From: Bradymonadia bacterium | Lineage (GTDB): Bacteria > Myxococcota_A > Bradymonadia > UBA7976 > UBA1532 | Length of the DNA stretch: 64,000 nucleotides | Assembly (NCBI GenBank): GCA_046290225.1 | Contig: JBKAGE010000034.1 | Location: forward strand, 224,001 to 288,000 | Direction of reading: 5' to 3' | Shown: piece after piece, positions 1-64,000 of the stretch | Layout: each line of letters begins with the position of its first letter | How positions within the stretch are numbered: position 1 is the stretch's first letter | Translations under genes and position numbers: made by a program | Notes under the pieces: model-generated | Told to the model about the DNA's origin: nothing | The model's input: the letters and a program-made list of their open reading frames with translations, nothing else | Databases searched by the model: none

Positions 1-455
<455 letters not shown>

Positions 456-464
456 TCCCCCGCA

Positions 465-485
465 GAGCGGCTTATGGTGCCGCTC
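465..485 (+). terminator. GC-rich hairpin after eno (possible terminator or stabiliser)
   Basis: GAGCGGC-ttatggt-GCCGCTC; no U-tract. Confidence 0.3.
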
Positions 486-594
486 GCAGCGCCCTCACAG
501 GTGACAACTGACGCTGGCGGGGTAGAATCCCCAGCGCAGGTGCTCGCCGAGGGCCTGCGCCCCCTGCCCCACTGACCACCGGAGGAGGAATCGC

Positions 595-2319
595 ATGGAC
601 GCCGGAGTCCAATTTGAGGGCAGCCTCGAGCCGATGCCTCCCGTGATGGTGCTCGAGCAGCTCTCCACCCCCTCAGATCGCTTCGACCGGCTGCCGGAGT
701 ACGCCACGGTCCGCTCAGAGGGCGCAGCGTGGATGCGCGAGGCGCCCGAAGATCGCGCCGAGGTGGGTCGGGATCTGCTGGCGCTGGAGGACTTGCTCGG
801 CGACACCCTCGATCCGGCGGGCCCCAGCCTCGTGGACATGGGGATCGGCGCCTGGGATCGCGTGGGCGGTCTGCTCGACCAGTCGGAAGAGCAGCCCGGA
901 GACGACATCGAGCGCCGTATGCGCCGTATGTTGCAGCCCATGACCATCGAGCAGCTGCAAGAAGAGGATCCGGTGGAGCGCCTCGCTGCGCCGGAGCCCG
1001 ATGCCGCCACCTGGAGCCGGGCCGCAGATCTCATCGAGGCGATTCAGCGCATTCACCGCCACCAGGGCGCGGGCCTCTCCGAGGGCCTGCGCCGCGGCCT
1101 CGACGCGCTGCACGGCAGGCTCCAGAGTCAGCTGAACCGCGCCCGGAACCACGACGCCACCCTCGACCGCCGGCTCGACGAGGCCTCGCTCTCCAACGAC
1201 GCCCTGCCGGGCATGCTCCGCCGCCGCGTCACCGAGTACTTCGCCGGGGGCCGCTTCGACGCAGATGGCGTGGCCGTGCAGGTCTCCTCGGTCTCGACCG
1301 GCAGCAACCCCTACTTCGAGGCCATCGACGCCGCCGTCGCCGAGGAGCAGCGTCAAGTCGACGATGTCGACCTGCAGACCGACGCCCTCCGTGAGGTCCG
1401 GCAGTCGGCGCAATCGGTGGCCGCCCGCATCTTGTCTCAGCCCGAGGCGGAGACGGGCGAGCTCGTAGCCCAGCTCGACACCCTCTTCGCTCGGGAGGTC
1501 GCCCTCACCGAGGGCCAGCCCTGGCGCAAGCTCCCCGACGGCGCTGACGTGGACACACTGGCCCTCCGCAAGGCCCTCGCCCACCTGCCTCGGGCAGCGA
1601 CGCCCCAGGCCTCTGGCGCCAGTACGTGGGCCCCACAGAAGCACCTGCCCGAGGTCCCCGTGATGGGCCCCGACGGCCAGGTCATCGCCGTGCTCCGCGC
1701 AGGGGCCCAGGTCTCAGGCAACCTCGTGGAGACCGCCGACGGCCGACGGCTGCAGATCGCCCATGGGGATCAGCAAGGCCTCGTAGACGTGCGCTGGCTG
1801 CGCGGTGGGCAGGCCAAGACCGAGCCTGGGCTGCCCCGCCCTCAGGCACCCCGAGGGGCCTTCAAGCCAGCCTTCACCGAGCGCAGCCCTCAGCCACTCA
1901 AGGCGCCCCCGGTCCCCGGTACAGACATGGCGCTGGCCAAGGCCCCTGCTCGAGCGCCAGCCCCGCCCAAGCCTGCCCTGGCGAAGGGTCGGGCCACGGG
2001 CACGGTGGCGGCCCCTTCTGTGAGCGGACCGCCTCTGAAGATCGGTCGCGTGAGCGCCCAGGGGCTCTCGGGTCCTGACGGCGAGCGGGCACGCCCGGTG
2101 CTCCAGCGGGCCATGGAGCACCTCGAAGGCCGCCTCACGGCGAAGCTCGCCGGCGATCGTGCGCTGGCGCAGAAGCTGCTCACCACCGAGGCCAACATCA
2201 CCAGCGTCGACGTTCAGATCACCATCACCGTCGGCGGCAATGTAGACTCCCAGGCACAGGCCATCGCGGACCAGATCGCCACCCGGCTCATCGAGCGGGC
2301 CCGAGGCGCAGTGTCCTGA
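595..2319 (+). CDS. Hypothetical protein, 574 aa (helical N-terminus, possible SH3-like segment, Pro-rich linker)
   Basis: GGAGGAGG RBS before the ATG; GC3-biased ORF; no firmly recognised family. Confidence 0.8.
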   Translation: MDAGVQFEGSLEPMPPVMVLEQLSTPSDRFDRLPEYATVRSEGAAWMREAPEDRAEVGRDLLALEDLLGDTLDPAGPSLVDMGIGAWDRVGGLLDQSEEQPGDDIERRMRRMLQPMTIEQLQEEDPVERLAAPEPDAATWSRAADLIEAIQRIHRHQGAGLSEGLRRGLDALHGRLQSQLNRARNHDATLDRRLDEASLSNDALPGMLRRRVTEYFAGGRFDADGVAVQVSSVSTGSNPYFEAIDAAVAEEQRQVDDVDLQTDALREVRQSAQSVAARILSQPEAETGELVAQLDTLFAREVALTEGQPWRKLPDGADVDTLALRKALAHLPRAATPQASGASTWAPQKHLPEVPVMGPDGQVIAVLRAGAQVSGNLVETADGRRLQIAHGDQQGLVDVRWLRGGQAKTEPGLPRPQAPRGAFKPAFTERSPQPLKAPPVPGTDMALAKAPARAPAPPKPALAKGRATGTVAAPSVSGPPLKIGRVSAQGLSGPDGERARPVLQRAMEHLEGRLTAKLAGDRALAQKLLTTEANITSVDVQITITVGGNVDSQAQAIADQIATRLIERARGAVS

Positions 2320-2395
2320 TGTGTCGCCACCCTGATTTGCACCCGAGTCCCACAGCTGACTCGCAGTTGAAATCCACAAAGGTAGACGAACCCTC

Positions 2396-2734
2396 ATGAG
2401 CACCGACAACCCCACCCGCGTCATCGAGACCAACGGCCGCATCACCGTTGAGCGCATCAAAGACGGCGAGATCGAGTCCTGGCTGGAGCTGCCGGCGAGC
2501 CTGAAGCAGCCCTTCATGGCCATGGTGGCCGAGGTGGCCAACGGCGTGAAGTCCAAGGTGGACTACCCAGTCCCCGGCGGCGACGCCATCGTGGTGAGCC
2601 GCACGGACTTCGACGGCATGAGCTACGGCCTCCGGGTGACCCGCGAGCCCGTGGGCTTCCCCTCCGAGGGCCGCGACGTCATGATCGACGCGAAGGATAT
2701 CCCCCTGTTCTTGTGCCAGGCCCGCGGGGTCTGA
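2396..2734 (+). CDS. Hypothetical protein, 112 aa
   Basis: Typical codon bias; co-oriented with its neighbours. Confidence 0.8.
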   Translation: MSTDNPTRVIETNGRITVERIKDGEIESWLELPASLKQPFMAMVAEVANGVKSKVDYPVPGGDAIVVSRTDFDGMSYGLRVTREPVGFPSEGRDVMIDAKDIPLFLCQARGV

Positions 2735-2750
2735 GAGAGAGGTCGTCGTC

Positions 2751-3482
2751 ATGGGTGTGACCATCGGCACGTTGAACCTGAAGGTGACGGTCCAGCGACC
2801 CCACGGGGCGCCGGACGCCACGCAGGGGCTGCTCAAGCAACTCGCCCAGGACGACGACGCAGGGGTGGCCGAGACGCTGGCCTCGGAGCGCCGCACCCTC
2901 GACAACGCCACTCAAGATCGCCTCTCGCGCTTCTTCGGCCGCAGCTTCGAGGATGTCTCGATCTTCGTGGGCCCGATGGCCGGTGCCCTGGCCCGAGGGT
3001 TGTCCGCTGAGGCAGTGACCTTCGGCCAGATGATGTTCTTCGATCCGAAGCACTTCCGCCTGGACAGCCCCCAAGGTGAGGCGCTTCTCGCTCACGAGCT
3101 GACCCACACTTTCCAGGAAGACTCCGGGATGAGCGTGGCTCAGAAGGAGGCGGAGGCGCTGGCCACAGAGGCGGCATATCTGTCTCATCTGATGCCTGAT
3201 GGAGCGCCCTTCGCTGAGTCCCGGGAGATGCCGACGTCTCCGGTGATCGATCTCCAGGCGGCTCAGGCGGGTGACTTCGCTGCGAGTGGTGGTGGAGCAG
3301 CCCTGCGTGCTCACGTGAACCGTGAGGTGCAGAAGGGTCAGGGGCCGCGGGCGAGCACTGAGGTGTTCGAACGTCGGGTGGCTCAGGTGCTCGAGCGGGT
3401 GGAGCAATTACTCGCTCGGGAGGATGCTGGGTTGGATCAGAGGATGGGGGATGTTGATGACATCTTTACTGGGCCGATTTGA
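2751..3482 (+). CDS. DUF4157 (eCIS core) domain protein
   Basis: FGRSFEDVSIF..ARGLSAEAVTFGQMMFF..GEALLAHELTHTFQ matches the DUF4157 pattern with HExxH. Confidence 0.85.
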   Translation: MGVTIGTLNLKVTVQRPHGAPDATQGLLKQLAQDDDAGVAETLASERRTLDNATQDRLSRFFGRSFEDVSIFVGPMAGALARGLSAEAVTFGQMMFFDPKHFRLDSPQGEALLAHELTHTFQEDSGMSVAQKEAEALATEAAYLSHLMPDGAPFAESREMPTSPVIDLQAAQAGDFAASGGGAALRAHVNREVQKGQGPRASTEVFERRVAQVLERVEQLLAREDAGLDQRMGDVDDIFTGPI

Positions 3483-3522
3483 TCTTGGGGGTGGGGGCTG
3501 CGTTTGAGGGCTTTGGGGGTTC

Positions 3523-3860
3523 TCGGGGGTCGCTCCGCTGGTGAGAGAGTTTTCGGGCACGGGCACGGGCACGGGCACGGGCACGAGTTGATTCGGATGT
3601 TGACCCGTGGCCCTGCATGACCCCGCTCGTGGGTTGATTGATGTAGGCCCCTGCTCGGCCCCGCATTCTTCTCAGTGGAGGCTTCGACCACCATCCCCTC
3701 AAGACCTTCATTCTCAGGCCCTTCTGAAGCGCATCAACTCAGCCTCAATGGCAACCATCGCCCTGAGTACAAGATGGGCCAAGGGTCAACATCCGAATCA
3801 ACTCGTGCCCGTGCCCGTGCCCGTGCCCGAAAACTCTCTCACCAGCGGAGCGACCCCCGA
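3523..3860. repeat. Long inverted repeat; arms 3523-3613 and 3776-3860 contain (GGGCAC)5 and (GTGCCC)4
   Basis: The left arm TCGGGGGTCGCTCCGCTGGTGAGAGAGTTTTC(GGGCAC)5GAGTTGATTCGGATGTTGACCC is the reverse complement of the right arm except for one hexamer unit. Confidence 0.95.
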
Positions 3861-3926
3861 AACCACCAACCACCCCAACCCAAAACCCAACTCCGAAGAC
3901 CCCCTCCCCCAACTCCAGGAATCCCA

Positions 3927-4742
3927 TTGAGCGACAATCACCTGAAAGCCGGCCAGCCTGTGGTCTTCATCGACCGCAAACAGCGGGCCCACTACGACCA
4001 CCTCGTCGACGGCGGCCGCACCAACATGCGTGGCGACTACATCCCCCACGATCCGGCCATCGGCGAGATGGAGGGCTGCCGGGTACGCTCGAACAAGGGG
4101 CGCTACTACTACGTGTTCACCGCCACCCTGGCCCAGCACAGCCTGCACATGCAGCGCCACGCCACCATCGTCTACCCGAAGGACGTGGCGGCGATCCTGA
4201 CCTGGGCCGACGTGCGCCCCGGTCACCGCATCATCGAGGGCGGTTTCGGCTCAGGGGCGCTGTCCATGGCGCTGCTGCAGGCGGTGGGTTCGGAGGGGCA
4301 TCTGACAACGTACGAGCTGCGGGAGGAGTCGATCAACCGCTCGCAGAAGAACGTACGGGCGCATCTGGGCGAGGTGGCGCACCACACTGTGATTCACGGC
4401 GACATCTACGAGGGCATCGCGGCGACGGAGGTGGATCGAGTGATTCTCGACGTGCCCGAGCCCTGGGAGGTGGTGCCCCACGCGGAGCAGGCGCTGCGGC
4501 CTGGGGGGATCTTCGCAGCGTATGTGCCCACGACGCTGCAGATGCAGAAGGTGGTGCTCAAAATGGAGGGTGGCGGCTGGCTCACGGCGATCGAGTGCAT
4601 GGAGCTGCTGGAGCGCCGCTGGCACGTCACGGCAGAGAGCGTGCGGCCGAAGCAGAGCATGGTGGGGCATACGGGGTTCTTGGTTTTTGGGCGGAAGATT
4701 GCGGTGCGGAAGCTGAGATTTGGTGGGCCGAGGGGGGTTTGA
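3927..4742 (+). CDS. trmI: tRNA (adenine-58-N1)-methyltransferase
   Basis: MQRHATIVYPKD, IIEGGFGSGALS (SAM motif), VILDVPEPW, RPKQSMVGHTGFL; TTG start at 3927 with AGGA upstream (the ORF-track extension from 3675 runs through the repeat). Confidence 0.93.
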   Translation: MSDNHLKAGQPVVFIDRKQRAHYDHLVDGGRTNMRGDYIPHDPAIGEMEGCRVRSNKGRYYYVFTATLAQHSLHMQRHATIVYPKDVAAILTWADVRPGHRIIEGGFGSGALSMALLQAVGSEGHLTTYELREESINRSQKNVRAHLGEVAHHTVIHGDIYEGIAATEVDRVILDVPEPWEVVPHAEQALRPGGIFAAYVPTTLQMQKVVLKMEGGGWLTAIECMELLERRWHVTAESVRPKQSMVGHTGFLVFGRKIAVRKLRFGGPRGV

Positions 4743-4922
4743 TACTTGGCAGTTCAGATAGACGGGACAAGATTACACCGGCATCAATTAGGACAGTAAA
4801 TGAGTACCCTCGAATAAAAACAACACATCAATTGAGGGAATCGGAACCACTCAACATCGCTCTCTATGCCACCCCCCTCGCCACATACTAAACAAGTGCA
4901 CCCTTTAAGCGCTGCCCACGCC

Positions 4923-4951
4923 TTGACACCTGAACATTTGACACCTACACT
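4923..4951 (+). promoter_or_regulatory. Sigma70-type promoter for the HNH-like gene
   Basis: TTGACA (4923-4928), 17 nt, TACACT (4946-4951); GGAGG at 4968-4972. Confidence 0.6.
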
Positions 4952-4975
4952 TGCAGCTTAACTTGGCGGAGGCAT

Positions 4976-5797
4976 TTGCAAGTGAGTACACCTCAATCCC
5001 CAATACCGGTTGAAACCTGGAACCGTATCATGGTGATGGGTAATGATGATCAAGATGACATAACGCGATGTCGAATCTGCGGAGTGAATGGAGAACTTTC
5101 AAAAGAGCATGTTCTGCCCAAGTCTTGGCACAATAACAGAAACCTAAGTTGGTCCGATCGTGAGTCCCACAATGGAGTAATCAAAACAGTCCGAAGAAAA
5201 AGGCAAAGAGGTTTCACAGTTTCAACGGTATGTAGGTCCTGCAACAATGGTCCACTTTCACACCATCAAAGCAAGTTTGTTCGATATATCAACGACATTA
5301 AAAACCTTGGTAGCAGAAGTGCTGTCGGTAGTTTTATAGAAATGACTCCTCCAGGAGACCATCGCGATTTCCTGCGAGTAGTTGTTGGCATGATTCTCGC
5401 CGTCAACATAGTTGAGTTTGGAGACAACAACCCCGATCTAAGAAAATTTGTGTTGGGTCATTTAGATAAAATCAAACTGCCCTTTGATGTCTATGCATTC
5501 TATGCCCCCGACAAAGAGGAAGTTGGCACGATACAGAGGTTGCATGCTCGCGTTGATACGTTTGCAAAAGGTTATGGCTTATATGCAGGGGAGATCTCTA
5601 TGCACCCAATTGGATTCGTGTACGGATTCAATTTCGGAGAGCACTATAAAATTGAGCATTTTGCACATATTGGGCATTGGGCACATGTAGACAATGCTTC
5701 GATCTGCCTTCGATTACCGGTCAGGATGACCGGGATTGACTCCTTACATAGGATGTCATTCAGCAGAAATGGCCCTGAATACAGCAGGCATATGTAG
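4976..5797 (+). CDS. HNH-like zinc-binding endonuclease domain protein, low GC (probable horizontal acquisition); start may be GTG 4982 or ATG 5029
   Basis: CRICG..SKEHVLPKSW..VCRSCNNG pattern; clearly AT-richer than its flanks. Confidence 0.75.
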   Translation: MQVSTPQSPIPVETWNRIMVMGNDDQDDITRCRICGVNGELSKEHVLPKSWHNNRNLSWSDRESHNGVIKTVRRKRQRGFTVSTVCRSCNNGPLSHHQSKFVRYINDIKNLGSRSAVGSFIEMTPPGDHRDFLRVVVGMILAVNIVEFGDNNPDLRKFVLGHLDKIKLPFDVYAFYAPDKEEVGTIQRLHARVDTFAKGYGLYAGEISMHPIGFVYGFNFGEHYKIEHFAHIGHWAHVDNASICLRLPVRMTGIDSLHRMSFSRNGPEYSRHM

Positions 5798-5804
5798 TCG
5801 TTCA

Positions 5805-8800
5805 CTAATAGTTAGCAATCACTCTAAAGAACGGCCCACCATGGTCCTCGTTCAGGCGCTGGAACTCATCGTCACTGAATGACGTAAAGTTGTACCCCAG
5901 CCCCAAACGCACCCGCTTCTCGATGATGTAGTTCAGCTCGAACAGCGCCCCGTGCTGTTGGTTCTGGGCCAGGCTCACCTGCAGGAACCGGTACTCCCCG
6001 CCAATGTCCCACGTATCCGTCAGGTGGAAGTTCAGGCGGTTGATCCACAGCAGCGTATGACTCACCACCGACGGGATCGCCTCCACCCGACTGGCCGTGC
6101 GCTTGTAAGCCAGCTTCTCCACCAGCTGTAGGCGATACGGCAGTTCGAAAATCGGGATGATGGCCAATACATCCGACTCTTCCCGGGTCACGAGGCCGGC
6201 GCTGAGATCTTGCACCGGGAGCTGCTCGTAGCGCTTGGTGTATCGCAAGAGCGCTGCGGCCCAGTCCGTACGCACCGGGCGCCATGCGATGCCCATCGTG
6301 CCTTCCACCAGCTCCGCCTCAGTGCCGTTGAGCTGCAGGTCCATCGTGTGGCTGTAGTTCAGGCGGGCCAGCAGGCTGAAGTCGCGCTGGAACTTCCACG
6401 AGAAGGCGTTGAGCGCCAGCACCTGAGAGCGGTCGCGGCGGTTGAACTCCTCGTCGTTGTCCTCATAGCGCAGCTCGTAGCGGCCGGTGAGCTTGAGATC
6501 CTTCTTCTCGAGCCACTCGGCGCCGAGGCTCACCGTGTCGCGGCTGAACTGGCCGCCGGCCGAGGCCCCGAAGACCTGACTGCGCTCGTAGCCGAGATCC
6601 AGGTGCAAGCCCTTCACCAGCTTCATGCGGCGGCCCACGCCCATAATGGCGCGGTTACGTTGGCCCTCGGCGCCGTTCTCGACTTGGTACTCGCCGTAGG
6701 CGCGGCCCTCGCCCTTCTCTCCGATGCGCTCCTCGCCGCCCATGACCAATGTGTGGGTCACCTGGCCATTGGCGTCGGTGCGGCGGTCGCGCACGTAGAC
6801 CGTGTGGCGCTCGTCCACCTCGGCGGTCATGCCCACCTGGGCGGCGTTGTCTCCGGACCAGCGGCTGCTCACCGTGCCTTCGATGCTGACGCTCTCGGTC
6901 ATCTTGTAGCGGGCCCCGGCGGTGGTCACCGCGAGGTCGAGCGGGTCTTCGTGCAGGCGGGAGTCGCCCCGGAGCACCAGCTCCTGGTCCCCGATGAGGG
7001 TCCAGCGGTCGTCGAGATCGTACTCCCCGCCTACCTCGAGGGTGTAGACGTCGAGGGGCTGGATGAAGTCGTCGGTGCCCGTGGCGATGGTGTTCAGCCC
7101 CGAGTTCGCGTCGCCGTTGAACACGCCGTTGGTGGGCATGCCCGGGCTCTGGGGGTTGAGCAGGCCGCCCTCGTTGGCGTAGGTGCGCACGATCTCGCCG
7201 TCGATGCGCAGGCCCTTCTCTGTGTACTGGTAGCCCGCTCGGGTCACGTCGCGGCGGAATCCGCGGAACACGCCGAAGTTCTGGGTGCCGGGCTCCGAGG
7301 CCACGATGCCGTCGTGCTGCACCTTGAGCTGGTGATGCTTGTCGATGTGGTAGCGGCTCAGGATGCCGTACTTCTCGAGGCCCTGCTGCTGAATCGTGCC
7401 GCCGGCGTAGTAGCCCTCGCTCAGGTATTGCCAGTAGCCCTCGGTGTACCAGTGGTCCTGCTTGCCCTCGCCGATGAGATCGTCCATCTCGACGCCGAGG
7501 CGCAGCTGGAAGGCGCTGCCCTCGGTGTCGGTGCCGTCTCGCAGGTTGAAGGGCGAGAACGACAAGCCGCCGTCGTCGCTGAAGAGGTTCTCGCCGTTGA
7601 ACGAACGGCTGCGGGCCAGCTCGCCGGTGAAGAACGACTTGCGGCCGTGGCGGGCGGTGAGCTCTGCCCCCCAGAGGCGGTAGTCCGGCAGGCCCTGATC
7701 GCTGCGGCCCTCTTCGATGTAGCCCGCGCCGAGGGTGATCTGCTTGTTCCAGGTCTCCCGGGCGTGCACGCCGAAGGTCTGATCGCCGAAGTTCGACAGA
7801 TCGCGGTGGTCGTACTCGATGCTGATGTAGACCGGGTGGCCGTCGAGGGTGCGGTTGCCGTTCATCGAGGGCACCTGAGGCAGCGCGCCCATCACGTCGA
7901 GCGTGCTGCTCTGCACGGGCTGCTTCACCAGGATGCGGCCCTCTCGGTACCGGATGTTGTAATCGGCGTCGCGGCTCAGGGCGATCTTGCGCCGCTCCAC
8001 GCCGCTGATCTTGTCGCGCTCGATCAGGTAGATACGCTCGGAGCCCTCCACGACGTCGCGGTGGGGCAGGTAGTAGAGCGAGCCGCCGGTGCCCTGCAGC
8101 TCGACATAGGCGTGGCGCTCGGACTCTTCGTCGTCACTGGCGAAGGCCGTCAGCTCGTGGCGGAAGTCGCCGGTGTCGACGTCGAGCTTGAGGTGGGCGC
8201 CGTAGAGCGTGCGGTCGTAGTTGAACAGCTCCACGCCCCGGATGCCGGTCTTGAAGTTGCCCACGGTGAGGGTGCTGCGGTCGGCCTCGATGAGCACGTA
8301 GACCGGGCCGCGGGCGTTCACGTCCCGCACACTCTCGCTGCTGTCGCCGTACACCGGGTAGAAGGTGTCGGGATCGATGAGCTGCTCGAAGTAGGCCTCG
8401 TACTCACGGTGCCGGGCGGTGTCGACGTTGGCGGTGACCTTGATCTGCTTGAACAGCCCGCCGAGCACGTCTTTGCCCTGCATGCGACCCTTGAGGTAGG
8501 CCACGGCCCGGCCGTGCAAGTACACCCGATCGCTGATGCGGGTCCGGGTGTGATCGTAGACGCCATCCAGCTCGGAGTTTACGGAGCCGGTGAGGCCCTC
8601 ACCGAGGGCGAGCAGGAACCACTGCTCGCCAGAGACGGTGTAGTTGCGGCGGATGACCCCGCGGTTGCCCCCGGGATCGGTGGCCACGATCTCCACCTTG
8701 GCCTCGCCGATGGGCAGCTCCACGACGCCGCTGAAGTTCCCCTTCTCGTCGAGATCCACCGGCTGACCATTGAGGGTGATCACGTTCTGGGGATCGGTGC

Positions 8801-11800
8801 GACCGAAGACGGGCAGTGTGGGTGAGTTCAGGGTGGCGCCCTCAGGGGGCAGCGTCACGGAGAGCTGCCGCGCGGGGATCTCCAAGTCCCCTGCGACGCC
8901 GGTCCGGGTGGTGAGCAGCGTCAGCAGCTCGCTGCGGCCGAAGTCCTCCATGGCCAGCCGCTGGGCGGGGCTGAGCTTCGGGGAGGCGGGCTTGACCTTC
9001 TCCGCCAGGGGCACCTCGGGCTCGGCGGGCTTCTTCGAAGCGCCGTTCGGATCGGTGCTCACCTTCTTGTAGTCGGTGTCCTTTGCAGACGCTTCGCCCT
9101 GAGCCGTCGTCTTGGGCGCTGTGCCATCGAGGGTGTCCACGGGGGCGACGATGAGGCCGCTGGGCTTCTTGGCGGTCTTGTTCTCGTTGTCGTCCCAGTC
9201 AGGCTCTCTCAGAGGCAATGGATCGAGGCTCTGGGGCACCCCGCTCTTGGGGGCTGCAGTGCTCTTGGGGGACGCAGGGCTCTTGGAGGCCGCAGGGCTC
9301 TTCTGCCCGTCGGCCCCCTTCGCATCGGGGGCCTTGGGGGCCTTCGGCGGGGCCACAAAGAACAGACCGCGGCCGCCATCGGGGCGGCGGATCTCCACCA
9401 GCAGCGCGCTGGCGCCCTTCACGGTGACCAGGCCGTCGATTTGCGGGCCGGTGGTCCCCTTGACCTCGCGCTGAGGCATGGGGCGGCCGTCGATGCGCAC
9501 GCCCCACTGGCCCTTGTTCTCGGGGATCGAGGTGGTGGTCTTGCCCACCTTGAGGAAACCCTCGGCGCTCTGGCCCACGGCGCCGTCTGCGTAGCGCACG
9601 GTGAGGCGGTAGCTGTAGAGGCCCGCTGACAGGCTGTCGTCTCCTGGGCTCGACCACACCACCTCGTCGTCCACCCGGCCTGCGCCGGCGGCTTCGTAGA
9701 GCCGCTTGCCGCTGGGCGTGAGCAGGATGAAGCGCCACTGATCCACTGGGGCCCGACCAGCCTTCAGCTTGAACGGGATGGGGGCCTTCAGGCTGCGGCC
9801 CTCGAGGGGTGCCGCTTCAGGTGCGCTCACCTTGACGTCGATGGCCCGGGGCTTCACCACGGCGCCACCGATGCGCAGGCCGTCGGGCACAGTGCCATCG
9901 ACGACGAGCTGTCGGCTGGCGAGCGGAGCTTGCTGGCGGCCGGGAGCAGGCCGGAGCACGAAGATGGAGCGCCGACCGTCGGGGCCCTGGAGCGCCACCT
10001 CCACCACGCCGTCTTCGGTGACGGGCACCACCAGGGCGAACCGGCCGTCCTCGCCGGGGGTGGCAGCTTGACCGTGGGCCTTGGCCCAGCTGGGCTGGGG
10101 TGTGCCCTTCACGAGGGACTCTGGGGGCTTCGCAGGACCATCGGGGATGATGCGGATCTCGACGCGCTCGTTCTTCCGGCGGTTGCGTCGGGAGAAGTTC
10201 GGCACCAGGGGCACATCGTTGCCCCGACCCTTGGCGCTTACCCGAGTCGGGTCAGGCAGCTGTGCCTTGAAGGCCGCCTCTACGAGGGCCGCCCGTTTGC
10301 CTGTGGCCTCGATGGCCTCGGGGGTGCCGGGCACGCCGGCGCTGTGCACCTCGACGGTGATCTTGCCCGGCCTGGCCTTGAGACCACCGGCCACCTCCGC
10401 CACGAGGCGCTCGCCTTCTTCGGTGAGCTTCAGCCGCCGGCCGCGGCCCTTGAAGAGATCGCCACGGAGGGTGCGCACGAGCTCAGGTGAGCCAGGACCC
10501 ATGGCGCCGACGCCGAAGCGGCCCACGGTGCTGGTGTACCGCTGCCCGTCGGGGGCGGCGAGCTCGAGGCGCCACTGGTACACGCCGCGATCGGTGAGCA
10601 TGGGCCGACCGTCGGGGCCGCGGAGATCCCACTCGATCTTCCGCGGCGGAGTGCCCTGCCCGCCCTTGACCTCGATCCAGGGGCCGTTCTCGGCGGCCAC
10701 CTTGAGCTGCCAGCGATCCGTCCCCGCCCCTGCAGGGACAGTGGGCCGGAACACGAGGGCGCCGAGGGCCCGACCACGGACCGAGTCGTATTTCAGATCG
10801 ATGACGCCGCCTTCGGACTTCTCTTTACGGCGACGCTTCTTCTTCTCGCTCACCTTCACCTTGATCTCAGGGGCGGCGAGCTGCTGTCGGCCATCGGTGA
10901 GGGTGTGGCGGAGCACGTCGCCAGTGACGACGAGGTACTGCTGACGCAACGCCTCGAGGGCCGCCTCCATCCCGCCGCGGTCCAGCTCCACCTCGGGATC
11001 GGTGACCGACTCACCCGGACACGTCACCCCGAAGCTCACCTTCGCGGGCAAGCCTCGGGTGAAGTTGATCACCCGGGTCTCATCCGTGGTGAGCACCGCC
11101 CCGGGCAGCAGGGTGTCGGTGTCGATCTTCACGGCGTGCACTCCGGGATCGAGATCCCGGAAGTGGAACATGCCGGCGCTGTCGGTGTTCGAGTACCAGC
11201 CATGGTCCATGTAGACCCGGGCACCGGGGAGACCCCGCTCCCCTTCTTGCTGCTTGCCATCGCCGTCGATGTCGCAGAAGACCCGGCCGAGCAACACACC
11301 CTGATCGAAGATCGGATCAGCGATCACCCGCACTGTGGCCCGAGCGACCCGAGTGACGGGCACCGAGCCGTCGGCGAGGACCACGGCGCGGTTGGTGTAC
11401 CGCTTCTTGGGTTTGGCGTTGGCCCCCACCACCATCTGGTAGCGCACGCGGATGTGCTCCCCAGCGGCGAGGTCGAAGGGCCGCAGCACTCGGCGGCCGT
11501 CTTCCTGGCGCACCACCCCGAAGCGCAGGATGTTCACGTCGTCCGGCCCGGGATCGTCGGCGCTCAGCGGGATCTCTCGGCCGCCGTCTACGCGGGTGAA
11601 GACCACCGAGCCCGCCACGTACTTGAAGCCCTTGGGGGTGATGTCCTGCAGGAACACGCCGCCGGTGCCTGTGGCGGGGTCGAAGAGCAGGCCCACGGGG
11701 CTGCGGTTCACGATGTCCACCTGGTAGGTGATCACGTCACCGACAGTGGCCGTCGGCTTGGTGGAGCGCTTCTCCAAATCAATGAGCGAGGACAGCGGAT

Positions 11801-14800
11801 CCACGGGGATGTGGTTGTTCAGATAGAGGTCGTCGGCGGTCTGCAGGTCGAAGCCCAGGAAGTAGGTGCGATCGGCATCCGGATCCACTGAGGGCACCGG
11901 ATCGGGCACCACGCGGCCCTCATCGTCGACGTCCTGTCGGGTGGCGATGCCCGGGGTGGCGGGCACGAGCACTGAGGGGCTCACGAAGCTTTGGCCCGGA
12001 GGTACCACCTCGACGATGTAGCGGCCAGGGACCTTGACGGCGAAGCGGTAGAGGCCACCGTTGGCCGTGCGCTGCCCCTGCTGACTCGGCGCTTCGAGAT
12101 CCTCAGGATCCACGAGCACGCGGCGGCTGAGGGACTCTGCGTCCAACACGTCGTCGTCTTCGAGATCCTCGTCGCGGTAGATGAAGATCTCCGCGCCGTC
12201 GATCAGATCACCGTCGACGCTGTTGTAGACGCGGCCCGAGGGGTCGATGGCCAGATCGGCGCTCAGCGTCTCCCCACCGGAAACCTCTACGTCGTCGATG
12301 ATCTTGAAGAGCACGTTGGAAGAGGTGAAGACCCGCACTCGGTAGGCCCCAGGGCGCAGTTCTGGCAGTTCGAATCGACCCTCGGCGTCGGTGATGGCCT
12401 CGGCAGCGGCCTCGCCGTCGGGATCGGACATCGGATAGACCGCCACCCGCATGTCGGCGAAGGCCTCGTCACCCTCCACTTGGAAACCCTGCTCGGTGTC
12501 GAGCTCCTGGAACACCACCCCCTCCACGGCGCCGAGGCGCAGCTCGGCGGTGATGCAGGCTCGGGGGCTGTTCACGGGGTCGAGATCGCGCAAGTCGACC
12601 CGAGCCTCGTTGCAGATTTGGCGAGAGCCGTCGAGCGCGGGATCTACGCGGGTGTCGATGAAGAACTGGACCTCCTGCCCGACCTGAAGAGTCTCGAGGA
12701 TGACCTGCGCCTGACCGCCAGCGAGCGCCCCTGCAGGGGGCCGGTCGAACTGAGTGCGGCCACCTGGAGGCACACCGTCGAAGCCCTCGAAGAGCAGCGA
12801 CTGCGGCAGATCATCGAAGACTTGCACCTGGCTGAGATCCTCGGTGCCGGTGTTCCGCACGATGATCTCGAAGCGCACGGGCTCGCCGATGTCGACCTGA
12901 TTGCCTTCGAGCCCGACGACCCGCTTGAAGATCTCTGCCTGTCGAACCGGGATCTCGCCCACAGGCACCACCGTGGGCTGGATGCCGTTGATGGGATCGT
13001 CGTCGGCGTCGCTGAGCAGGTCGAAGCCCACGGCCTGGGCCCGGGCCTGGTTCACCACGTCACGGGCCTCGGTCACCTCTGTGAGGAACTCCAGAGACCG
13101 GGTCTCGCCACCGGGTACGTCACCGAAGTCGGCGACGAGCTGGCCGTTGAAGACCGCGGCGTTGTCGGCATCGAGGGCGTCGGTCTGAGGCACGCCGTCG
13201 GCGCTGATGGAGCCTTCGACGTAGCGCACCCCGTCGGGGAACGGATCGTTGATGCGCACGGAGCGAGCCTCACCGAGGCCCAGGTTGGAGACCTCGAGCC
13301 GCCAGCGGATCACGTCGCCAACGAGGGCCTCGCGGCGATCTGGATCGTTCTCCAAGCGCCAGGTCTTCACGAAGCGGGACAGCTGAGGCCCACCGTCGAT
13401 GATGAAGCCCGTGGGATCAGGCCGTGCCGCCGTGGTGGGATCATCCGAGAGGGTGATCGTGTCGGAGGCGTCGGTGATGGAGCCCTGGTTGAGCACCTCG
13501 CTGCCCACGGGGGCGTCGGGGCGGACGCGCACGTCGAAGGTGATGGCCGTCGATGTGCCCGGCTGAAGCGCAGGCGGATCCCCGTCGATGGCGAGCAACA
13601 TGCCGGGGCCGAAGGGGGGCGCCCCGAAGATGTCGGAGAACGGCACCCCGTCGAGGCGGGTGCTCTCGGGGACGTAGTCCACCTGCGGGGGCAGGTTGTC
13701 GGTGAAGATCGGGTCGAAGACCGGCTCCACACCCACGTTCTGCACGATGAGCTGGTAGGTCACCACGGCACCGGGCACTCGCTCCCCTGAGGGCGGGCCG
13801 AGGATCTGCTTGATGAAGGCCAGCTGAGGCGGCGCCGAGACGACGAAGTCGGTGGGATCACCTGCGGCGGGGGTCGTGGGATCATCGGTCGGCGTGATGC
13901 GGCCCACCCCACCGACATCCACGAGGCCCTGGTTGCTCACCACCTCACCCGTAGGCACCAACGGCCGGATGCGGGCCCGTACGCTGAGGGTGACTGTAGC
14001 GCCGGGGGCGATGACCGCCAGCTCGGGGAACAGCTCTGGGGTCCAGTTCACCTGACCCAGGTCCGGGTCGAAGATCCCCCCTTCCCCAGGCACCACGTTG
14101 TCGAGGCGGAGGGTGTCGATGGGATCAGAGACGAGCACTCGGTCGACCGGCGTCTCCGAGGTGTTGGTGATCTCGATGGCGTACTGGACCTCGGCCCCGG
14201 GCACGAAACCCCCTGGGCCCACCGTCTGCACCGTCTTCGTCGCCGAGACCTCCGGGCGCACCACGATGAACCGCACCGGATCGTCGGGCTCCGGGGTGGT
14301 CGGATCATCACTGAGCAGGAACCGGGGCGAGCCCTCTTCGCTCACGGCGAACTGGTTCACCACCTCAGCGCCGTCTGCGGCGTTGGGGTTGATGCGGGCC
14401 CTGAGCAGCAGCTCACGAGTGGCCCCCGGGGCCAACGCTTCGAGGGACCAGCTGGCCACGCCATTCTCCACCTGGCCATCGACGGCGTTGGCGTTCACCA
14501 AATCGTCATCGATGGGATCGAGCACCTGGAGCGCCTCGGTGGCCTGGTTGCCGTCGTTGGCGAGGGTCAGCCGCCACGTGATGGCGTCACCGGGGTTGAA
14601 CGCCCCGCCGTTGTCGTCTTCCACGGCCTTGGTCAGGCGCAGCACCGCCCGGGCCACCACCTCGATGATGGTGGGATCGCCCACGGCGTCGGTGGACGGA
14701 TCGTCCGTCACCTGATCGGGCAGCCCCTGGGCCTGAACGGTGGCCTGATTCACCAGCGAGGTGCCGTCGGCAACGTCGGCGCCGATGGCCGTCGTCACCT

Positions 14801-17800
14801 CGATGACCACAGTCTCGTCGGCGCCGAGAGTGCCGAACGTCCAGATCGGGTTGCCATTGAGAATCTGCGCCGGCGGGTTCGACGACACCAGGGTCAGCCC
14901 CTCGGGCAACGGATCGGTGATGACCACCTGAGTGGCCTGTCGAGAGCCGGAGTTGGTCACCGAGATCGTGTAGATCAGGGTGTCGCCAGGGCCATACACC
15001 TGATCGCGGTCGACGGCCTTCGTGGCGCCGCGAAGATCAGGGCCGTCCACAACGGAAAACGAGGTGGCATCGGGCTGAGGGATCGTCGAAGGATCGTCAG
15101 AGCGCACCTCAGTGCCATCAGGCAGCTGAATGATGGCCTGATTGCTTACGGCCTGACCATCGGGCGTCTCCGGGCGCACTTGAGCCCGGAATGTCAGCTC
15201 CACAGCGGAGGCGTCGGGGGCCAGCACGCCGACAGGCCAGCGCAGGGTGCCGTTGATTACCCCCGCAGGGGGCGGCACATCCACCACCAGCAGCTCACCG
15301 GGGACTACATCGGAGACCTCGAAGGGCGCAGACACCCCATCACCGGTGTTTTCTACGCGGAGCGTGTAGTCCACCAGATCACCGGGTCGTACGGGGAAGC
15401 CTTCCACTGGGACCACCTGTTTGGTGAGGGCCAATGAGGCGGAGGCGGTCACCTGCACCGTGGTGGGATCGTCCACCGCGGCGGTGTTGGGATCATCGGT
15501 GGGGAACGGCTCCGCGGCGCCCTCAACCGAGGCGAAGGCCTGGTTGTCGATGGCCGTGCCGTCAGGGACCCCTGGCCGCACCGCGGCCACGAAGGCGATG
15601 GAGCGGTCTCCCCCAGGCAGAATCGCCGGGAAGGGCCAGAGGCGGCCATCGGGGCCGTCGATGGATCCGGGCGCGTCGACGAGCTCGAGGGTGTCGGGGA
15701 GCAGATCAGTCACCGACACGCCTCGGGCCACGGCATCGCCGGTGTTGGTCACCGTCACGGTGTAGCGCAGCTGATCTCCGGGCCTCACGTCGCCGCCGTT
15801 GAGATCTTCCACAGTCTTGGTGCTGCCGCTCAGATCGGCGCCGGCGATGACCTGCACCGTGGTGGGGTCGTTCTCTGGTGCCGTGTTCGGATCATCAGTG
15901 AGCACACGCTGATCATCGAACGTCACCACCCCCTGGTTCTCGATGCGGGTGCCGTTGTCGAGGGGCGCAGCGACACGGGCGGTGAAGACCTGCTCGACGC
16001 TGGTGTCCACGGCAACCTCGACGAGATCCCAGGTGAGGGTCTGACCATCGACGACAGCGCCGCCCGGAAGCTCCACGGTGAGGTTCGGATCGAGGACGTC
16101 GGTGAGCGTCACACCTGCAGCGTCAGCCCCGCCGGTGTTGCGCACCTCAAGGGTGTACTCCAGCACATCTCCCGGGCGCACCGGGGCGCCGTCGAGATCG
16201 CGCACGGTCTTGGTGGCCGTGAGCACGGGCCGGGCCTCGATGATGATCACCGTGGGATCATCGGGGGCCTCGGTGGTGGGATCATCCGTAGCCACCTCGT
16301 CGGGCAGCTCGGCGGCGGACAAGAAGGCCTGGTTCGGCAGCAGCGTGCCATCGGCGATGGGTCGTGGGGCCAGTCCGGTGAGCGTGAACTCGACCGAAGC
16401 CCCTGCCTCCAAGCGGTCGATGGTCCAACGGGCTTCGCCACCCACCACCTGGCCGCCCTGGGCCACCGGGTTGCCGAGCAGCGCCGAGAGCGGATCGCGC
16501 ACCACGACATCTGTCGCTGGAGCAGTGCCGGAGTTCACCACCTCCAGGGTGTAGGTCACGGGCTGCCCCGCCACCACGGTGCCCACAGGCTCCACCCGCT
16601 TGAGCGAGGTGGAGAGATCCGGGCGGCTCACCACCACCAGCACAGTGGGATCACCCGCTGCAGGTGTCGCCGGATCATCACTGAGGGCAGAGATGTCCCC
16701 CGCTGCGGCGGTGCCCTGGTTGCTCACCTGAGTGCCCTGGGGCGTGCCCTCGGCGATGGTGGCTTCGAAGGTGAAGATTGAAGGCGCCTCGCCGGGGATC
16801 AAGTCACCGCCCACCTCGAAGACGAGGGCGCCACCATCGAGTCGGCCGCCCGCTCCAGGGACGACATCGCTCAGCTCTGCCGGTAACGGATCAGTGACCA
16901 CGACACCCTCAGTAGGGGCGTCGCCGGTGTTCTCCACAGAGAGTACGTAGCGCACGCGATCGCCGGGTTGAGGATCGCCGCCGTTGAGATCTTCGACTGC
17001 TTTGGTCAGCGACAGCACAGGGGCCGACTGCACAGTGAAGATGGTGGGATCGCTCGGCGCGTCCGTGCCCGGATCGTCGCTCAGCACTGGGTCATCGGTG
17101 TTCCGGGCGACTCCAATGGCTTGATTTTCTACCTGTCGGGGCGCAAGCACGGGCTGCAGCGTGGCTGCCACCTCGAAGGTCGCTGAGGCCCCCACAGGCA
17201 GCTGGCGCAAGTCTGCAGAGTCGGTGCCGTCGAAGGTCACCGTGGAGCCCACCACCTGGCCGCCCACCGGACGGATGTCGCCAAAGACGCCCCCAGGCAA
17301 CGTGTCGGTGATGGACACATCGAGGGCCTCGGTGCTTCCGGTGTTGGTCACCGTGAAGGTGTACGTCACCTGCTCCCCAGGGCGGGCCACAGCGCGGTCC
17401 ACCGACTTGGTCAGCAGGAGGCGGGGCTGTGATCGCACCACCACCCGGGTGGGATCGTCCACAGCGGCGGTGGCGGGATCATCCGTGGGCACCGCGTCGC
17501 CGAGCTCGGCGGCGGAGACGAGGCCCTGGTTGTCGATGACGGTGTTGTCGGCGAGTACCGCAGGCAGCGTGGCGTCGAAACGCACCACCGCTTCGGCGCC
17601 CACCTGAACGGCCCCGACATTCCAGGTGATCTGGTTGGCCCCCGCGTCGAACACCCCACCATCCAGCGGGGTCACGTTGTCGAAGTCGAATGCGAGGCTG
17701 TCGGCGATCTGCACCGCCGTCGCCGGGCGGTTCCCCGTGTTGGGCACCGTGAGCGTGTACCGCAGGGTCTCGCCCGGGAGCGCCTGACCACCGAGGGGGG

Positions 17801-20174
17801 TACCGTCTGCTCGGGTCACCGTCTTCGTCGAGGCGTCGAGGATGGGGGCCGACACCACCGTGAGGGCGCCGGCGGAGACTTCGGCCACCTGCGTAGGATC
17901 GATGGGCGCCTCGATGGTGGCCGTGTTGCGGATCTCCGTACCGTTGGCCACATCATCGACGATCTGCACCGTGTAGATCAGCTGTATGCGACCCTCGGGT
18001 GGCACGGTCGCGAAGCCCTGGACCCGCCCGTTGATGCAGATGAAGTTCCCCTGAGATCGGGGATCGATGGTGCAGGCTTCTGTAGCCTCGGGCAGCAGAT
18101 CATCCACGAAGATGCTGGCATCTGCGGCCCCCGTGTTGGTCACGGTGACGGTGTACTCGATGACGTCGCCGGGCTCCACGAGGCCCCCGTTGACGTCAAC
18201 ACCCACCTTTCGAGTGCCAGCGCCGGTGATGTCCACCTCGGCAGAGAGCGTGAGTCGTGTCGGGTCGTTCTCCGCCGCCGTCGCCGGATCATCCGTGAGG
18301 ATCAGCTGCCCGGCGGCGGTGACCTGCCCCTGGTTGCTGATTTGGAACCCGTTCACCCCCCCTGGAGGGATGCCGTCAGCGAGCAGCGCCTCGGTGTCGT
18401 GAATGGAGCCGAGGATGATGATGTTGAGCCCCCCTGGGGGCACCACCAACGACTCCAGCCGCACGGAATTGCCCTGGGTGCGGTTCACCCCCTGCCCTGC
18501 AAAGACCACCTGGTTCACGTCGATGAACCGCGGCACCTCGTCGACGAAGAGCACATCGTTCACGTTGCGCGGGTTGGGGTTGGGGATGGTGATGATGTAC
18601 TGGATCGCCTCGCCGGGCACGAAACGGCCATCACCGTCGCCCACCACCTGCTTGCTCACCTGACCGAGGGCCAGATCGCCGAGGACCACGACAACGGCCT
18701 CGTTGCTGTCGATGGCGTCGAGATCGCTGGCGCTGATGCTGGCCTGGGAGATCAGACGGGTCCCGGCGGCCACGCCCTGATCGATGGTGGCCCGGAAGGT
18801 GATCACCCGATCGTTGTCGCCCTGGAACGGGATGTTGCCCACGTTGAGGCCCAGGGCCAGCGGGTTCGCCACCTCTTCACCGGGGATGGGATCCGCCCCG
18901 TCGACCCTCAAGCTGCCGGGCAGATAGGTCAGCCCGTCGGGGAGGGCCAGCTGGGCCAGCGTGTTCTCGGCGTTGAGGGTGCCCTCGTTCTCGATCCGGA
19001 GCGTGAAGACCACCCGCTCGAGCGGTGCGGCCTCGTCGGGCACCACGGAGAGCTGCGTGCCGGCTCGACGGAAGTTCGGCGCGTTGCGATCGACGGTGAG
19101 CTGCACGTACCCGAGGATGAACATCTCCCCGCCCCCACCGGGATCGGGGTTGCGAGGGTTGACGAAACCATCACCGGATCCTGCTCGGATGCGGACGCGC
19201 TGTTGCCCTGATCGCAGCAGCGCCGAGACGTTGTACGTGTCGATGTCCAAACCGAGGGTGAAGCCCCCAGGGCTGGTGCTGTTGAAGAGGTTGTTCGGGG
19301 GATTGGTGGCGTTGGTGAGCTTGGTGCCGCCGAACTCGAGGAAGTCGAAGCACGTGTCGCACCGCACCTGAGGGTTGGCGTCGGTGTCCTGGGGTGGCAC
19401 CCCGAGGAAGGCGTCGCCCTCCATGGCGAAGAAGGTCAGGCTGGCCTCACCGTTCACCGGCATATCGAAGCCGTCGATGTCGAAGGTGTCGATGCCCGGG
19501 CTCGCCGGCGTCTCGTCGATCTGGCGGAAACCATCGTAGATGAAGATGTCGCGGAGCGTGTTCGCCGACTCCGCCTCGTAGATCAGGGCCAGGCTCCAGC
19601 CGGCGTACTTCGCCTGGCACTCCGCCGCCTGCTCCGGCGCACAGGTGCCATCGGGCAGGATCAGCCCAGGCTCCGCCTCGAGATCCCCGACCTGGTACTG
19701 ACCGTTGATGACACCGCCATCGAAGCGCTGACGCAGCCGCTCGGTGACGTCGGCCCGGCAGTAGAAGAAGCCCCCGAGGCGGTTCACCGTGACGCAGCGA
19801 TCCGCCTGCACGTCGTTGAAGAAGCCGCCGTCTGGGGTGGTGAGATCCACCGTGCGATCGGTCCCTGCCGCGATGCTCCCGCTCCAGAACAGGTAGGCCC
19901 CCACCAGCTCGGCATCGAAGGGCAGGCTGTTCACGTCACCGCCGGAGCGCGGCAACAGGCCGCTGTTCACCTCTGGCGCCGTGATCGAGGCCGTCATCAG
20001 CGTGTTCCCGGTGATGACCGCGCCACCGAAGACCTGATGCTGGCGATACAGCCGGTGCGGATCACCCTCCACCTCCGCGTGTGCGGGGGTGATGAAGGCG
20101 CCCAGCGAGAGCGCCACGAGGGAAAGGCAGCAAGCGGTGGCCCGGAGGGCCCGCGACAAGGGGGGTGTGCTCAC
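5805..20174 (-). CDS. Giant (~4,790 aa) surface protein: signal peptide, N-terminal domain, ~17 DUF11/isopeptide-type Ig repeats, SdrD-B-like domains, OmpA-like domain, putative C-terminal outer-membrane beta-barrel
   Basis: Signal ...LVALSLGAFITPAHA; repeats TK.V...PGD...Y...V.N.G...D.LP...NQA..TDDP.T...DPT; GRGNDVPLVPN..RKNERVEI; alternating aromatic strands ending GPFFRVIANY; GTG start at 20174 inferred. Confidence 0.88.
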   Translation of the reverse strand: MSTPPLSRALRATACCLSLVALSLGAFITPAHAEVEGDPHRLYRQHQVFGGAVITGNTLMTASITAPEVNSGLLPRSGGDVNSLPFDAELVGAYLFWSGSIAAGTDRTVDLTTPDGGFFNDVQADRCVTVNRLGGFFYCRADVTERLRQRFDGGVINGQYQVGDLEAEPGLILPDGTCAPEQAAECQAKYAGWSLALIYEAESANTLRDIFIYDGFRQIDETPASPGIDTFDIDGFDMPVNGEASLTFFAMEGDAFLGVPPQDTDANPQVRCDTCFDFLEFGGTKLTNATNPPNNLFNSTSPGGFTLGLDIDTYNVSALLRSGQQRVRIRAGSGDGFVNPRNPDPGGGGEMFILGYVQLTVDRNAPNFRRAGTQLSVVPDEAAPLERVVFTLRIENEGTLNAENTLAQLALPDGLTYLPGSLRVDGADPIPGEEVANPLALGLNVGNIPFQGDNDRVITFRATIDQGVAAGTRLISQASISASDLDAIDSNEAVVVVLGDLALGQVSKQVVGDGDGRFVPGEAIQYIITIPNPNPRNVNDVLFVDEVPRFIDVNQVVFAGQGVNRTQGNSVRLESLVVPPGGLNIIILGSIHDTEALLADGIPPGGVNGFQISNQGQVTAAGQLILTDDPATAAENDPTRLTLSAEVDITGAGTRKVGVDVNGGLVEPGDVIEYTVTVTNTGAADASIFVDDLLPEATEACTIDPRSQGNFICINGRVQGFATVPPEGRIQLIYTVQIVDDVANGTEIRNTATIEAPIDPTQVAEVSAGALTVVSAPILDASTKTVTRADGTPLGGQALPGETLRYTLTVPNTGNRPATAVQIADSLAFDFDNVTPLDGGVFDAGANQITWNVGAVQVGAEAVVRFDATLPAVLADNTVIDNQGLVSAAELGDAVPTDDPATAAVDDPTRVVVRSQPRLLLTKSVDRAVARPGEQVTYTFTVTNTGSTEALDVSITDTLPGGVFGDIRPVGGQVVGSTVTFDGTDSADLRQLPVGASATFEVAATLQPVLAPRQVENQAIGVARNTDDPVLSDDPGTDAPSDPTIFTVQSAPVLSLTKAVEDLNGGDPQPGDRVRYVLSVENTGDAPTEGVVVTDPLPAELSDVVPGAGGRLDGGALVFEVGGDLIPGEAPSIFTFEATIAEGTPQGTQVSNQGTAAAGDISALSDDPATPAAGDPTVLVVVSRPDLSTSLKRVEPVGTVVAGQPVTYTLEVVNSGTAPATDVVVRDPLSALLGNPVAQGGQVVGGEARWTIDRLEAGASVEFTLTGLAPRPIADGTLLPNQAFLSAAELPDEVATDDPTTEAPDDPTVIIIEARPVLTATKTVRDLDGAPVRPGDVLEYTLEVRNTGGADAAGVTLTDVLDPNLTVELPGGAVVDGQTLTWDLVEVAVDTSVEQVFTARVAAPLDNGTRIENQGVVTFDDQRVLTDDPNTAPENDPTTVQVIAGADLSGSTKTVEDLNGGDVRPGDQLRYTVTVTNTGDAVARGVSVTDLLPDTLELVDAPGSIDGPDGRLWPFPAILPGGDRSIAFVAAVRPGVPDGTAIDNQAFASVEGAAEPFPTDDPNTAAVDDPTTVQVTASASLALTKQVVPVEGFPVRPGDLVDYTLRVENTGDGVSAPFEVSDVVPGELLVVDVPPPAGVINGTLRWPVGVLAPDASAVELTFRAQVRPETPDGQAVSNQAIIQLPDGTEVRSDDPSTIPQPDATSFSVVDGPDLRGATKAVDRDQVYGPGDTLIYTISVTNSGSRQATQVVITDPLPEGLTLVSSNPPAQILNGNPIWTFGTLGADETVVIEVTTAIGADVADGTSLVNQATVQAQGLPDQVTDDPSTDAVGDPTIIEVVARAVLRLTKAVEDDNGGAFNPGDAITWRLTLANDGNQATEALQVLDPIDDDLVNANAVDGQVENGVASWSLEALAPGATRELLLRARINPNAADGAEVVNQFAVSEEGSPRFLLSDDPTTPEPDDPVRFIVVRPEVSATKTVQTVGPGGFVPGAEVQYAIEITNTSETPVDRVLVSDPIDTLRLDNVVPGEGGIFDPDLGQVNWTPELFPELAVIAPGATVTLSVRARIRPLVPTGEVVSNQGLVDVGGVGRITPTDDPTTPAAGDPTDFVVSAPPQLAFIKQILGPPSGERVPGAVVTYQLIVQNVGVEPVFDPIFTDNLPPQVDYVPESTRLDGVPFSDIFGAPPFGPGMLLAIDGDPPALQPGTSTAITFDVRVRPDAPVGSEVLNQGSITDASDTITLSDDPTTAARPDPTGFIIDGGPQLSRFVKTWRLENDPDRREALVGDVIRWRLEVSNLGLGEARSVRINDPFPDGVRYVEGSISADGVPQTDALDADNAAVFNGQLVADFGDVPGGETRSLEFLTEVTEARDVVNQARAQAVGFDLLSDADDDPINGIQPTVVPVGEIPVRQAEIFKRVVGLEGNQVDIGEPVRFEIIVRNTGTEDLSQVQVFDDLPQSLLFEGFDGVPPGGRTQFDRPPAGALAGGQAQVILETLQVGQEVQFFIDTRVDPALDGSRQICNEARVDLRDLDPVNSPRACITAELRLGAVEGVVFQELDTEQGFQVEGDEAFADMRVAVYPMSDPDGEAAAEAITDAEGRFELPELRPGAYRVRVFTSSNVLFKIIDDVEVSGGETLSADLAIDPSGRVYNSVDGDLIDGAEIFIYRDEDLEDDDVLDAESLSRRVLVDPEDLEAPSQQGQRTANGGLYRFAVKVPGRYIVEVVPPGQSFVSPSVLVPATPGIATRQDVDDEGRVVPDPVPSVDPDADRTYFLGFDLQTADDLYLNNHIPVDPLSSLIDLEKRSTKPTATVGDVITYQVDIVNRSPVGLLFDPATGTGGVFLQDITPKGFKYVAGSVVFTRVDGGREIPLSADDPGPDDVNILRFGVVRQEDGRRVLRPFDLAAGEHIRVRYQMVVGANAKPKKRYTNRAVVLADGSVPVTRVARATVRVIADPIFDQGVLLGRVFCDIDGDGKQQEGERGLPGARVYMDHGWYSNTDSAGMFHFRDLDPGVHAVKIDTDTLLPGAVLTTDETRVINFTRGLPAKVSFGVTCPGESVTDPEVELDRGGMEAALEALRQQYLVVTGDVLRHTLTDGRQQLAAPEIKVKVSEKKKRRRKEKSEGGVIDLKYDSVRGRALGALVFRPTVPAGAGTDRWQLKVAAENGPWIEVKGGQGTPPRKIEWDLRGPDGRPMLTDRGVYQWRLELAAPDGQRYTSTVGRFGVGAMGPGSPELVRTLRGDLFKGRGRRLKLTEEGERLVAEVAGGLKARPGKITVEVHSAGVPGTPEAIEATGKRAALVEAAFKAQLPDPTRVSAKGRGNDVPLVPNFSRRNRRKNERVEIRIIPDGPAKPPESLVKGTPQPSWAKAHGQAATPGEDGRFALVVPVTEDGVVEVALQGPDGRRSIFVLRPAPGRQQAPLASRQLVVDGTVPDGLRIGGAVVKPRAIDVKVSAPEAAPLEGRSLKAPIPFKLKAGRAPVDQWRFILLTPSGKRLYEAAGAGRVDDEVVWSSPGDDSLSAGLYSYRLTVRYADGAVGQSAEGFLKVGKTTTSIPENKGQWGVRIDGRPMPQREVKGTTGPQIDGLVTVKGASALLVEIRRPDGGRGLFFVAPPKAPKAPDAKGADGQKSPAASKSPASPKSTAAPKSGVPQSLDPLPLREPDWDDNENKTAKKPSGLIVAPVDTLDGTAPKTTAQGEASAKDTDYKKVSTDPNGASKKPAEPEVPLAEKVKPASPKLSPAQRLAMEDFGRSELLTLLTTRTGVAGDLEIPARQLSVTLPPEGATLNSPTLPVFGRTDPQNVITLNGQPVDLDEKGNFSGVVELPIGEAKVEIVATDPGGNRGVIRRNYTVSGEQWFLLALGEGLTGSVNSELDGVYDHTRTRISDRVYLHGRAVAYLKGRMQGKDVLGGLFKQIKVTANVDTARHREYEAYFEQLIDPDTFYPVYGDSSESVRDVNARGPVYVLIEADRSTLTVGNFKTGIRGVELFNYDRTLYGAHLKLDVDTGDFRHELTAFASDDEESERHAYVELQGTGGSLYYLPHRDVVEGSERIYLIERDKISGVERRKIALSRDADYNIRYREGRILVKQPVQSSTLDVMGALPQVPSMNGNRTLDGHPVYISIEYDHRDLSNFGDQTFGVHARETWNKQITLGAGYIEEGRSDQGLPDYRLWGAELTARHGRKSFFTGELARSRSFNGENLFSDDGGLSFSPFNLRDGTDTEGSAFQLRLGVEMDDLIGEGKQDHWYTEGYWQYLSEGYYAGGTIQQQGLEKYGILSRYHIDKHHQLKVQHDGIVASEPGTQNFGVFRGFRRDVTRAGYQYTEKGLRIDGEIVRTYANEGGLLNPQSPGMPTNGVFNGDANSGLNTIATGTDDFIQPLDVYTLEVGGEYDLDDRWTLIGDQELVLRGDSRLHEDPLDLAVTTAGARYKMTESVSIEGTVSSRWSGDNAAQVGMTAEVDERHTVYVRDRRTDANGQVTHTLVMGGEERIGEKGEGRAYGEYQVENGAEGQRNRAIMGVGRRMKLVKGLHLDLGYERSQVFGASAGGQFSRDTVSLGAEWLEKKDLKLTGRYELRYEDNDEEFNRRDRSQVLALNAFSWKFQRDFSLLARLNYSHTMDLQLNGTEAELVEGTMGIAWRPVRTDWAAALLRYTKRYEQLPVQDLSAGLVTREESDVLAIIPIFELPYRLQLVEKLAYKRTASRVEAIPSVVSHTLLWINRLNFHLTDTWDIGGEYRFLQVSLAQNQQHGALFELNYIIEKRVRLGLGYNFTSFSDDEFQRLNEDHGGPFFRVIANY

Positions 20175-20333
20175 GTAAGTGCCCGAGATGGTTCGGCCCT
20201 CGCAGGAAGGGTGGAGGCCCGCATAGTAGGAGGGGGGGCGCGGCGAGCACAAGGGCTACCGGGGCTGCTTTAAGCCCCGCTCTTCAGCCCTTCACCAGAC
20301 CGCGTGATCTGAGGCGCTCGGTGGGTGCGCTGC

Positions 20334-22121
20334 TCAGGGGTTGGGGTAGTAGGCAGGCAGATCGGAGACGAGGGGGAAGAAGACCTCCGCGCGACGGGTG
20401 GTCACCTCCGCCCCACCCCCCTGGGTGATGCCGCCGACGATGAGCACGTTGCCCGTGGACATGGTCACCGCCTCATGCTCGTACCGGGGCTCGCCTGTGC
20501 AGCCAGCGCCGAGCGGCGCGGAGCCATACCGGGCGATGGGGGGATCGTTGGGATTGACCTGAGGTCGAACCGCCCCCTCGGGATCGCGCAGCGGCACGAG
20601 CTGGTACGCCGCCGAAGTCACTGCGCCACCACGGCGTCCGCCGACCACGAGGACGGTCTCGTCAGGGAGCACTGAAGCCGTCACGTCACCGACGCCAGCC
20701 TCGGCGTTGCCCAAGACCCCGACGGAGCCCGCGCCGTACAGCGTGAGGTTGGCGTCCATCATCTCGAGTTCGGTGATGCCGTCGCTGCGATCCGCGTTCT
20801 GGTGACCACCGACGAAGAGCACCTGGCGGCTGTCGTCGACGTTCACAGCCTGGTGGGCGAAGCGAGGACGCTCGAGGTTCACCCCTGCAGGGCTCACCCA
20901 ACACCCCTGGGTCTCGTTCGGTACCACGCCGTCGCCACCACAGCAGCCCGTGGTCTGGTTCGGGTTGCTGGTGAAGAGCTCGATGGAGTCGGTGGGCACG
21001 AGCCCCTGATCGCCCTGAGTGATCAACCCCCCTGCTGCGACGGCCTGGGCGCGGCCACCCTGGAAGAACAAGGTCGAGGTAGAGTGCTCCACCCGGGCCT
21101 GGCACATATCGCCCTGGCGCCGGAAGGTGCCCTCAGTGGGGTCGGCGGTTTGTGAGGGGAAGTAACGCCATGTGGAGGCGAGCGGGCTGCGGGTCGCCCC
21201 ATAGCCACCAGAGATCAACACCGAGCCGCTGCCGTCATCGAGGCGCGTGGCGGTGTGGCGGTAGCGCTGCTCCCCCTCGGGGAACAGGCCTTCGACGAGA
21301 CGCACGGGCTGATCCTCGTCAGCGAGATCGACGAGGGCGATGGTCTTCACGGGGGTCTGACGCCCGTCGATGTTCGCGAGGCCACCCACGACGAGGATGC
21401 GGCCGTCTTCCATGACCGTGGCCGTGTGCCACGCCCGAGCCGACTGCATGCGGATGTCGAGGGTCTGAAAGAGCCCCTCGTCGGGATCGTAGATCTCCAT
21501 GGTGTCGTAGATCTCGGAGATCAAGCCCGACTCCATGCGGGCGCCGCCCATGATCAAAACCCGACCGTCGGGGAGCGGGGTCGCCGTGTGACCCACTCGG
21601 ACGGGGCCCATGTCCTGGTTGCCGCCGGCAGAGGTATAGCCCTCCGGGGCACCCGTGTTGGCCACGACACAGCTCGTGGGACCCACCACCACCGCCTTGC
21701 GAGGCGAGCTGCCAGGCTCCACGTCGAAGGGCCGACTGGCCCCGTAGAAGAGCAAGCTGTCGTCGGCGCTGAAGCCGCGAATGAACAGCTGATGGCTGGG
21801 CCCGATGGGCAGCTGGTTCAGGCCACCGCTGCCGTCATCCAGGCGGAAGATCTCCACCCGCTGGCTGCTGTTGGGGGCGTCGGCCTGCACCGCGACGACC
21901 TCGATCTCCGCCACCCGGCTGCTGCCGGGCTCGAGCAGAGACTCTTGCCCCGCGGGGGTGTACAGGCGGATGTCGAGCTGGACATCCTCCTGTGTGGTCA
22001 CGTCACAGCCGGCGAAGACACCTACGAAGAGGCTCAGGGCGCCGGCGAGCACGGTGTTTGATGAGCCCAATTTTGATGAGTCCCATTTTGACGAGCACAG
22101 GCTCGATGAGCGGATACGCAT
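20334..22121 (-). CDS. Kelch/galactose-oxidase-type beta-propeller lipoprotein
   Basis: Repeats RVGHTATPLPDGRVLIMGG, RAWHTATVMEDGRILVVGG etc.; lipobox FAGC; AGGAG before ATG 22121. Confidence 0.88.
   Translation of the reverse strand: MRIRSSSLCSSKWDSSKLGSSNTVLAGALSLFVGVFAGCDVTTQEDVQLDIRLYTPAGQESLLEPGSSRVAEIEVVAVQADAPNSSQRVEIFRLDDGSGGLNQLPIGPSHQLFIRGFSADDSLLFYGASRPFDVEPGSSPRKAVVVGPTSCVVANTGAPEGYTSAGGNQDMGPVRVGHTATPLPDGRVLIMGGARMESGLISEIYDTMEIYDPDEGLFQTLDIRMQSARAWHTATVMEDGRILVVGGLANIDGRQTPVKTIALVDLADEDQPVRLVEGLFPEGEQRYRHTATRLDDGSGSVLISGGYGATRSPLASTWRYFPSQTADPTEGTFRRQGDMCQARVEHSTSTLFFQGGRAQAVAAGGLITQGDQGLVPTDSIELFTSNPNQTTGCCGGDGVVPNETQGCWVSPAGVNLERPRFAHQAVNVDDSRQVLFVGGHQNADRSDGITELEMMDANLTLYGAGSVGVLGNAEAGVGDVTASVLPDETVLVVGGRRGGAVTSAAYQLVPLRDPEGAVRPQVNPNDPPIARYGSAPLGAGCTGEPRYEHEAVTMSTGNVLIVGGITQGGGAEVTTRRAEVFFPLVSDLPAYYPNP
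22057..22116. repeat. Degenerate 15-bp tandem repeat (4 copies) in the N-region of the kelch protein signal peptide
   Basis: TTTGATGAGCCCAAT / TTTGATGAGTCCCAT / TTTGACGAGCACAGG / CTCGATGAGCGGATA. Confidence 0.7.
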
Positions 22122-22132
22122 GTGCTGTCTCC

Positions 22133-23632
22133 TTACCACCGCACCGAGGCGTTGAATTGAGTGCTCTCTTCGTCTTCCGAGGACAGCAGATAGCCTGCGG
22201 TGACGGCACCACCGACCACCACGGCACCCGTGACGGCCCAGAACACCCAGGAGCCGTACCAAGCGTCGTCATCGTCTTCACCGCCCTTGGGCTTTGGCGG
22301 CGGCGGGGGCTCGGTGAGGGTGACCACCGGCTCCGGATCAGGCACGGGCCGAGGGTCCACCACAGGATCTTTCTTCTCGGGCTTCGCCGGGGGCACCTCG
22401 GTCACCGCAGGCTTCGGCGGCGGATCGGATCGGGGCGCGGTCACGGGCTTCGGAGCCACGATGCCGCCCACCACGACCTTCTCGAAGGGGAACTTGTTCA
22501 CCGCGGCTTCTACAGCCTTGGAGAACGCCACCGCCTGGATGAAGGCGCTCGACATGTTGGCACGGAACTTCAGCTCGTCCAGAGCGACGACCTGCTGCTC
22601 CTTCACCCCATAGACGAAGGTGCTCATCACGAAGCCGGAGCCCTGGGTGGAGATGTTGCCCACCACGATGTACTTCGAGCGGGTGATCTCAGCAGCTTCG
22701 TTGGCCTTTGCCTTGAACGACGCGTCCACCACCCCACGGGAGGCCATCTCCTTAAGCGAGGCTTCCAGCTCCGCGGGCACCTTCTCTTCGGGGGGCGGCC
22801 CCAGATCGGTGCTCAGATCGAGAGTGGCGGTGACCACCTTCTTGCTCTTGGACTTCACCTTCACCGCAGCGGCGCCGGCGTCATCATCGCTGGCCTGGAC
22901 ATAGTGGAAGCCGCGAACCAGCCCGGTGACGGTGAGGGGGGACTTCCCCTTCTCTTCACCATCGACACGGATGGTGGCGCCGGGGGGGTTGGTGACCACC
23001 TTGATCTTGCCGCGCTTCTTCTTGAGGCGCTTCTTCTTCTCTTTGTTGAAGAACGCCTTGGTGTCGTCGGAGAACTCGTCGAGGGGCTCCGCGTCGGGGG
23101 CCATGGCGATGACCTGACGGAAGTAGTCCTTGGCGTCGCCGTCGAACTGCAGCTTGAGGCTCGTGGCCCCGAGGTAGCCCAGGGTCTCGAGCACGGCGTC
23201 GACACGGCCGACAGAGGGCAACCCCTCTTCGTACTTCTCGAGGGCCTGCTTCAGAGTCACCAGGGCCTCTTTGAACTTGCCGGCGGCAAAGAGATCTTTA
23301 CCGGCGGTGCGGAAGTTCTCCGCCTCGTTCACCCGGGGATCGTCCCCACCGGCCACGACGGTGATCTGCCCAGCACCGGTCCCCGCCAGCTCGATGTGGC
23401 GGTTCTTGATGAGATCTTCACGAGCAGCCTCGTCGAACTTCTCCGAGACCAGCCCGGCACCTGGGGCGTTGTCGACTTTGAGGGAGGCCACCCACACGCG
23501 TGGCTTGGGGCCAGTGTACCCCTTGGCCTCGGCGTGGTTGGGGGCCCAGGGCACCCCAAACGTCACTTGCTGGACCACCAGGAGTACAGCGAGCAACATG
23601 CGGGGGCGCGGAAGACGGTTGATCGAGTGCAA
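22133..23632 (-). CDS. PEGA-domain protein with signal peptide, TPR-like helices, Pro-rich linker and C-terminal hydrophobic segment
   Basis: VVTNPPGATIRVDGEEKGKSPLTVTGLVRGFH (PEGA); WYGSWVFWAVTGAVVVGG; GGAGGAGG before TTG. Confidence 0.85.
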   Translation of the reverse strand: MHSINRLPRPRMLLAVLLVVQQVTFGVPWAPNHAEAKGYTGPKPRVWVASLKVDNAPGAGLVSEKFDEAAREDLIKNRHIELAGTGAGQITVVAGGDDPRVNEAENFRTAGKDLFAAGKFKEALVTLKQALEKYEEGLPSVGRVDAVLETLGYLGATSLKLQFDGDAKDYFRQVIAMAPDAEPLDEFSDDTKAFFNKEKKKRLKKKRGKIKVVTNPPGATIRVDGEEKGKSPLTVTGLVRGFHYVQASDDDAGAAAVKVKSKSKKVVTATLDLSTDLGPPPEEKVPAELEASLKEMASRGVVDASFKAKANEAAEITRSKYIVVGNISTQGSGFVMSTFVYGVKEQQVVALDELKFRANMSSAFIQAVAFSKAVEAAVNKFPFEKVVVGGIVAPKPVTAPRSDPPPKPAVTEVPPAKPEKKDPVVDPRPVPDPEPVVTLTEPPPPPKPKGGEDDDDAWYGSWVFWAVTGAVVVGGAVTAGYLLSSEDEESTQFNASVRW

Positions 23633-23724
23633 TCGAGCCTCCTCCAGGGTCAGTGAAGCCGCCCTGACAGAACGGCTGCGGTTAGCATGGGGGCGCAGTT
23701 GACGTCAACGACGAGAGACATCAG

Positions 23725-25248
23725 GTGAAACTGTCAATTCCAGGGAAAATCTTCGCCGGGTTCCTCGCCCTGCTGCTCACCTTTACGCTGGTGAGCGGTT
23801 ACACCGCCCTGAAGGTGCACACCCTCGGGGAGCAGATCGACACCCTGCACCGCAACCTGGTGCCCCTCCCCGTGACCATGGCGGAGATCAGAAACGACGT
23901 CTCGGGTCTCAGCCGGATCGTGAGCGAGCGGGATCCCGCCCTCTTGCGTCGTGGCGTGAACGTGGCCCGCCGGGCCTACCCGTTCCTCGAACGCCTGGAG
24001 CGCCGATTCGACAAGGCTCGGGATCTCGTCGCCAGCGAGGGCCTGCCGAAGACCATCGCCCCCACAATCCAGGCCCTGAAGATGCTCGACGCTGCCCGAG
24101 TCGACCTCGCCAGCGAGGTGAGCGCTTTTTTTGAAGCGGTGGAGCGCACCGAGGGGATCCCCGAGGGTCAACGGGCCCTCATCGATCACCTCAGCGAGTT
24201 TCAGCGCTCAGTGCGCCTGTTCGAGCTTCGCGTCTCCGGGGCCCTCACTCAGGCCCTCGCCGCCTTCGCCGCGGAGGAGCAGCGGGCGGTGTGGTCCATC
24301 GTCCTCCTCGCCGCCGTGGCCCTCGTGGTGGGCATCGTCATCGCCGTGAGCGCCGCCCGCATCCTGCGACCCCTCGGTCCACTGCGCGCCGCGGTGGCCC
24401 GTCTCGCTCAGGGCGCACCCACCGAGCCTGTGCCTGTGGACTCTCACGACGAGCTCGGCGCCCTCGCCGCGGACTTCAATCAACTCGCCGAAGCGCTCCA
24501 GGCCCGAGATGCTCAGCTCGCAGCCCAGCAGGCAGAGCTTCTGCATCAAGATCGCCTAGCCACTGTGGGCCGCATGTCGGCCCAGATCACCCACGAGCTG
24601 CGGAACCCGCTGTCGAGCATCGGCCTCAACTCCGAGCTGCTCATGGAAGAGCTTGACCTGCTCGGCGGCGCCGACGAGGCCCGTGGGCTCCTCGCCAGCA
24701 TCATCAAAGAGGTGGAGCGTCTGCGGGACATCACCGAAGAGTACCTGCGCTTCGCCCGCCTCCCCCGCCCCGAGGCCATCGCCGTGGATCTCAACCACAT
24801 GGGCCAGGAGCTCATCGAGTTCTGCAAATCGGAGATGGATCAGAGCGGCGTCAAGATGAGGTTGGACGCCGATCGAGCCGCGCGACCCGCCCTCGCCGAT
24901 CCCAACCAGCTGCGGTCGGCGATCCTGAACCTCACCCGAAATGCTCGGGAAGCCCTCGAGCAGCACGGCGGTGGCCACGTGACACTCCGGGTACGCTCCC
25001 TGGGCACTTGGGCCACCCTGGAGGTCATCGACGACGGCCCCGGGCTCACAGAGGAGGCCCGAGAGCGACTCTTCGAACCGTTCTTCAGCACCAAACCTCA
25101 GGGCACAGGCCTTGGTCTCTCCATGGTGCAGAAGATCGTGCTGGCTCAGGGTGGAGAGGTCGAAGTGGCCTCGGGGCCCACCCGCGGGACCCGGGTGAAG
25201 CTCAAGCTGCCTCTCGGAGAGGACGAACCTCAGTGGTCTGCATCGTAA
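23725..25248 (+). CDS. HAMP-domain sensor histidine kinase (NtrB-like)
   Basis: Two TM segments, HAMP DELGALAADFN, H-box ITHELRNPL, N/G/F boxes DDGPG..FEPFFSTK..GTGLGL. Confidence 0.96.
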   Translation: MKLSIPGKIFAGFLALLLTFTLVSGYTALKVHTLGEQIDTLHRNLVPLPVTMAEIRNDVSGLSRIVSERDPALLRRGVNVARRAYPFLERLERRFDKARDLVASEGLPKTIAPTIQALKMLDAARVDLASEVSAFFEAVERTEGIPEGQRALIDHLSEFQRSVRLFELRVSGALTQALAAFAAEEQRAVWSIVLLAAVALVVGIVIAVSAARILRPLGPLRAAVARLAQGAPTEPVPVDSHDELGALAADFNQLAEALQARDAQLAAQQAELLHQDRLATVGRMSAQITHELRNPLSSIGLNSELLMEELDLLGGADEARGLLASIIKEVERLRDITEEYLRFARLPRPEAIAVDLNHMGQELIEFCKSEMDQSGVKMRLDADRAARPALADPNQLRSAILNLTRNAREALEQHGGGHVTLRVRSLGTWATLEVIDDGPGLTEEARERLFEPFFSTKPQGTGLGLSMVQKIVLAQGGEVEVASGPTRGTRVKLKLPLGEDEPQWSAS

Positions 25249-25269
25249 TGCCCGTGGTAGATCAGGACT

Positions 25270-26319
25270 ATGCGAACCATGGCTGATTTCTCCCAGCTCG
25301 CCCTGGTGGCCCTCGTTGCAGCCACCCTTTCTGGTTGCCCAGAGGGCCCGCAGCTCGCCAAGAGCCGATTCGGTGACGATCCACCCCCCTCGGGCAGAGC
25401 GGCGGTGGAGACGGACGACCAGGCATACGACGAAGAAGACGACGAGGAAGACGACGAGACAGAGGTCGAGGACGACACCGCCTCCGACGCGCCCGCGTCG
25501 CCTCTGACGGCGACCCGAAGGCCCACTGCAAGTGATGACATCAAGGCTGACGCTCGGGCCGCCCTCGCCGCCGCCCGTGATCAGCTCAAGCTCGAGCAGC
25601 CCAAGCAGGCCATCGGCCCGCTGCGCCGTGTGATCTCGCTGCTGCCCGACGAGCCCGAAGGTCACCTGCTCCTCGGCCGAGCGTTGCTGATGGTGGACAA
25701 CCCCAAAGATGCGGTGCCTGCCTTTCGCAAGGCCGTCGCCCTCAACCCCACCAATCCCGAAATTCGCTATGGGCTGGCGGTCTCCCTGGCCCGCACTGGC
25801 CAGAGCCGAGAAGCCATGCTGCTCGCCCGGGCCCTCAACAAGGAGCGACCCGACGATGCTCGGGTGGCAGCCCTGCTCTCCGAAGGCGCTCGCAGGGTCG
25901 AGGGGCCCGAAGCCAGAGCAGCCCTCGCTGCAGCACACGCCACCCAGAACACCCCAGAGTCTGCTGCACGCCTTGGGCGAGCGGCAGCCCGCGAGGGTGA
26001 CTTCGCCGCTGCAGCCAACCATCTCGCAGTGGCTGCCAAAGCCCGCCCGGACGATCTCGACCTCCAGCTGCAATACGGCACCGCCCTGGGCAAGAGCGGG
26101 CGGCTCGGCCAGGCGGAGATCGTCCTCGACGCCCTCACCCGGAAAGATCCCACGCAGCAGGCTGGCTGGCGCAACCTCGCTGCGGTGATGGAGCAACAAG
26201 GTGACGCTCAGGGCGCCATCAGAGCCTGGAAGGGCCTCGTCAAGCAGCTCGATGGTGTGGAAAAGGCGAACGTTCAGAACCGCATCTACCAGCTCGAACG
26301 CGAGGGGCTCAAACCCTGA
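25270..26319 (+). CDS. TPR-repeat lipoprotein
   Basis: Lipobox LSGC, acidic linker, several TPR units. Confidence 0.85.
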   Translation: MRTMADFSQLALVALVAATLSGCPEGPQLAKSRFGDDPPPSGRAAVETDDQAYDEEDDEEDDETEVEDDTASDAPASPLTATRRPTASDDIKADARAALAAARDQLKLEQPKQAIGPLRRVISLLPDEPEGHLLLGRALLMVDNPKDAVPAFRKAVALNPTNPEIRYGLAVSLARTGQSREAMLLARALNKERPDDARVAALLSEGARRVEGPEARAALAAAHATQNTPESAARLGRAAAREGDFAAAANHLAVAAKARPDDLDLQLQYGTALGKSGRLGQAEIVLDALTRKDPTQQAGWRNLAAVMEQQGDAQGAIRAWKGLVKQLDGVEKANVQNRIYQLEREGLKP

Positions 26320-26388
26320 GTGTGGTTCGTTCTGCCTGCCCATGTTAGAGATGAAGGCTCAAGTGCCCGTTGAGGAGCGGCCCTGCTG

Positions 26389-28023
26389 ATGGCCTCGATC
26401 ACCGTTCTCACCCCCGATGGCCGGCGCTCAGAGCGTCCGCTCAGAGCCATGAACACCATCGGGCGTCACCCCGAGCAGTCGATTCAGATCCTGGATCGCG
26501 TGGTCTCCAAAGAGCACGCCCTGATCACCTTTGCCGATGGTCGTTACTGGCTCCAGGACATGGGCAGCCGGAACGGCACCTTCGTCAATGGCGAGCGCAT
26601 CATGGGCCGCACCCGCATGCGCACCGGCGACACGATCACCCTCGGGGGCACTCGACTGGTCTTTCACGACGAGCGGGAGGCCCTGCCTGCTGCTGCCGGA
26701 CAGGTGACCATCCAGCCCGCGCAAGAGACTCAAACGGCGATCCGCTCGCGGCTCCAGGCGGCGAACGAGAGCAGCCGCCGTTTCCTACCCGAGCTCGACA
26801 TCGCCGACAACAAGAGCCTGCGGGACGACTATGAGAAGCTCCGGGTGGCTTTCGAGCTGAACCAGGCGCTGGGCACCGTGGTGGAGCCCGACGTCGTGAT
26901 GGATCGCATCCTCGAAAAAGCCATGGAGATCACCCAGGCTGATCGCGGTGTGTTCCTCGTCATCGACGGTGAAGGCACCCCTCAGCCTCGGGCCGTGCGC
27001 CACCGCGATGGCGCCGACGCGGGCCAGGTGCAGCTGTCGTCCACCATCCTCAACGAGGTGATGACCGAGCATCACGCGGTGTTGTCGAGCGACGCCATGA
27101 TCGACAGCCGGTTTGCCGGCAGCCACAGCATCATCATGCACGGCATCCGCTCCACCATGTGCGTGCCCCTCACCCACGACGAGCAGCTGCTCGGCATGGT
27201 CCACCTCGACAGCAAGGTGGCCACAGGGGTGTTCACCGAGAAAGATCTGCAGCTGCTCACCGCCTTTGCCCATCAAGCGGCGGTGCGCCTCGCCAACGCC
27301 CGGCTGGTGGAGCAGGCCCGACACGAGGCCCTGGTTCGGGAGAGCCTCTCGCGCCTGCTCTCGCCCAACCTCGTGGAGCAGGTGGTGCAAGGCGACGTGG
27401 CCCTCGAGCGAGGCGGACAGCGCCGGCAGGTCACGGTGCTCTTCGCCGACATTCGTGGCTTTACGGCGCTCAGTGAGCGCAAAGCGCCAGAAGAGCTCGT
27501 GTCGATGCTCAACGAGTACTTCGAGATCATGGCTGACCTCGTGTTCCAGCACGAAGGCACCCTCGACAAGTTCATGGGTGACGAGGTCATGGCGGTGTGG
27601 GGTGCGCCCCTTGCCCAGCCCGATCACGTGGCCCGGGCGGTCTTTGCCGCCCTCTCGATGCGCCGGGCCGTAGAAGACTACAACCGATTCCGCACTGCCC
27701 GAAATGAAGAGCCCCTCAAGGTGGGCATCGGCATCAACACCGGCGTCGCCGTGGCGGGCTACATGGGGGCCACCCGCACCCTGTCCTACACGGTGATCGG
27801 CGATACTGTGAACACCGCCTCCCGGCTCTGCGGCCATGCTGGTCCCGGCGACATTCTTGTGAGTCAGCAGGTGGTGGAGGCCATGGGTCGCGCCCTCGAG
27901 TTCGAGCTGCGTGAGCCCGCTCAGCTCAAGGGTAAGTCCCAGCCGGTGCCAGTACACGCGGTGCTCGGCGTCCGGGGTCTGGAGCTCGACGCCACCCGCC
28001 CTGTGAATTCGAAGACGAGCTGA
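26389..28023 (+). CDS. FHA-GAF-class III adenylate/guanylate cyclase
   Basis: FHA IGR..VSKEHA..SRNGT; GAF RSTMCVPL; cyclase VLFADIRGFT, DKFMGD, IGDTVNTASRL. Confidence 0.95.
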   Translation: MASITVLTPDGRRSERPLRAMNTIGRHPEQSIQILDRVVSKEHALITFADGRYWLQDMGSRNGTFVNGERIMGRTRMRTGDTITLGGTRLVFHDEREALPAAAGQVTIQPAQETQTAIRSRLQAANESSRRFLPELDIADNKSLRDDYEKLRVAFELNQALGTVVEPDVVMDRILEKAMEITQADRGVFLVIDGEGTPQPRAVRHRDGADAGQVQLSSTILNEVMTEHHAVLSSDAMIDSRFAGSHSIIMHGIRSTMCVPLTHDEQLLGMVHLDSKVATGVFTEKDLQLLTAFAHQAAVRLANARLVEQARHEALVRESLSRLLSPNLVEQVVQGDVALERGGQRRQVTVLFADIRGFTALSERKAPEELVSMLNEYFEIMADLVFQHEGTLDKFMGDEVMAVWGAPLAQPDHVARAVFAALSMRRAVEDYNRFRTARNEEPLKVGIGINTGVAVAGYMGATRTLSYTVIGDTVNTASRLCGHAGPGDILVSQQVVEAMGRALEFELREPAQLKGKSQPVPVHAVLGVRGLELDATRPVNSKTS

Positions 28024-28077
28024 GGTCGGGCCCGCGCCTTCACGACGCACGGGCCGCAACGCCAGGGCCTGCGCCGC

Positions 28078-31000
28078 TCAGGCGCCTTCGGCCACCACTC
28101 GGTCCACCACCCCTCGATGCAGCGCCACATTCCGCAAAAACGGACGCTCGAAGCCGGTGCCTTTGAGGCACTGGGCCTGCCACAACAGATCACGCCATGC
28201 GGCGCCGAGGGCATCCTCGGCCCCCGCCCCGTCTCCCATGGCCTCGGCCACCAGCAGACGACACCAGCTGACCTCCACCACGAGGCGGCTGAGGGCAGGC
28301 TGACCTGATCGAGCAGACTCGAAGGCATCTTCCATCTGCTTCAGCCGCTGTCGCGCCTCCGGGTGCTGATCGAGGATGAGGTGTCCGCGGACCTGGACCC
28401 CCAGAGCCTCAACCCGCCCCTGGCTGTAGTCGAGCTCCGCAGACTTCTCCAAAGCATCCGCGGCATAGCGCAGCGCCCCGTGGACCAGCTTCTCCCCCCG
28501 GTTGGCCGCCACAAGGGCCAGGCCCAGGGCATTGAGCCCGTCAACATAGAGCGGTTGTCGTTTGCCGGCCCGGGCGAGGTTCTTGAGGCACTGCCCGATG
28601 ACCCGCATGGCCTCGTCGTATCGGCCCTGGTTCACCAGAATCCGGCCTCGGAGGATCGTCGCCTCTGCTTGTTGGGCACGCTCGGTGTCGAAGGTGGCGT
28701 CTCTCAAGAGAGGCTCCACATAGCGCAGGGCCGCTTCGTAGTCGCCGAGGGCGGTGTGCAAATTGCCCGCGGTGACCATCATCCAGGCGATGGTGGCCCG
28801 CTCCTCGGAGTTGCGCACCATCAACCATGCGCGGCGGAACAAACGCACGGCGGCGATGAGGTGCCCCTCGGACCAGCACAGGATGCCCAAATGGAAGGTG
28901 GCCACCCCTTCGCCGTACACATCACCTGCGTCCTGGTGCATGGCGATGGCTTCGTTCAGGGCGTCGAGGGCCTTCTCCGCATCGCCGGCGGCGAGGGCGA
29001 AGGCCCCTCGGGTATGGGCGAGGCGGCTGCGCAGTGACACTGGCAGATCCGCCCCCATGGCCTCCTGCGCCTCTTCGAGCCACTGCAGCGCTCGGGTTTG
29101 ATCACCCTGCTGCCAGAAATCGAGGGCCAGCAGGAGTCGACCCCTCACCCATCCAGGACGCCCTGCGGGCTGGCTGGAGATCACCGACAAGACCAGAGAC
29201 TCCACCTGTGCGTGGCTGCCGGTGAGCAATGCGAAGCGTGCTCGACGACCCGCGAGCTGAAGACGCTCGTCCTCTGTAGCCACCCGAGGTGCCAGGATCT
29301 CAAGCTGATGCAAATCTCGACCCTGAGCCTCTCGGGCCCCAGTGAGACCGTGGATGTGCTCTCGAAGACGCAGAATGCGGAACAACTGTCGATCCTGATC
29401 GGGGGTCGGCAGCCCCTTGAGCAGCCCCGTCGCCTGATGACAGAGCCCCAGGGCTCCGGCGAGATCGTGCACGCGCAGGGCCTGATGCACCCCGTCGATG
29501 AGGCCGCTCACCGCCCGCCCGGGCACACCCGCCAGGGCAAAGTGGCTTGCCGCCAGGGCCGGGTTGGCCTCGTGAAGGGGCAACCGCATATAGACCTCGC
29601 CGGCATCTTCGTGAATTGCCCGACGGCGTTCGGGATGCATCTGACGATAGATCTCGTCCCGGATGAGGGGGTGCGTGATGCGAATGCCATCGCCGCTCTC
29701 CACCAGACCCGAACGCTCCAAAGTGTCGACGGCAGCGGTCATCTCGTGACGGTCGATGCCTCGTCGGGCGATGACCTCTTCGAGGATGCCGGCGCCGAGA
29801 GCGTCCTGCACCACGGTGACCGCCTCGAGCACGGGCGTCGCCGAGGCGTCGAGGGCTTCGAGGCGCCTGGAGACCACGGAGGCCACATCTCGCGCCAGGG
29901 CCTCTTCGGGGATGGGCCCCAAGGTGACCCAGACATCCCCTTCCATCACAAGGTGACCCAGGCTGATGAGATGCCTGACCAGCTCAGCCACCATGAGGGG
30001 AGATCCCACCGCTGCAGACAAAATGCGCAGGCGGTCCTGCTCAGAAAGCCGGTTGGGTTGGAGCAAGCCATCGATTTGAGCTTCGGACTCAGCGGGGTCA
30101 AAGGGCTTGAGCTGGAGTTCCGTGTATCCCCTGGTCTGACGAATCGCCGGGGGCACCCGATATTGTTCACCGTATGTGAGGATGACCAGCATCCGCGTGC
30201 GGGATCTCAAGCCGTCGAGCAGCTGGTTGAGCATCAGCCAGGATGCGGCATCGAGCTCCTCAGCGTCTTCGATCTCCAGGAACAATGGCGCGCCAGTGAG
30301 GGCCACAGCCTGGGCAGCGATGGCCTTGAAGGCGGCGACGAGCCCCTCGCGCAACCTCACCCCGGCGGTCCGAGGATCGGTCCCTTCAAGCATGCGCCGC
30401 GCACCAGAGTCACCGAGGAACGCCTGAATGTCGGTGATGCGATCGAGCAGCGTCTCTCGCCCCAAGCCGTCATCCGCGTCCTCCGCGGCGAACTCCGCCA
30501 GGGACCGCACCCCATGATCGACTTTTTCGCCGAGGGCTTCGTCGCCGAGGCCAATGCCGAAGAACTGCTTGAGCAGCTGTACAAAGGGCCAATGAGGCAG
30601 GCTGAAGAGATGATGCCCCTGAGCCTTCAGATAACAGGGCGGGCGCCCGAGCAGACGCTCCACCCGCTCCGAGAAACTCGCCAGCATTCGAGTGCGCCCT
30701 GACCCCTGAGGTCCGCGCACGCCCACGACCTCGTGGCCCGTGCCTTCTGCCGCCGCTCGAAAACGCTCCCAGAGGGTCTGGAGCGCCTGACTCCGGCCCA
30801 CGAAACGGTGCCCACCGAGGCGGGTGAGCCACCGCGCGATCTCGTGGGGTTGAGGCCGACGACCCCCGGCCACCTGACGCTGCGTGTGCCGCGGGGCCCG
30901 GCGCTGGGTCGGGCGTGTGATCCCCCCACGCTGCACTTGATCCCCGAGCAGGCACAGGGCCTCTCGGATGGCCACCCGCACCGCCCTCAGGGCGTCGATG

Positions 31001-31320
31001 AAGAATTCCTGGTCGGTGAACCGATGTTGCGCCCGGATCGCTACGAGATCTTCCAGGCCGAAGAGCACCCGCACCGCCCGGGAGATCGGCAGCGGCCGAT
31101 CGGGCCAGGGGGCCTGCAGCAATCGAAACGCTGCGTCGAGGTGCGCCCCGTCGCGCCCTCGGGCGAAGACGAGGAAATGTCTGACCGCCTGCACGAGGTT
31201 ATGGGCCAGGACCCCAGGATCTGCCTCGTGAAAATCGGCATCGATTTCTCGGAGCGACGTCACCAGATCGGTGACGAGATCCTGGGCATGCTCCTCGATG
31301 TAGCTCAGCAGCTCTTCCAC
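28078..31320 (-). CDS. STAND-like AAA ATPase with C-terminal TPR repeats and a helical N-terminal domain
   Basis: FVGRSQAL, Walker A-like GPQGSGRT, Walker B-like LFLEIEDAEELD, GSPLMV, HPLIRDEIY, TPR-like C-terminus. Confidence 0.8.
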   Translation of the reverse strand: MEELLSYIEEHAQDLVTDLVTSLREIDADFHEADPGVLAHNLVQAVRHFLVFARGRDGAHLDAAFRLLQAPWPDRPLPISRAVRVLFGLEDLVAIRAQHRFTDQEFFIDALRAVRVAIREALCLLGDQVQRGGITRPTQRRAPRHTQRQVAGGRRPQPHEIARWLTRLGGHRFVGRSQALQTLWERFRAAAEGTGHEVVGVRGPQGSGRTRMLASFSERVERLLGRPPCYLKAQGHHLFSLPHWPFVQLLKQFFGIGLGDEALGEKVDHGVRSLAEFAAEDADDGLGRETLLDRITDIQAFLGDSGARRMLEGTDPRTAGVRLREGLVAAFKAIAAQAVALTGAPLFLEIEDAEELDAASWLMLNQLLDGLRSRTRMLVILTYGEQYRVPPAIRQTRGYTELQLKPFDPAESEAQIDGLLQPNRLSEQDRLRILSAAVGSPLMVAELVRHLISLGHLVMEGDVWVTLGPIPEEALARDVASVVSRRLEALDASATPVLEAVTVVQDALGAGILEEVIARRGIDRHEMTAAVDTLERSGLVESGDGIRITHPLIRDEIYRQMHPERRRAIHEDAGEVYMRLPLHEANPALAASHFALAGVPGRAVSGLIDGVHQALRVHDLAGALGLCHQATGLLKGLPTPDQDRQLFRILRLREHIHGLTGAREAQGRDLHQLEILAPRVATEDERLQLAGRRARFALLTGSHAQVESLVLSVISSQPAGRPGWVRGRLLLALDFWQQGDQTRALQWLEEAQEAMGADLPVSLRSRLAHTRGAFALAAGDAEKALDALNEAIAMHQDAGDVYGEGVATFHLGILCWSEGHLIAAVRLFRRAWLMVRNSEERATIAWMMVTAGNLHTALGDYEAALRYVEPLLRDATFDTERAQQAEATILRGRILVNQGRYDEAMRVIGQCLKNLARAGKRQPLYVDGLNALGLALVAANRGEKLVHGALRYAADALEKSAELDYSQGRVEALGVQVRGHLILDQHPEARQRLKQMEDAFESARSGQPALSRLVVEVSWCRLLVAEAMGDGAGAEDALGAAWRDLLWQAQCLKGTGFERPFLRNVALHRGVVDRVVAEGA

Positions 31321-31474
31321 GCGGTACGGGCTCCTCGAACACGCCCGGCGAGGGACCGCTCGGGCTCACATCGCGGAGCATGGATGGAAACCCAAACGGC
31401 TGCAAGCTCCACAGCAGACTCGAGACGAGATTGCCAGGGTGCGTCTGCCGCCAGCATCCGGTAAAAGTAGAGAC

Positions 31475-32818
31475 ATGCAGCCCACAGTCCTCGTCGTCGA
31501 TGACGACACTTCGAATCTCGCCAGCCTCGTCAAGATCTTCGAACGCAAGGGATGGCGGGTCCGACCCGCCACCAACGGCAGAGAAGCCCTCGACGCCCTC
31601 AGGAGCACCCCCGTCGCCGTGGTGCTCACCGATCTCATGATGCCCGACATCAGCGGGGTCGACCTGGTCAAGCACGTCAAAGATCTCACCCCGGACATCG
31701 AGGTGATCATGATGACGGCCTACGGCACCATCGAGCGCGCCGTGGAGGCCATGCGGGCGGGGGCCTACGACTTCGTCACCAAGCCGTTTCGTCGCGCGGA
31801 GATCGAGCAGGTGGTGAGCCGGGCCCTCGAAAAGCAGGCCCTCATCGCCGAGAACCGCGCCCTGAAGGCCCAGCTCGCCCGCGTCGAACGGGCCCGGAGC
31901 ACCTGGGGCATCGTGGGCAACGCCCCAGCCCTCAGACGCGTGATGGAGGTGGTGAAGCAAGCCGCGCCCAGCTCGGCCACGGTGCTCCTCATGGGCGAGA
32001 GCGGCACGGGGAAGGAGCTCTTCGCCCGGGCCATCCACGAGCTTTCCCCGCGGGTCGATCAGCCCTTCGTCGCGGTGAACTGCGCTGCGCTGCCCGAGAC
32101 CATCATCGAGGCTGAGCTGTTCGGCTCGGAGAAAGGCGCCTTCACGGGGGCCGTGCAGACCCGCGAGGGTCGCTTCACCCGGGCCGACGGGGGCACGCTG
32201 TTCCTCGACGAGATCGGCGAGCTGTCGGCGTCGGTGCAGGTGAAGCTGTTGCGGTTCTTGCAGTCTGGCGAATTCGAACGCGTGGGCGGCACCCGGACCG
32301 AGCATGTGGATTGTCGCATCATCGCCGCCACCAACCAGGATCTCGGCAAGCTCGTCAAAGAAGGCTCGTTTCGAGAAGACCTCTACTATCGCCTCAATGT
32401 CATCGCCATCACCCTGCCGCCGCTGCGGGCCCGGCGAGAGGACATCCCCCTGCTCGCTGATCACTTTCTCCGGCTGTATGCCGAGAAGAACCGCAAGCCG
32501 ATTGAAGGCCTCACCGAGGCGGCCATGGCCCGCCTGATGGACTACTCGTGGCCAGGCAACGTGCGGGAGATCGAGAACACCCTCGAGCGCGCCGTGGTCC
32601 TCGCCCGGGGGGTGCACCTCGACGTAGACGATTTGCCGGAGAGCATCTCCGGCGCCGCGCCGAGCGCCGAGGGCCTGTTCATCTCCATGGGCACCCCCCT
32701 CGAGGAGATCGAGCGCCGCGTGATCCGCGAGACCCTGCGCTACACCGACGGCGACAAGAAGCGCGCCGCACAGCTGCTCGGCACCTCGACCCGCACCATC
32801 TACCGCAAGCTGGAGTGA
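31475..32818 (+). CDS. Sigma54-dependent response regulator (NtrC family)
   Basis: Receiver VVDDD..TDLMMP, GESGTGKE, GAFTGA, Fis-type HTH. Confidence 0.97.
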   Translation: MQPTVLVVDDDTSNLASLVKIFERKGWRVRPATNGREALDALRSTPVAVVLTDLMMPDISGVDLVKHVKDLTPDIEVIMMTAYGTIERAVEAMRAGAYDFVTKPFRRAEIEQVVSRALEKQALIAENRALKAQLARVERARSTWGIVGNAPALRRVMEVVKQAAPSSATVLLMGESGTGKELFARAIHELSPRVDQPFVAVNCAALPETIIEAELFGSEKGAFTGAVQTREGRFTRADGGTLFLDEIGELSASVQVKLLRFLQSGEFERVGGTRTEHVDCRIIAATNQDLGKLVKEGSFREDLYYRLNVIAITLPPLRARREDIPLLADHFLRLYAEKNRKPIEGLTEAAMARLMDYSWPGNVREIENTLERAVVLARGVHLDVDDLPESISGAAPSAEGLFISMGTPLEEIERRVIRETLRYTDGDKKRAAQLLGTSTRTIYRKLE

Positions 32819-32880
32819 CGTGCTCCAGCTGCTCTGAGAGGGCTCCGAGAGCGCCCCAGAGCATGCTCCAAAAGACACGA

Positions 32881-32940
32881 TGACAAAATGTCAGCGGGCC
32901 AAAACCGACCCCCTGCCAATCTGACAAATTGACAAACTGA
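32881..32940. promoter_or_regulatory. Putative enhancer-binding-protein sites upstream of gspC
   Basis: Palindrome TGACA-aaa-TGTCA (32881-32893), followed by TGCCAatcTGACAaatTGACA. Confidence 0.6.
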
Positions 32941-33010
32941 TCCAGATCAGGAATCCAGGCAGACCCCGGAAGATTGTAGGGGGTGGCCAACGGGCGTTGT
33001 ATCGCTCGGC

Positions 33011-33026
33011 TGGCGCGCTTCGTGCA
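33011..33026 (+). promoter_or_regulatory. Sigma54 (-24/-12) promoter of the gsp operon
   Basis: TGGCGCGcttcGTGCA fits GG-N10-GC. Confidence 0.7.
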
Positions 33027-33116
33027 TATGAAGGGCGGGGCAGACGCGGTCTGCTTCGCCTTGGGTCAATGCCGAGGTCACGACCGACGGCAAACTGAGA
33101 GGGTCACCGGAGCACG

Positions 33117-34130
33117 ATGGACAGTTTCATCAAACGCTACTTCTGGATCGTCAACGTGGCGGTCCTCGGGGTCATCGCCTATCTCGGCGCCCGGGTGGCC
33201 AACAATCTGATCGCCGGCGAGATCGTCGGGCTCGCAACGAGCCCTGCGGTGGAGGGCCCCGAAAAAGAGGGCAAGAACGCCAAGAGCAACAAGAAGTCCG
33301 AGCGCAGAGGCCTCGGCTGGGCCGAGCGCATCATGGGGCGCAACCTCTTCAACGCCAACCCGCCTGAAGATCCCGAAGACGGCCCCAAAGATCCCAACGA
33401 CAAGCCAGAAGAGGGCGACAAGCCCGTGGTGGCGAGCGGCGAGATGCCCACCAGCCTCGACGCCTGCGAGAAGAGCGAAGAGCGCATCGTGCTCCTGGCC
33501 ACCATGGTGGCCGAGCCCCAAGAGCTCTCCATGGCCGTCGTGCAGGACAACTCCAACGACCGAATCCTCAAGCCGGGCATGTCCGCCGGTGAAGACGCCG
33601 CGGTGAAGGTGGCCCGCATCAACCGGTCGTGGCTGGTGCTGCAGAACAGCAAGGGCACCTACGAGTGCGTCGCCGTGGGCGGCAAGAAGCAGGCGAAGAA
33701 GAAGAAGGGCCGCGGCGTCGACCGCACGAAGCCCAAGAAGGGCAACCGCGGGGGCAGCCTCACCAAGGCCGACCGCGACGCCATCAAGAACGGCGTGCAG
33801 AAGACAGGCAAGAACGAGTACCAGATCGACCGCGAGATGCTGAACGAGCAGCTCGCCGATCTGAACAAGCTCGCCCGCCAGGCCCGGGTCATCCCCCACT
33901 ACCGCGACGGTCAAGCCCAGGGCTACAAGCTCGTGGGCGTGCGCCCCGGCAGCCTCTACAGCCACCTGGGAGTGCGCAGCGGCGACATCCTCAAAGGCGT
34001 CAACGGCGAAGAGGTCAACAGCCCGAACAAGGCCCTCGAACTCTTCGAGAAGCTCAAGAGCAGCGACAACGTGAGCCTTGAGGTGGAGCGTCGCGGCAAG
34101 CCTGTGGCCCTGGAGTACAACATCAAATGA
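33117..34130 (+). CDS. gspC: Type II secretion protein C (TM, HR and PDZ domains)
   Basis: N-terminal TM, RNLFN, C-terminal PDZ ARVIPHY..GYKL..GVRSGDIL..VNG; first gene of the gsp operon. Confidence 0.92.
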   Translation: MDSFIKRYFWIVNVAVLGVIAYLGARVANNLIAGEIVGLATSPAVEGPEKEGKNAKSNKKSERRGLGWAERIMGRNLFNANPPEDPEDGPKDPNDKPEEGDKPVVASGEMPTSLDACEKSEERIVLLATMVAEPQELSMAVVQDNSNDRILKPGMSAGEDAAVKVARINRSWLVLQNSKGTYECVAVGGKKQAKKKKGRGVDRTKPKKGNRGGSLTKADRDAIKNGVQKTGKNEYQIDREMLNEQLADLNKLARQARVIPHYRDGQAQGYKLVGVRPGSLYSHLGVRSGDILKGVNGEEVNSPNKALELFEKLKSSDNVSLEVERRGKPVALEYNIK

Positions 34131-34879
34131 GACTCCACTGGCTATCATCCATGGCCATCGGCGTGGCCCTCCTGGCGCCCACCGCGGGTGCGGCGAAGTC
34201 GAGCCTTGCCGAGGATTTCATCCAGAAGTGCAAGGCGCTCCCTCCAAACGGCCAGGTCACCCTCGACATCGTCGACGAGCGCCTGCTCACGGTGGGCAAA
34301 GTCGTCGCATGCCTCACGGGCAAGACGGTGACCTTCGGCGACCCGCTCAAGAGCCTCAAGAAAGAGCGCCTGACCATGCTGGGCACAGCGCGATACACCG
34401 CGCCTGAGGTGCTCGAGGCCTTCGTCAACCTAGTCGAACTCAAAGGCTTCACTGTCAAACAACAAGGCAACTTCGTGCACATCGCTCGAGGGCCGCGGGG
34501 CGTACCCTGCGAAGCTCAGACCAAGATGCCCATCGAGCAGGGCGTGCGCGAGGTGGGCGCCAATCACTATCAGCTTGAGCGCAAGATGCTCGATGAGCAG
34601 TTCGCCGACCTGACTCAGCTCGCGCGTCAGGCACGGGTGATCCCCCACTACCGTGACGGCCGGCCTCAGGGCTACAAACTCATAGGCATACGGGCCAAGA
34701 GCCTCTACAGCCATATCGGCCTCCGCAGCGGGGATCTGATCAAGCGCATCAACGGCACTGCGATCAACTCTCCCAACGACGCCTTGTCGCTCTTCGAGAA
34801 GCTCAAGAGCAGCGACACGGTGAGCCTCGAGGTGGAGCGTGCGGGCCAGCCTGTGATGCTCGAGTACACCATCAAATGA
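34127..34879 (+). CDS. Secreted chimeric protein: GspD N0-like domain plus GspC PDZ domain
   Basis: Signal peptide; N-half aligns with N0 of the downstream GspD; C-terminal 115 aa about two-thirds identical (hand count) to the upstream GspC; ATGA overlaps at both ends. Confidence 0.85.
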   Translation: MRLHWLSSMAIGVALLAPTAGAAKSSLAEDFIQKCKALPPNGQVTLDIVDERLLTVGKVVACLTGKTVTFGDPLKSLKKERLTMLGTARYTAPEVLEAFVNLVELKGFTVKQQGNFVHIARGPRGVPCEAQTKMPIEQGVREVGANHYQLERKMLDEQFADLTQLARQARVIPHYRDGRPQGYKLIGIRAKSLYSHIGLRSGDLIKRINGTAINSPNDALSLFEKLKSSDTVSLEVERAGQPVMLEYTIK

Positions 34880-37800
34880 TTTTCAGTATTTCACGACCCC
34901 GGATTTCCAGTCCCTTGTCCCCCAGGATGACGATGACCACCTCGAGGACCACCCCCAGACTCATCGCGCTGCTCGGTTTGCTGATCGGGCTCTTGATCCC
35001 TGCCATGGCAGGGGCTCAGGACGAGCCGCCGAAGCTCAACACGCCTCGGATCCCCAAGCAGCTCGACGTGCCCCAGATCAACCCGGGCAAGCTCCCCACG
35101 GGGCGTGTCAATCCCAAGCTCAAGCGCAAGCTGGGCCGAGATGTGGTGGCCCAAAAGAAGGACGACGCTGCGGAGGCCAAGGCCAAGCCGCCCCCGCGGC
35201 GCCCGCGGCCCCGCACCCGGACGCCCCTGCCGCCCCGTGACACCGCGGGGAAGGCCGGCGCCAGGAGCCGTCGCGACACCAAGGACAAAGACGACGACAA
35301 GGGCGCCGACAAGGACGAGAAGTCCAGCGATCTGCCCAAGTGGCGTCAGCAGGAAGAGAACGAAGAGGACAAGCCCGAGGAGCCCTCCCTCGGCGCCGAC
35401 TTCGTCAAGGCCTGTGTGAAGCTGCCCCGGGGGGCCAAGGTCAGCCTCGACATCTACGAGGAAGAGCTCGAGGCGGTGGTGAAGATCATCGCCTGTATGA
35501 CCGGCAAGAACATCATCATGGCCAAGAGCCTCAAGGGGAAGAAGATCACCATCTACTCCCCCACCCTCGTCACCAGCGGTGAGGCCTACCGGGCCTTCCT
35601 CACCGCCCTCGAGGTGAACGGCTACACCATCTCCAAGCAGGGCAAGTTCCTGCGCATCATCGAGAGCAAGGACTACCTGAGCAGCTCCGATCCGATCCGC
35701 AAGGGCGGCCGGCCCCCGAACGAGGATCGCATGGTCACCCAGCTCGTGGCCCTGGAGCACGTGGACGCTCAGGAGGTCAGCCAGCTGCTGCAGCAGCTCG
35801 CCACCGGCAGCGCCAAGTTCATCGTGTACCAACCCACCAACACGCTCATCGTGAGCGAGGTGGCCAGCAACCTGCGCAAGCTCCTCAGCCTCGTGGACGA
35901 GATCGATGTGCCCAGCGGCTCCGAGCGGCTGTACGTCTATCAGATCGTCAATGCCGACGCTGAAGAGATCAAAAACAAGATCATGGAGATCTACGAGCAG
36001 GACGAAAAGAAGGCCAGCGGCGGTGGAACCACCACCAACAAGAACCGCCGCAAGCGCAAGCGGGGCAAGGACAAGACCCCCGCCAAGCCCACAGGCACCA
36101 GCGTCGGCGAGTCCGGCGCCGACGTGAACGTGAGCAAGATCGTCGCCGACGAGCGCACCAACCGCCTGTTCATCATCACCAACGAGAAGTCCTACCGAAA
36201 GGTCAAGGACCTCATCCGCCGGCTCGACGTGGCCATCCCCGGCGACGGGCAGATCCACATCTTGCAGCTCAAGCACGCCAAGGCCGAGGAGCTGAGCAGC
36301 GTGCTGAGCAACCTGAGCCAGAACGCCAACCGGAACTCCGGCGGCAACCGACGCTCTGGTCGGAACAACAACAGCGGCCGCAACAACCGCAGCGGCAACC
36401 GCAGCGGCAACCGCAACTCCGGTGGCGGTGGGGCTGGTGGCGCAGCCCTCTTCGAGGGCGAGGTGCAGGTCACCGCAGACGCCGACACCAACTCCCTGGT
36501 CATCACCGCCAGCCTGAAGGACTACCTGTCCATCAAGAGCGTGGTGGAGACCCTGGACAAGCCGCGCCGCCAGGTCTTCGTCGAGGCCGTGGTCATGGAG
36601 GTCAGCCTCGACAACGAGCGCCAGTTCGGCATGAGCTTCCACGCCCCCATCCCCGGCACCGAGGTGAGCGACGACAGCTCCCCGCTGCTGCTGGGCAGCT
36701 TCCCCAGCCAGGAGTTCAACTCGCTGTCCTTGAGCCCCAGCCTGCTCAGCGGCTTCGCCGCCACGGCCCTCGGGGAGAACATCGGCGGCAGCAGCGCCTT
36801 CGCCGAGCTGCCCAGCTTCGGTGTGGTGATGCGGGCCCTCGCCAGCAGCGGTGACGTGAACATCCTGTCGACGCCCCACATCTTGACCACCGACAACCAG
36901 GAAGCAGAGATCGTCGTCGGTCAGAACGTGCCCTTCACCACGGGCTTCGGCGGCGGCCTCGGCGCTCTCGGTGGCCTCGGCGGCCTCGGCGGCCAGAACG
37001 CAGCAGGCGGCCTCGGTGGCCTCGGCGGCTTCGGCGGCTTCGGGTTCCCGCAGATTCAGCGTCAGGACGTAGCCCTCACCCTGAAGATCACCCCCCGCAT
37101 CAACGCCGACAACTTCGTCACCATGGAGATCGACCAGGTCATCGAAGAGCTGGGCCCCGAGCCCACGCCGGGCCTCGGCCCCGCAACCACCAAGCGGAGC
37201 GTAAAGACCACCGCCGTGGTGAAGGACCAGCAGACCGTGGTCATCGGCGGTCTGCAGCGGACCACTCAGACCAACAGCGACAGCAAGGTGCCGTTGCTCG
37301 GTGAGATCCCTGTGCTGGGCATTCTGTTCCGCGACTCGGTGCGCCGCAGCCAGAAGCAGAACCTGCTGCTGCTGCTCACCCCCTACGTGGTGGAGAGCTC
37401 GGAAGACTTCAAGACGATCTTCAAGCGCAAGATGGAAGAGCACCAGGAGTTCGTGGCCCGGTTCCAGCAAGAGGGCGACGTGCTCGCCATCGGCGTGGAC
37501 TACCGCAAGAAGCACGGCGTGCTCGAGGCGGTGAACAAGTCCATCACCCTGGCCCGCGAAGAGGAGCGCCTGCTCGAAGACCTGCGCAAGCAGGACATCC
37601 CGCCGATCCTGCCCCAGGACGTGGACGGCATCGTGCTCGAGGCCGACGAGCAGCGCCTCAACCCCGACGTGAAGAAGCGCATGGAAGAGCTACTCAAGGC
37701 CCAGGAAGAGCGCCGCCGGGCCATCGAGCGGGGCATCGACGACACCACGCCTCCCCCCGAGGAGGATGTGGCGCCGCCCCCCATGGACACCACCCCCTGA
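34876..37800 (+). CDS. gspD: Type II secretion secretin GspD (start may be 34927 or 34933)
   Basis: N0-N3 repeats (ADERTNRL, DTNSLVI), LDKPRRQVFVEAVVMEV, STPHILTTDNQEAEIVVGQNVPF, KVPLLGEIPVLGILF. Confidence 0.97.
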   Translation: MIFSISRPRISSPLSPRMTMTTSRTTPRLIALLGLLIGLLIPAMAGAQDEPPKLNTPRIPKQLDVPQINPGKLPTGRVNPKLKRKLGRDVVAQKKDDAAEAKAKPPPRRPRPRTRTPLPPRDTAGKAGARSRRDTKDKDDDKGADKDEKSSDLPKWRQQEENEEDKPEEPSLGADFVKACVKLPRGAKVSLDIYEEELEAVVKIIACMTGKNIIMAKSLKGKKITIYSPTLVTSGEAYRAFLTALEVNGYTISKQGKFLRIIESKDYLSSSDPIRKGGRPPNEDRMVTQLVALEHVDAQEVSQLLQQLATGSAKFIVYQPTNTLIVSEVASNLRKLLSLVDEIDVPSGSERLYVYQIVNADAEEIKNKIMEIYEQDEKKASGGGTTTNKNRRKRKRGKDKTPAKPTGTSVGESGADVNVSKIVADERTNRLFIITNEKSYRKVKDLIRRLDVAIPGDGQIHILQLKHAKAEELSSVLSNLSQNANRNSGGNRRSGRNNNSGRNNRSGNRSGNRNSGGGGAGGAALFEGEVQVTADADTNSLVITASLKDYLSIKSVVETLDKPRRQVFVEAVVMEVSLDNERQFGMSFHAPIPGTEVSDDSSPLLLGSFPSQEFNSLSLSPSLLSGFAATALGENIGGSSAFAELPSFGVVMRALASSGDVNILSTPHILTTDNQEAEIVVGQNVPFTTGFGGGLGALGGLGGLGGQNAAGGLGGLGGFGGFGFPQIQRQDVALTLKITPRINADNFVTMEIDQVIEELGPEPTPGLGPATTKRSVKTTAVVKDQQTVVIGGLQRTTQTNSDSKVPLLGEIPVLGILFRDSVRRSQKQNLLLLLTPYVVESSEDFKTIFKRKMEEHQEFVARFQQEGDVLAIGVDYRKKHGVLEAVNKSITLAREEERLLEDLRKQDIPPILPQDVDGIVLEADEQRLNPDVKKRMEELLKAQEERRRAIERGIDDTTPPPEEDVAPPPMDTTP

Positions 37801-37848
37801 TCAGCGTTCGCGCTCACCCTGGTCCACCACCCCTGAGGAGGCAGTGAC

Positions 37849-39576
37849 ATGAACTACATCACCGAACTCGGTCGCGCCCTCGTCGATCAAGGCGACATCA
37901 GCCCTGATCAACTGCAGCAGGCCATGGTGGAAGCCCAGGAGCGGGGGGTGCAGCTCACCGAGGCCCTCTCCGATCTCAAGCTGGTCGATGGCGATGTGCT
38001 TGCTCGCCGTCAGGCAGAGCAGCTCGGGCTGCGCTACCTCGAGGAGATCAACGTCGATGATGTGTCGATGGAGTACATCGACGACATGTCGGCCACCTTC
38101 GCCAAGAGCAACCTCGTGCTGCCCCTGTGGAAGGCTCGGGGTCGCAAAGTCTACGTGGGCATTTCCGATCCCCTGAACATGGCCACCCTCGATGCTGTGC
38201 GGCTCATGCTCGATCGGCCGGTGATCCCCGTAGTGGTCTCCGAAGCTGTGCTCCTGGGCACCATCAACAAGGTGTACGACCGCAAGGCCGCTGCCCAAAA
38301 CGCCCTCGACCACATCGACGACGAAGAGATCGGCAACGATCAGCTCGACGAAATCGACAAGCTCGACATCATCGATGGCGACGACGAGGCGCCGATCATC
38401 CGCCTCGTGAACGCCATCCTCGGCCAGGCGGCCCGTGAGCGCGCCAGCGACATCCACATCGAGCCCTTCGAGCGGCACATCGCCGTGCGCTTCCGCGTCG
38501 ACGGTGTGCTGCACGAGGTCATGCAGCCCCCGAAGCGGCTCGCCAGCGCCATCACCGCCCGCATCAAGGTCATGGCCGATCTCGACATCGCCGAGCGGCG
38601 CATCCCTCAGGACGGCCGCATCAAGATCAAGGTGGCCGGCAAAGAGATCGACATCCGGCTCAGCACCTTGCCCACCAGCTGGGGCGAGCGGCTCGTCATG
38701 CGCCTGCTCGACAAGACCGCCGTGCTCAAGGATCTCGCCCACATCGGCATGGGCCCTCGACAGCTGGCCATCATCGAAGAGCAGCTCGTCAAGTCGTACG
38801 GCATCATCCTGGTCACCGGCCCTACGGGATCCGGCAAGACCACCTCGCTGTACGCCAGCCTCGCCAAAATCAACAGCCCCACGCGGAACATCATCACGGT
38901 GGAAGACCCCGTGGAGTATCAGCTCGGGGGCATCGGGCAGATTCAGGTGAACACCAAGGTGGGCCTCACCTTCGCCAGCGGGCTGCGGGCGATCCTGCGA
39001 CAGGACCCCGACGTCGTGATGATCGGTGAGATCCGCGACGGTGAGACCGCAGAGATCGCCGTGCAGGCGTCGCTCACCGGCCACCTCGTGTTCAGCACCC
39101 TGCACACCAACGACGCCGCCGGCGCCGTGACCCGCCTCGTCGACATGGGCGTCGAGCCGTTCCTCATCGCCTCTTCGGTGGTGTGCATGATGGCCCAGCG
39201 CCTCGTGCGTCGGCTGTGCCCCCACTGCAAGGCCCCCGTGGTGCCCTCCGAGACCGAGCTGCGTCAGCTCGGCTACGATCGCGAGCGCTTCATGGCAGAG
39301 ACCAGCGGCCACGTGTACCAGCCCGTGGGCTGCGACCAGTGCCTCGACTCGGGCTACCAGGGCCGGACCGGCATCTACGAGGTGTTGCCTGTAGACGACG
39401 ACATCCGCCCCCTGATCATGGACAACGTCGACTCGGGCACCATCAAGAAGGTGGCCATTCGCAAAGGCATGCTCACCCTGCGCGACGACGGCGCCCGGAA
39501 GGTGATGGACGGTGACACCTCCATCGCCGAGGTGCTCCGCGTCACCCAGGACGACATGCTCAACCTCGACGACTAG
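37849..39576 (+). CDS. gspE: Type II secretion ATPase
   Basis: ASDIHIEP, GPTGSGKTT, LRQDPDVVMIGEIRD, LHTND, two CxxC motifs. Confidence 0.98.
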   Translation: MNYITELGRALVDQGDISPDQLQQAMVEAQERGVQLTEALSDLKLVDGDVLARRQAEQLGLRYLEEINVDDVSMEYIDDMSATFAKSNLVLPLWKARGRKVYVGISDPLNMATLDAVRLMLDRPVIPVVVSEAVLLGTINKVYDRKAAAQNALDHIDDEEIGNDQLDEIDKLDIIDGDDEAPIIRLVNAILGQAARERASDIHIEPFERHIAVRFRVDGVLHEVMQPPKRLASAITARIKVMADLDIAERRIPQDGRIKIKVAGKEIDIRLSTLPTSWGERLVMRLLDKTAVLKDLAHIGMGPRQLAIIEEQLVKSYGIILVTGPTGSGKTTSLYASLAKINSPTRNIITVEDPVEYQLGGIGQIQVNTKVGLTFASGLRAILRQDPDVVMIGEIRDGETAEIAVQASLTGHLVFSTLHTNDAAGAVTRLVDMGVEPFLIASSVVCMMAQRLVRRLCPHCKAPVVPSETELRQLGYDRERFMAETSGHVYQPVGCDQCLDSGYQGRTGIYEVLPVDDDIRPLIMDNVDSGTIKKVAIRKGMLTLRDDGARKVMDGDTSIAEVLRVTQDDMLNLDD

Positions 39577-39587
39577 GCCCAGGGCGT

Positions 39588-40814
39588 ATGGCGACTTACG
39601 ATTTCAAAGGTCTCGACAAGCGAGGCAAAGAGGTCAGCGGGGTCCGCGAGGCCGAGAACGAGAAGGCCCTGCGGCAGCTGCTCAAGAAGGAAGGCATCTT
39701 CCTCACCAAGGTGGGCAAGGGCGGCAAGAAGGGCGGCAGCTTCCTCTCGGCGGAGGTCGACTTCGCCCAGATGTTCGAGAAGATCAACGGCCAGGACATC
39801 GCCATCCTGACCCGGCAGCTCGCCACCCTGCTCAAGGCCAGCATCCCCGTCGTCGACGCCCTCGGGGCCTGCGTCGAGCAGGTGGAGAAGCCCAAGCTGC
39901 GCAAGGTGGTCAGCCAGCTGCGCCAGGAGGTGAACGAAGGCACCAGCCTCGCCACCGCCCTCGAACAGCACCCCGACATCTTCAGCCCCATCTTCCCCAA
40001 CATGGTGAAGTCGGGCGAAGCCAGCGGCACCCTCGACGACGTGCTCATGCGCCTCGCGGAGTTCACCGAAGCCCAGGTGAAGCTCAACCAGAAGGTCAAG
40101 AGCGCGATGACCTATCCGGTCATCATGGTGGGCATCGGCGCGTTGATCCTCGCGGGTATGTTCGCCTACGTGATCCCGCAGATCACGCAGATCTTCGAAG
40201 ACACGGGGCAGGAGCTGCCCTGGATCACGAACGCCCTCATCAGCGTCAGCAACGGCTTCCGGTCATACTGGTGGGTGGGCCTGCTGATGGCCTTTGGCGG
40301 CATGACCATGTTCCGCCGCTGGAAGGCCACCAAGAACGGCGCCCTCAAATGGGACGAGATCAAGCTCAAGCTCCCAGTCTTCGGGCAGCTCACCTTGATG
40401 GTGGCCATCGGACGCTTCACCAAGACTCTGGGCACCCTGCTGCGCTCCGGCGTGCCATTGCTCACCGCCCTGGACATCACCAAGAACGTGCTGGGCAACC
40501 GGGTGCTCATCGAGATCATCAGCGACGCCCAGGTGGCCGTGAAAGAAGGCTCCAGCCTCTCGATCACGCTCAAAAAGAGCGGGCGCTTCCCGCCCATCGT
40601 CACCAACATGATCGCCATCGGTGAGCGCTCCGGCGCTCTGGAAGACATGCTCAACGTCGTGGCTGAAGCCTACGAGAGCCAGGTCGAGGGGCGCATCGCC
40701 GCCCTCACCAGCCTGCTCGAGCCGGTCATGATCGTGGGCATGGGCGTCACCATCGGCATCATCGTCTTTGCGGTGCTCATGCCGATCCTGCAGCTCAACG
40801 AGTTCGTCAGTTGA
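39588..40814 (+). CDS. gspF: Type II secretion inner-membrane platform protein
   Basis: TRQLATLL, GEASGTL, AMTYP, GERSGAL, LLEP. Confidence 0.97.
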   Translation: MATYDFKGLDKRGKEVSGVREAENEKALRQLLKKEGIFLTKVGKGGKKGGSFLSAEVDFAQMFEKINGQDIAILTRQLATLLKASIPVVDALGACVEQVEKPKLRKVVSQLRQEVNEGTSLATALEQHPDIFSPIFPNMVKSGEASGTLDDVLMRLAEFTEAQVKLNQKVKSAMTYPVIMVGIGALILAGMFAYVIPQITQIFEDTGQELPWITNALISVSNGFRSYWWVGLLMAFGGMTMFRRWKATKNGALKWDEIKLKLPVFGQLTLMVAIGRFTKTLGTLLRSGVPLLTALDITKNVLGNRVLIEIISDAQVAVKEGSSLSITLKKSGRFPPIVTNMIAIGERSGALEDMLNVVAEAYESQVEGRIAALTSLLEPVMIVGMGVTIGIIVFAVLMPILQLNEFVS

Positions 40815-41929
40815 AGTGGCTCAACCTCCTCGTCGATCGGCGGGTGGCCCTCCTCGTGGGTGGGTCCGCTCTGCTGCTCGACTTGCTCTCCAAAGAGCTG
40901 GTGACCACCCTGCTGCCCGAGGGCAGCCAGGTCACCGCCGGGCCGCTGATGATTCAGCACGCCCGGAACCCGGGCGTGGCCCTGGGCACCTTTGGTGGGC
41001 TCTCCGAGGGGGTGCGCATGTCGCTCGTGGTGGTGGGCATGCTGGTGGCGCTCTTCGTGGCCCTGCCCTGGCTCGCCCGACGTCTGCGGGCGGGGGCGCT
41101 GAAGCAGACCGCCGTGGCCCTGGTGATCACCGGCGCCATCGGCAACTTCGCCGATCGGCTGCGCTACGGCTCAGTCATCGACTTCATCGGTCTCGATCCG
41201 GCGCTGGGTATCCCTTCTCCGGTGTTCAACCTCGCCGACGTAGCCATCGTCGTCGGCGCGGCGCTGTTGCTGTGGGGCCCCAAGCGCACGGGGCCTGGCC
41301 GCGGCCAGCCGCTGCCTCAGGATTCGTGGCCGGGCATTTCGGAGAGCAATCCCGGTACTCAAGACTCTTCCTGGACGATCATCGCCGTGCGCCGCGCCCC
41401 CACCAAAGAGGTGGTGGCCTCGTCGATCAAGCTGCTGGGCGTGCTGCTCGCGGTCAGCGTGGCCCTCGGCGCCCCCAAGGCTCAGGCGCAGGGCGACGCT
41501 CAGGCAGGCCAGGTGGCCTCGATGAACGCCCAGATGCGCATGATCCGGCAGGCCGTGCAGGCCTACCACCTGCAGCACAAGCGTCACCCCGAGCAGCTCG
41601 AGGCCCTCGCCTCGCCGCCGGAGGGTCAACCATTTCTGAAAGCCCAGCACCTGATCGACCCGTGGGGCATCCCCTACACGTACCAGGTCCGTGGCGAAGC
41701 CCTCGACATCATCAGCGCCGGACACGATGGCAAGCTCGGCTCCGACGACGACGTGATGCTCGTGGGCAACACCTTGAAGCACCAGGGCCCCATCGACTTC
41801 AGCCCGCGCCCCGCCCCCAAGAAGAGCAACACCCTGCCCCTGGCCCTCATCGGGGGCTTCACCGTGGTGTCTCTCGTGGCCTGGCGCATGCTGCTGGCGA
41901 AGAAAGCGAAGGCCGATGCCCTGGCTTGA
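40811..41929 (+). CDS. lspA: Lipoprotein signal peptidase II fused in frame to a GspG-type pseudopilin domain with a C-terminal TM
   Basis: LspA motifs D..SK, NPGVALG, GAIGNFADRL, VIDF, FNLAD; then DPWGIPYTY..ISAGHDGKLGSDDD; TTG start overlaps the gspF stop. Confidence 0.85.
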   Translation: MKWLNLLVDRRVALLVGGSALLLDLLSKELVTTLLPEGSQVTAGPLMIQHARNPGVALGTFGGLSEGVRMSLVVVGMLVALFVALPWLARRLRAGALKQTAVALVITGAIGNFADRLRYGSVIDFIGLDPALGIPSPVFNLADVAIVVGAALLLWGPKRTGPGRGQPLPQDSWPGISESNPGTQDSSWTIIAVRRAPTKEVVASSIKLLGVLLAVSVALGAPKAQAQGDAQAGQVASMNAQMRMIRQAVQAYHLQHKRHPEQLEALASPPEGQPFLKAQHLIDPWGIPYTYQVRGEALDIISAGHDGKLGSDDDVMLVGNTLKHQGPIDFSPRPAPKKSNTLPLALIGGFTVVSLVAWRMLLAKKAKADALA

Positions 41930-41962
41930 TCATCTCTGCTCGGCGCGCCACCTCTCAGAGGC

Positions 41963-42026
41963 GGCGATTCTGGCAACTGAACCCCGCCAAACTGACACAT
42001 GCCCTCGCATTCACGTCAATTTGGCA
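41963..42026. promoter_or_regulatory. Second cluster of YGYCA-N3-TGRCA sites, upstream of gspG
   Basis: CGCCAaacTGACA (41985-41997) and CGTCAattTGGCA (42014-42026) resemble the sites upstream of gspC. Confidence 0.45.
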
Positions 42027-42135
42027 AAGCGAACCATCTGATATCAAAAGAGGAATCAACATCCTCTCCCAAGCGATTGAGTCCAGTGAGAACGGGGCGG
42101 AGCACCTCACATCACTGGGCCAGAAGGAGGTAACC

Positions 42136-42612
42136 ATGAACTTCAATCGGTCCCGTTGGGCACGTCTTCTCCCCCAGCGCACTGCTGCGCGTCTGCAGGC
42201 TCGTCAGGGCGAGGCCCCCATGGCCGCCCGTCGTCGCCAGAAGGGTATGACCCTCCTGGAGATCATGATCGTGATCACCCTCATCGGGGTGGTCATGGCG
42301 GTGGTGGTGACCAACGTCATCGGCGCCGGCGACAACGCCAAGATCTCCGCGGCGAAGACCAAGATGCAGAGCATCAAGCAGCAGGTGGACATGTACTACA
42401 CGATGTTCGACGAGTACCCGGACAACCTCCAGGCCCTCGTCAAGCCCCCCGCTGGTCGCAAGCCCCTCATGAACAAGAACGGGCTCAAGGACCCCTGGGG
42501 CAAGAAGTTCAACTACAGCAACCGCGATGGCGACATCCAGCTCAGCAGCTCGGGCCCCGACCGCAAGGAAGGCACCCAGGATGACATCAAGTTCGGCGGT
42601 GAGGAGCAATAA
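42136..42612 (+). CDS. gspG: Major pseudopilin GspG (copy 1)
   Basis: AAGGAGGT RBS; QKG|MTLLEIMIVI; KDPWGKKFNY..SSGPDRKEGTQDDI. Confidence 0.93.
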   Translation: MNFNRSRWARLLPQRTAARLQARQGEAPMAARRRQKGMTLLEIMIVITLIGVVMAVVVTNVIGAGDNAKISAAKTKMQSIKQQVDMYYTMFDEYPDNLQALVKPPAGRKPLMNKNGLKDPWGKKFNYSNRDGDIQLSSSGPDRKEGTQDDIKFGGEEQ

Positions 42613-42703
42613 AGGCCTGAGATAGGCCCCTGGGGCCCTCTGCGTCGAACGCGCGCCATCGTTTCACACATCCGCAGTGTGCGGATAGAGGAGGAAGCAG
42701 GAG

Positions 42704-43123
42704 ATGGGCAGGTTCAACACGCAGAGGCGCCTCGACGCGAGGAAGCGGCATCCCAAGGGATACAGCTTGATCGAGATCCTGGTGGTCATCTCACTCATCG
42801 GTGTGGTGATGGCCATCACAGTGACCAACGTGATCTCGCTGATCGATGAGGCGAACATCAAGGCCACAAAGGTCAAAATCAAGCAGGTGGCTGACCAGGT
42901 GGTCCAACACCGGGTCATTCACGACGAGTACCCCGGGCGCCTGGAAGACAAGGTGCGCCGCCCGAACGGGCGATCCGGGCCGATGAAGGCCGACGCGCTC
43001 AAGGACGCCTGGAAAAACCCCTGGGCATACAAGAGCGGCGAGCGTGACTTTGATTTGAGCAGCGCCGGGGTCGATGAAGACCACGGTACTGAAGACGACA
43101 TTCACCACGACGAGGACACCTGA
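42704..43123 (+). CDS. gspG: GspG paralogue (copy 2)
   Basis: PKG|YSLIEILVVI; KDAWKNPWAY..SAGVDEDHGTEDDI. Confidence 0.88.
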   Translation: MGRFNTQRRLDARKRHPKGYSLIEILVVISLIGVVMAITVTNVISLIDEANIKATKVKIKQVADQVVQHRVIHDEYPGRLEDKVRRPNGRSGPMKADALKDAWKNPWAYKSGERDFDLSSAGVDEDHGTEDDIHHDEDT

Positions 43124-43129
43124 ACGCTC

Positions 43130-43315
43130 ATGATCGCTCTTGGCTCCACGACAGCTCGACTTCAGCCTGCGGGGTTCGGATTCCTCGATCTGCTGGTCTG
43201 GCTGACGGTGCTGGTGATCATCGGCACCATCATCCTGTCGTTGACCACCGACGGCTCCAACACGTCCGAGGATCCGCGCCTCGACGCAACCACTCAAGGA
43301 GCCGCGGCTCAATGA
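43130..43315 (+). CDS. Very small prepilin-like protein, 61 aa
   Basis: QPAG|FGFLDLLVWLTVLVIIGTIILSL; fills the gap between gspG2 and gspH; stop overlaps the gspH ATG. Confidence 0.6.
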   Translation: MIALGSTTARLQPAGFGFLDLLVWLTVLVIIGTIILSLTTDGSNTSEDPRLDATTQGAAAQ

Positions 43316-43983
43316 CCCCCGCCCCCACCATACTTCGACGGCAGCCCCGTGGGCTGACCCTGCTCGAGGTGCTCATCGTGCTCTCGCTGATGGCTGTGGC
43401 CATCGGCATCGCCGTGGGCAATCTCAGCGGGGCCAGCAGCATGCGGCTGCGGACGGAGACCAACAAGGTGGCGGCGGCGGTGCGCTATGCCTACAACCGC
43501 TCTTCGGCGCTTGGCCTGTACATGCGCATGGTCATCGACATGGACGCCCACAGCTACTGGGTCGAGTCGTCTGATCAGCCCAACTTCCTCACGAAAGACA
43601 AGCGCCAGCAGGGCGACGATCCCGAGGCAGAGGAAGCAGAGAAGATCGCCGAAGAGCAAGAGGACGGGGTCTCTCAGAAGTACAAGACCCGGGCGCGGTT
43701 CAGCACCGACGAGGTGATCCCCAAGGTCACCTTCGAGAAGGGCATCAAGTTCGGCGGGGTGATGACCTCGAGCCAGGATGATGTCTTCGAGCAGGGCCGG
43801 GCCTACATCCACTTCTTCCCCAACGGGTTCGTGGAGCCCTCGATCATCTACACTGTCTACGAAGACGAGTACTACACGCTGCAGGTGAACCCGCTCACCG
43901 GGAAGGTGACCCGCAAGGCCGGGCGCATCGATCCCGACAGCAACTTCGGCGAGCCTGAGGACGTCGAGGAGGAGGGCCGATGA
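43312..43983 (+). CDS. gspH: Minor pseudopilin H
   Basis: PRG|LTLLEVLIV; FFPNG; operon position. Confidence 0.85.
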   Translation: MTPAPTILRRQPRGLTLLEVLIVLSLMAVAIGIAVGNLSGASSMRLRTETNKVAAAVRYAYNRSSALGLYMRMVIDMDAHSYWVESSDQPNFLTKDKRQQGDDPEAEEAEKIAEEQEDGVSQKYKTRARFSTDEVIPKVTFEKGIKFGGVMTSSQDDVFEQGRAYIHFFPNGFVEPSIIYTVYEDEYYTLQVNPLTGKVTRKAGRIDPDSNFGEPEDVEEEGR

Positions 43984-44627
43984 TCGCGTCTTTCCGTCGT
44001 GCACGGCGGGCCCGAGGCTTCACCCTGCTCGAGGTCATGATGGCCATGGCCATCCTCGCGGTGTCGCTCTCCGCCCTGGTGGGGCACCAGTCCGTGGCGA
44101 TTCAGATGTCGGACTACAGCAACAAGGCCAGCCAGGCCACCTACCTCGCCGAGGGCAAGCTCCTCGACGTGGAAGACCAGATGTTGCGCGACTCCATGGA
44201 CGTGCTCGACAACTGCGATCAGGGGGACTTCCGCCGAGAGGGGCTCAAGCGCTTCAAGTGGAAGGCCTGCGGCTACAAGCTGGAGATCCAGGACGGCACC
44301 GCCGAAGCCCTCACCGAGAAGTTCATGGCTCTGCTCGGCGGCCTCGGTGGTGGTTTGCCCGGCGGCCTCGGCGACGCCGCAGGTGGCATCGCCGCCAACC
44401 CCAACGTACAAGGGCAGCTCGCCCTCGCCGTGGGCCTGTTGCCCACCATCATCGGCCAGCTCGAAGACAAGATTCGCAAGGTGCGCGTCGAGGTCAACTG
44501 GACCGATCAGACCGGCGATCACGTCATCACCCTCGAGCGCTTCGTCACCTCGCTGGGCATGCCCGCCTCGGGCACACCGCCGCCAGCAGATGGTGAGGTC
44601 GTCGCCCCCCTGGAGCAGCCCCAATGA
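43980..44627 (+). CDS. gspI: Minor pseudopilin I
   Basis: ARG|FTLLEVMMAMAIL; RKVRVEVNW; operon position. Confidence 0.85.
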   Translation: MIASFRRARRARGFTLLEVMMAMAILAVSLSALVGHQSVAIQMSDYSNKASQATYLAEGKLLDVEDQMLRDSMDVLDNCDQGDFRREGLKRFKWKACGYKLEIQDGTAEALTEKFMALLGGLGGGLPGGLGDAAGGIAANPNVQGQLALAVGLLPTIIGQLEDKIRKVRVEVNWTDQTGDHVITLERFVTSLGMPASGTPPPADGEVVAPLEQPQ

Positions 44628-45421
44628 CACGCTACGCTCACAGACGCGTGGCGCCCAAGGGGTTCACGCTGCTCGAGGCCCTCGTGGCCCTGGCCATCCT
44701 CGGATCCATCGGGGCGTTGCTCTATCGGAGCATGTCCACCTCGTTCCGGGCCAAGGCCTGGGTGAGCGAGGTGAACGATCGCTATCACGAGGGCCGGCAG
44801 GTGATGAACCGCATCACCTCCGAGCTGCGCATGGCCTTCCTGACCTTCGAGGTGCCAGAGCAGCTGCGGGAAGAAAACCCCGCGGTGCTCACCCGCTTCG
44901 AGGGCAGCGAAGATCAGATCCACTTCGCCTCGACCTCTCACCTGCGCCTCGTGGCCAACGCCCGCGAGTCGGATCAGGCTGAGATCGGCTACTTCCTGAA
45001 GAATAACAACCGCCGCGACTCCAAATATCGAGGCAAGACGCTGTTCCGCAGGGAGAGCAAGCGCCTCGACGACAAGTACGACAAGGGCGGCAGCATCTGG
45101 CCCGTGGTCGATGGTGTACGGGTGTTCAAGCTCGAGTACTGGGACGAGACAAAGGCCATCGGCGACGACGCCTGGCAAAGCGACTGGGACACCCAGAGCG
45201 ACGATCAAGATCTGCTGCCCTCGCGCATCCGCATCACCCTGGAGCTGGACTCCGGTGACGAGCGGCCGCCGATCCGCTTCGTGGCCCAAGCAGCGCCCCG
45301 GCTGCGGCGCCCCATCGCCGCCATCGACAGCTTCGTGCCTCAGCGGGCGATCCGAAATGCCGCTCAGGAGCAGCTCGACAACGCCGCTGATCCGGCCAAC
45401 CCCCCGAACCTGAGGCGATGA
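44624..45421 (+). CDS. gspJ: Minor pseudopilin J
   Basis: PKG|FTLLEALVALAIL; W..DWD..LPSRIRITL. Confidence 0.88.
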   Translation: MTRYAHRRVAPKGFTLLEALVALAILGSIGALLYRSMSTSFRAKAWVSEVNDRYHEGRQVMNRITSELRMAFLTFEVPEQLREENPAVLTRFEGSEDQIHFASTSHLRLVANARESDQAEIGYFLKNNNRRDSKYRGKTLFRRESKRLDDKYDKGGSIWPVVDGVRVFKLEYWDETKAIGDDAWQSDWDTQSDDQDLLPSRIRITLELDSGDERPPIRFVAQAAPRLRRPIAAIDSFVPQRAIRNAAQEQLDNAADPANPPNLRR

Positions 45422-46785
45422 TGATGCCCACGACCCATACCCGACCCCGGGGGCCCAGAGGTGTGGCCATGGTCATGGTGCTCGTCGCCGTGCTCATCCT
45501 CACGCTGGTGCTGCTCGAGTTCTCCAAGACCAGCCGCACCCACCTCAACCAGGGGGTAAACGTCCGCGACACCGTGCGGGCCAATGTCATCGCCGAGACC
45601 GGCATGGTGCTCACCCGAGCCTGCCTCGATCCGAGCATCTGGGGCCCCATGGCGGGCCAGATGGCCAAGATGGATATGCAGAAGGTCTGCAACCTGCTGC
45701 TCGGGGTGTTCCTCGCCGGCCGGGTCGATCTGCCCGTAGGCGGGCTCTCGGTCGAACTCGAAGGCATCGACAACCTCGGCATCGGCAAGGGCGGCCTCGA
45801 AGAGATGGAGCTGGTGCCCGAGGAGTCGTTCATCGGCCTCGCGGGCATGTACTGCCCCAACAACCAGCAGACCGGGGCCCCTGATCTCAACTGCACCTCG
45901 CGCATCCAGACTGCGGGCAAGCTCCGCAGCATCTTGTGCGACCCTGACATTGCTCACGTCTTCGAGAATGAGCAGGAAGACGGCAAGCGCTACACCCGGT
46001 GGGACATCATCACCAACATCGCCGACTGGATGGATCGCGACGACAACCGCATGCAGTTCGACCCGCTCACCGGGCAGTTCATCCAGGGCGCCGGTGAGGG
46101 CGAAGACTCGTATTACGGCGACTCGGACGACCGCTACCGGGCCAAGGACGCCCCCCTCGACAGCATCGAGGAGCTGCGGTTGATCCGGGGCATCAACGAT
46201 GATCTGTTCAACTTCTTGAAAGACCGGGTGAGCGTGCACGCCCGGGAGAAGGTGAACGTACAGACGGCGAGCCGTGACATCTTCGAAGCCCTGCTCCGGG
46301 CCAACGCCCCGGCTTTCCAGGTCATCGAGAACAACTCGTGCGGCGAAGAGACCAGCGGCACGCCCCAAGATCAGATGGATCAGGCCCTCACGATGTACGC
46401 AGATCTCATCGTGAAGGCCCGTGACGACTACGCGTTCCAACGGATGATGTCCGGGAACTTCTTCGGCAACACGTTCAGGAACAATCAGGACTTTCTGCGG
46501 ATCGCGCAAGATCCGCTGGCGAGCCTGATGAACGGGCAAATGGCCCAGTTCAACCCGGCCATGATGCAGCAGTACCTCGCCCTGTCACAGGATCCGACGT
46601 ACGCCATCTTGCGCGGACAGGTCATCAACTGGCAGCAGCTCGCTCAAGGCGTCACCGTTCGGGTGGCCGAGCGCATGTTCCGGTTGAACATCAAGGCCCG
46701 GGTGGGGAACATCTCGCGGCGCGTCATGGCGGTCTTGAAGCAAGACGGCCCCGTGGTGCGTACGCTTTATTATCGGGAGGACTAG
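45418..46785 (+). CDS. gspK: Minor pseudopilin K
   Basis: RG|VAMVMVL (no E5), IADWMDRD, SIEELRLIRGI, VNVQTAS. Confidence 0.9.
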   Translation: MMMPTTHTRPRGPRGVAMVMVLVAVLILTLVLLEFSKTSRTHLNQGVNVRDTVRANVIAETGMVLTRACLDPSIWGPMAGQMAKMDMQKVCNLLLGVFLAGRVDLPVGGLSVELEGIDNLGIGKGGLEEMELVPEESFIGLAGMYCPNNQQTGAPDLNCTSRIQTAGKLRSILCDPDIAHVFENEQEDGKRYTRWDIITNIADWMDRDDNRMQFDPLTGQFIQGAGEGEDSYYGDSDDRYRAKDAPLDSIEELRLIRGINDDLFNFLKDRVSVHAREKVNVQTASRDIFEALLRANAPAFQVIENNSCGEETSGTPQDQMDQALTMYADLIVKARDDYAFQRMMSGNFFGNTFRNNQDFLRIAQDPLASLMNGQMAQFNPAMMQQYLALSQDPTYAILRGQVINWQQLAQGVTVRVAERMFRLNIKARVGNISRRVMAVLKQDGPVVRTLYYRED

Positions 46786-46789
46786 CGCG

Positions 46790-48397
46790 ATGGCCACCAA
46801 GGTGATCGGCCTCGACTTGGGCACTCACACCGTGAAGGTCGCCGAGCTCGTGACGGCGTTTCGCACCCAGGAGTGGGTGGGTTTCGGCACCGAGCCTGTA
46901 GAGACCGAGGGTGACGGCCCGCCCACCATGGAAGAGATCGTCATGGCCGCCCGGCGCCTCCTGGAGCGTCGGGGGCTGCTGGGCGAGACCATCATCACCT
47001 CCCTGCCCTCGGAGGCGGTGTCCACGGTGAGCCTGGACTTCCCCTTCGATCAGCCCAAGAAGATCGAGCAGGTGCTGCCGTTCCAGCTCGAAGAGGTGAT
47101 CCCCCTCGACATCGAAGATGTCGTCTGGGACTACCAGATCGTGAAGAAGACCGAGGAGGGGGCCGCTCGTGTGCTGGTGGCCTACGTCAAAGAGACCCTC
47201 TTCGCGCGGTTCCTCGAGACCATGCAGGCCGTGGATCTCGACCCCAAGGTGGTGGGGGTGGGTCCCCTCACCTTCTACAACCTGTACGACGCCCTGCTCG
47301 GCGAGCACGCCACGGCCCCCACGGCGATCCTCGACCTGGGCCACGCCCACTCCGAGCTGGTGATCTTCGATCAGGGCCAGCCCGTGGTGGTCCGCAGCCT
47401 CTCCGGCGGCGGCCTCGACATCACCGAGGGCCTCGCCGACGCCTTCAACGTCGACATGGTCCGGGCGGAGCAGGGCAAGCACGCCGAGGCCATGGTGGGC
47501 CCGCCGGGCCAGCAGACCGACGACGGCCTGAGCCTGGACAAGCCCAACCGGCAAGAGCTCATCGTCGAGGCCTGCCGCGAGGCCATCGACGACATTTTGC
47601 GCGAGGCCCGGCGCTCCCTGGCGGCCCACTTCGACGCCACGGGTCACCAGATCGGGCAGATCTACCTCACCGGCGGCACCAGCCAGATGCCTGGCCTGCG
47701 GACCTATATCGAGAGTCAGCTCGGGGTCAACGTCGGGGTGCTCAACCCCCTCACCCTGTCGGCGAAGAAGCTGCGGGAAGAGGGCAACCGCATCCAGCCC
47801 TATGTGTCCAAGGCCATCGGCTCCGCTCTGCGCGGCGTCAGCCGGGCCCATCAGAGCCAGATCAACCTGCGCAAGGGTGACTACAGCTACACCGGTGACT
47901 TCGGCTTCTTGCGGGGCCGCATCATCAGCGTGGGCGTCTCCGTGGCCGTCATCGTCATCCTCGCCGCCATGGTGGCGGTGACGAAGAAGCGGGTGCTCGA
48001 GGCGGAGACCCTGAGCCTGCAGGCCCAGGTCGAAGCCCTGAGCATGGAGATCATGGGCGAAGAGACCGACGATCCGGATGAAGTGCTCGAGGCCATGAAC
48101 AGCAAGGCCAACAACCCCGCGGCCCTCATCCCCCAAGAGGACGCCTTCTCAGTGTTGCACGACTTCTCGCGGTTCATCGACTACAAGACCACCATCGACG
48201 TCGATCGCATGAACATCGACATCAGCAACAACCGCATCGAGATCCGAGGGCGTACGCTCTCCGCCGACGACGTGGAGGCCATCGTGGAGTCGCTGCAGAA
48301 GCACGACTGCATCAGCAAGGTCAGCAAGGACCGCAACGAGCGAACCCTCGACAACAAGACCAAGTTCACGTTGTCGATGAACATGAACTGCATCTGA
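46790..48397 (+). CDS. gspL: GspL (PilM-like actin fold, TM, PilN-like domain)
   Basis: IGLDLGTHTVK, ILDLGH, YLTGGTS, INLRKG followed by a TM; operon position. Confidence 0.85.
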   Translation: MATKVIGLDLGTHTVKVAELVTAFRTQEWVGFGTEPVETEGDGPPTMEEIVMAARRLLERRGLLGETIITSLPSEAVSTVSLDFPFDQPKKIEQVLPFQLEEVIPLDIEDVVWDYQIVKKTEEGAARVLVAYVKETLFARFLETMQAVDLDPKVVGVGPLTFYNLYDALLGEHATAPTAILDLGHAHSELVIFDQGQPVVVRSLSGGGLDITEGLADAFNVDMVRAEQGKHAEAMVGPPGQQTDDGLSLDKPNRQELIVEACREAIDDILREARRSLAAHFDATGHQIGQIYLTGGTSQMPGLRTYIESQLGVNVGVLNPLTLSAKKLREEGNRIQPYVSKAIGSALRGVSRAHQSQINLRKGDYSYTGDFGFLRGRIISVGVSVAVIVILAAMVAVTKKRVLEAETLSLQAQVEALSMEIMGEETDDPDEVLEAMNSKANNPAALIPQEDAFSVLHDFSRFIDYKTTIDVDRMNIDISNNRIEIRGRTLSADDVEAIVESLQKHDCISKVSKDRNERTLDNKTKFTLSMNMNCI

Positions 48398-48410
48398 GGG
48401 AGAGATCGTC

Positions 48411-49028
48411 ATGGCAGCACAAGGGCGCATGGCCCGTATGTTCGAGGCCTTCGACCGACTCTCCACCCGAGAGAAGGTCCTGGTCTCTGGTCTGGTGGTG
48501 GGCCTGCTCGCCACCCTCATGGTGGTGGTCTGGATGGTGATCAACCGCCAGATCGAAGAGCTGGAGATCGCCAACGAGGCCACCCGGGAGAGCATCGAAG
48601 AGATCCAAATGGCCAAACAGTCGTTCATGGCCAGCAAGGCGGAGCTCGCCGAGTCTCAGGCCCAGCTCGAGAACAACACGATCAAGCTGGTCCGCGTGAT
48701 GGAGAAGGAGGCAAAGGCCCTCGACATCCGCATCCAGAACTTCAAGGAGAACCGCCGCCCGCTGACGGAGAACTACCGTCTGGCCAAGAAGAACAAAGAC
48801 GGCAAGAAGAGCAAGGGCGTGAAAGATCTCGTAGAGGAGAGCCAGACGGTGACTCTCAAGAAGATCAGCCTGGACCAGCTCTCGAAGTTCATGCGGGCTC
48901 TGGAGCAGCAAAAGGCCCCGGTGCGGGTGACTCAGCTGTCGGTGAACACCTCGCTGAGCAACCGCCAGGAGCTGCGCGAGGTGAAGCTCACCGTAGCGAC
49001 GTATCGCATGGAAGTGGTGGAGAACTGA
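48411..49028 (+). CDS. gspM: GspM-like protein
   Basis: LSTREKVLV then TM, coiled coil and LDQLSKFMRALE; operon position. Confidence 0.8.
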   Translation: MAAQGRMARMFEAFDRLSTREKVLVSGLVVGLLATLMVVVWMVINRQIEELEIANEATRESIEEIQMAKQSFMASKAELAESQAQLENNTIKLVRVMEKEAKALDIRIQNFKENRRPLTENYRLAKKNKDGKKSKGVKDLVEESQTVTLKKISLDQLSKFMRALEQQKAPVRVTQLSVNTSLSNRQELREVKLTVATYRMEVVEN

Positions 49029-49065
49029 TGTTGGCTCTCTACACCGATGGCAGCGAGGGGGCAGC

Positions 49066-50802
49066 ATGTCGAACCTGCTGAAAGCGTTCCTGAAGTACAC
49101 CGGCTACACGGTCTTCTTCCTGGCAGCCTTCGGGCTGTTCTTCTACCTGACCCTCCCCATGGACGAGGTGAAGTCGTACCTGGTACGCGCCGCCTCCGAC
49201 AATCTGAACCTCGAGCTGGAGATCGACGATCTACAGCTCGCGGGCATCTCCACGGTGAAGGCCTCGGGGGTGGTGCTCACCCCCCGCCCCACGCCGGAAG
49301 AGCTCGCGGAGATGGAAGCGGCCATCAAGGCCCGCAAGGAGGCCAAGGCCCGCATTAAGGCACAAGAAGAGGCCGGCGACGCACCGGAGCCTGCAGCGCC
49401 GGCCCCAGCGCCCGCTGTCCCCCCTGATCCGGCAGCCCTCGTTGACCCCGCCGTGCTTGCTGATCCAGCGGCGATGGCGGATCCGGCGGCACTGGCCGAT
49501 CCGGCGGCGCTGGCCGATCCGGCAGCCCTTGCAGATCCTGCAGCCCCGCCTCCCCCTGGCCCCACCCGGGCCCGGATGAAGAAGGGCAAAGCCGCTCGGG
49601 GCAAGAAGGCCAAGAAGGCCAAGAAGATCGAGCTGCCCCCTCTCCCAGCGGGCCCACAGCCCCTGGAGATCACCGAGCTCGAGGTGAACCTTGAGGCCAT
49701 GGCGGCCATCAAGGGAGAGTTTCGGGGCTCGCTGTCTTCAGAGCTGATGGACGGCACCCTGGCGGGCACCTTCGATCATGGCGCCGAAGCGCTGGTCGTA
49801 GATGTCGAAGCCGACAGCCTTGATCTCAGCCAGCTCACGTTTCTCAAGGGCATGCTGCCCATCCCTGTGAAGGGGGTGCTCAGCCTCACCGCCGAAGGTG
49901 ACGTGGCCCGGAACACGAAGGGTGCCTTCCGCCTCGCCACCATCAACGGCAACGCAGAGCTGGACGCGGTCCGCATCAGCGCGGGCCCGGGGATGATCCC
50001 CACGCAGAAGATGGGGAACGTCGAGATCCCCGTGGTGCGCATCGATCGCCTCGGGGGCACCATCGATTTCAGCCAGAAGAAGGCGACGTTCAAGAACGTG
50101 ACCTTCTCGGGCAAGGACATCGAAGGTGAGATCACCGGCTACATCACACTGCACGACAAGATGGAGCGATGGCGCCCGAACTTCCACGTCAGCTTCAAGT
50201 TCTCGAAGGAGTTCCTGGCGAACAACGCCGCGGTGAAGTTCATCATCGAGTCTCGCGACGTGAAGCGGGCGGTGAACACCGACGGCTTCGTGGGCTACAT
50301 GCTCCGTGGCGGCTGGTCGGCGAAGAACTTCCAGCCCCGCCGCGAGAGCCCCTTCAAGAAGAAGTCCCGAGCCAAGAAGCGCGGCGCCGACAAGAAGAAG
50401 AACAAGTCTGCCTCGAAGCGGAAGAACCGCCGCAACAGCAAGAAAGGCACGTCGCTCGCGAACAAAGACAAAGATGATCGCAAGCGCCGCAACCGCCGCC
50501 GCGTCTCTGCCCGCCCACCCAAGGATGACACGACGGCTTCTCGTCGCCCCAAGCCCCTCGGCCGCCCTCAACCTGCAGATCCTGATACTGAAGACGAGGA
50601 GGACGAGGAAGACGAAGAGGATGAAGAGGACGAAGAGGACGAGCCCGACGAGCCCGATACTGAAGAGCCCACCACTGACGAGCCCAACGGGGACGAGCCC
50701 ACTGAGGGCAGTCCGAACGACGATCTGCCTCAGGACGGCGCCGGTGGGGGTGGCCCTGATGACAACGGCGGCGGGCCGGGGCCCAACGACGACTTGCCTT
50801 GA
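49066..50802 (+). CDS. gspN: GspN-like protein with low-complexity insertions
   Basis: N-terminal TM ..FYLTLP, beta-rich core; last gene of the operon. Confidence 0.75.
   Translation: MSNLLKAFLKYTGYTVFFLAAFGLFFYLTLPMDEVKSYLVRAASDNLNLELEIDDLQLAGISTVKASGVVLTPRPTPEELAEMEAAIKARKEAKARIKAQEEAGDAPEPAAPAPAPAVPPDPAALVDPAVLADPAAMADPAALADPAALADPAALADPAAPPPPGPTRARMKKGKAARGKKAKKAKKIELPPLPAGPQPLEITELEVNLEAMAAIKGEFRGSLSSELMDGTLAGTFDHGAEALVVDVEADSLDLSQLTFLKGMLPIPVKGVLSLTAEGDVARNTKGAFRLATINGNAELDAVRISAGPGMIPTQKMGNVEIPVVRIDRLGGTIDFSQKKATFKNVTFSGKDIEGEITGYITLHDKMERWRPNFHVSFKFSKEFLANNAAVKFIIESRDVKRAVNTDGFVGYMLRGGWSAKNFQPRRESPFKKKSRAKKRGADKKKNKSASKRKNRRNSKKGTSLANKDKDDRKRRNRRRVSARPPKDDTTASRRPKPLGRPQPADPDTEDEEDEEDEEDEEDEEDEPDEPDTEEPTTDEPNGDEPTEGSPNDDLPQDGAGGGGPDDNGGGPGPNDDLP
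49426..49551 (+). repeat. 18-bp coding tandem repeat (7 copies, DPAALA-like)
   Basis: DPAALV DPAVLA DPAAMA DPAALA DPAALA DPAALA DPAAPP. Confidence 0.9.
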
Positions 50803-50864
50803 GAGCGGACGGCGCGCTTTGGCACCGCGGAGCTACAGGCGGTGCCAAAGGCACGGCCGTCCGC

Positions 50865-53582
50865 TCAGAAGTTGATATTATCCCGAAAGTTCGGATCGAG
50901 CTGCTGGCCCACCTCGAACCTGATCTCCCGATCGTAAATCCGGCGGTACAACGCGAGGTACTGAAGCACTCGCTTGGTGTACCTGCGCGTCTCCGGATAC
51001 GGGATCTCTTCGACGAACTCGTCCATGTTGATGTGGCCCTTCGCCTTGAGCCACGCTGCCACCCGGTGGGGCCCGGCGTTGTAGCTGGCGATGGCCAGGG
51101 GCAGCTGCCCGTTGAACTTGGTGAGCAGCTGGTTGAAGTACCAGCCACCGAGCTCCAGGGCCACCTCGGGCTCGAGCAACATGGCCGGGCCGAAATTGCG
51201 CATGCCCATGCGATCCGCCACCAGACGCCCCGTGAAGGGCATCACCTGCATCAGGCCTCTGGCACCAGCGTGACTGATCGCCAGGGGGTTGTAGGCCGAC
51301 TCCACGGTCATCAGGGACCACAGGAAGTACGGATCGAGGCCGTAGCGGGCGGCGGTGTGCTCCACGATGGGGCGGAACGCCTGACGGAACATGTTGGCCC
51401 AGGCGGGGTTGTGCTCCTCTGACTCTGGAAGCCCCACCAGGGTGCCCTTCTTGTTGAAGTAGCGTCGGGCGTAGTAGGCGTCACCAATGCACTGGATATA
51501 GGCCGAGCGCATCATCCCGTAGATGGGGCTGCTCAGCAGCTTGGCGAGGGCCTGGCCCCTGCGGGCATCCGCAGCGGGTCGGGGTGTATCGCTGAGATCA
51601 CGACCCCACTCACCGAGGGTGACGTCCCGTCGGCGATCAGCATAGGGCTCTGGACGCCAGGCCCAGCGCTTGGCGCTGCGTCGCTTGCGGCGATACTTGC
51701 GAAAGTCTGCCAGCTCGTCGCTCACCCGGTGCAGCGCCCCTCTGGCGGCCCAGAGCTCCCCCGTGAGCACCAGCTGGTGGGCCCGTTGCAAGTCGGGCAA
51801 CACCCCCCCGTACCGACGAATCAGCCGCTCGAAGGCCGTGAGGCCCTCTTCCGTGGGCAGATGGGTCGAGCCTGGGGGCGGGGCCTCCACGAGCACAGGG
51901 GCGAGCAGCGGGCCATCGTCGATCTCGGGCTGTGAGGTTGCCCGTGCCTGAGCGAGGGTCTGTTGCTGGCAATCGTCGTCATCTTCGCGGCACGTGGGCG
52001 CTGCCGGGATGTCGTCACTCGTACCGCCGCCATCAGGATCGACGTCGCCTGTGGCAAGGGGGCCTTCTGCGGGGCTCATGCCCAGCTCGGCGAGGCGGGC
52101 CCGTGACTGATAGGCATAGTACGACACGGGGGTGGACGCGATGACCTCGCGGTAGGCCTCCGCCGCGGTGTCCACCTCACCGGCCTGGGCCATGGCCCGG
52201 CCATACCAGTAAGTGAACTTTTCCGGCCAGCGGGTGCCCGATCGCAGCTGCGCGAAGGTGTCGGCGGCTTCGAGATACTCACCGAGCTGGAAGCTGCTCC
52301 AGGCCCTGAGCCAGCGGGTCCCGCCGCTGAACTCTCCCCCTCGGCGGCTCAGCAAGGCGAAGTGCTCTCTGGCCTTCATGTACTCGGCCGCGTTGAAGTA
52401 GAGCCAGGCCACGTCTTCGAGCAGCTCGCTCGGCAGGCGCTCGGGGTTGCCCGCAGAGGCCTTGAGGGCAGCCACAGCCTCTTTGGTCTTGCCCATCTTC
52501 TCGAGCACATAGCTCTGCCAGCGCAGCGACTGTCGACGGTGACCCTCGATGGTGGCGCTCTGCCCCCAGGCCTTGAAGGCCGCCAGGGCGTCATCGTAGC
52601 GCTCCATCTGGTAGAGCGTTCGGGCCATCTGATAGCGGGCCTTGCGCTTAAGGGCGGACTTGGCCTTGGGGTGCTCAGCGACCTCGCCGAGCACCTTCAA
52701 GGCCCGCTCGAAGAACTTCTGGCGTCGAAGCTTGTAGCCCACCTCGTACAGCGTGTCTGGGCTCGCCGCGGGCACCGAGATGCCCTGGGCCTCGAGGGCC
52801 TCAAGCGATCGACGGGCCACGAGGGCCAGCGGATCGCCTGGGTGCTGACGCACGACCTGACTGAGCACTCCGGCCACCTTGCTCAGCCGACCGCGGGCGC
52901 GCTCTCCTTCGGCGATGGCCATGAGCGCAGCGGCCTGATGGGGGTACTCCGGGTAAGTGTCGAGCAGGCTTCGCAGCCGACGGATCCCTTCGCGGTGCTT
53001 CCCTTGGCCCAGCAGACAGTCAGCGACGCGAAAGCGCGCCCGGTGGGCCCACTGGGAGGCCGAGTTCACCTTGATCAGCTTCTCAAAGAGCTTCTCTGCG
53101 GCGCCATATCGCCCCTGGTGAAATGTGCTCTCGGCCTCGAAGAAGCGCAAGCGATCGGCAAAGGCGGGTTTGAGCGCAGCAGCCGCCTTGAGATCAGCCA
53201 CAGCGAGGGCATATCGCCCGAGGCGGTACCGCGCCATGCCCCGAACAGCCCTCAGCAACGCGTAGTCGGCGCTCCCCTTCTTCACCCCTGCCAGCGCCTG
53301 AGTGGCCTTCTGCTCTGCTGTCAGGGGCTCACCTGCGGAGCGACCCACCTCGGCCACCAGCGGGCTGAATTTGGGGTACTTCACCACCCCCGGCCACTGT
53401 GCGTCGGTGATCTGGCCTTCGAGCGCGGGCCGGGCAGACTGTCGTTGATTGGGCGCCTTGCGGGCAGGCGACGTAGAGTCTCCATCGGCATGAGCCGGTA
53501 CGGACTGGGTCGACCATGCCGTGATCACGAGGATCAGGGAGATGCTCAAACGGGCGAGATCGTGGGGTGTGCGGATCACCAA
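50865..53582 (-). CDS. Soluble lytic transglycosylase (Slt70-like, TPR plus SLT domain)
   Basis: Signal peptide, TPRs, VESAYNP..SHAGARGLMQVMP, SYNAGP, ETRRYTKRV. Confidence 0.93.
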   Translation of the reverse strand: MVIRTPHDLARLSISLILVITAWSTQSVPAHADGDSTSPARKAPNQRQSARPALEGQITDAQWPGVVKYPKFSPLVAEVGRSAGEPLTAEQKATQALAGVKKGSADYALLRAVRGMARYRLGRYALAVADLKAAAALKPAFADRLRFFEAESTFHQGRYGAAEKLFEKLIKVNSASQWAHRARFRVADCLLGQGKHREGIRRLRSLLDTYPEYPHQAAALMAIAEGERARGRLSKVAGVLSQVVRQHPGDPLALVARRSLEALEAQGISVPAASPDTLYEVGYKLRRQKFFERALKVLGEVAEHPKAKSALKRKARYQMARTLYQMERYDDALAAFKAWGQSATIEGHRRQSLRWQSYVLEKMGKTKEAVAALKASAGNPERLPSELLEDVAWLYFNAAEYMKAREHFALLSRRGGEFSGGTRWLRAWSSFQLGEYLEAADTFAQLRSGTRWPEKFTYWYGRAMAQAGEVDTAAEAYREVIASTPVSYYAYQSRARLAELGMSPAEGPLATGDVDPDGGGTSDDIPAAPTCREDDDDCQQQTLAQARATSQPEIDDGPLLAPVLVEAPPPGSTHLPTEEGLTAFERLIRRYGGVLPDLQRAHQLVLTGELWAARGALHRVSDELADFRKYRRKRRSAKRWAWRPEPYADRRRDVTLGEWGRDLSDTPRPAADARRGQALAKLLSSPIYGMMRSAYIQCIGDAYYARRYFNKKGTLVGLPESEEHNPAWANMFRQAFRPIVEHTAARYGLDPYFLWSLMTVESAYNPLAISHAGARGLMQVMPFTGRLVADRMGMRNFGPAMLLEPEVALELGGWYFNQLLTKFNGQLPLAIASYNAGPHRVAAWLKAKGHINMDEFVEEIPYPETRRYTKRVLQYLALYRRIYDREIRFEVGQQLDPNFRDNINF

Positions 53583-53637
53583 ATCTCCTCAGAGTGTGCC
53601 GCTGGTCACAGGTAGAAAAGCGCGGCATCTCTCTGAA

Positions 53638-53814
53638 TCAGATCAGATCATCGCCCTCGTCGTCCAGTCCAGCGCCGATCAAGTCGCTCTGGCCGGCCTT
53701 GATGCCCGCCTTTCGGCCAAAGATGAAGCCGATGATGCCGCCCACGAGCAGGATGAACGGGATGTAGACAATGTGCGTCGGGGTCGGGGTACCAAAGAAC
53801 TCCACTTCACCCAT
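53638..53814 (-). CDS. Small membrane protein, 58 aa (below the ORF-track cutoff)
   Basis: MGEVEFFGTPTPTHIVYIPFILLVGGIIGFIFGRKAG...DDEGDDLI; TGATG overlap with the ccmD stop; typical codon bias. Confidence 0.75.
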   Translation of the reverse strand: MGEVEFFGTPTPTHIVYIPFILLVGGIIGFIFGRKAGIKAGQSDLIGAGLDDEGDDLI

Positions 53815-54203
53815 CACACACCTCCTTCATCGTCGAGCGCGTTGAGGCGCTTGCGCAAATCATTCAGCTCCTGGGCGGTGCTCTGCTGCTTGCTCCAGGT
53901 GCGCCAGATGAAGCCGAAGACCAGAATCCAGATGGCGGCGTAGGCGATCCAGAGGTTGCGGTACTTCATGTCTTCGTTCGAAGACGTGCCCTTGAAGCTC
54001 GCAGGCTTCGTGTAGCCATCGCCGGCGGCCTGCCCCGAGGCAGAACCCTCCGCAGAACCCTCTGACGTGGCTGCAGCAGCGGGCGTATCCTGGGCCCACG
54101 CCTGCCCCACGGGGGCCATCAGCCCCAGGGCCATGGTGAGGACGATGCCTCGGAGAGAGAGGCTCCACAGGTGGGAAGACTGTGCGCGACGCTTGATCAT
54201 CAA
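53814..54203 (-). CDS. ccmD: CcmD-family protein with N-terminal extension
   Basis: LWIAYAAIWILVFGFIW followed by a coiled coil; directly after ccmC. Confidence 0.7.
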   Translation of the reverse strand: MMIKRRAQSSHLWSLSLRGIVLTMALGLMAPVGQAWAQDTPAAAATSEGSAEGSASGQAAGDGYTKPASFKGTSSNEDMKYRNLWIAYAAIWILVFGFIWRTWSKQQSTAQELNDLRKRLNALDDEGGV

Positions 54204-54886
54204 AACACCCCAGCGCGGGCCAGACGGCGCCGCATGGCCTTTATCATGCGCTCATCGACGAGGGCCTTATACCTCAAGCGCAGCAGCAATCCGAACAAGA
54301 GCAACAGGGCCGGCAGCGCCACCCCGTAGAGGGTCATACGCATGTCGGGGCTGATGCCCCCGCCGCCGTTGATGTTGAGCACCTGGGGGTGGTTCCCCCG
54401 CCACATCTTCACCGCGAAGTGCACGAAGAAGATGTTCGGCGCCCCGAAGACCCCGAGCACGGAAGCGAAACGCCGCACGCCGTCACCGGAGCCGCCGAAG
54501 GTGCGGAGCATCCAGTAGGCGGCGAAGATGACCACCATGAGGGCCATGCTGGTGAGGCGGGGCTCCCACTTCCAGTACACCCCCCACACCGGGCGCGCCC
54601 AGAGTGGGCCCGTCACCAACACGATGAGGCCGAAGAGCAGGCCCACCTCTGCAGAGGCCAGAGCGAAGGCGTCGGCCCGGGTGCTGCGCTTCCACAGGTA
54701 GCCCAGGCTGCCTCCGGCGCACAGGATGAAGCCCAGGTAGCACAGCCACGCGCTGCTCACATGGAAGTAGAAGATCTTCTGAATCACCCCCATCGAAGTC
54801 TCCATGGGGGCGACGTTGAACACGAAGTACACCGCCGTGGCAACGGCCAGAGCGCACAGCGCCGTGAGGGCCGGGAATATCTTCAC
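54200..54886 (-). CDS. ccmC: Heme exporter protein C
   Basis: IFYFHVSSAW, GPLWARPVWGVYWKWEPRLT, HP. Confidence 0.93.
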   Translation of the reverse strand: MKIFPALTALCALAVATAVYFVFNVAPMETSMGVIQKIFYFHVSSAWLCYLGFILCAGGSLGYLWKRSTRADAFALASAEVGLLFGLIVLVTGPLWARPVWGVYWKWEPRLTSMALMVVIFAAYWMLRTFGGSGDGVRRFASVLGVFGAPNIFFVHFAVKMWRGNHPQVLNINGGGGISPDMRMTLYGVALPALLLLFGLLLRLRYKALVDERMIKAMRRRLARAGVF

Positions 54887-55566
54887 TCGATCACCATCCT
54901 CTCGAACAGATAGAGACCGCCGACACCATAGAGGGTGTCGAAGGCGAGGTTCAGCTTCAGCCAGGGGTACGGATCGCTCTCGATGGTGGTGCCCAGCAGG
55001 GCCCCAGTGCCGGCGACCCCCGCAATGAGAACCGGAGAAACCAGGGGGAACACCACCATGGGCAACAACACCTCGGCGAAGCGGGCATTGGTGGCCATCA
55101 CCGCCAGGGGCGTACCCACCACAGCGAAGCCCAGGGCGCCGAGGAGAATCTGTAGCGACAACAAGGCCGCGTGCTCAGTCAGATCGACCTGGAGCAGCAC
55201 CGCGAGCAGTGGGACCACGATGATCATGACGATGAGGATGATCACCAGATTGGTGAGCATCTTCGCCAACAAGATCGCCCCCCGCTCTGCGGGAGACAGG
55301 ATCAGCGCCGTGAAGGCGCCGTCGAGTTGCTCCCGGGCGAAGGTACGCCCCATACCCAGGGTGCCCACGAAGAGCACATTGGCCCAGAGCACACCGGGGA
55401 ACACCTTGGCGTTGGTCTGCGGATCAGACGCGAAGCCAAAGGCGAAGACCAAGGTCATGACGATGCTGAAGAGGAACATCATCGCCAGGGTCTGCTTCGA
55501 TCGCAGCTCGGTGCGCAGATCTTTGGCGAGCACCAGCAACACGGTGGCGGTATAGCCCACGTTCAC
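54883..55566 (-). CDS. ccmB: Heme exporter protein B
   Basis: KDLRTELR, PGVLW, FARE..DG, LLP..FPL..PVLI. Confidence 0.93.
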   Translation of the reverse strand: MNVGYTATVLLVLAKDLRTELRSKQTLAMMFLFSIVMTLVFAFGFASDPQTNAKVFPGVLWANVLFVGTLGMGRTFAREQLDGAFTALILSPAERGAILLAKMLTNLVIILIVMIIVVPLLAVLLQVDLTEHAALLSLQILLGALGFAVVGTPLAVMATNARFAEVLLPMVVFPLVSPVLIAGVAGTGALLGTTIESDPYPWLKLNLAFDTLYGVGGLYLFERMVIE

Positions 55567-55569
55567 CTC

Positions 55570-56352
55570 TCAGGCCTCCCCTGCAGCAGGCCGAAGGCGG
55601 CCTCTCTTGCGACGAGGCGGCGGGGTGTCGATGCAGCGATGGTAGAGCGCCGTGAGCCCTTCTTCGCCGATGGGGCCGTGATGGACCACGCGACCCTTCC
55701 GCAAGATCAGAGCCCGCGTTGCCAAGCTCTCCGTCGCCACCAGATCGTGACTGCACAGCGCGAGGATGGCCCCAGCCTCGGCTTCGCCCCTGAGCAGCTC
55801 GATGGCGGCCTTCACGCCGTCTCGATCGAGGCCGGTGAAGGGCTCGTCCAGCAGCAACAGGCGTGGGCGATGCATGAGGGCCCTGGCGATGGAGAGCCGC
55901 TGGGCCATGCCGCGACTGAACCCCGCCACTGGGCGATCCATGTCCAGGGCGAGGCCCACACGCTCCAGCCACTCGGGCACGGCCTTCTCGAGATCGGAGA
56001 CGCCACAGATTCGACCGAAGAACACCAGGTTCTCCCGGGCGGTGAGATCCCGATAGAGCATGGTCTGGTGACCCACGTACCCGATGGCCGCTCGAAGATG
56101 AGGCGGGGTGATGCCGGAGATGGCTTCGTCGCCAAAGACGATCTCGCCTTCAGAGGGCCGCGCTCGGGTGGACAGCAGGCTCATCAGGGTGGACTTCCCC
56201 GCGCCGTTGGGCCCCAGGAGCGCCGTGGTCACCCCAGCAGGCAGCTCCGCGGAGACATCGACGAGGGCATAGTGCTCGTCGAACGCCTTGCTCACCCTGG
56301 AGATCGCCACCTGTTCAAAGGCGCCGCTGCGCCCTGGCCTCTGTCCGCTCAC
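55570..56352 (-). CDS. ccmA: Heme ABC exporter ATP-binding protein
   Basis: GPNGAGKST, FSRGMAQR, LLLDEPFTGLD; upstream of ccmB. Confidence 0.9.
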   Translation of the reverse strand: MSGQRPGRSGAFEQVAISRVSKAFDEHYALVDVSAELPAGVTTALLGPNGAGKSTLMSLLSTRARPSEGEIVFGDEAISGITPPHLRAAIGYVGHQTMLYRDLTARENLVFFGRICGVSDLEKAVPEWLERVGLALDMDRPVAGFSRGMAQRLSIARALMHRPRLLLLDEPFTGLDRDGVKAAIELLRGEAEAGAILALCSHDLVATESLATRALILRKGRVVHHGPIGEEGLTALYHRCIDTPPPRRKRGRLRPAAGEA

Positions 56353-57698
56353 CGGCCATCCAGGCGATCGAGGGCCTTGTAGAGCGACACGAGCCGGGCG
56401 GTGATGGCCTCCTGCTCACGCTCGAAGCGCGCCTGGGAGATGCGCCCCTTCTGCGCCGCCTTGCGCATGCGGGCCAGGGCCCGGAGCAGGCGATCGCGCT
56501 CAGTCTCCAGGTGGGCCCGGGACAGCCGCGTGGTGTCGCCGAGATCTTTGGGGCGCTGGAAGCCAAAGAGCACCAGCAAGGCCAGGCCCCCGATGCTGCT
56601 GAGCATGAGGGTGACGTTGAGGTAGTCCTTCGTGGGCACCCCGGTGATGGCGAACTGGAAGGGCTGATCCGCCTCGAGCATGGCCTCCTGGGCGGAGAGC
56701 TCCCAGAAGCGCTTGCCGCTGCCCATGGTCACGGGGTTGATGGCGCCGATGCCCCGCGTGTCGAGGCCCAGAGGCACGCTGGTCCGCTGACGGGCCTTCT
56801 TGCCCTCCCACTTGTCCCGCCACACGAGGGCGTAGCCGCCAACGGTGCGGATGGGGGCGGACATGGACCATTCGAAGGTGTCGGCCATGCCATAGGGCAC
56901 GGTGTAGTACATGACGAACTGAGCGGCGCCGTCTTCCCCGGGCATCACCGCCCCCTTGAACCAGATCGAGGTGCCCAGGGCTTCGATCATGCGGGCAGGA
57001 GGCTTGTTGCCGTCAGGTCCGTGGACCTCAGGGTGCTTGGCCCCCTCGGGCACCACCAGACGCAGGCCGCCGGCGGGCAGGTTGCCCAGGTTGACCACCT
57101 TGCGCCCACCGTTCATGAGGCTCACGCGGTGGGAGATGAGCAGAGCGTCTTCGAGAGGCTTCACCTCGACGAAGGCGTGCCGCAAGAACAGCTTGGAGGT
57201 GTCGTCGGTGACCTCGGTGAGGGTGACCTCGAGGGCGCCTCCCTCCCCCGCCTGAGGCAGGAGTTTGGTCATGAACGGGAACCGCACCCCGTTGTAGTCC
57301 ACCTGCACCTTGTAGCTGATGAACTGCTGCACCTTGGGGTTGGTGGGGATCCCCTGGAAGGTGACCTTCCCACCCTCTTTGGTGGTGTCGAAGTAGTCTT
57401 TGACCTTGCTGCCCTGGGCCAGAATGGTCACGGAGACCGGCAAGCCTGGGGGCGCCGGCACACGCTGCCCCTCCACATCGATGTAGGCCTCGACGGTGAG
57501 AGGCTGACGCTTCATGGCCCGCAAGAAAGGCGGCAGACCGCTGGCATCCGTCGCCACGTCTTCGATTTTGGGGGTGGGATACTGAGCCGCAGCGGTCCCC
57601 GCCAGCAATGCGCTGAAGCCGAGGGCTGCGACGCACACGCCCAGAGCGCTGCGCAGTCGAGGAGAGCTGAGCCTGGTCTGGAGGCTGAAGATGTTCAT
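56349..57698 (-). CDS. Exported hypothetical protein with C-terminal TM and short helical tail (ccm cluster)
   Basis: Signal peptide, beta-rich body, TM, ERDRLLRALA..GRIS..FEREQ tail; ATGA overlap with the upstream gene. Confidence 0.75.
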   Translation of the reverse strand: MNIFSLQTRLSSPRLRSALGVCVAALGFSALLAGTAAAQYPTPKIEDVATDASGLPPFLRAMKRQPLTVEAYIDVEGQRVPAPPGLPVSVTILAQGSKVKDYFDTTKEGGKVTFQGIPTNPKVQQFISYKVQVDYNGVRFPFMTKLLPQAGEGGALEVTLTEVTDDTSKLFLRHAFVEVKPLEDALLISHRVSLMNGGRKVVNLGNLPAGGLRLVVPEGAKHPEVHGPDGNKPPARMIEALGTSIWFKGAVMPGEDGAAQFVMYYTVPYGMADTFEWSMSAPIRTVGGYALVWRDKWEGKKARQRTSVPLGLDTRGIGAINPVTMGSGKRFWELSAQEAMLEADQPFQFAITGVPTKDYLNVTLMLSSIGGLALLVLFGFQRPKDLGDTTRLSRAHLETERDRLLRALARMRKAAQKGRISQARFEREQEAITARLVSLYKALDRLDGR

Positions 57699-58363
57699 GC
57701 GTTGGCCTCCACGGACTGAAGATCGGTCCCACACCGCTTGCAGAACCGGGCACCGGGTCGATTCTCGGTGCCACAGGCTGCACACGAGATCACCTGAGGC
57801 GGCTCGCTCGGTGCACCACACAGATCACAGAACTCACCCTCGACATCTCGCTCACCCCCACACGACCAGCACGTCTTCGTCTGGGCTTGGGGCACGACGG
57901 GCTCTTCGGCCTGAGGCTCGGCCGCCGCCGTCTCAGGCTCAGGTGCCTTCTTCTCGAGTTTGACCTGCTCCGGGGCCGCCTCGGGCGCTTCTGCCTTCTG
58001 CTTCCCCTTGAGCCGGGTGTTCACGTCCGCGTCGATGCGATCCTGGTAGGCCTCACTGGCGGCGTCGATGCGCTCATAGACGGCCATCGCCTCCCGCTCG
58101 TATTTGGCCTTGAGCTGCTTGAGATCCCGGGCGCCGATCTTGTTGAGGGCCGCCTCGAACTCCAGCTCCTTGAGCTCGTCCACGAGGCGATCTCGCTGGG
58201 TGAGCAGCGCCATGGACTCGTCTTCCACCGCCTGCAGATCGTCGACGGTGACCCGCGTGGTGTCGAGGAGCGGCTTGATGGCCTGGTAGATCAGGTACAC
58301 CGTCACCAGCCCCGAGAGCAGGGCGAGCACCTGAAAGCTGAAGAGAGACTGCAGGATAGTCAA
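57695..58363 (-). CDS. Membrane-anchored double zinc-ribbon protein (CcmI-N-like helical region)
   Basis: TM, LKELEFE..KI..DL..LKAKY, four CxxC motifs. Confidence 0.8.
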   Translation of the reverse strand: MTILQSLFSFQVLALLSGLVTVYLIYQAIKPLLDTTRVTVDDLQAVEDESMALLTQRDRLVDELKELEFEAALNKIGARDLKQLKAKYEREAMAVYERIDAASEAYQDRIDADVNTRLKGKQKAEAPEAAPEQVKLEKKAPEPETAAAEPQAEEPVVPQAQTKTCWSCGGERDVEGEFCDLCGAPSEPPQVISCAACGTENRPGARFCKRCGTDLQSVEANA

Positions 58364-58447
58364 AGTCTGGTTCTCAAAGTCTGGTTTTGAGGGGTCGAAG
58401 CTCGAGGCGTGGTGCCCGAAGCGCTCAGAAGGCCCGTCGAGGGGCTG

Positions 58448-61246
58448 CTATGCACCACTTCCGCCACTCCGGGCAAGCCCTGGAGCCTGCTCGGCGGCAA
58501 CTTTCGCCTTCGCCTGGGCCTTTCGCTTGGCCGCGGCGAAGACCGGGTAGGCCTCGGGCTCGGGCCAGACGGCGAAGACCACCCCCACCAACAACATGGC
58601 CCCGCCGATCCACATCCAGAAGATCATGGGGTTGTAGTGGGCCATGACCTCGGCGGTCTGGAAGGCCGGCCGGTACGAGATCAGGGTCAGGTAGGTGTTG
58701 CCGGTGAGCTCGTGCAGCTCGTCTTTCTCGGTGGTGGTGCGGCCGTCGAAGCGCCGCTTCACGTCAGAGCCGTAGATGCGCTGGGCGGGCCGCAGCGTGC
58801 CGTCGCGGGCAGCCTTCAAGGCGGTGACCGCCGGGGCGTTGGCCACGATCCAATCAGGCTGGATACGAGACTTGCCCAGAGCCACCATCATGTCGACGCC
58901 GCCGAGGCCGAGTCGTGCCCACTGGGCAACGAAGTCGCGGTTGGCCTTCACCCAGGCGAGGTTGCCCTGGTGCACAGCGCCCACCGTGGGCTCGGGGCCA
59001 TCTTGCACCAGCCAGCCGTAGATCACCGCGCTGTTGGTCTCGAGCCACTCCAGGGAGACCTTGCCCGCGTACATCTCGTTGAGGGCCTTCTGGCCAGCGC
59101 CGTCCACCAGGGAGGCCGCCACGGTCCAGGCGTCGAGATCAGGCAGCTTGCTCATCATGTCGGTGAGCAGCTCGAGGCTGCCGCCGTCCTTCACCCACGA
59201 CTGGATCTTCTCCTCGTCGAAGACGTCGAAGATGGCGAAATACTCGTGATATTCCTTGTAGGTCTGATCGTCGATGCCCCGGAACAGCAGACGCTTGCCC
59301 TCGAGGGTCTGTGACTGGCCCACAGAGGCGAACGACAAATCCTGCTCGGTCTTGATGCCCGTGCCCACGAAGCCGGCAAAGACGAGGGCGAAGCCGATGT
59401 GGGTGACGTAGCCCCCATACCGACGACGCTGCTTGCCAGCGAGGCGCCCCATGCTGGTGAGGTAGCTCTCGCCCGTGCTCCGGGCCCGCACCCTCGCCCC
59501 ACGGATGAACTCCCAGCACATCGTGTAGGTGACGAAGAAGATGAAGAACATGCTCACGGTGGCGTAGATGCCCACGAGCTCGGCGTCGAGGAGCAGCCGG
59601 GGCAAGTTGAAGGTGCCCTCGGGGGTGAGATCGGTGTTCGCGAGGTGCTCCTGGATGCCATAGGCGTCGAAGCCCACGAAGGCACCCGTGGCGGCCACGC
59701 AAAGCAGCAGGGGCATCATGAAGTTGCGCCGGAAGTTCGACATGGTGGCCTTGCGCCAGGGGATCAGCGGCCCGATGGCCATGAGCACCAGCAGCGCGAT
59801 GCCCGCGGGCACCATCCAGGCGTTAAACCAGGGGGCGGAGTACTTGGTCTCCCGCCAGAAGTACTCGCTGATCTTCTCCCCCACGGTGCCGAAGAGCACG
59901 ATGACCACCATGGCCATGAGCACGAGGTTGTTGAGCAGGAACACCCCTTCCCGGCTGAGCAGGCTCTCGATGCGAGACTTCTCCCGAGCCTCTTTGTCGA
60001 TGATGAGTACCCGGGCGAGCCAGAAGCCCAGGGGGCTGACGAAGAGCAGCAGCGGGCAGATGACCCCGAGCTGACCACCGGTCTGACCGCCAACGTCGTA
60101 GGCGACGAAGAAGGCGGCGAGGACGGCGCCATGGAACAGCCAGAAGGCGCCCCACATGCCCTTGGTGGCGGGCTTGAGGGCCTCTTCGGTCTTCTTGCGG
60201 CTCTTCGACGTGGTGAGGGTGAGCAGGCTGCCGTCGATGATGCGCCAGTTCAGCATGCCCATGATGAAGGTGAACAACAGGATCAGTCCGAGGACGAAGT
60301 AATCACCGATGTCGCTCTGGGCGAAGGTGTGCACCGAGTCGATGAAGCCCGCCCGGGTGAGGGCGGTGCCGAAGACCGTGAGGGCATAGGTGAGCAACAC
60401 GAGGTACATGTTCCACACCTTCAGCATGCCCCGGCGCTCCTGAATCATCACCGAGTGCAGGAAGGCGGTGGCCGACAGCCATGGCATGAAGGCGGCGTTC
60501 TCCACCGGATCCCAGCCCCAGAAACCACCCCAGCCGAGCTCCTGGTAGGCCCACATGCCACCGAAGAGGTTGCCCATGGTGAGGAAGCCCCAGCTGATGA
60601 CCGCGTAGCGTCGGGTGGTCCTGATCCAGAGGTCGTCGAGCCGGCGATGCACCAGGGCGGCGATGGCGAAGGCGAAGGGGATCGTGAACCAGACATAGCC
60701 GCTGAGGATGCTCGGCGGGTGGAAGGTCATGGCAGGGTTCTGCAGCAGGGGCTCGAGGCCCTTGCCGTCGCTGGGGGGCGCCTCGATGCCGTACTGGGCG
60801 AAGGGGTTGGCCTCCCAAATCATCAGCGCCAGGAAGAACAACTGCACCACCATCAGCACGCTGATCACGGTGGGCATCACGTCGCGGTTCTTCTGGCGGT
60901 TCTGCCAGAGCGAGATGGCGGTGATGACCCCGAGGGTCACCGACCAGAACAGCAACGACCCTTGCTGGCCGCCCCAGAAGGAAGCGATCAGGTAGTACCA
61001 GGGCATGCTGTTGTCGCTGTAACTGGCGACGTACTTGTTCTGGTAGTCGTGGTTCAGGAACGCGTGGATGAGCAGGAACGACGCTGTGACCAGCAACCCT
61101 GTGACCACATACCCGGCGCGCTCCCCGGCGAGGAGCAGACGGCCGTCTTTGCGAGACTGGCCCATCAAGCTGGCGATGAGGGCAAAGGCGGCGACGACGA
61201 AGCTCGCATGGAGCAGCGCATCGCCGATGCTGTGGATGTTGAACAT
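58448..61246 (-). CDS. ccmF: Cytochrome c heme lyase CcmF (enlarged, 932 aa)
   Basis: WGGQQGSLLFW, FHPP, WAYQELGWGGFWGWDPVEN, SVHTF, HIG, WMWIGG. Confidence 0.96.
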   Translation of the reverse strand: MFNIHSIGDALLHASFVVAAFALIASLMGQSRKDGRLLLAGERAGYVVTGLLVTASFLLIHAFLNHDYQNKYVASYSDNSMPWYYLIASFWGGQQGSLLFWSVTLGVITAISLWQNRQKNRDVMPTVISVLMVVQLFFLALMIWEANPFAQYGIEAPPSDGKGLEPLLQNPAMTFHPPSILSGYVWFTIPFAFAIAALVHRRLDDLWIRTTRRYAVISWGFLTMGNLFGGMWAYQELGWGGFWGWDPVENAAFMPWLSATAFLHSVMIQERRGMLKVWNMYLVLLTYALTVFGTALTRAGFIDSVHTFAQSDIGDYFVLGLILLFTFIMGMLNWRIIDGSLLTLTTSKSRKKTEEALKPATKGMWGAFWLFHGAVLAAFFVAYDVGGQTGGQLGVICPLLLFVSPLGFWLARVLIIDKEAREKSRIESLLSREGVFLLNNLVLMAMVVIVLFGTVGEKISEYFWRETKYSAPWFNAWMVPAGIALLVLMAIGPLIPWRKATMSNFRRNFMMPLLLCVAATGAFVGFDAYGIQEHLANTDLTPEGTFNLPRLLLDAELVGIYATVSMFFIFFVTYTMCWEFIRGARVRARSTGESYLTSMGRLAGKQRRRYGGYVTHIGFALVFAGFVGTGIKTEQDLSFASVGQSQTLEGKRLLFRGIDDQTYKEYHEYFAIFDVFDEEKIQSWVKDGGSLELLTDMMSKLPDLDAWTVAASLVDGAGQKALNEMYAGKVSLEWLETNSAVIYGWLVQDGPEPTVGAVHQGNLAWVKANRDFVAQWARLGLGGVDMMVALGKSRIQPDWIVANAPAVTALKAARDGTLRPAQRIYGSDVKRRFDGRTTTEKDELHELTGNTYLTLISYRPAFQTAEVMAHYNPMIFWMWIGGAMLLVGVVFAVWPEPEAYPVFAAAKRKAQAKAKVAAEQAPGLARSGGSGA

Positions 61247-61380
61247 TTCGCCTCTTCTTTAGAGGTTTGCCTCTGAGGGCCCGGCGTCGAGCGCCTGCCG
61301 GTCGAGGGTTGCGTGTTGTTCTGTACGGGGTTGAGCTGTGCGTGTCGAGGGCCGGGCCCTCGGCGGAGCCTTTGCGGGCC

Positions 61381-61842
61381 TCAGGAGCCCTGCGTCATGG
61401 CCTTCTTCATCTCTTCGGGCACATCGGACCCCTCGTACTTCGAGGGGCACTTGGCCACGACCTCGGTGGCCATGAGGGTGTTGCCGGCGAGGAACTTGCC
61501 CTCGGCGACGACCTCGCCCTCTTGCTCTGCGGCCATCTCAAAGGTGTCGGGCATGGGACCGGTGTACTTCACCTGCATCTGCTTGCCCTTCTCCTGGATC
61601 ATGAAGACGTGATCTTTGGTGCCGTCTTTGTGGCGCCAGGTCCCCTTCACGATCTTGCCTTTGATGCGCACGGGCTTGTCTACGAGGCTGTCGCTCTGAG
61701 CCACGGCCTCATCTACCGTGAGGAAGTAGGCGTTGCCGTCCCCGACCATGCTGCCCACCATCATGTAGAAGACGCCCACCAGCAGCAGCAGGCCGACCAC
61801 CATGCGGATGTTTCCGCCCTTGTTCGTGCTTTCCTCGGCCAT
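61381..61842 (-). CDS. ccmE: Heme chaperone CcmE, CxxxY type
   Basis: TM, YFLTVDE, YTGPMPDTF, VVAEG, AKCPSKY. Confidence 0.93.
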   Translation of the reverse strand: MAEESTNKGGNIRMVVGLLLLVGVFYMMVGSMVGDGNAYFLTVDEAVAQSDSLVDKPVRIKGKIVKGTWRHKDGTKDHVFMIQEKGKQMQVKYTGPMPDTFEMAAEQEGEVVAEGKFLAGNTLMATEVVAKCPSKYEGSDVPEEMKKAMTQGS

Positions 61843-61930
61843 CGTGACTCCTCGTCTCTCGTCTCTTTTAAGCCCAGGCTCAATGAGCGTGGGCGTTGTG
61901 GGCGTCAGCAGTGTGCCTCAGCTGGGCACC

Positions 61931-63082
61931 TCAGCCGCCGATTCCGGTCATGCCGCTCCGGGGAGCGGTCTGCAGATCCCGCATGCGGTGGGCCACTCTC
62001 TTCCCGGTGACCGCCGCCTGAATCGCCTCAATGATGACATCATCTGGGGCTCGATTGCGAAGCATATGCAAGAACGAGACCTCTGAATCATCTGCGAGGC
62101 ACGCACGCAGCCCGCCCCTTGCAGTGAGCCGCGCACGGTTGCATGCGGCACAGAATCCATCATCGCTCATGGGGCTGATGATCCCCACCTTGTGTCCACG
62201 ATAGGGGCCATCCGTCACCGCCCAATAGGCCGCAGGGCCGTTGGGCACCTGCCCCTGAGGGCGACCCACCGACGCCAGGCTCAGCTCGCTCTGAAGGCGC
62301 TGCACCATCTCATCTGTGGGCACCACCTGATCGGGGGTGTAGGTCTCGAGCACGCCGATGGGCATCAACTCGATGAAGCGCGGTACCCAGCCCGCATCCC
62401 AGGATCGCTTACAGAAATCGACCACCTCGTGATCGTTTACGCCTCTGATCACCACGGCGTTGAGCTTGATGCCCTCGAACCCCGCCTCGCCTGCGGCCTC
62501 GAGCCCCTTGACGACCGCCTCTAGATCACCCCCTCGGGTCATCTGGGCGAACCGTTCCGTGTCGAAGCTGTCGAGGCTCACGTTGAGCCCGCGAAGCCCG
62601 GCGTCGTAGAGCTGCTCGACATAGCGCGGGAGCAGATGGCCGTTGGTGGTCATGGCCAACTGGGCGATGCCCTCGAGCGCGGCAATGTGTCGCACGAGGT
62701 CAGGGACGCCACGGCGCAAGAGCGGCTCCCCACCAGTGAGACGCACCCGCTTCAGCCCCAGGCGCGCCATGATGCCCACGAACCGCTCGATCTCTTCGAT
62801 GGTGAGCAAGTGGTCACGGGGCACCTTGGGCCAGCCCATGAGGGGCATGCAGTACCCACACCGGTAGTTGCACCGATCGGTGAGCGACACTCTCAGGTAG
62901 CTGATGCGACGCTGCCAACGATCGGTGAGCACGCCGTCGGGATCCTGGTCGATGATCGGAAGGGCGTCACCCAATTGAGGTGTGCTCCTGGCAAAAGGTC
63001 TGGGCGGTTCAGATGCCGCAAAGCGGCCTCTCGTTTCGAGAGAGAGCCCCTCCGTTGACAGTGGCTCACCGGTGTGGAACAA
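61931..63082 (-). CDS. moaA: GTP 3',8-cyclase MoaA
   Basis: YLRVSLTDRCNYRCGYCMP, LTGGEP, FCAACNRARLT..C, C-terminal IGG. Confidence 0.97.
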   Translation of the reverse strand: MFHTGEPLSTEGLSLETRGRFAASEPPRPFARSTPQLGDALPIIDQDPDGVLTDRWQRRISYLRVSLTDRCNYRCGYCMPLMGWPKVPRDHLLTIEEIERFVGIMARLGLKRVRLTGGEPLLRRGVPDLVRHIAALEGIAQLAMTTNGHLLPRYVEQLYDAGLRGLNVSLDSFDTERFAQMTRGGDLEAVVKGLEAAGEAGFEGIKLNAVVIRGVNDHEVVDFCKRSWDAGWVPRFIELMPIGVLETYTPDQVVPTDEMVQRLQSELSLASVGRPQGQVPNGPAAYWAVTDGPYRGHKVGIISPMSDDGFCAACNRARLTARGGLRACLADDSEVSFLHMLRNRAPDDVIIEAIQAAVTGKRVAHRMRDLQTAPRSGMTGIGG

Positions 63083-63143
63083 GCGGCCCCTCGAAGAAGC
63101 TTCAACTGAACCTTCGAAGAATCAGTCAATGCCAGGAGGAACT

Positions 63144-63464
63144 ATGGCGGTCAAGGACACCGTGATGGGCGGCATCGGTCGCATCATGCAGAGCGATCAG
63201 GCCATGAAGCTGATGCAGAACGAAGCCTTCATGAAGGCTCTGATGAAGGGCTTCACGGTCTCCGCCGAGGCGCGGACCTTCGTGCAGAGCCAGGTACACC
63301 AGGTGGTGCGCAGCCTGCGCCTCGTGACGGCGGACGAGCTCAAGGCGGTGAAGCGCCAGCTGGAGCGCGTCGAGCGGGAGCTCGCCGAGCTTCAGCGCCG
63401 GACTGAGGATGCGCTGGTGAAAGCGGAAGAGGCCCTGGAGGTCGCTGGGGAAGAGGGCAAGTAA
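63144..63464 (+). CDS. Hypothetical coiled-coil protein (phasin/BMFP-like tail)
   Basis: AGGAGG RBS before ATG 63144; LRLVTADEL..LERVERELAEL. Confidence 0.75.
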   Translation: MAVKDTVMGGIGRIMQSDQAMKLMQNEAFMKALMKGFTVSAEARTFVQSQVHQVVRSLRLVTADELKAVKRQLERVERELAELQRRTEDALVKAEEALEVAGEEGK

Positions 63465-63509
63465 CGCCCTCTCGAACGCGCAGGGCGCTGGCGAGCGCCC
63501 CATGAGGGC
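63465..63509. terminator. Hairpin between convergent genes
   Basis: GGGCGCT-ggcg-AGCGCCC nested within CGCCCTC...GAGGGCG. Confidence 0.4.
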
Positions 63510-63530
63510 GACGACCCTGCTCGGCTGACC

Positions 63531-64000
63531 TTACTCGTCGTCTTCGTCGAAGGCCTCTTTGAAGTCGTCGTTCGACTTCATCAGCTCTTGAATGCTCTTG
63601 GGCTGCCCGCCCCCGGCCTCGTCATCCTCATCTTCGTCGTCCTCGTCTTCGTCGTCCTCATCGTCTTCGTCCATGGCGTCGTCGAAGGCGTTGTTGGACT
63701 TCATCAGATCCTGAATGCTCTGACCGCCGTTGGCGGGCTTGCCAGCCCCGTCATCGTCGTCGTCATCGAGATCGTCATCATCGTCGTCCTCGAGGGCGCC
63801 ATCGTCGTCCGACACCACCTTGACGTCCTGTGCATCTGGGAAGGCCACGAAGAACGATTCCCCATTCAGAGCGCGAACAGGCCCCAGAGAGATCGTGGGG
63901 ACGTAGGTGATGATCAGACACGCTGCGAGCAGCAGCCCGGTAAAGGGGATCACCGAACGCACCACTGATCCGATGGACTGTTGGAATATGCTCGAAGACA
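63531..64000 (-). CDS. dctM: TRAP transporter large permease, C-terminal part with acidic tail (gene starts beyond the window)
   Basis: SSIFQQSIGSVVRSVIPF..LIITYVPTISL resembles the DctM C-terminus. Confidence 0.7.
   Translation of the reverse strand, partial: SSSIFQQSIGSVVRSVIPFTGLLLAACLIITYVPTISLGPVRALNGESFFVAFPDAQDVKVVSDDDGALEDDDDDDLDDDDDDGAGKPANGGQSIQDLMKSNNAFDDAMDEDDEDDEDEDDEDEDDEAGGGQPKSIQELMKSNDDFKEAFDEDDE

Follow-up and report, generated by a model that had tools for sequence, protein, structure and literature searches.

Recurrent fusions of secretin N0 and GspC-type PDZ domains, putative soluble specificity factors of type II secretion in Myxococcota and relatives

Extra GspC and GspD material beside a type II secretion system (T2SS) is known from the orphan XphA/XqhA pair of Pseudomonas aeruginosa, which may change the set of cargo handled by the main system. 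These are two full-length proteins with a channel of their own. GspB/OutB is an accessory T2SS protein built around a further copy of one of the core interface domains; the available portions of its description report an HR-like fold that binds N0 and an inner-membrane anchor (PMC9239104). According to the available portions of further papers, secretin N0 has a species-specific HR-binding face formed by beta1 and alpha1 (PMC3169554), just some of the cargo proteins require the GspC PDZ domain (PMC12369372), and cargo makes contact with GspC as well as with GspD (PMC7949064).

The gene studied here, ORF X, lies between gspC and gspD in the window (the whole 64,000-nt stretch of Bradymonadia DNA that was analyzed). 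X resembled GspC (NF041515 GspC_delta) in its C-terminal PDZ module, 69% identical to that of its own GspC. Unlike GspC, it lacked the membrane anchor and HR; in their place were a signal peptide that looks cleavable and the N0 domain of a secretin. With GspD (TIGR02517; PF21305) it shared the N0 fold, a lineage-specific cysteine pair and a signal peptide. On the other hand, it had no N1-N3, beta-barrel secretin domain or disordered leader, and cannot form a pore. Compared with GspB/OutB, X supplies the N0 side of the interface plus a PDZ, and is predicted to be soluble. Compared with XphA/XqhA, it is a soluble two-domain fusion. By these defining features, X is neither GspC, GspD nor GspB. 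As in an accessory class, it is encoded with gsp genes, derives from them and is under purifying selection.

ORF X and its operon

X spans 34127..34879 on the + strand and encodes 250 aa in an intact frame, with an alternative start at Met9 (34151). Its start overlaps the stop of gspC in an ATGA (34127..34130, +), and its stop overlaps the start of gspD in another (34876..34879, +). Both overlaps, proposed in the first-pass annotation, were read in the sequence and predict that X is translationally coupled within the gsp operon.

Full-length GspC and GspD were both retained beside X. gspC (TM-HR-PDZ; 33117..34130, +) scored 276.7 bits with NCBIfam GspC_delta, and the gspD secretin gene (34876..37800, +) scored 514 bits with TIGR02517. 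The remaining T2SS operon (37849..50802, +) contained gspE- and gspF-like ORFs, an LspA-pseudopilin ORF, pseudopilins G-K, and L, M and N-like ORFs. The names gspE and gspF came from motifs and gene order. The remainder of the operon around X was a normal T2SS.

The gspF-gspG interval held a single 372-aa frame (40811-41929, +). In it, an LspA (signal peptidase II) domain at aa 20-155 preceded a stretch resembling a signal peptide and the head of a GspG pseudopilin, and the C-terminus was a hydrophobic tail. The head lacked the N-methyl pilin helix and was 31% identical to the neighboring GspG. A close lspA paralogue was found in 5 of 27 family genomes, 3' of gspF in the three loci read, and the uninterrupted frame was found only in this window. 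A tandem pair of GspG-like pseudopilins (42136-43123) lay 3' of the fusion.

The putative Sec signal peptide of X (34127..34192, +; aa 1-22, last residues A-G-A) was called by eye and hydropathy rather than with a dedicated predictor. It resembled the end of the GspD signal peptide, and X would be exported to the periplasm by Sec. It is followed by the N0 domain (34202..34492, +; aa 26-122, with Cys35 and Cys62, beta1 at aa 44-52 and alpha1 at aa 53-64), a short, low-confidence linker holding a third cysteine (34493..34531, +; aa 123-135), and the GspC-type PDZ module, including an N-terminal helix and hairpin (34532..34879, +; aa 136-250).

Residues 26-119 of X were identical to residues 171-261 of its own GspD at 36 of 94 positions (38%, E 3e-19). 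Both cysteines were kept, and they were unvarying in all 20 rows of alignment A2. The corresponding N0 region of gspD (35386-35658, +; PF21305) is the source of the N-half. The C-terminal 115 aa matched the GspC PDZ at 79 of 115 positions (69%), in agreement with the two-thirds counted by hand in the first-pass annotation. The source is 33783-34130 (+) of gspC, and the PDZ-coding DNA was 74% identical (260/350).

The N0 encoded at 35386-35658 carries, throughout the host's order, an N-terminal helix and an invariant cysteine pair, which probably forms a disulfide. Both features were absent from Pseudomonas and Legionella N0 alignments, and the cysteines were placed differently in other myxobacterial families.

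The profile searches that had been proposed as a check gave a divided answer. X scored 159.4 with NF041515 against a cut-off of 150, from the C-half alone (profile positions 190-311). PF21305 hit the N-half at E 0.016, under the Pfam cut-off, so that N0 was weak by Pfam alone. The Pfam scan of X found no PF11356 (HR), and no PF03958 or PF00263, both of which were present in the neighboring GspD.

An AlphaFold2 model of X, made from an alignment of 15 N0-PDZ proteins, had two independent well-folded domains (pLDDT 85, pTM 0.53). The N-half superimposed on XcpQ N0 (4e9j) with Z 11.8 and rmsd 1.6 A over 77 residues, and on secretin N0 3oss_D with Z 11.1. The C-half matched the PDZ domains of PulC (Z 9.5) and EpsC (Z 9.3). 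The N-half thus resembled secretin N0 in predicted fold as well as in sequence.

A misassembly or collapsed repeat was ruled out as the origin of X, because X is a diverged copy (74% DNA identity) and the longest exact repeat that it shares with the flanking genes is only 28 nt. A Logan contig of 6,845 bp encoded exactly the same protein; it possibly came from the same sample, and so was not taken as independent. Neither of the two low-share read runs listed covered X, and such missing cover carries no weight.

Distribution and origins of N0-PDZ proteins

The junction was read in 21 relatives, 20 of the same family and one of a sister family; in every one, gspC lay directly 5' of gspD and X was missing. 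An N0 match was found in 23 of 27 other family genomes, and a short N0+PDZ ORF in just one of them (G008), at an unrelated locus.

A profile of X and the G008 copy was searched against 1.84 billion cluster representatives. N0 followed by PDZ was seen in 15 of the 150 matches listed, the two queries included, and 9 of the 13 non-query chimeras passed the Pfam N0 cut-off. One further N0-PDZ protein came from a separate search. Genomes were also scanned with five pieces of N0; of the 80 loci kept out of 167, six contained N0+PDZ ORFs, and their records were titled Myxococcales, Deltaproteobacteria and Oligoflexales. In all, 22 N0-PDZ proteins were collected and placed on trees.

At least 4 of 401 genomes of the phylum (G000, the host of X; G008; G310; G209) had a listed match spanning both domains, a lower bound, with 181 more matches outside those listed and six candidates scored per genome. 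None of 183 pattern matches among metagenome contigs was confirmed as a close orthologue of X, a protein search with its N-half yielded X alone out of 426 candidates, and the ESM Atlas contained no cluster of at least 50 members that matched both domains.

Ten chimeras had genomic context. X and the L184 copy lay directly 5' of gspD; the other eight had no adjoining gspC or gspD, two of these being at contig ends. Separate gspC and gspD matches were kept in all nine chimera-host genomes checked. The N0-PDZ architecture is thus rare in the phylum, recurrent, and mostly found away from the gsp operon.

Since X passes the GspC_delta cut-off on its C-half alone, automated annotation would call it a GspC. 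Other chimeras, in the few cases where a source name was seen, were labeled hypothetical protein, RseP-like protease or GspD/PulD. Annotation therefore hides the architecture, which is not a common, annotated feature of gsp loci. The view of the first-pass annotation that X is not a described T2SS component was borne out: no N0-PDZ fusion was described in the literature searched (titles, abstract starts and some passages, with few subscription papers covered). These proteins are an undescribed, recurrently evolved T2SS-derived type.

An N-terminal hydrophobic stretch was present in 15 of 16 chimeras checked and a later transmembrane segment in none; 5 of 18 N-termini scanned had a lipobox-like motif. 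The host genome also encodes orphan GspC-type PDZ or GspC-like ORFs (C27:4484-5119, C40:46528-47439, C75:205007-205456), and tandem-PDZ forms of such orphans were common among relatives. X might conceivably serve a different partner in the envelope, for example an orphan GspC-like or another HR/PilP-fold protein, and have been recruited for this rather than for the main T2SS. These extra ORFs, the lipobox-like motifs and the occurrence of N0-like folds in many envelope complexes, as found by structure comparison, would suit such a role. We consider it very improbable: X sits inside the gsp operon, and the only other N0 in the genome is that of GspD.

Separate trees were made for the two halves, as the first-pass annotation had proposed, and both halves traced to gspC and gspD. 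The X PDZ was closest to its own GspC (69%, against 64% for the next) and sister to it (SH-aLRT 89). The X N0 fell within the family's own Cys-pair N0 clade (support 100/100), although its top match was not its own GspD. For the G008 and G310 copies, the best GspC or GspD match of each half was the gene of the same genome. These results support derivation of X from its lineage's own gspC/gspD pair.

One common ancestor of all N0-PDZ fusions was rejected on both halves. With 18 chimeras, nine changes were needed in the N0 tree and nine in the PDZ tree, and 0 of 200 bootstrap trees united the chimeras. With 22 chimeras, seven (N0) and 11 (PDZ) changes were needed; for these trees references were added, 19 earlier reference genomes were dropped, and the PDZ tree was a quick version. 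Of the composite alignment A3, the PDZ rows alone were used. AU tests on 32 rows (11 of the 22 chimeras and 21 references) rejected a single origin with p 8.7e-16 (PDZ) and 3.4e-5 (N0).

About 11 sequences formed an old stand-alone family, distinct from their hosts' GspC and GspD in both trees (N0 support 89/86; PDZ SH-aLRT 92 for 10 members), with mutual identity of roughly 45-60%. The trees indicate at least three independent origins: in the host's order, in family f44 and in the old family. P0034, P0160, P0108 and L184, all on long branches, suggest further ones. A single origin of X and the G008 copy was not rejected (PDZ, p 0.127), and the two were joined at support 70 in the N0 subset, although the full trees placed the G008 copy with its own genome's genes. 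The alignments were short (about 100-115 columns), which makes the fine branching uncertain.

Domain boundaries were nearly identical across the births. The conserved gspC-gspD junction, if duplicated, would place a signal peptide first, N0 second and PDZ last. The tandem duplication suggested in the first-pass annotation was upheld as to origin from the pair, by the trees and the identities. A simple tandem duplication is insufficient, because GspD has a disordered leader of about 120 aa between signal peptide and N0, which X lacks. Loss of this leader would have to follow.

Other rearranged forms were seen. Small genes between gspC and gspD in G098 (L053:2103-3067) and G112 (L054:4373-5513) represent a second kind of secretin fragment, encoding respectively a signal peptide with N0, and a signal peptide with one or two N0-like domains. 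Stand-alone, poreless ORFs with a signal peptide, N0 and apparent N1/N2 repeats (L051:5431-6450, L055:2224-2922, L056:2062-2712 and L061:3395-4111, in G008, G084, G085 and G087) are natural counterparts of soluble secretin N-domain constructs. In the Oligoflexales/Silvanigrellales loci (L176-L196), two tandem gspC paralogues were frequent, and at L184:412-3500 the third gene 5' of gspD was N0-N0-PDZ. P0181 (877 aa, source label Desulfobacterales) was a fusion in reverse order, with GspC HR, two PDZ and four N0.

Selection and persistence

Differences between the X and gspC PDZ were distributed 31/14/45 over the codon positions. In a two-ratio codon model, omega = 1 was rejected on the chimera branch for all six halves of the X, G008 and G310 proteins (p 4e-8 to 0.038). 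Branch omega was below 1 in all six; ML dS was saturated in three of them, and their omega values were left out. Nei-Gojobori dN/dS against the parent gene was 0.36 for the X PDZ and 0.82 for the X N0. Pairs of orthologues from the old family gave 0.11 and 0.53.

As a neutral control, parent domains were evolved stop-free to matched amino-acid identity and scored on chimera-free GspD and GspC profiles. The real halves outscored the simulations (0/500 reached five of them and 1/500 the sixth), which indicated constraint on the protein, not merely on the frame. These results support purifying selection on the N0-PDZ fusions, rather than a dN/dS near 1, although the N0 count was high.

Constraint on X is much weaker than on its parents. 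In its N0, 23 of 44 family-conserved columns were changed, and chimera branches were long compared with those of the parents (PDZ, 0.43-0.48 vs 0.05-0.09; N0, 1.5-1.9 vs 0.2-0.26). Selection may be for foldability alone. The synonymous sites of X were heavily diverged (pS 0.44-0.45), and X has therefore persisted for long.

An RNA-library run contained a 151-nt contig that, apart from one difference, matched the final 135 nt of gspC. Of its next 15 letters, 11 agreed with the start of gspD and 2 with the start of X; the fraction of genome positions matching these letters equally well was 2.4e-5. This one contig, of depth 3, suggests that in a near-identical strain the gspC stop directly precedes the gspD start, without X, by gain or loss. 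Alternatively, it may represent a gene-converted end of X.

An alternative is that X is a tolerated by-product. The adjacency of gspC and gspD would keep yielding signal peptide-N0::PDZ fusions by junction duplication, and selection would keep the X frame open and the product foldable until recombination between the PDZ repeats deletes X. The long branches, the N0 dN/dS, and the lack of X at the relatives' junctions, apparently also in the near-identical strain, would all follow from this. So would the other fragments yielded by the junction: N0-only and N0-N0 (G098, G112) and N0-N0-PDZ (L184). On the other hand, X has persisted long enough for its synonymous sites to diverge, stand-alone copies survive where polarity cannot matter, the old family persists at its considerable mutual divergence, and the GspD leader was trimmed off. 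The simulations also reject a frame-only constraint, though not a fold-only one. We regard a by-product as rather unlikely.

The N0 face and possible roles of X

The beta1-alpha1 segment of X was identical to that of its own GspD at 12 of 23 positions, and the rest of N0 at 15 of 56 (Fisher p 0.039). Among 1079 GspD-GspD pairs of 33-55% identity, none had an excess as large, and beta1-alpha1 was the better conserved part in just 4%. At similar distance these non-independent pairs showed 31% for beta1-alpha1 and 48% for the rest, opposite to X. Within the family, the two parts were equally conserved (0.72 vs 0.71).

The excess was also found in G310 (14/24 vs 20/56) and L184 (11/24 vs 14/56), and was missing in G008 (10/23 vs 26/55) and P0074 (13/23 vs 30/56). 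In the old family, 7 of 23 positions were identical to the hosts' GspD; the host HR face was not kept. A complex prediction with its own GspC-HR (aa 105-192) and X-N0 (aa 23-125) scored 0.01 and weighs neither way.

Recurrent independent births and purifying selection lead us to a tentative reading, at about 40% probability, of X as a putative periplasmic adaptor, an undescribed T2SS accessory. The beta1-alpha1 face would dock on the GspC HR domain or on the N0 ring of the secretin, and the second, diverged PDZ would alter the cargo range. X unites the very regions that are known to determine secretion specificity, and its kept beta1-alpha1, protein-level constraint, recurrence, uniform boundaries and operon coupling are consistent with this role. 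Against it, G008 and P0074 lack the preference for the HR face seen in X, G310 and L184, and the old family has not kept that face. The changed N0 columns and N0 dN/dS, the eight of ten chimeras without adjoining gspC or gspD, and the strain apparently without X also weigh against it. In the available portions of the OutB study, moreover, lone N0 bound OutB-HR at ~10 uM and OutC-HR at only ~1 mM in vitro (PMC9239104).

For XcpQ, the available portions of one report place the cargo (CbpD) site apart from the XcpP site (PMC5646246). This would suit a free periplasmic cargo chaperone (putative), in which N0 and PDZ clamp a folded exoprotein without HR binding and hand it to the machine or withhold it. 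The old family keeps both folds and not the host's HR face, and most copies are unlinked to a gsp operon. Set against this, the HR face is preferentially kept in X, G310 and L184, and no cargo gene was consistently adjacent to the stand-alone copies in ORF lists read by eye. A chaperone is an unlikely role.

A decoy or brake (putative) is slightly less likely again. The soluble N0 would compete for GspC-HR and the soluble PDZ would sequester cargo, damping secretion. X keeps beta1-alpha1, and, in the portions of the same report available, a periplasmic nanobody blocking the N0/HR site was dominant negative (PMC5646246). However, translational coupling would fix the ratio of X to GspC and GspD, and would therefore be a poor design for a switch; a monomer with the ~1 mM affinity above would also compete badly with the secretin ring (PMC9239104).

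The choice of folded cargo by the T2SS is a long-standing question, one that implicates the PDZ of GspC and the N-domain of the secretin. On at least three occasions, selection appears to have united exactly these two regions in one small, predicted-soluble protein. This clearly exemplifies how a conserved gene order can drive the repeated fusion of domains. That Myxococcota and relatives thereby repeatedly and convergently invented a soluble T2SS specificity factor (putative) is a possibility we put somewhat below even odds. For pull-downs and structural work, X offers a tractable bait, and the GspC and GspD of each lineage provide a built-in control. If the adaptor reading is true, a detachable, fast-evolving adaptor would change the secreted repertoire with the core machine untouched, and X would be a natural minimal construct for studying folded-cargo recognition.

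Follow-up and report, generated by a model that had tools for sequence, protein, structure and literature searches.

A T2SS-operon-encoded signal peptidase II paralogue in a branch of Myxococcota, fused in one genome to a GspG-like pseudopilin head

We describe a paralogue of the lipoprotein signal peptidase LspA that is encoded within a type II secretion system (T2SS) operon and that, in the 64,000-nucleotide stretch of DNA analysed here (the window), is fused in frame to a GspG-like pseudopilin head. The fusion is real but, on present data, confined to one lineage; it looks like a local accident, and the placement of the gene is shared with relatives. Both domains belong to known families. 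For a separate LspA clade situated within a gsp operon, we found no description in the open-access literature, as judged from listings and the starts of abstracts. From its sequence, the paralogue appears to be maintained in a fixed place in the T2SS operon and is probably active. We favour, with moderate confidence, the explanation that an accessory LspA, co-expressed with the T2SS, captured a drifting copy of gspG, the pilin head being a passenger. The host is a Myxococcota bacterium, as indicated by the source names of the orthologues and by MYXO-CTERM proteins, which were detected in all 28 family genomes but in none of the 14 control genomes.

The operon is ordered gspC, a second gspC-like gene, gspD, gspE, gspF, the 372-aa ORF, gspG1, gspG2, gspH, gspI, gspJ, gspK, gspL, gspM and gspN, the last of which has no Pfam match and is named by position (Table 1). 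The 372-codon frame is open throughout and starts at a TTG codon that overlaps the gspF stop by 4 nt. Pfam assigns aa 20-155 to Peptidase_A8 (E 1e-27) and aa 230-318 to T2SSG (E 7e-14), and hydrophobic peaks lie at aa 201-219 and aa 344-362, the second followed by a basic end. Thus, we could reproduce most of the architecture given by a sequence-only reading of this DNA: an uninterrupted ORF coupled to the gspF stop, a complete LspA with both catalytic aspartates (D124 and D143), a GspG globular domain without the class III prepilin motif, and a C-terminal transmembrane segment with a basic tail. Pfam N_methyl has no match in the ORF; gspG1, gspG2, gspH, gspI and gspJ all match it. No sigma-70 promoter was found at 41150-42200. 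A structure model of the full-length protein was of low confidence (mean pLDDT 55, pTM 0.35) and too poor to judge contacts between the domains.

Table 1. Features of the fusion gene and its surroundings (positions in the window).
Feature	Position	Strand	Evidence
Second private chimera: signal peptide, GspD N0 domain and GspC PDZ domain	34127..34879	+	38% identity to own GspD 171-261; 63% to own GspC 208-337
gspF; stop overlaps TTG start of 372-aa ORF (translational coupling)	39588..40814	+	Pfam T2SSF; identical 4-nt overlap in 5/5 relatives carrying the paralogue
372-aa ORF: LspA paralogue, tail, GspG-like head and C-terminal membrane helix	40811..41929	+	Open frame; Pfam; exact protein in records from NCBI and Logan, 1 cluster member
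LspA (signal peptidase II) domain, aa 1-157	40811..41281	+	Pfam A8; matches solved LspA 6RYO/5DIR by sequence and fold; 14/14 conserved residues
Catalytic Asp124	41180..41182	+	Invariant in 17/17 subfamily sequences
Catalytic Asp143	41237..41239	+	Invariant in 17/17 subfamily sequences
Cytoplasmic LspA tail (the earlier 'linker'); disordered in model	41282..41401	+	In frame with unfused P0003 and P0004; pLDDT <50 at aa 159-198
Decayed prepilin leader and hydrophobic alpha1-N helix; predicted fifth membrane helix	41390..41473	+	Aligns with N-terminal helix of own GspG1/GspG2; no Gly-1, no Glu5 in register; no N_methyl/TIGR02532 match
Ala-x-Ala motif, candidate for signal peptidase I cleavage following aa 226; lies within an insertion relative to GspG1	41480..41491	+	Simple (-3,-1) pattern scan, one of 9 matches in aa 211-236; cleavage predicted from the pattern
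GspG-like globular pseudopilin head	41498..41764	+	Pfam T2SSG; model pLDDT 93-98 over core; Foldseek
Membrane helix with basic tail at the C-terminus; lacks cysteine, not MYXO-CTERM	41840..41929	+	Two independent marine runs, 98-99% identity
Intergenic motif upstream of gspG1, to which the C-terminal end of unfused P0003 maps	42009..42032	+	0/400 block shuffles at k=8, 2/400 at k=6 and k=10
gspG1, encoding a normal major pseudopilin; prepilin motif present, ribosome-binding site strong	42136..42612	+	Pfam and profile scans
gspG2, second prepilin-bearing gspG duplicate	42704..43123	+	Pfam; alignment

The N-terminal half is apparently a working enzyme. Peptidase_A8 scored 97.5 bits against a cut-off of 25. 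With TIGR00077, the ORF scored 73.7 bits against a cut-off of 73.95; six of the seven orthologues scanned were narrowly above this value, and the housekeeping copy scored 126.8. For the LspA fold, Foldseek searches from the low-confidence model (mean pLDDT 55) returned 6RYP, 5DIR and 6RYO at E 2e-7 to 1e-6, with TM scores by target of 0.71-0.76. For S. aureus LspA, 14 residues are given as conserved (PMC6952399); all 14 are present in 16 of 17 subfamily sequences, including the window ORF, and the remaining sequence differs at one site. The same paper describes LspA as having four helices, with the active site on the outer side and the C-terminus in the cytoplasm. The paralogue shares with known LspA (Peptidase_A8, TIGR00077; 5DIR, 6RYO, 6RYP) this fold of four helices plus a beta-cradle, the Asp pair and the other 12 conserved residues, but differs in belonging to a divergent clade, in being encoded in a gsp operon, and in its long tail and C-terminal pilin head. 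For the paralogue, dN/dS was 0.07 in the closest pair, 0.26-0.46 in other pairs of relatives and 0.46-0.70 in pairs with this genome, values for distant pairs being unreliable.

The position of the gene is conserved beyond the window. The gspF locus could be read in 24 of 28 family genomes; lspA comes next in six and gspG directly next in 18. The six carriers (the window genome, G002, G012, G017, G020 and G024) represent four genera. In the five relatives, lspA encodes 175-180 aa, starts inside the gspF stop as the window ORF does, and ends just before an ordinary gspG, with a stop-start overlap between lspA and gspG in two of them. All six carriers also have a second lspA. Hence, coupling to the gspF stop, a position upstream of gspG and coexistence with a second lspA hold for 6 of 6 members with a readable locus, some 10 further members being known as database entries only. 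The sequence-only reading had named lspA-in-gsp synteny and a separate housekeeping lspA as points to check: lspA lies in the gsp locus of five other genomes, and elsewhere in this genome, on contig C72, a housekeeping lspA overlaps lgt.

Searches for orthologues of the paralogue covered 113 genomes of the class, with 6 carriers, and 401 of the phylum, with 5; these samples include some incomplete genomes, and all carriers lie within the host's Myxococcota family. In a quick tree, with a long-branch warning on the sister group, the 17 paralogue sequences formed one clade relative to 34 other LspAs (SH-aLRT 97). Carriers cluster on the gspF tree such that two changes suffice to explain their distribution, a number as low as this occurring in 0 of 500 shuffles; the branch uniting them has support of 92/87 and is not starred. 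G005 nests among the carriers yet is without the gene, so that the two changes are either one gain plus a loss in G005 or two gains. A metagenome scan with the LspA alignment gave 26 loci at 33-48% identity and no close orthologue, and a scan of genome contigs gave generic LspAs only, among the matches listed. An Atlas search returned no usable feature match and a single LspA structure row.

Extra copies of lspA are not unusual in this group, and the paralogue might not be dedicated to the T2SS at all: a spare or inhibitor-buffering LspA, as is thought of the myxobacterial lspA3/4 with respect to myxovirescin, could simply have landed in a well-expressed operon. We regard this as a credible alternative that falls short of probable, and our estimate for it is independent of those for the other readings. 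Two or more LspA matches occur in 19 of 28 family genomes, in varied locations, and most T2SS loci do without the paralogue; nor did we see a co-acquired lipoprotein gene. Likewise, four lspA paralogues (lspA1-4) are reported for a single genome, that of Myxococcus xanthus, with one linked to lgt (PMC8689077). However, the extra copies of M. xanthus lie in the lgt operon or the myxovirescin cluster, whereas the extra copy in the window is coupled to gspF. Moreover, position and gspF coupling are kept in 6 of 6 carriers across four genera, with the overlap to gspG in two, and the clade was found nowhere else among the genomes searched. Export of lipidated cargo by the T2SS is documented in myxobacteria (PMC11980579). 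A simple lipobox scan of eight operon regions yielded no shared candidate for a lipoprotein substrate, so that co-expression of the peptidase for the sake of T2SS cargo is a hypothesis.

Other inner-membrane peptidases are likewise tied to T2SS function, namely the prepilin peptidase GspO/PilD, the myxosortase MrtX and rhombosortase, but these belong to other enzyme families, and the genome has its own A24 and MrtX-like genes, indicating that the paralogue replaces neither the A24 peptidases nor MrtX. Two Peptidase_A24 matches are present in the genome, both on other contigs, in agreement with the earlier statement that the operon lacks gspO; we therefore rejected LspA as a substitute prepilin peptidase. 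An MrtX-like gene occurs in the window genome, as in 27 of 28 family genomes, scoring below cut-off in all. It is present in carriers and non-carriers alike, and we rejected LspA as a substitute myxosortase on this basis.

The C-terminal half is recognisable as a pseudopilin (T2SSG 52.2 bits, cut-off 21), and the top Foldseek rows for the head are all major pseudopilins (E 1e-3 to 3e-2, prob 1.0). TIGR01710 gave 42.5 against a cut-off of 88.85, a profile that judges poorly in this clade since the normal gspG1 also falls below at 74.6. The class III prepilin site (Gly-1, hydrophobic +1, Glu+5) is absent or decayed, and what had been taken for a signal-like segment instead lines up with the prepilin helix encoded by gspG1 and gspG2. 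Thus, the head resembles that of the T2SS major pseudopilin (GspG/PulG/EpsG/XcpT) in profile and predicted fold, but it has no class III prepilin site and no Glu5, carries an AxA motif after the first helix, and ends in an added C-terminal membrane helix. Lacking a prepilin site and anchored at its C-terminus, the head would be unable to polymerise as a pseudopilin. A MYXO-CTERM motif has an invariant cysteine ahead of the C-terminal helix; the 372-aa protein contains no cysteine anywhere and has no TIGR03901 match. A reused sorting tag was also rejected as the source of the C-terminal helix, no similar tail being found elsewhere in the genome.

The pilin head appears to have arisen locally. 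Two deletions, one of 3 residues and one of 4-5 residues, are common only to the three T2SSG domains of this genome and occur in 0 of 25 rows from relatives, indicating that the GspG-like half is a local duplicate. It is 30-33% identical to GspG of this genome and of relatives, and groups with gspG1 and gspG2 (SH-aLRT 90) on a very long branch (3.7). Decayed, fast-drifting gspG duplicates with altered N-termini and long branches also occur in G009 and G023.

We next consider how far the fusion extends. A profile search of 8000 candidates of 96-448 aa retrieved 13 subfamily proteins at 224-280 bits, the next match being at 116. T2SSG is present in the protein from the window alone; the other 12 are 159-256 aa long and have no GspG domain. 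A full-length search gave three matches, namely the protein itself, P0003 (217 aa, on a 131-kb contig) and P0004 (256 aa, on a 5.2-kb contig), so that one of three is fused. With the C-terminal half as query, 0 of the 149 non-self matches listed matched the LspA profile, and the best non-self match among 1200 reached 82 bits, revealing no close relative; a metagenome scan (0 of 108 candidates) and a word-based search (0 of 1203) with this half were also negative. The fusion searches scored part of the candidates and covered proteins up to 651 aa. Thus, the search for Peptidase_A8 plus T2SSG architectures placed the fusion in the window genome only (1/13, 1/3 and 0/149), and the second option of the sequence-only reading, a recent fusion, fits the data. 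In 67 non-self matches to the C-terminal half examined in Pfam, T2SSG stands alone, is repeated, or is joined to beta-lactamase, transglutaminase, HEAT or DUF domains; since it occurs in so many unrelated architectures, this head is a promiscuous module.

P0003 and P0004 are 72-74% identical to the ORF over the LspA part, keep the linker in frame, and then stop without a pilin head. Their linkers align with that of the ORF at scores of 61 and 58, respectively (0/2000 shuffles each). The segment described earlier as a linker of about 45 aa with weak codon bias does have low codon adaptation (0.39-0.47; 10 reference genes lie at 0.63-0.74 and the C-terminal half at 0.68-0.71, with recovery at about position 41380), but it is the conserved LspA tail of the closest relatives rather than a linker. 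An unfused copy probably sits at the same locus in a near relative, the contig of a GspF 91% identical to the window's being equal in length to that of P0004. It seems that the tails of P0003 and P0004 continue, each in a different frame, into a common stretch of intergenic DNA (Table 1), with no GspG-like gene between. This segment was first spotted by eye and later retested over all windows; P0004 alone was not significant against it (110-160 of 400 shuffles), although with k=6 and with k=10 it was placed there as well, and in a first, cruder test of tail mapping the protein scores were not significant and the nucleotide fit was reached in 4/200 and 14/200.

These comparisons bear on whether the fusion was selected, in which case the pilin head would dock the peptidase to the assembly platform of the T2SS, or to GspG, for lipoproteins to be matured at the site of secretion. 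The topology would be self-consistent, helices 5 and 6 both having basic residues at their cytoplasmic ends; the head is intact, well folded in the model and without a separate start signal; all 14 active-site residues are kept; and the gene is coupled to the T2SS in six genomes. However, the fusion is seen in one lineage only and the closest relatives are unfused, T2SSG heads recur in many unrelated architectures, and the candidate signal peptidase I site would part the two halves. In addition, the 43-codon linker stays open in 1909 of 5000 shuffles (38%), so that its openness is no more than expected by chance at this GC content. We consider a selected fusion unlikely. The earlier suggestion of an enzyme tethered to the pseudopilus platform by its GspG domain also fares poorly, as this domain is missing in 12 of 13 subfamily members, and the five relatives with a readable locus have stand-alone genes with an ordinary gspG directly after.

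The GspG-like part might alternatively be made mainly from its own GTG codon, as a secreted, C-anchored protein, with the long product minor. In-frame GTGs, which had been proposed for positions 41377-41414, do exist at 41387, 41411 and 41414, ahead of the basic-hydrophobic-AxA segment and near the recovery in codon adaptation. Pairing with the anti-SD at these codons, however, is -3.0, +1.9 and -1.7 kcal/mol, respectively, compared with -5.6 to -13.5 kcal/mol for 11 of the 14 other operon genes and -1.5 to -4.6 for the weak three (gspD, gspF and gspK). A generic anti-SD was used, the 16S 3' end not being found in this assembly, and the test is weak. With no ribosome-binding site at any of these GTGs, the head probably arises solely by way of the fusion; moreover, there is no stop before aa 372, such that LspA would be made as a fusion regardless. 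Hence, two genes sharing one frame is a quite unlikely arrangement.

An assembly or consensus error at the boundary of two genes, by which a stop was lost or the frame displaced, is highly improbable: one contig is on record and the junction has no independent read cover, but the exact 372-aa protein is present in both NCBI and Logan sources, the Logan neighbour genes are 100% identical, no frame-change candidates were found in the 78.8 kb of this genome tested (246 ORFs from relatives), and the tail is in frame with LspA to about aa 197 in two other lineages. Seven sequencing runs contained 5-10% of the sequence words, and in the four of these compared by contig none covers 41264-41550, so none spans the junction; one run contig covers 41024-41252 with zero differences, and contigs from two independent marine runs extend, at 98-99% identity, from the C-terminal helix past the stop into the intergenic region. 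The Logan contigs, of 6.8 and 11.8 kb, suggest that a second assembly of the same strain with the same frame lies behind those records. RNA contigs touched gspF and gspG1 only and are uninformative on the ORF. We conclude that an assembly artefact is unlikely.

The same operon contains a second chimera, for which a full-length match was found only in the window genome among 113. Its make-up is what one would predict if a tandem duplication spanning gspC-gspD had created a new junction. The operon of this lineage is prone to local duplication and shuffling.

We propose the following sequence of events. In the ancestor of one family branch, an accessory LspA paralogue with its catalytic residues intact would have entered the operon between gspF and gspG. 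Translational coupling to gspF may let it raise lipoprotein-maturing capacity when the T2SS is made. In the present lineage, gspG would have been tandemly duplicated, the first copy losing its prepilin site and then being caught in frame by the long LspA tail, whose stop position is not conserved. The product would be a six-helix inner-membrane protein. Because the C-terminus of LspA is cytoplasmic, the tail is predicted to be cytoplasmic, with helix 5 (aa 201-219) running outward, helix 6 (aa 344-362) running back to a basic end, and the pilin head in the periplasm between them. Signal peptidase I probably cuts after aa 226, as its pattern suggests, which would yield a working LspA and a C-anchored pilin head barred from the pseudopilus. 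The peptidase would then be the conserved part, and the pilin head a tolerated passenger.

The passenger reading draws on the single clade of the paralogue, the clustering of carriers, the restriction of the fusion to one genome, the deletions shared with the genome's own gspG genes and the second chimera, and we hold this reading as a whole to be somewhat probable. The position of the P0003 end on the motif upstream of gspG1 would leave no room for a GspG-like gene, which also speaks for it. On the other side, the core motifs of the GspG-like half are retained, its fold is modelled with confidence, its codon use resembles that of the host and it has no ribosome-binding site of its own; it looks maintained and dependent on the fusion, as a selected fusion would also give. 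Also against the reading as a whole are the partial evidence from the closest relatives, with P0004 not significant alone, the lack of a lipoprotein substrate among the operon regions scanned, the dN/dS of pairs with this genome (distant pairs), which leaves selection on this copy a conjecture, the lack of the gene in G005, and the 18 of 24 T2SS loci that do without lspA.

The fusion itself matters less, as a snapshot of how tandem duplication yields chimeric T2SS genes, here twice in one operon. Further, and in our view rather doubtful, one branch of Myxococcota may run a T2SS with a dedicated LspA that matures a subset of prolipoproteins for T2SS surface display, bypassing the general pathway; in the window genome, the pilin head would fix the enzyme to the platform as an early step of physical integration. 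All hosts are uncultured, limiting tests to heterologous systems. How lipoproteins come to be directed to the T2SS instead of the general outer-membrane pathway is understood only in part. A separate LspA clade firmly built into a T2SS operon makes it possible to test directly whether maturation can be specific to one pathway.

The type II secretion operon contains a chimeric gene whose product joins a signal peptide, a GspD N0 domain and a GspC PDZ domain, and which is coupled to both of its neighbours. By sequence comparison, the N0 part is 38% identical to the genome's own GspD and the PDZ part 63% identical to its own GspC. Across the 113 genomes searched, a match over the full length was detected only in the genome containing the window. 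The product could act as a soluble periplasmic mimic of GspC/GspD.

Whereas most relatives have a single gspG, the window has two copies with a prepilin motif. Tandem duplicates directly 3' of gspG have also arisen independently in the gsp loci of two family genomes, G009 (L156) and G023 (L159); in these duplicates the prepilin motif is altered and the branches are long.

We looked for a sigma-70 promoter at 41150-42200, covering the DNA upstream of gspG1, and found none. Two similar words containing TGGCA lie in that DNA; the second seems to have been kept in the genomes that encode P0003 and P0004, the closest unfused relatives of the LspA paralogue, and the words are possibly a regulator site.

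Features of the gsp region
Feature	Window position	Strand	Remarks
Sigma-54 response regulator gene	31439-32818		upstream of gsp operon
GspD-N0/GspC-PDZ chimera	34127-34879	+	
TGGCA-containing words	41960-42032		upstream of gspG1; ~52 nt apart
gspG2	42704-43123	+	43% to gspG1
Gene at GspN position	49066-50802	+	named by place in operon
Convergent genes beyond operon end	50865-57821	-	labels by eye

The gene at the GspN position, for which a Pfam scan returned zero matches, encodes a protein with an internal DPAALA-type tandem repeat and a long C-terminal region that is acidic and of low complexity. Of the convergent genes, the first encodes a large protein resembling a lytic transglycosylase with repeats, and those that follow resemble a gene cluster for cytochrome c maturation (ccm); with these labels, gene order is identical in relatives.

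MrtX-like matches scored under the model cut-off in all 28 family genomes. They fall in two pieces ~700 nt apart, within frames of 335-730 aa that exceed the 238-position model, and these genes, all with sub-cut-off matches, may represent an expanded myxosortase form. The genome containing the window has two lgt genes, on contigs C3 and C72; hence, both early lipoprotein-maturation steps are duplicated.
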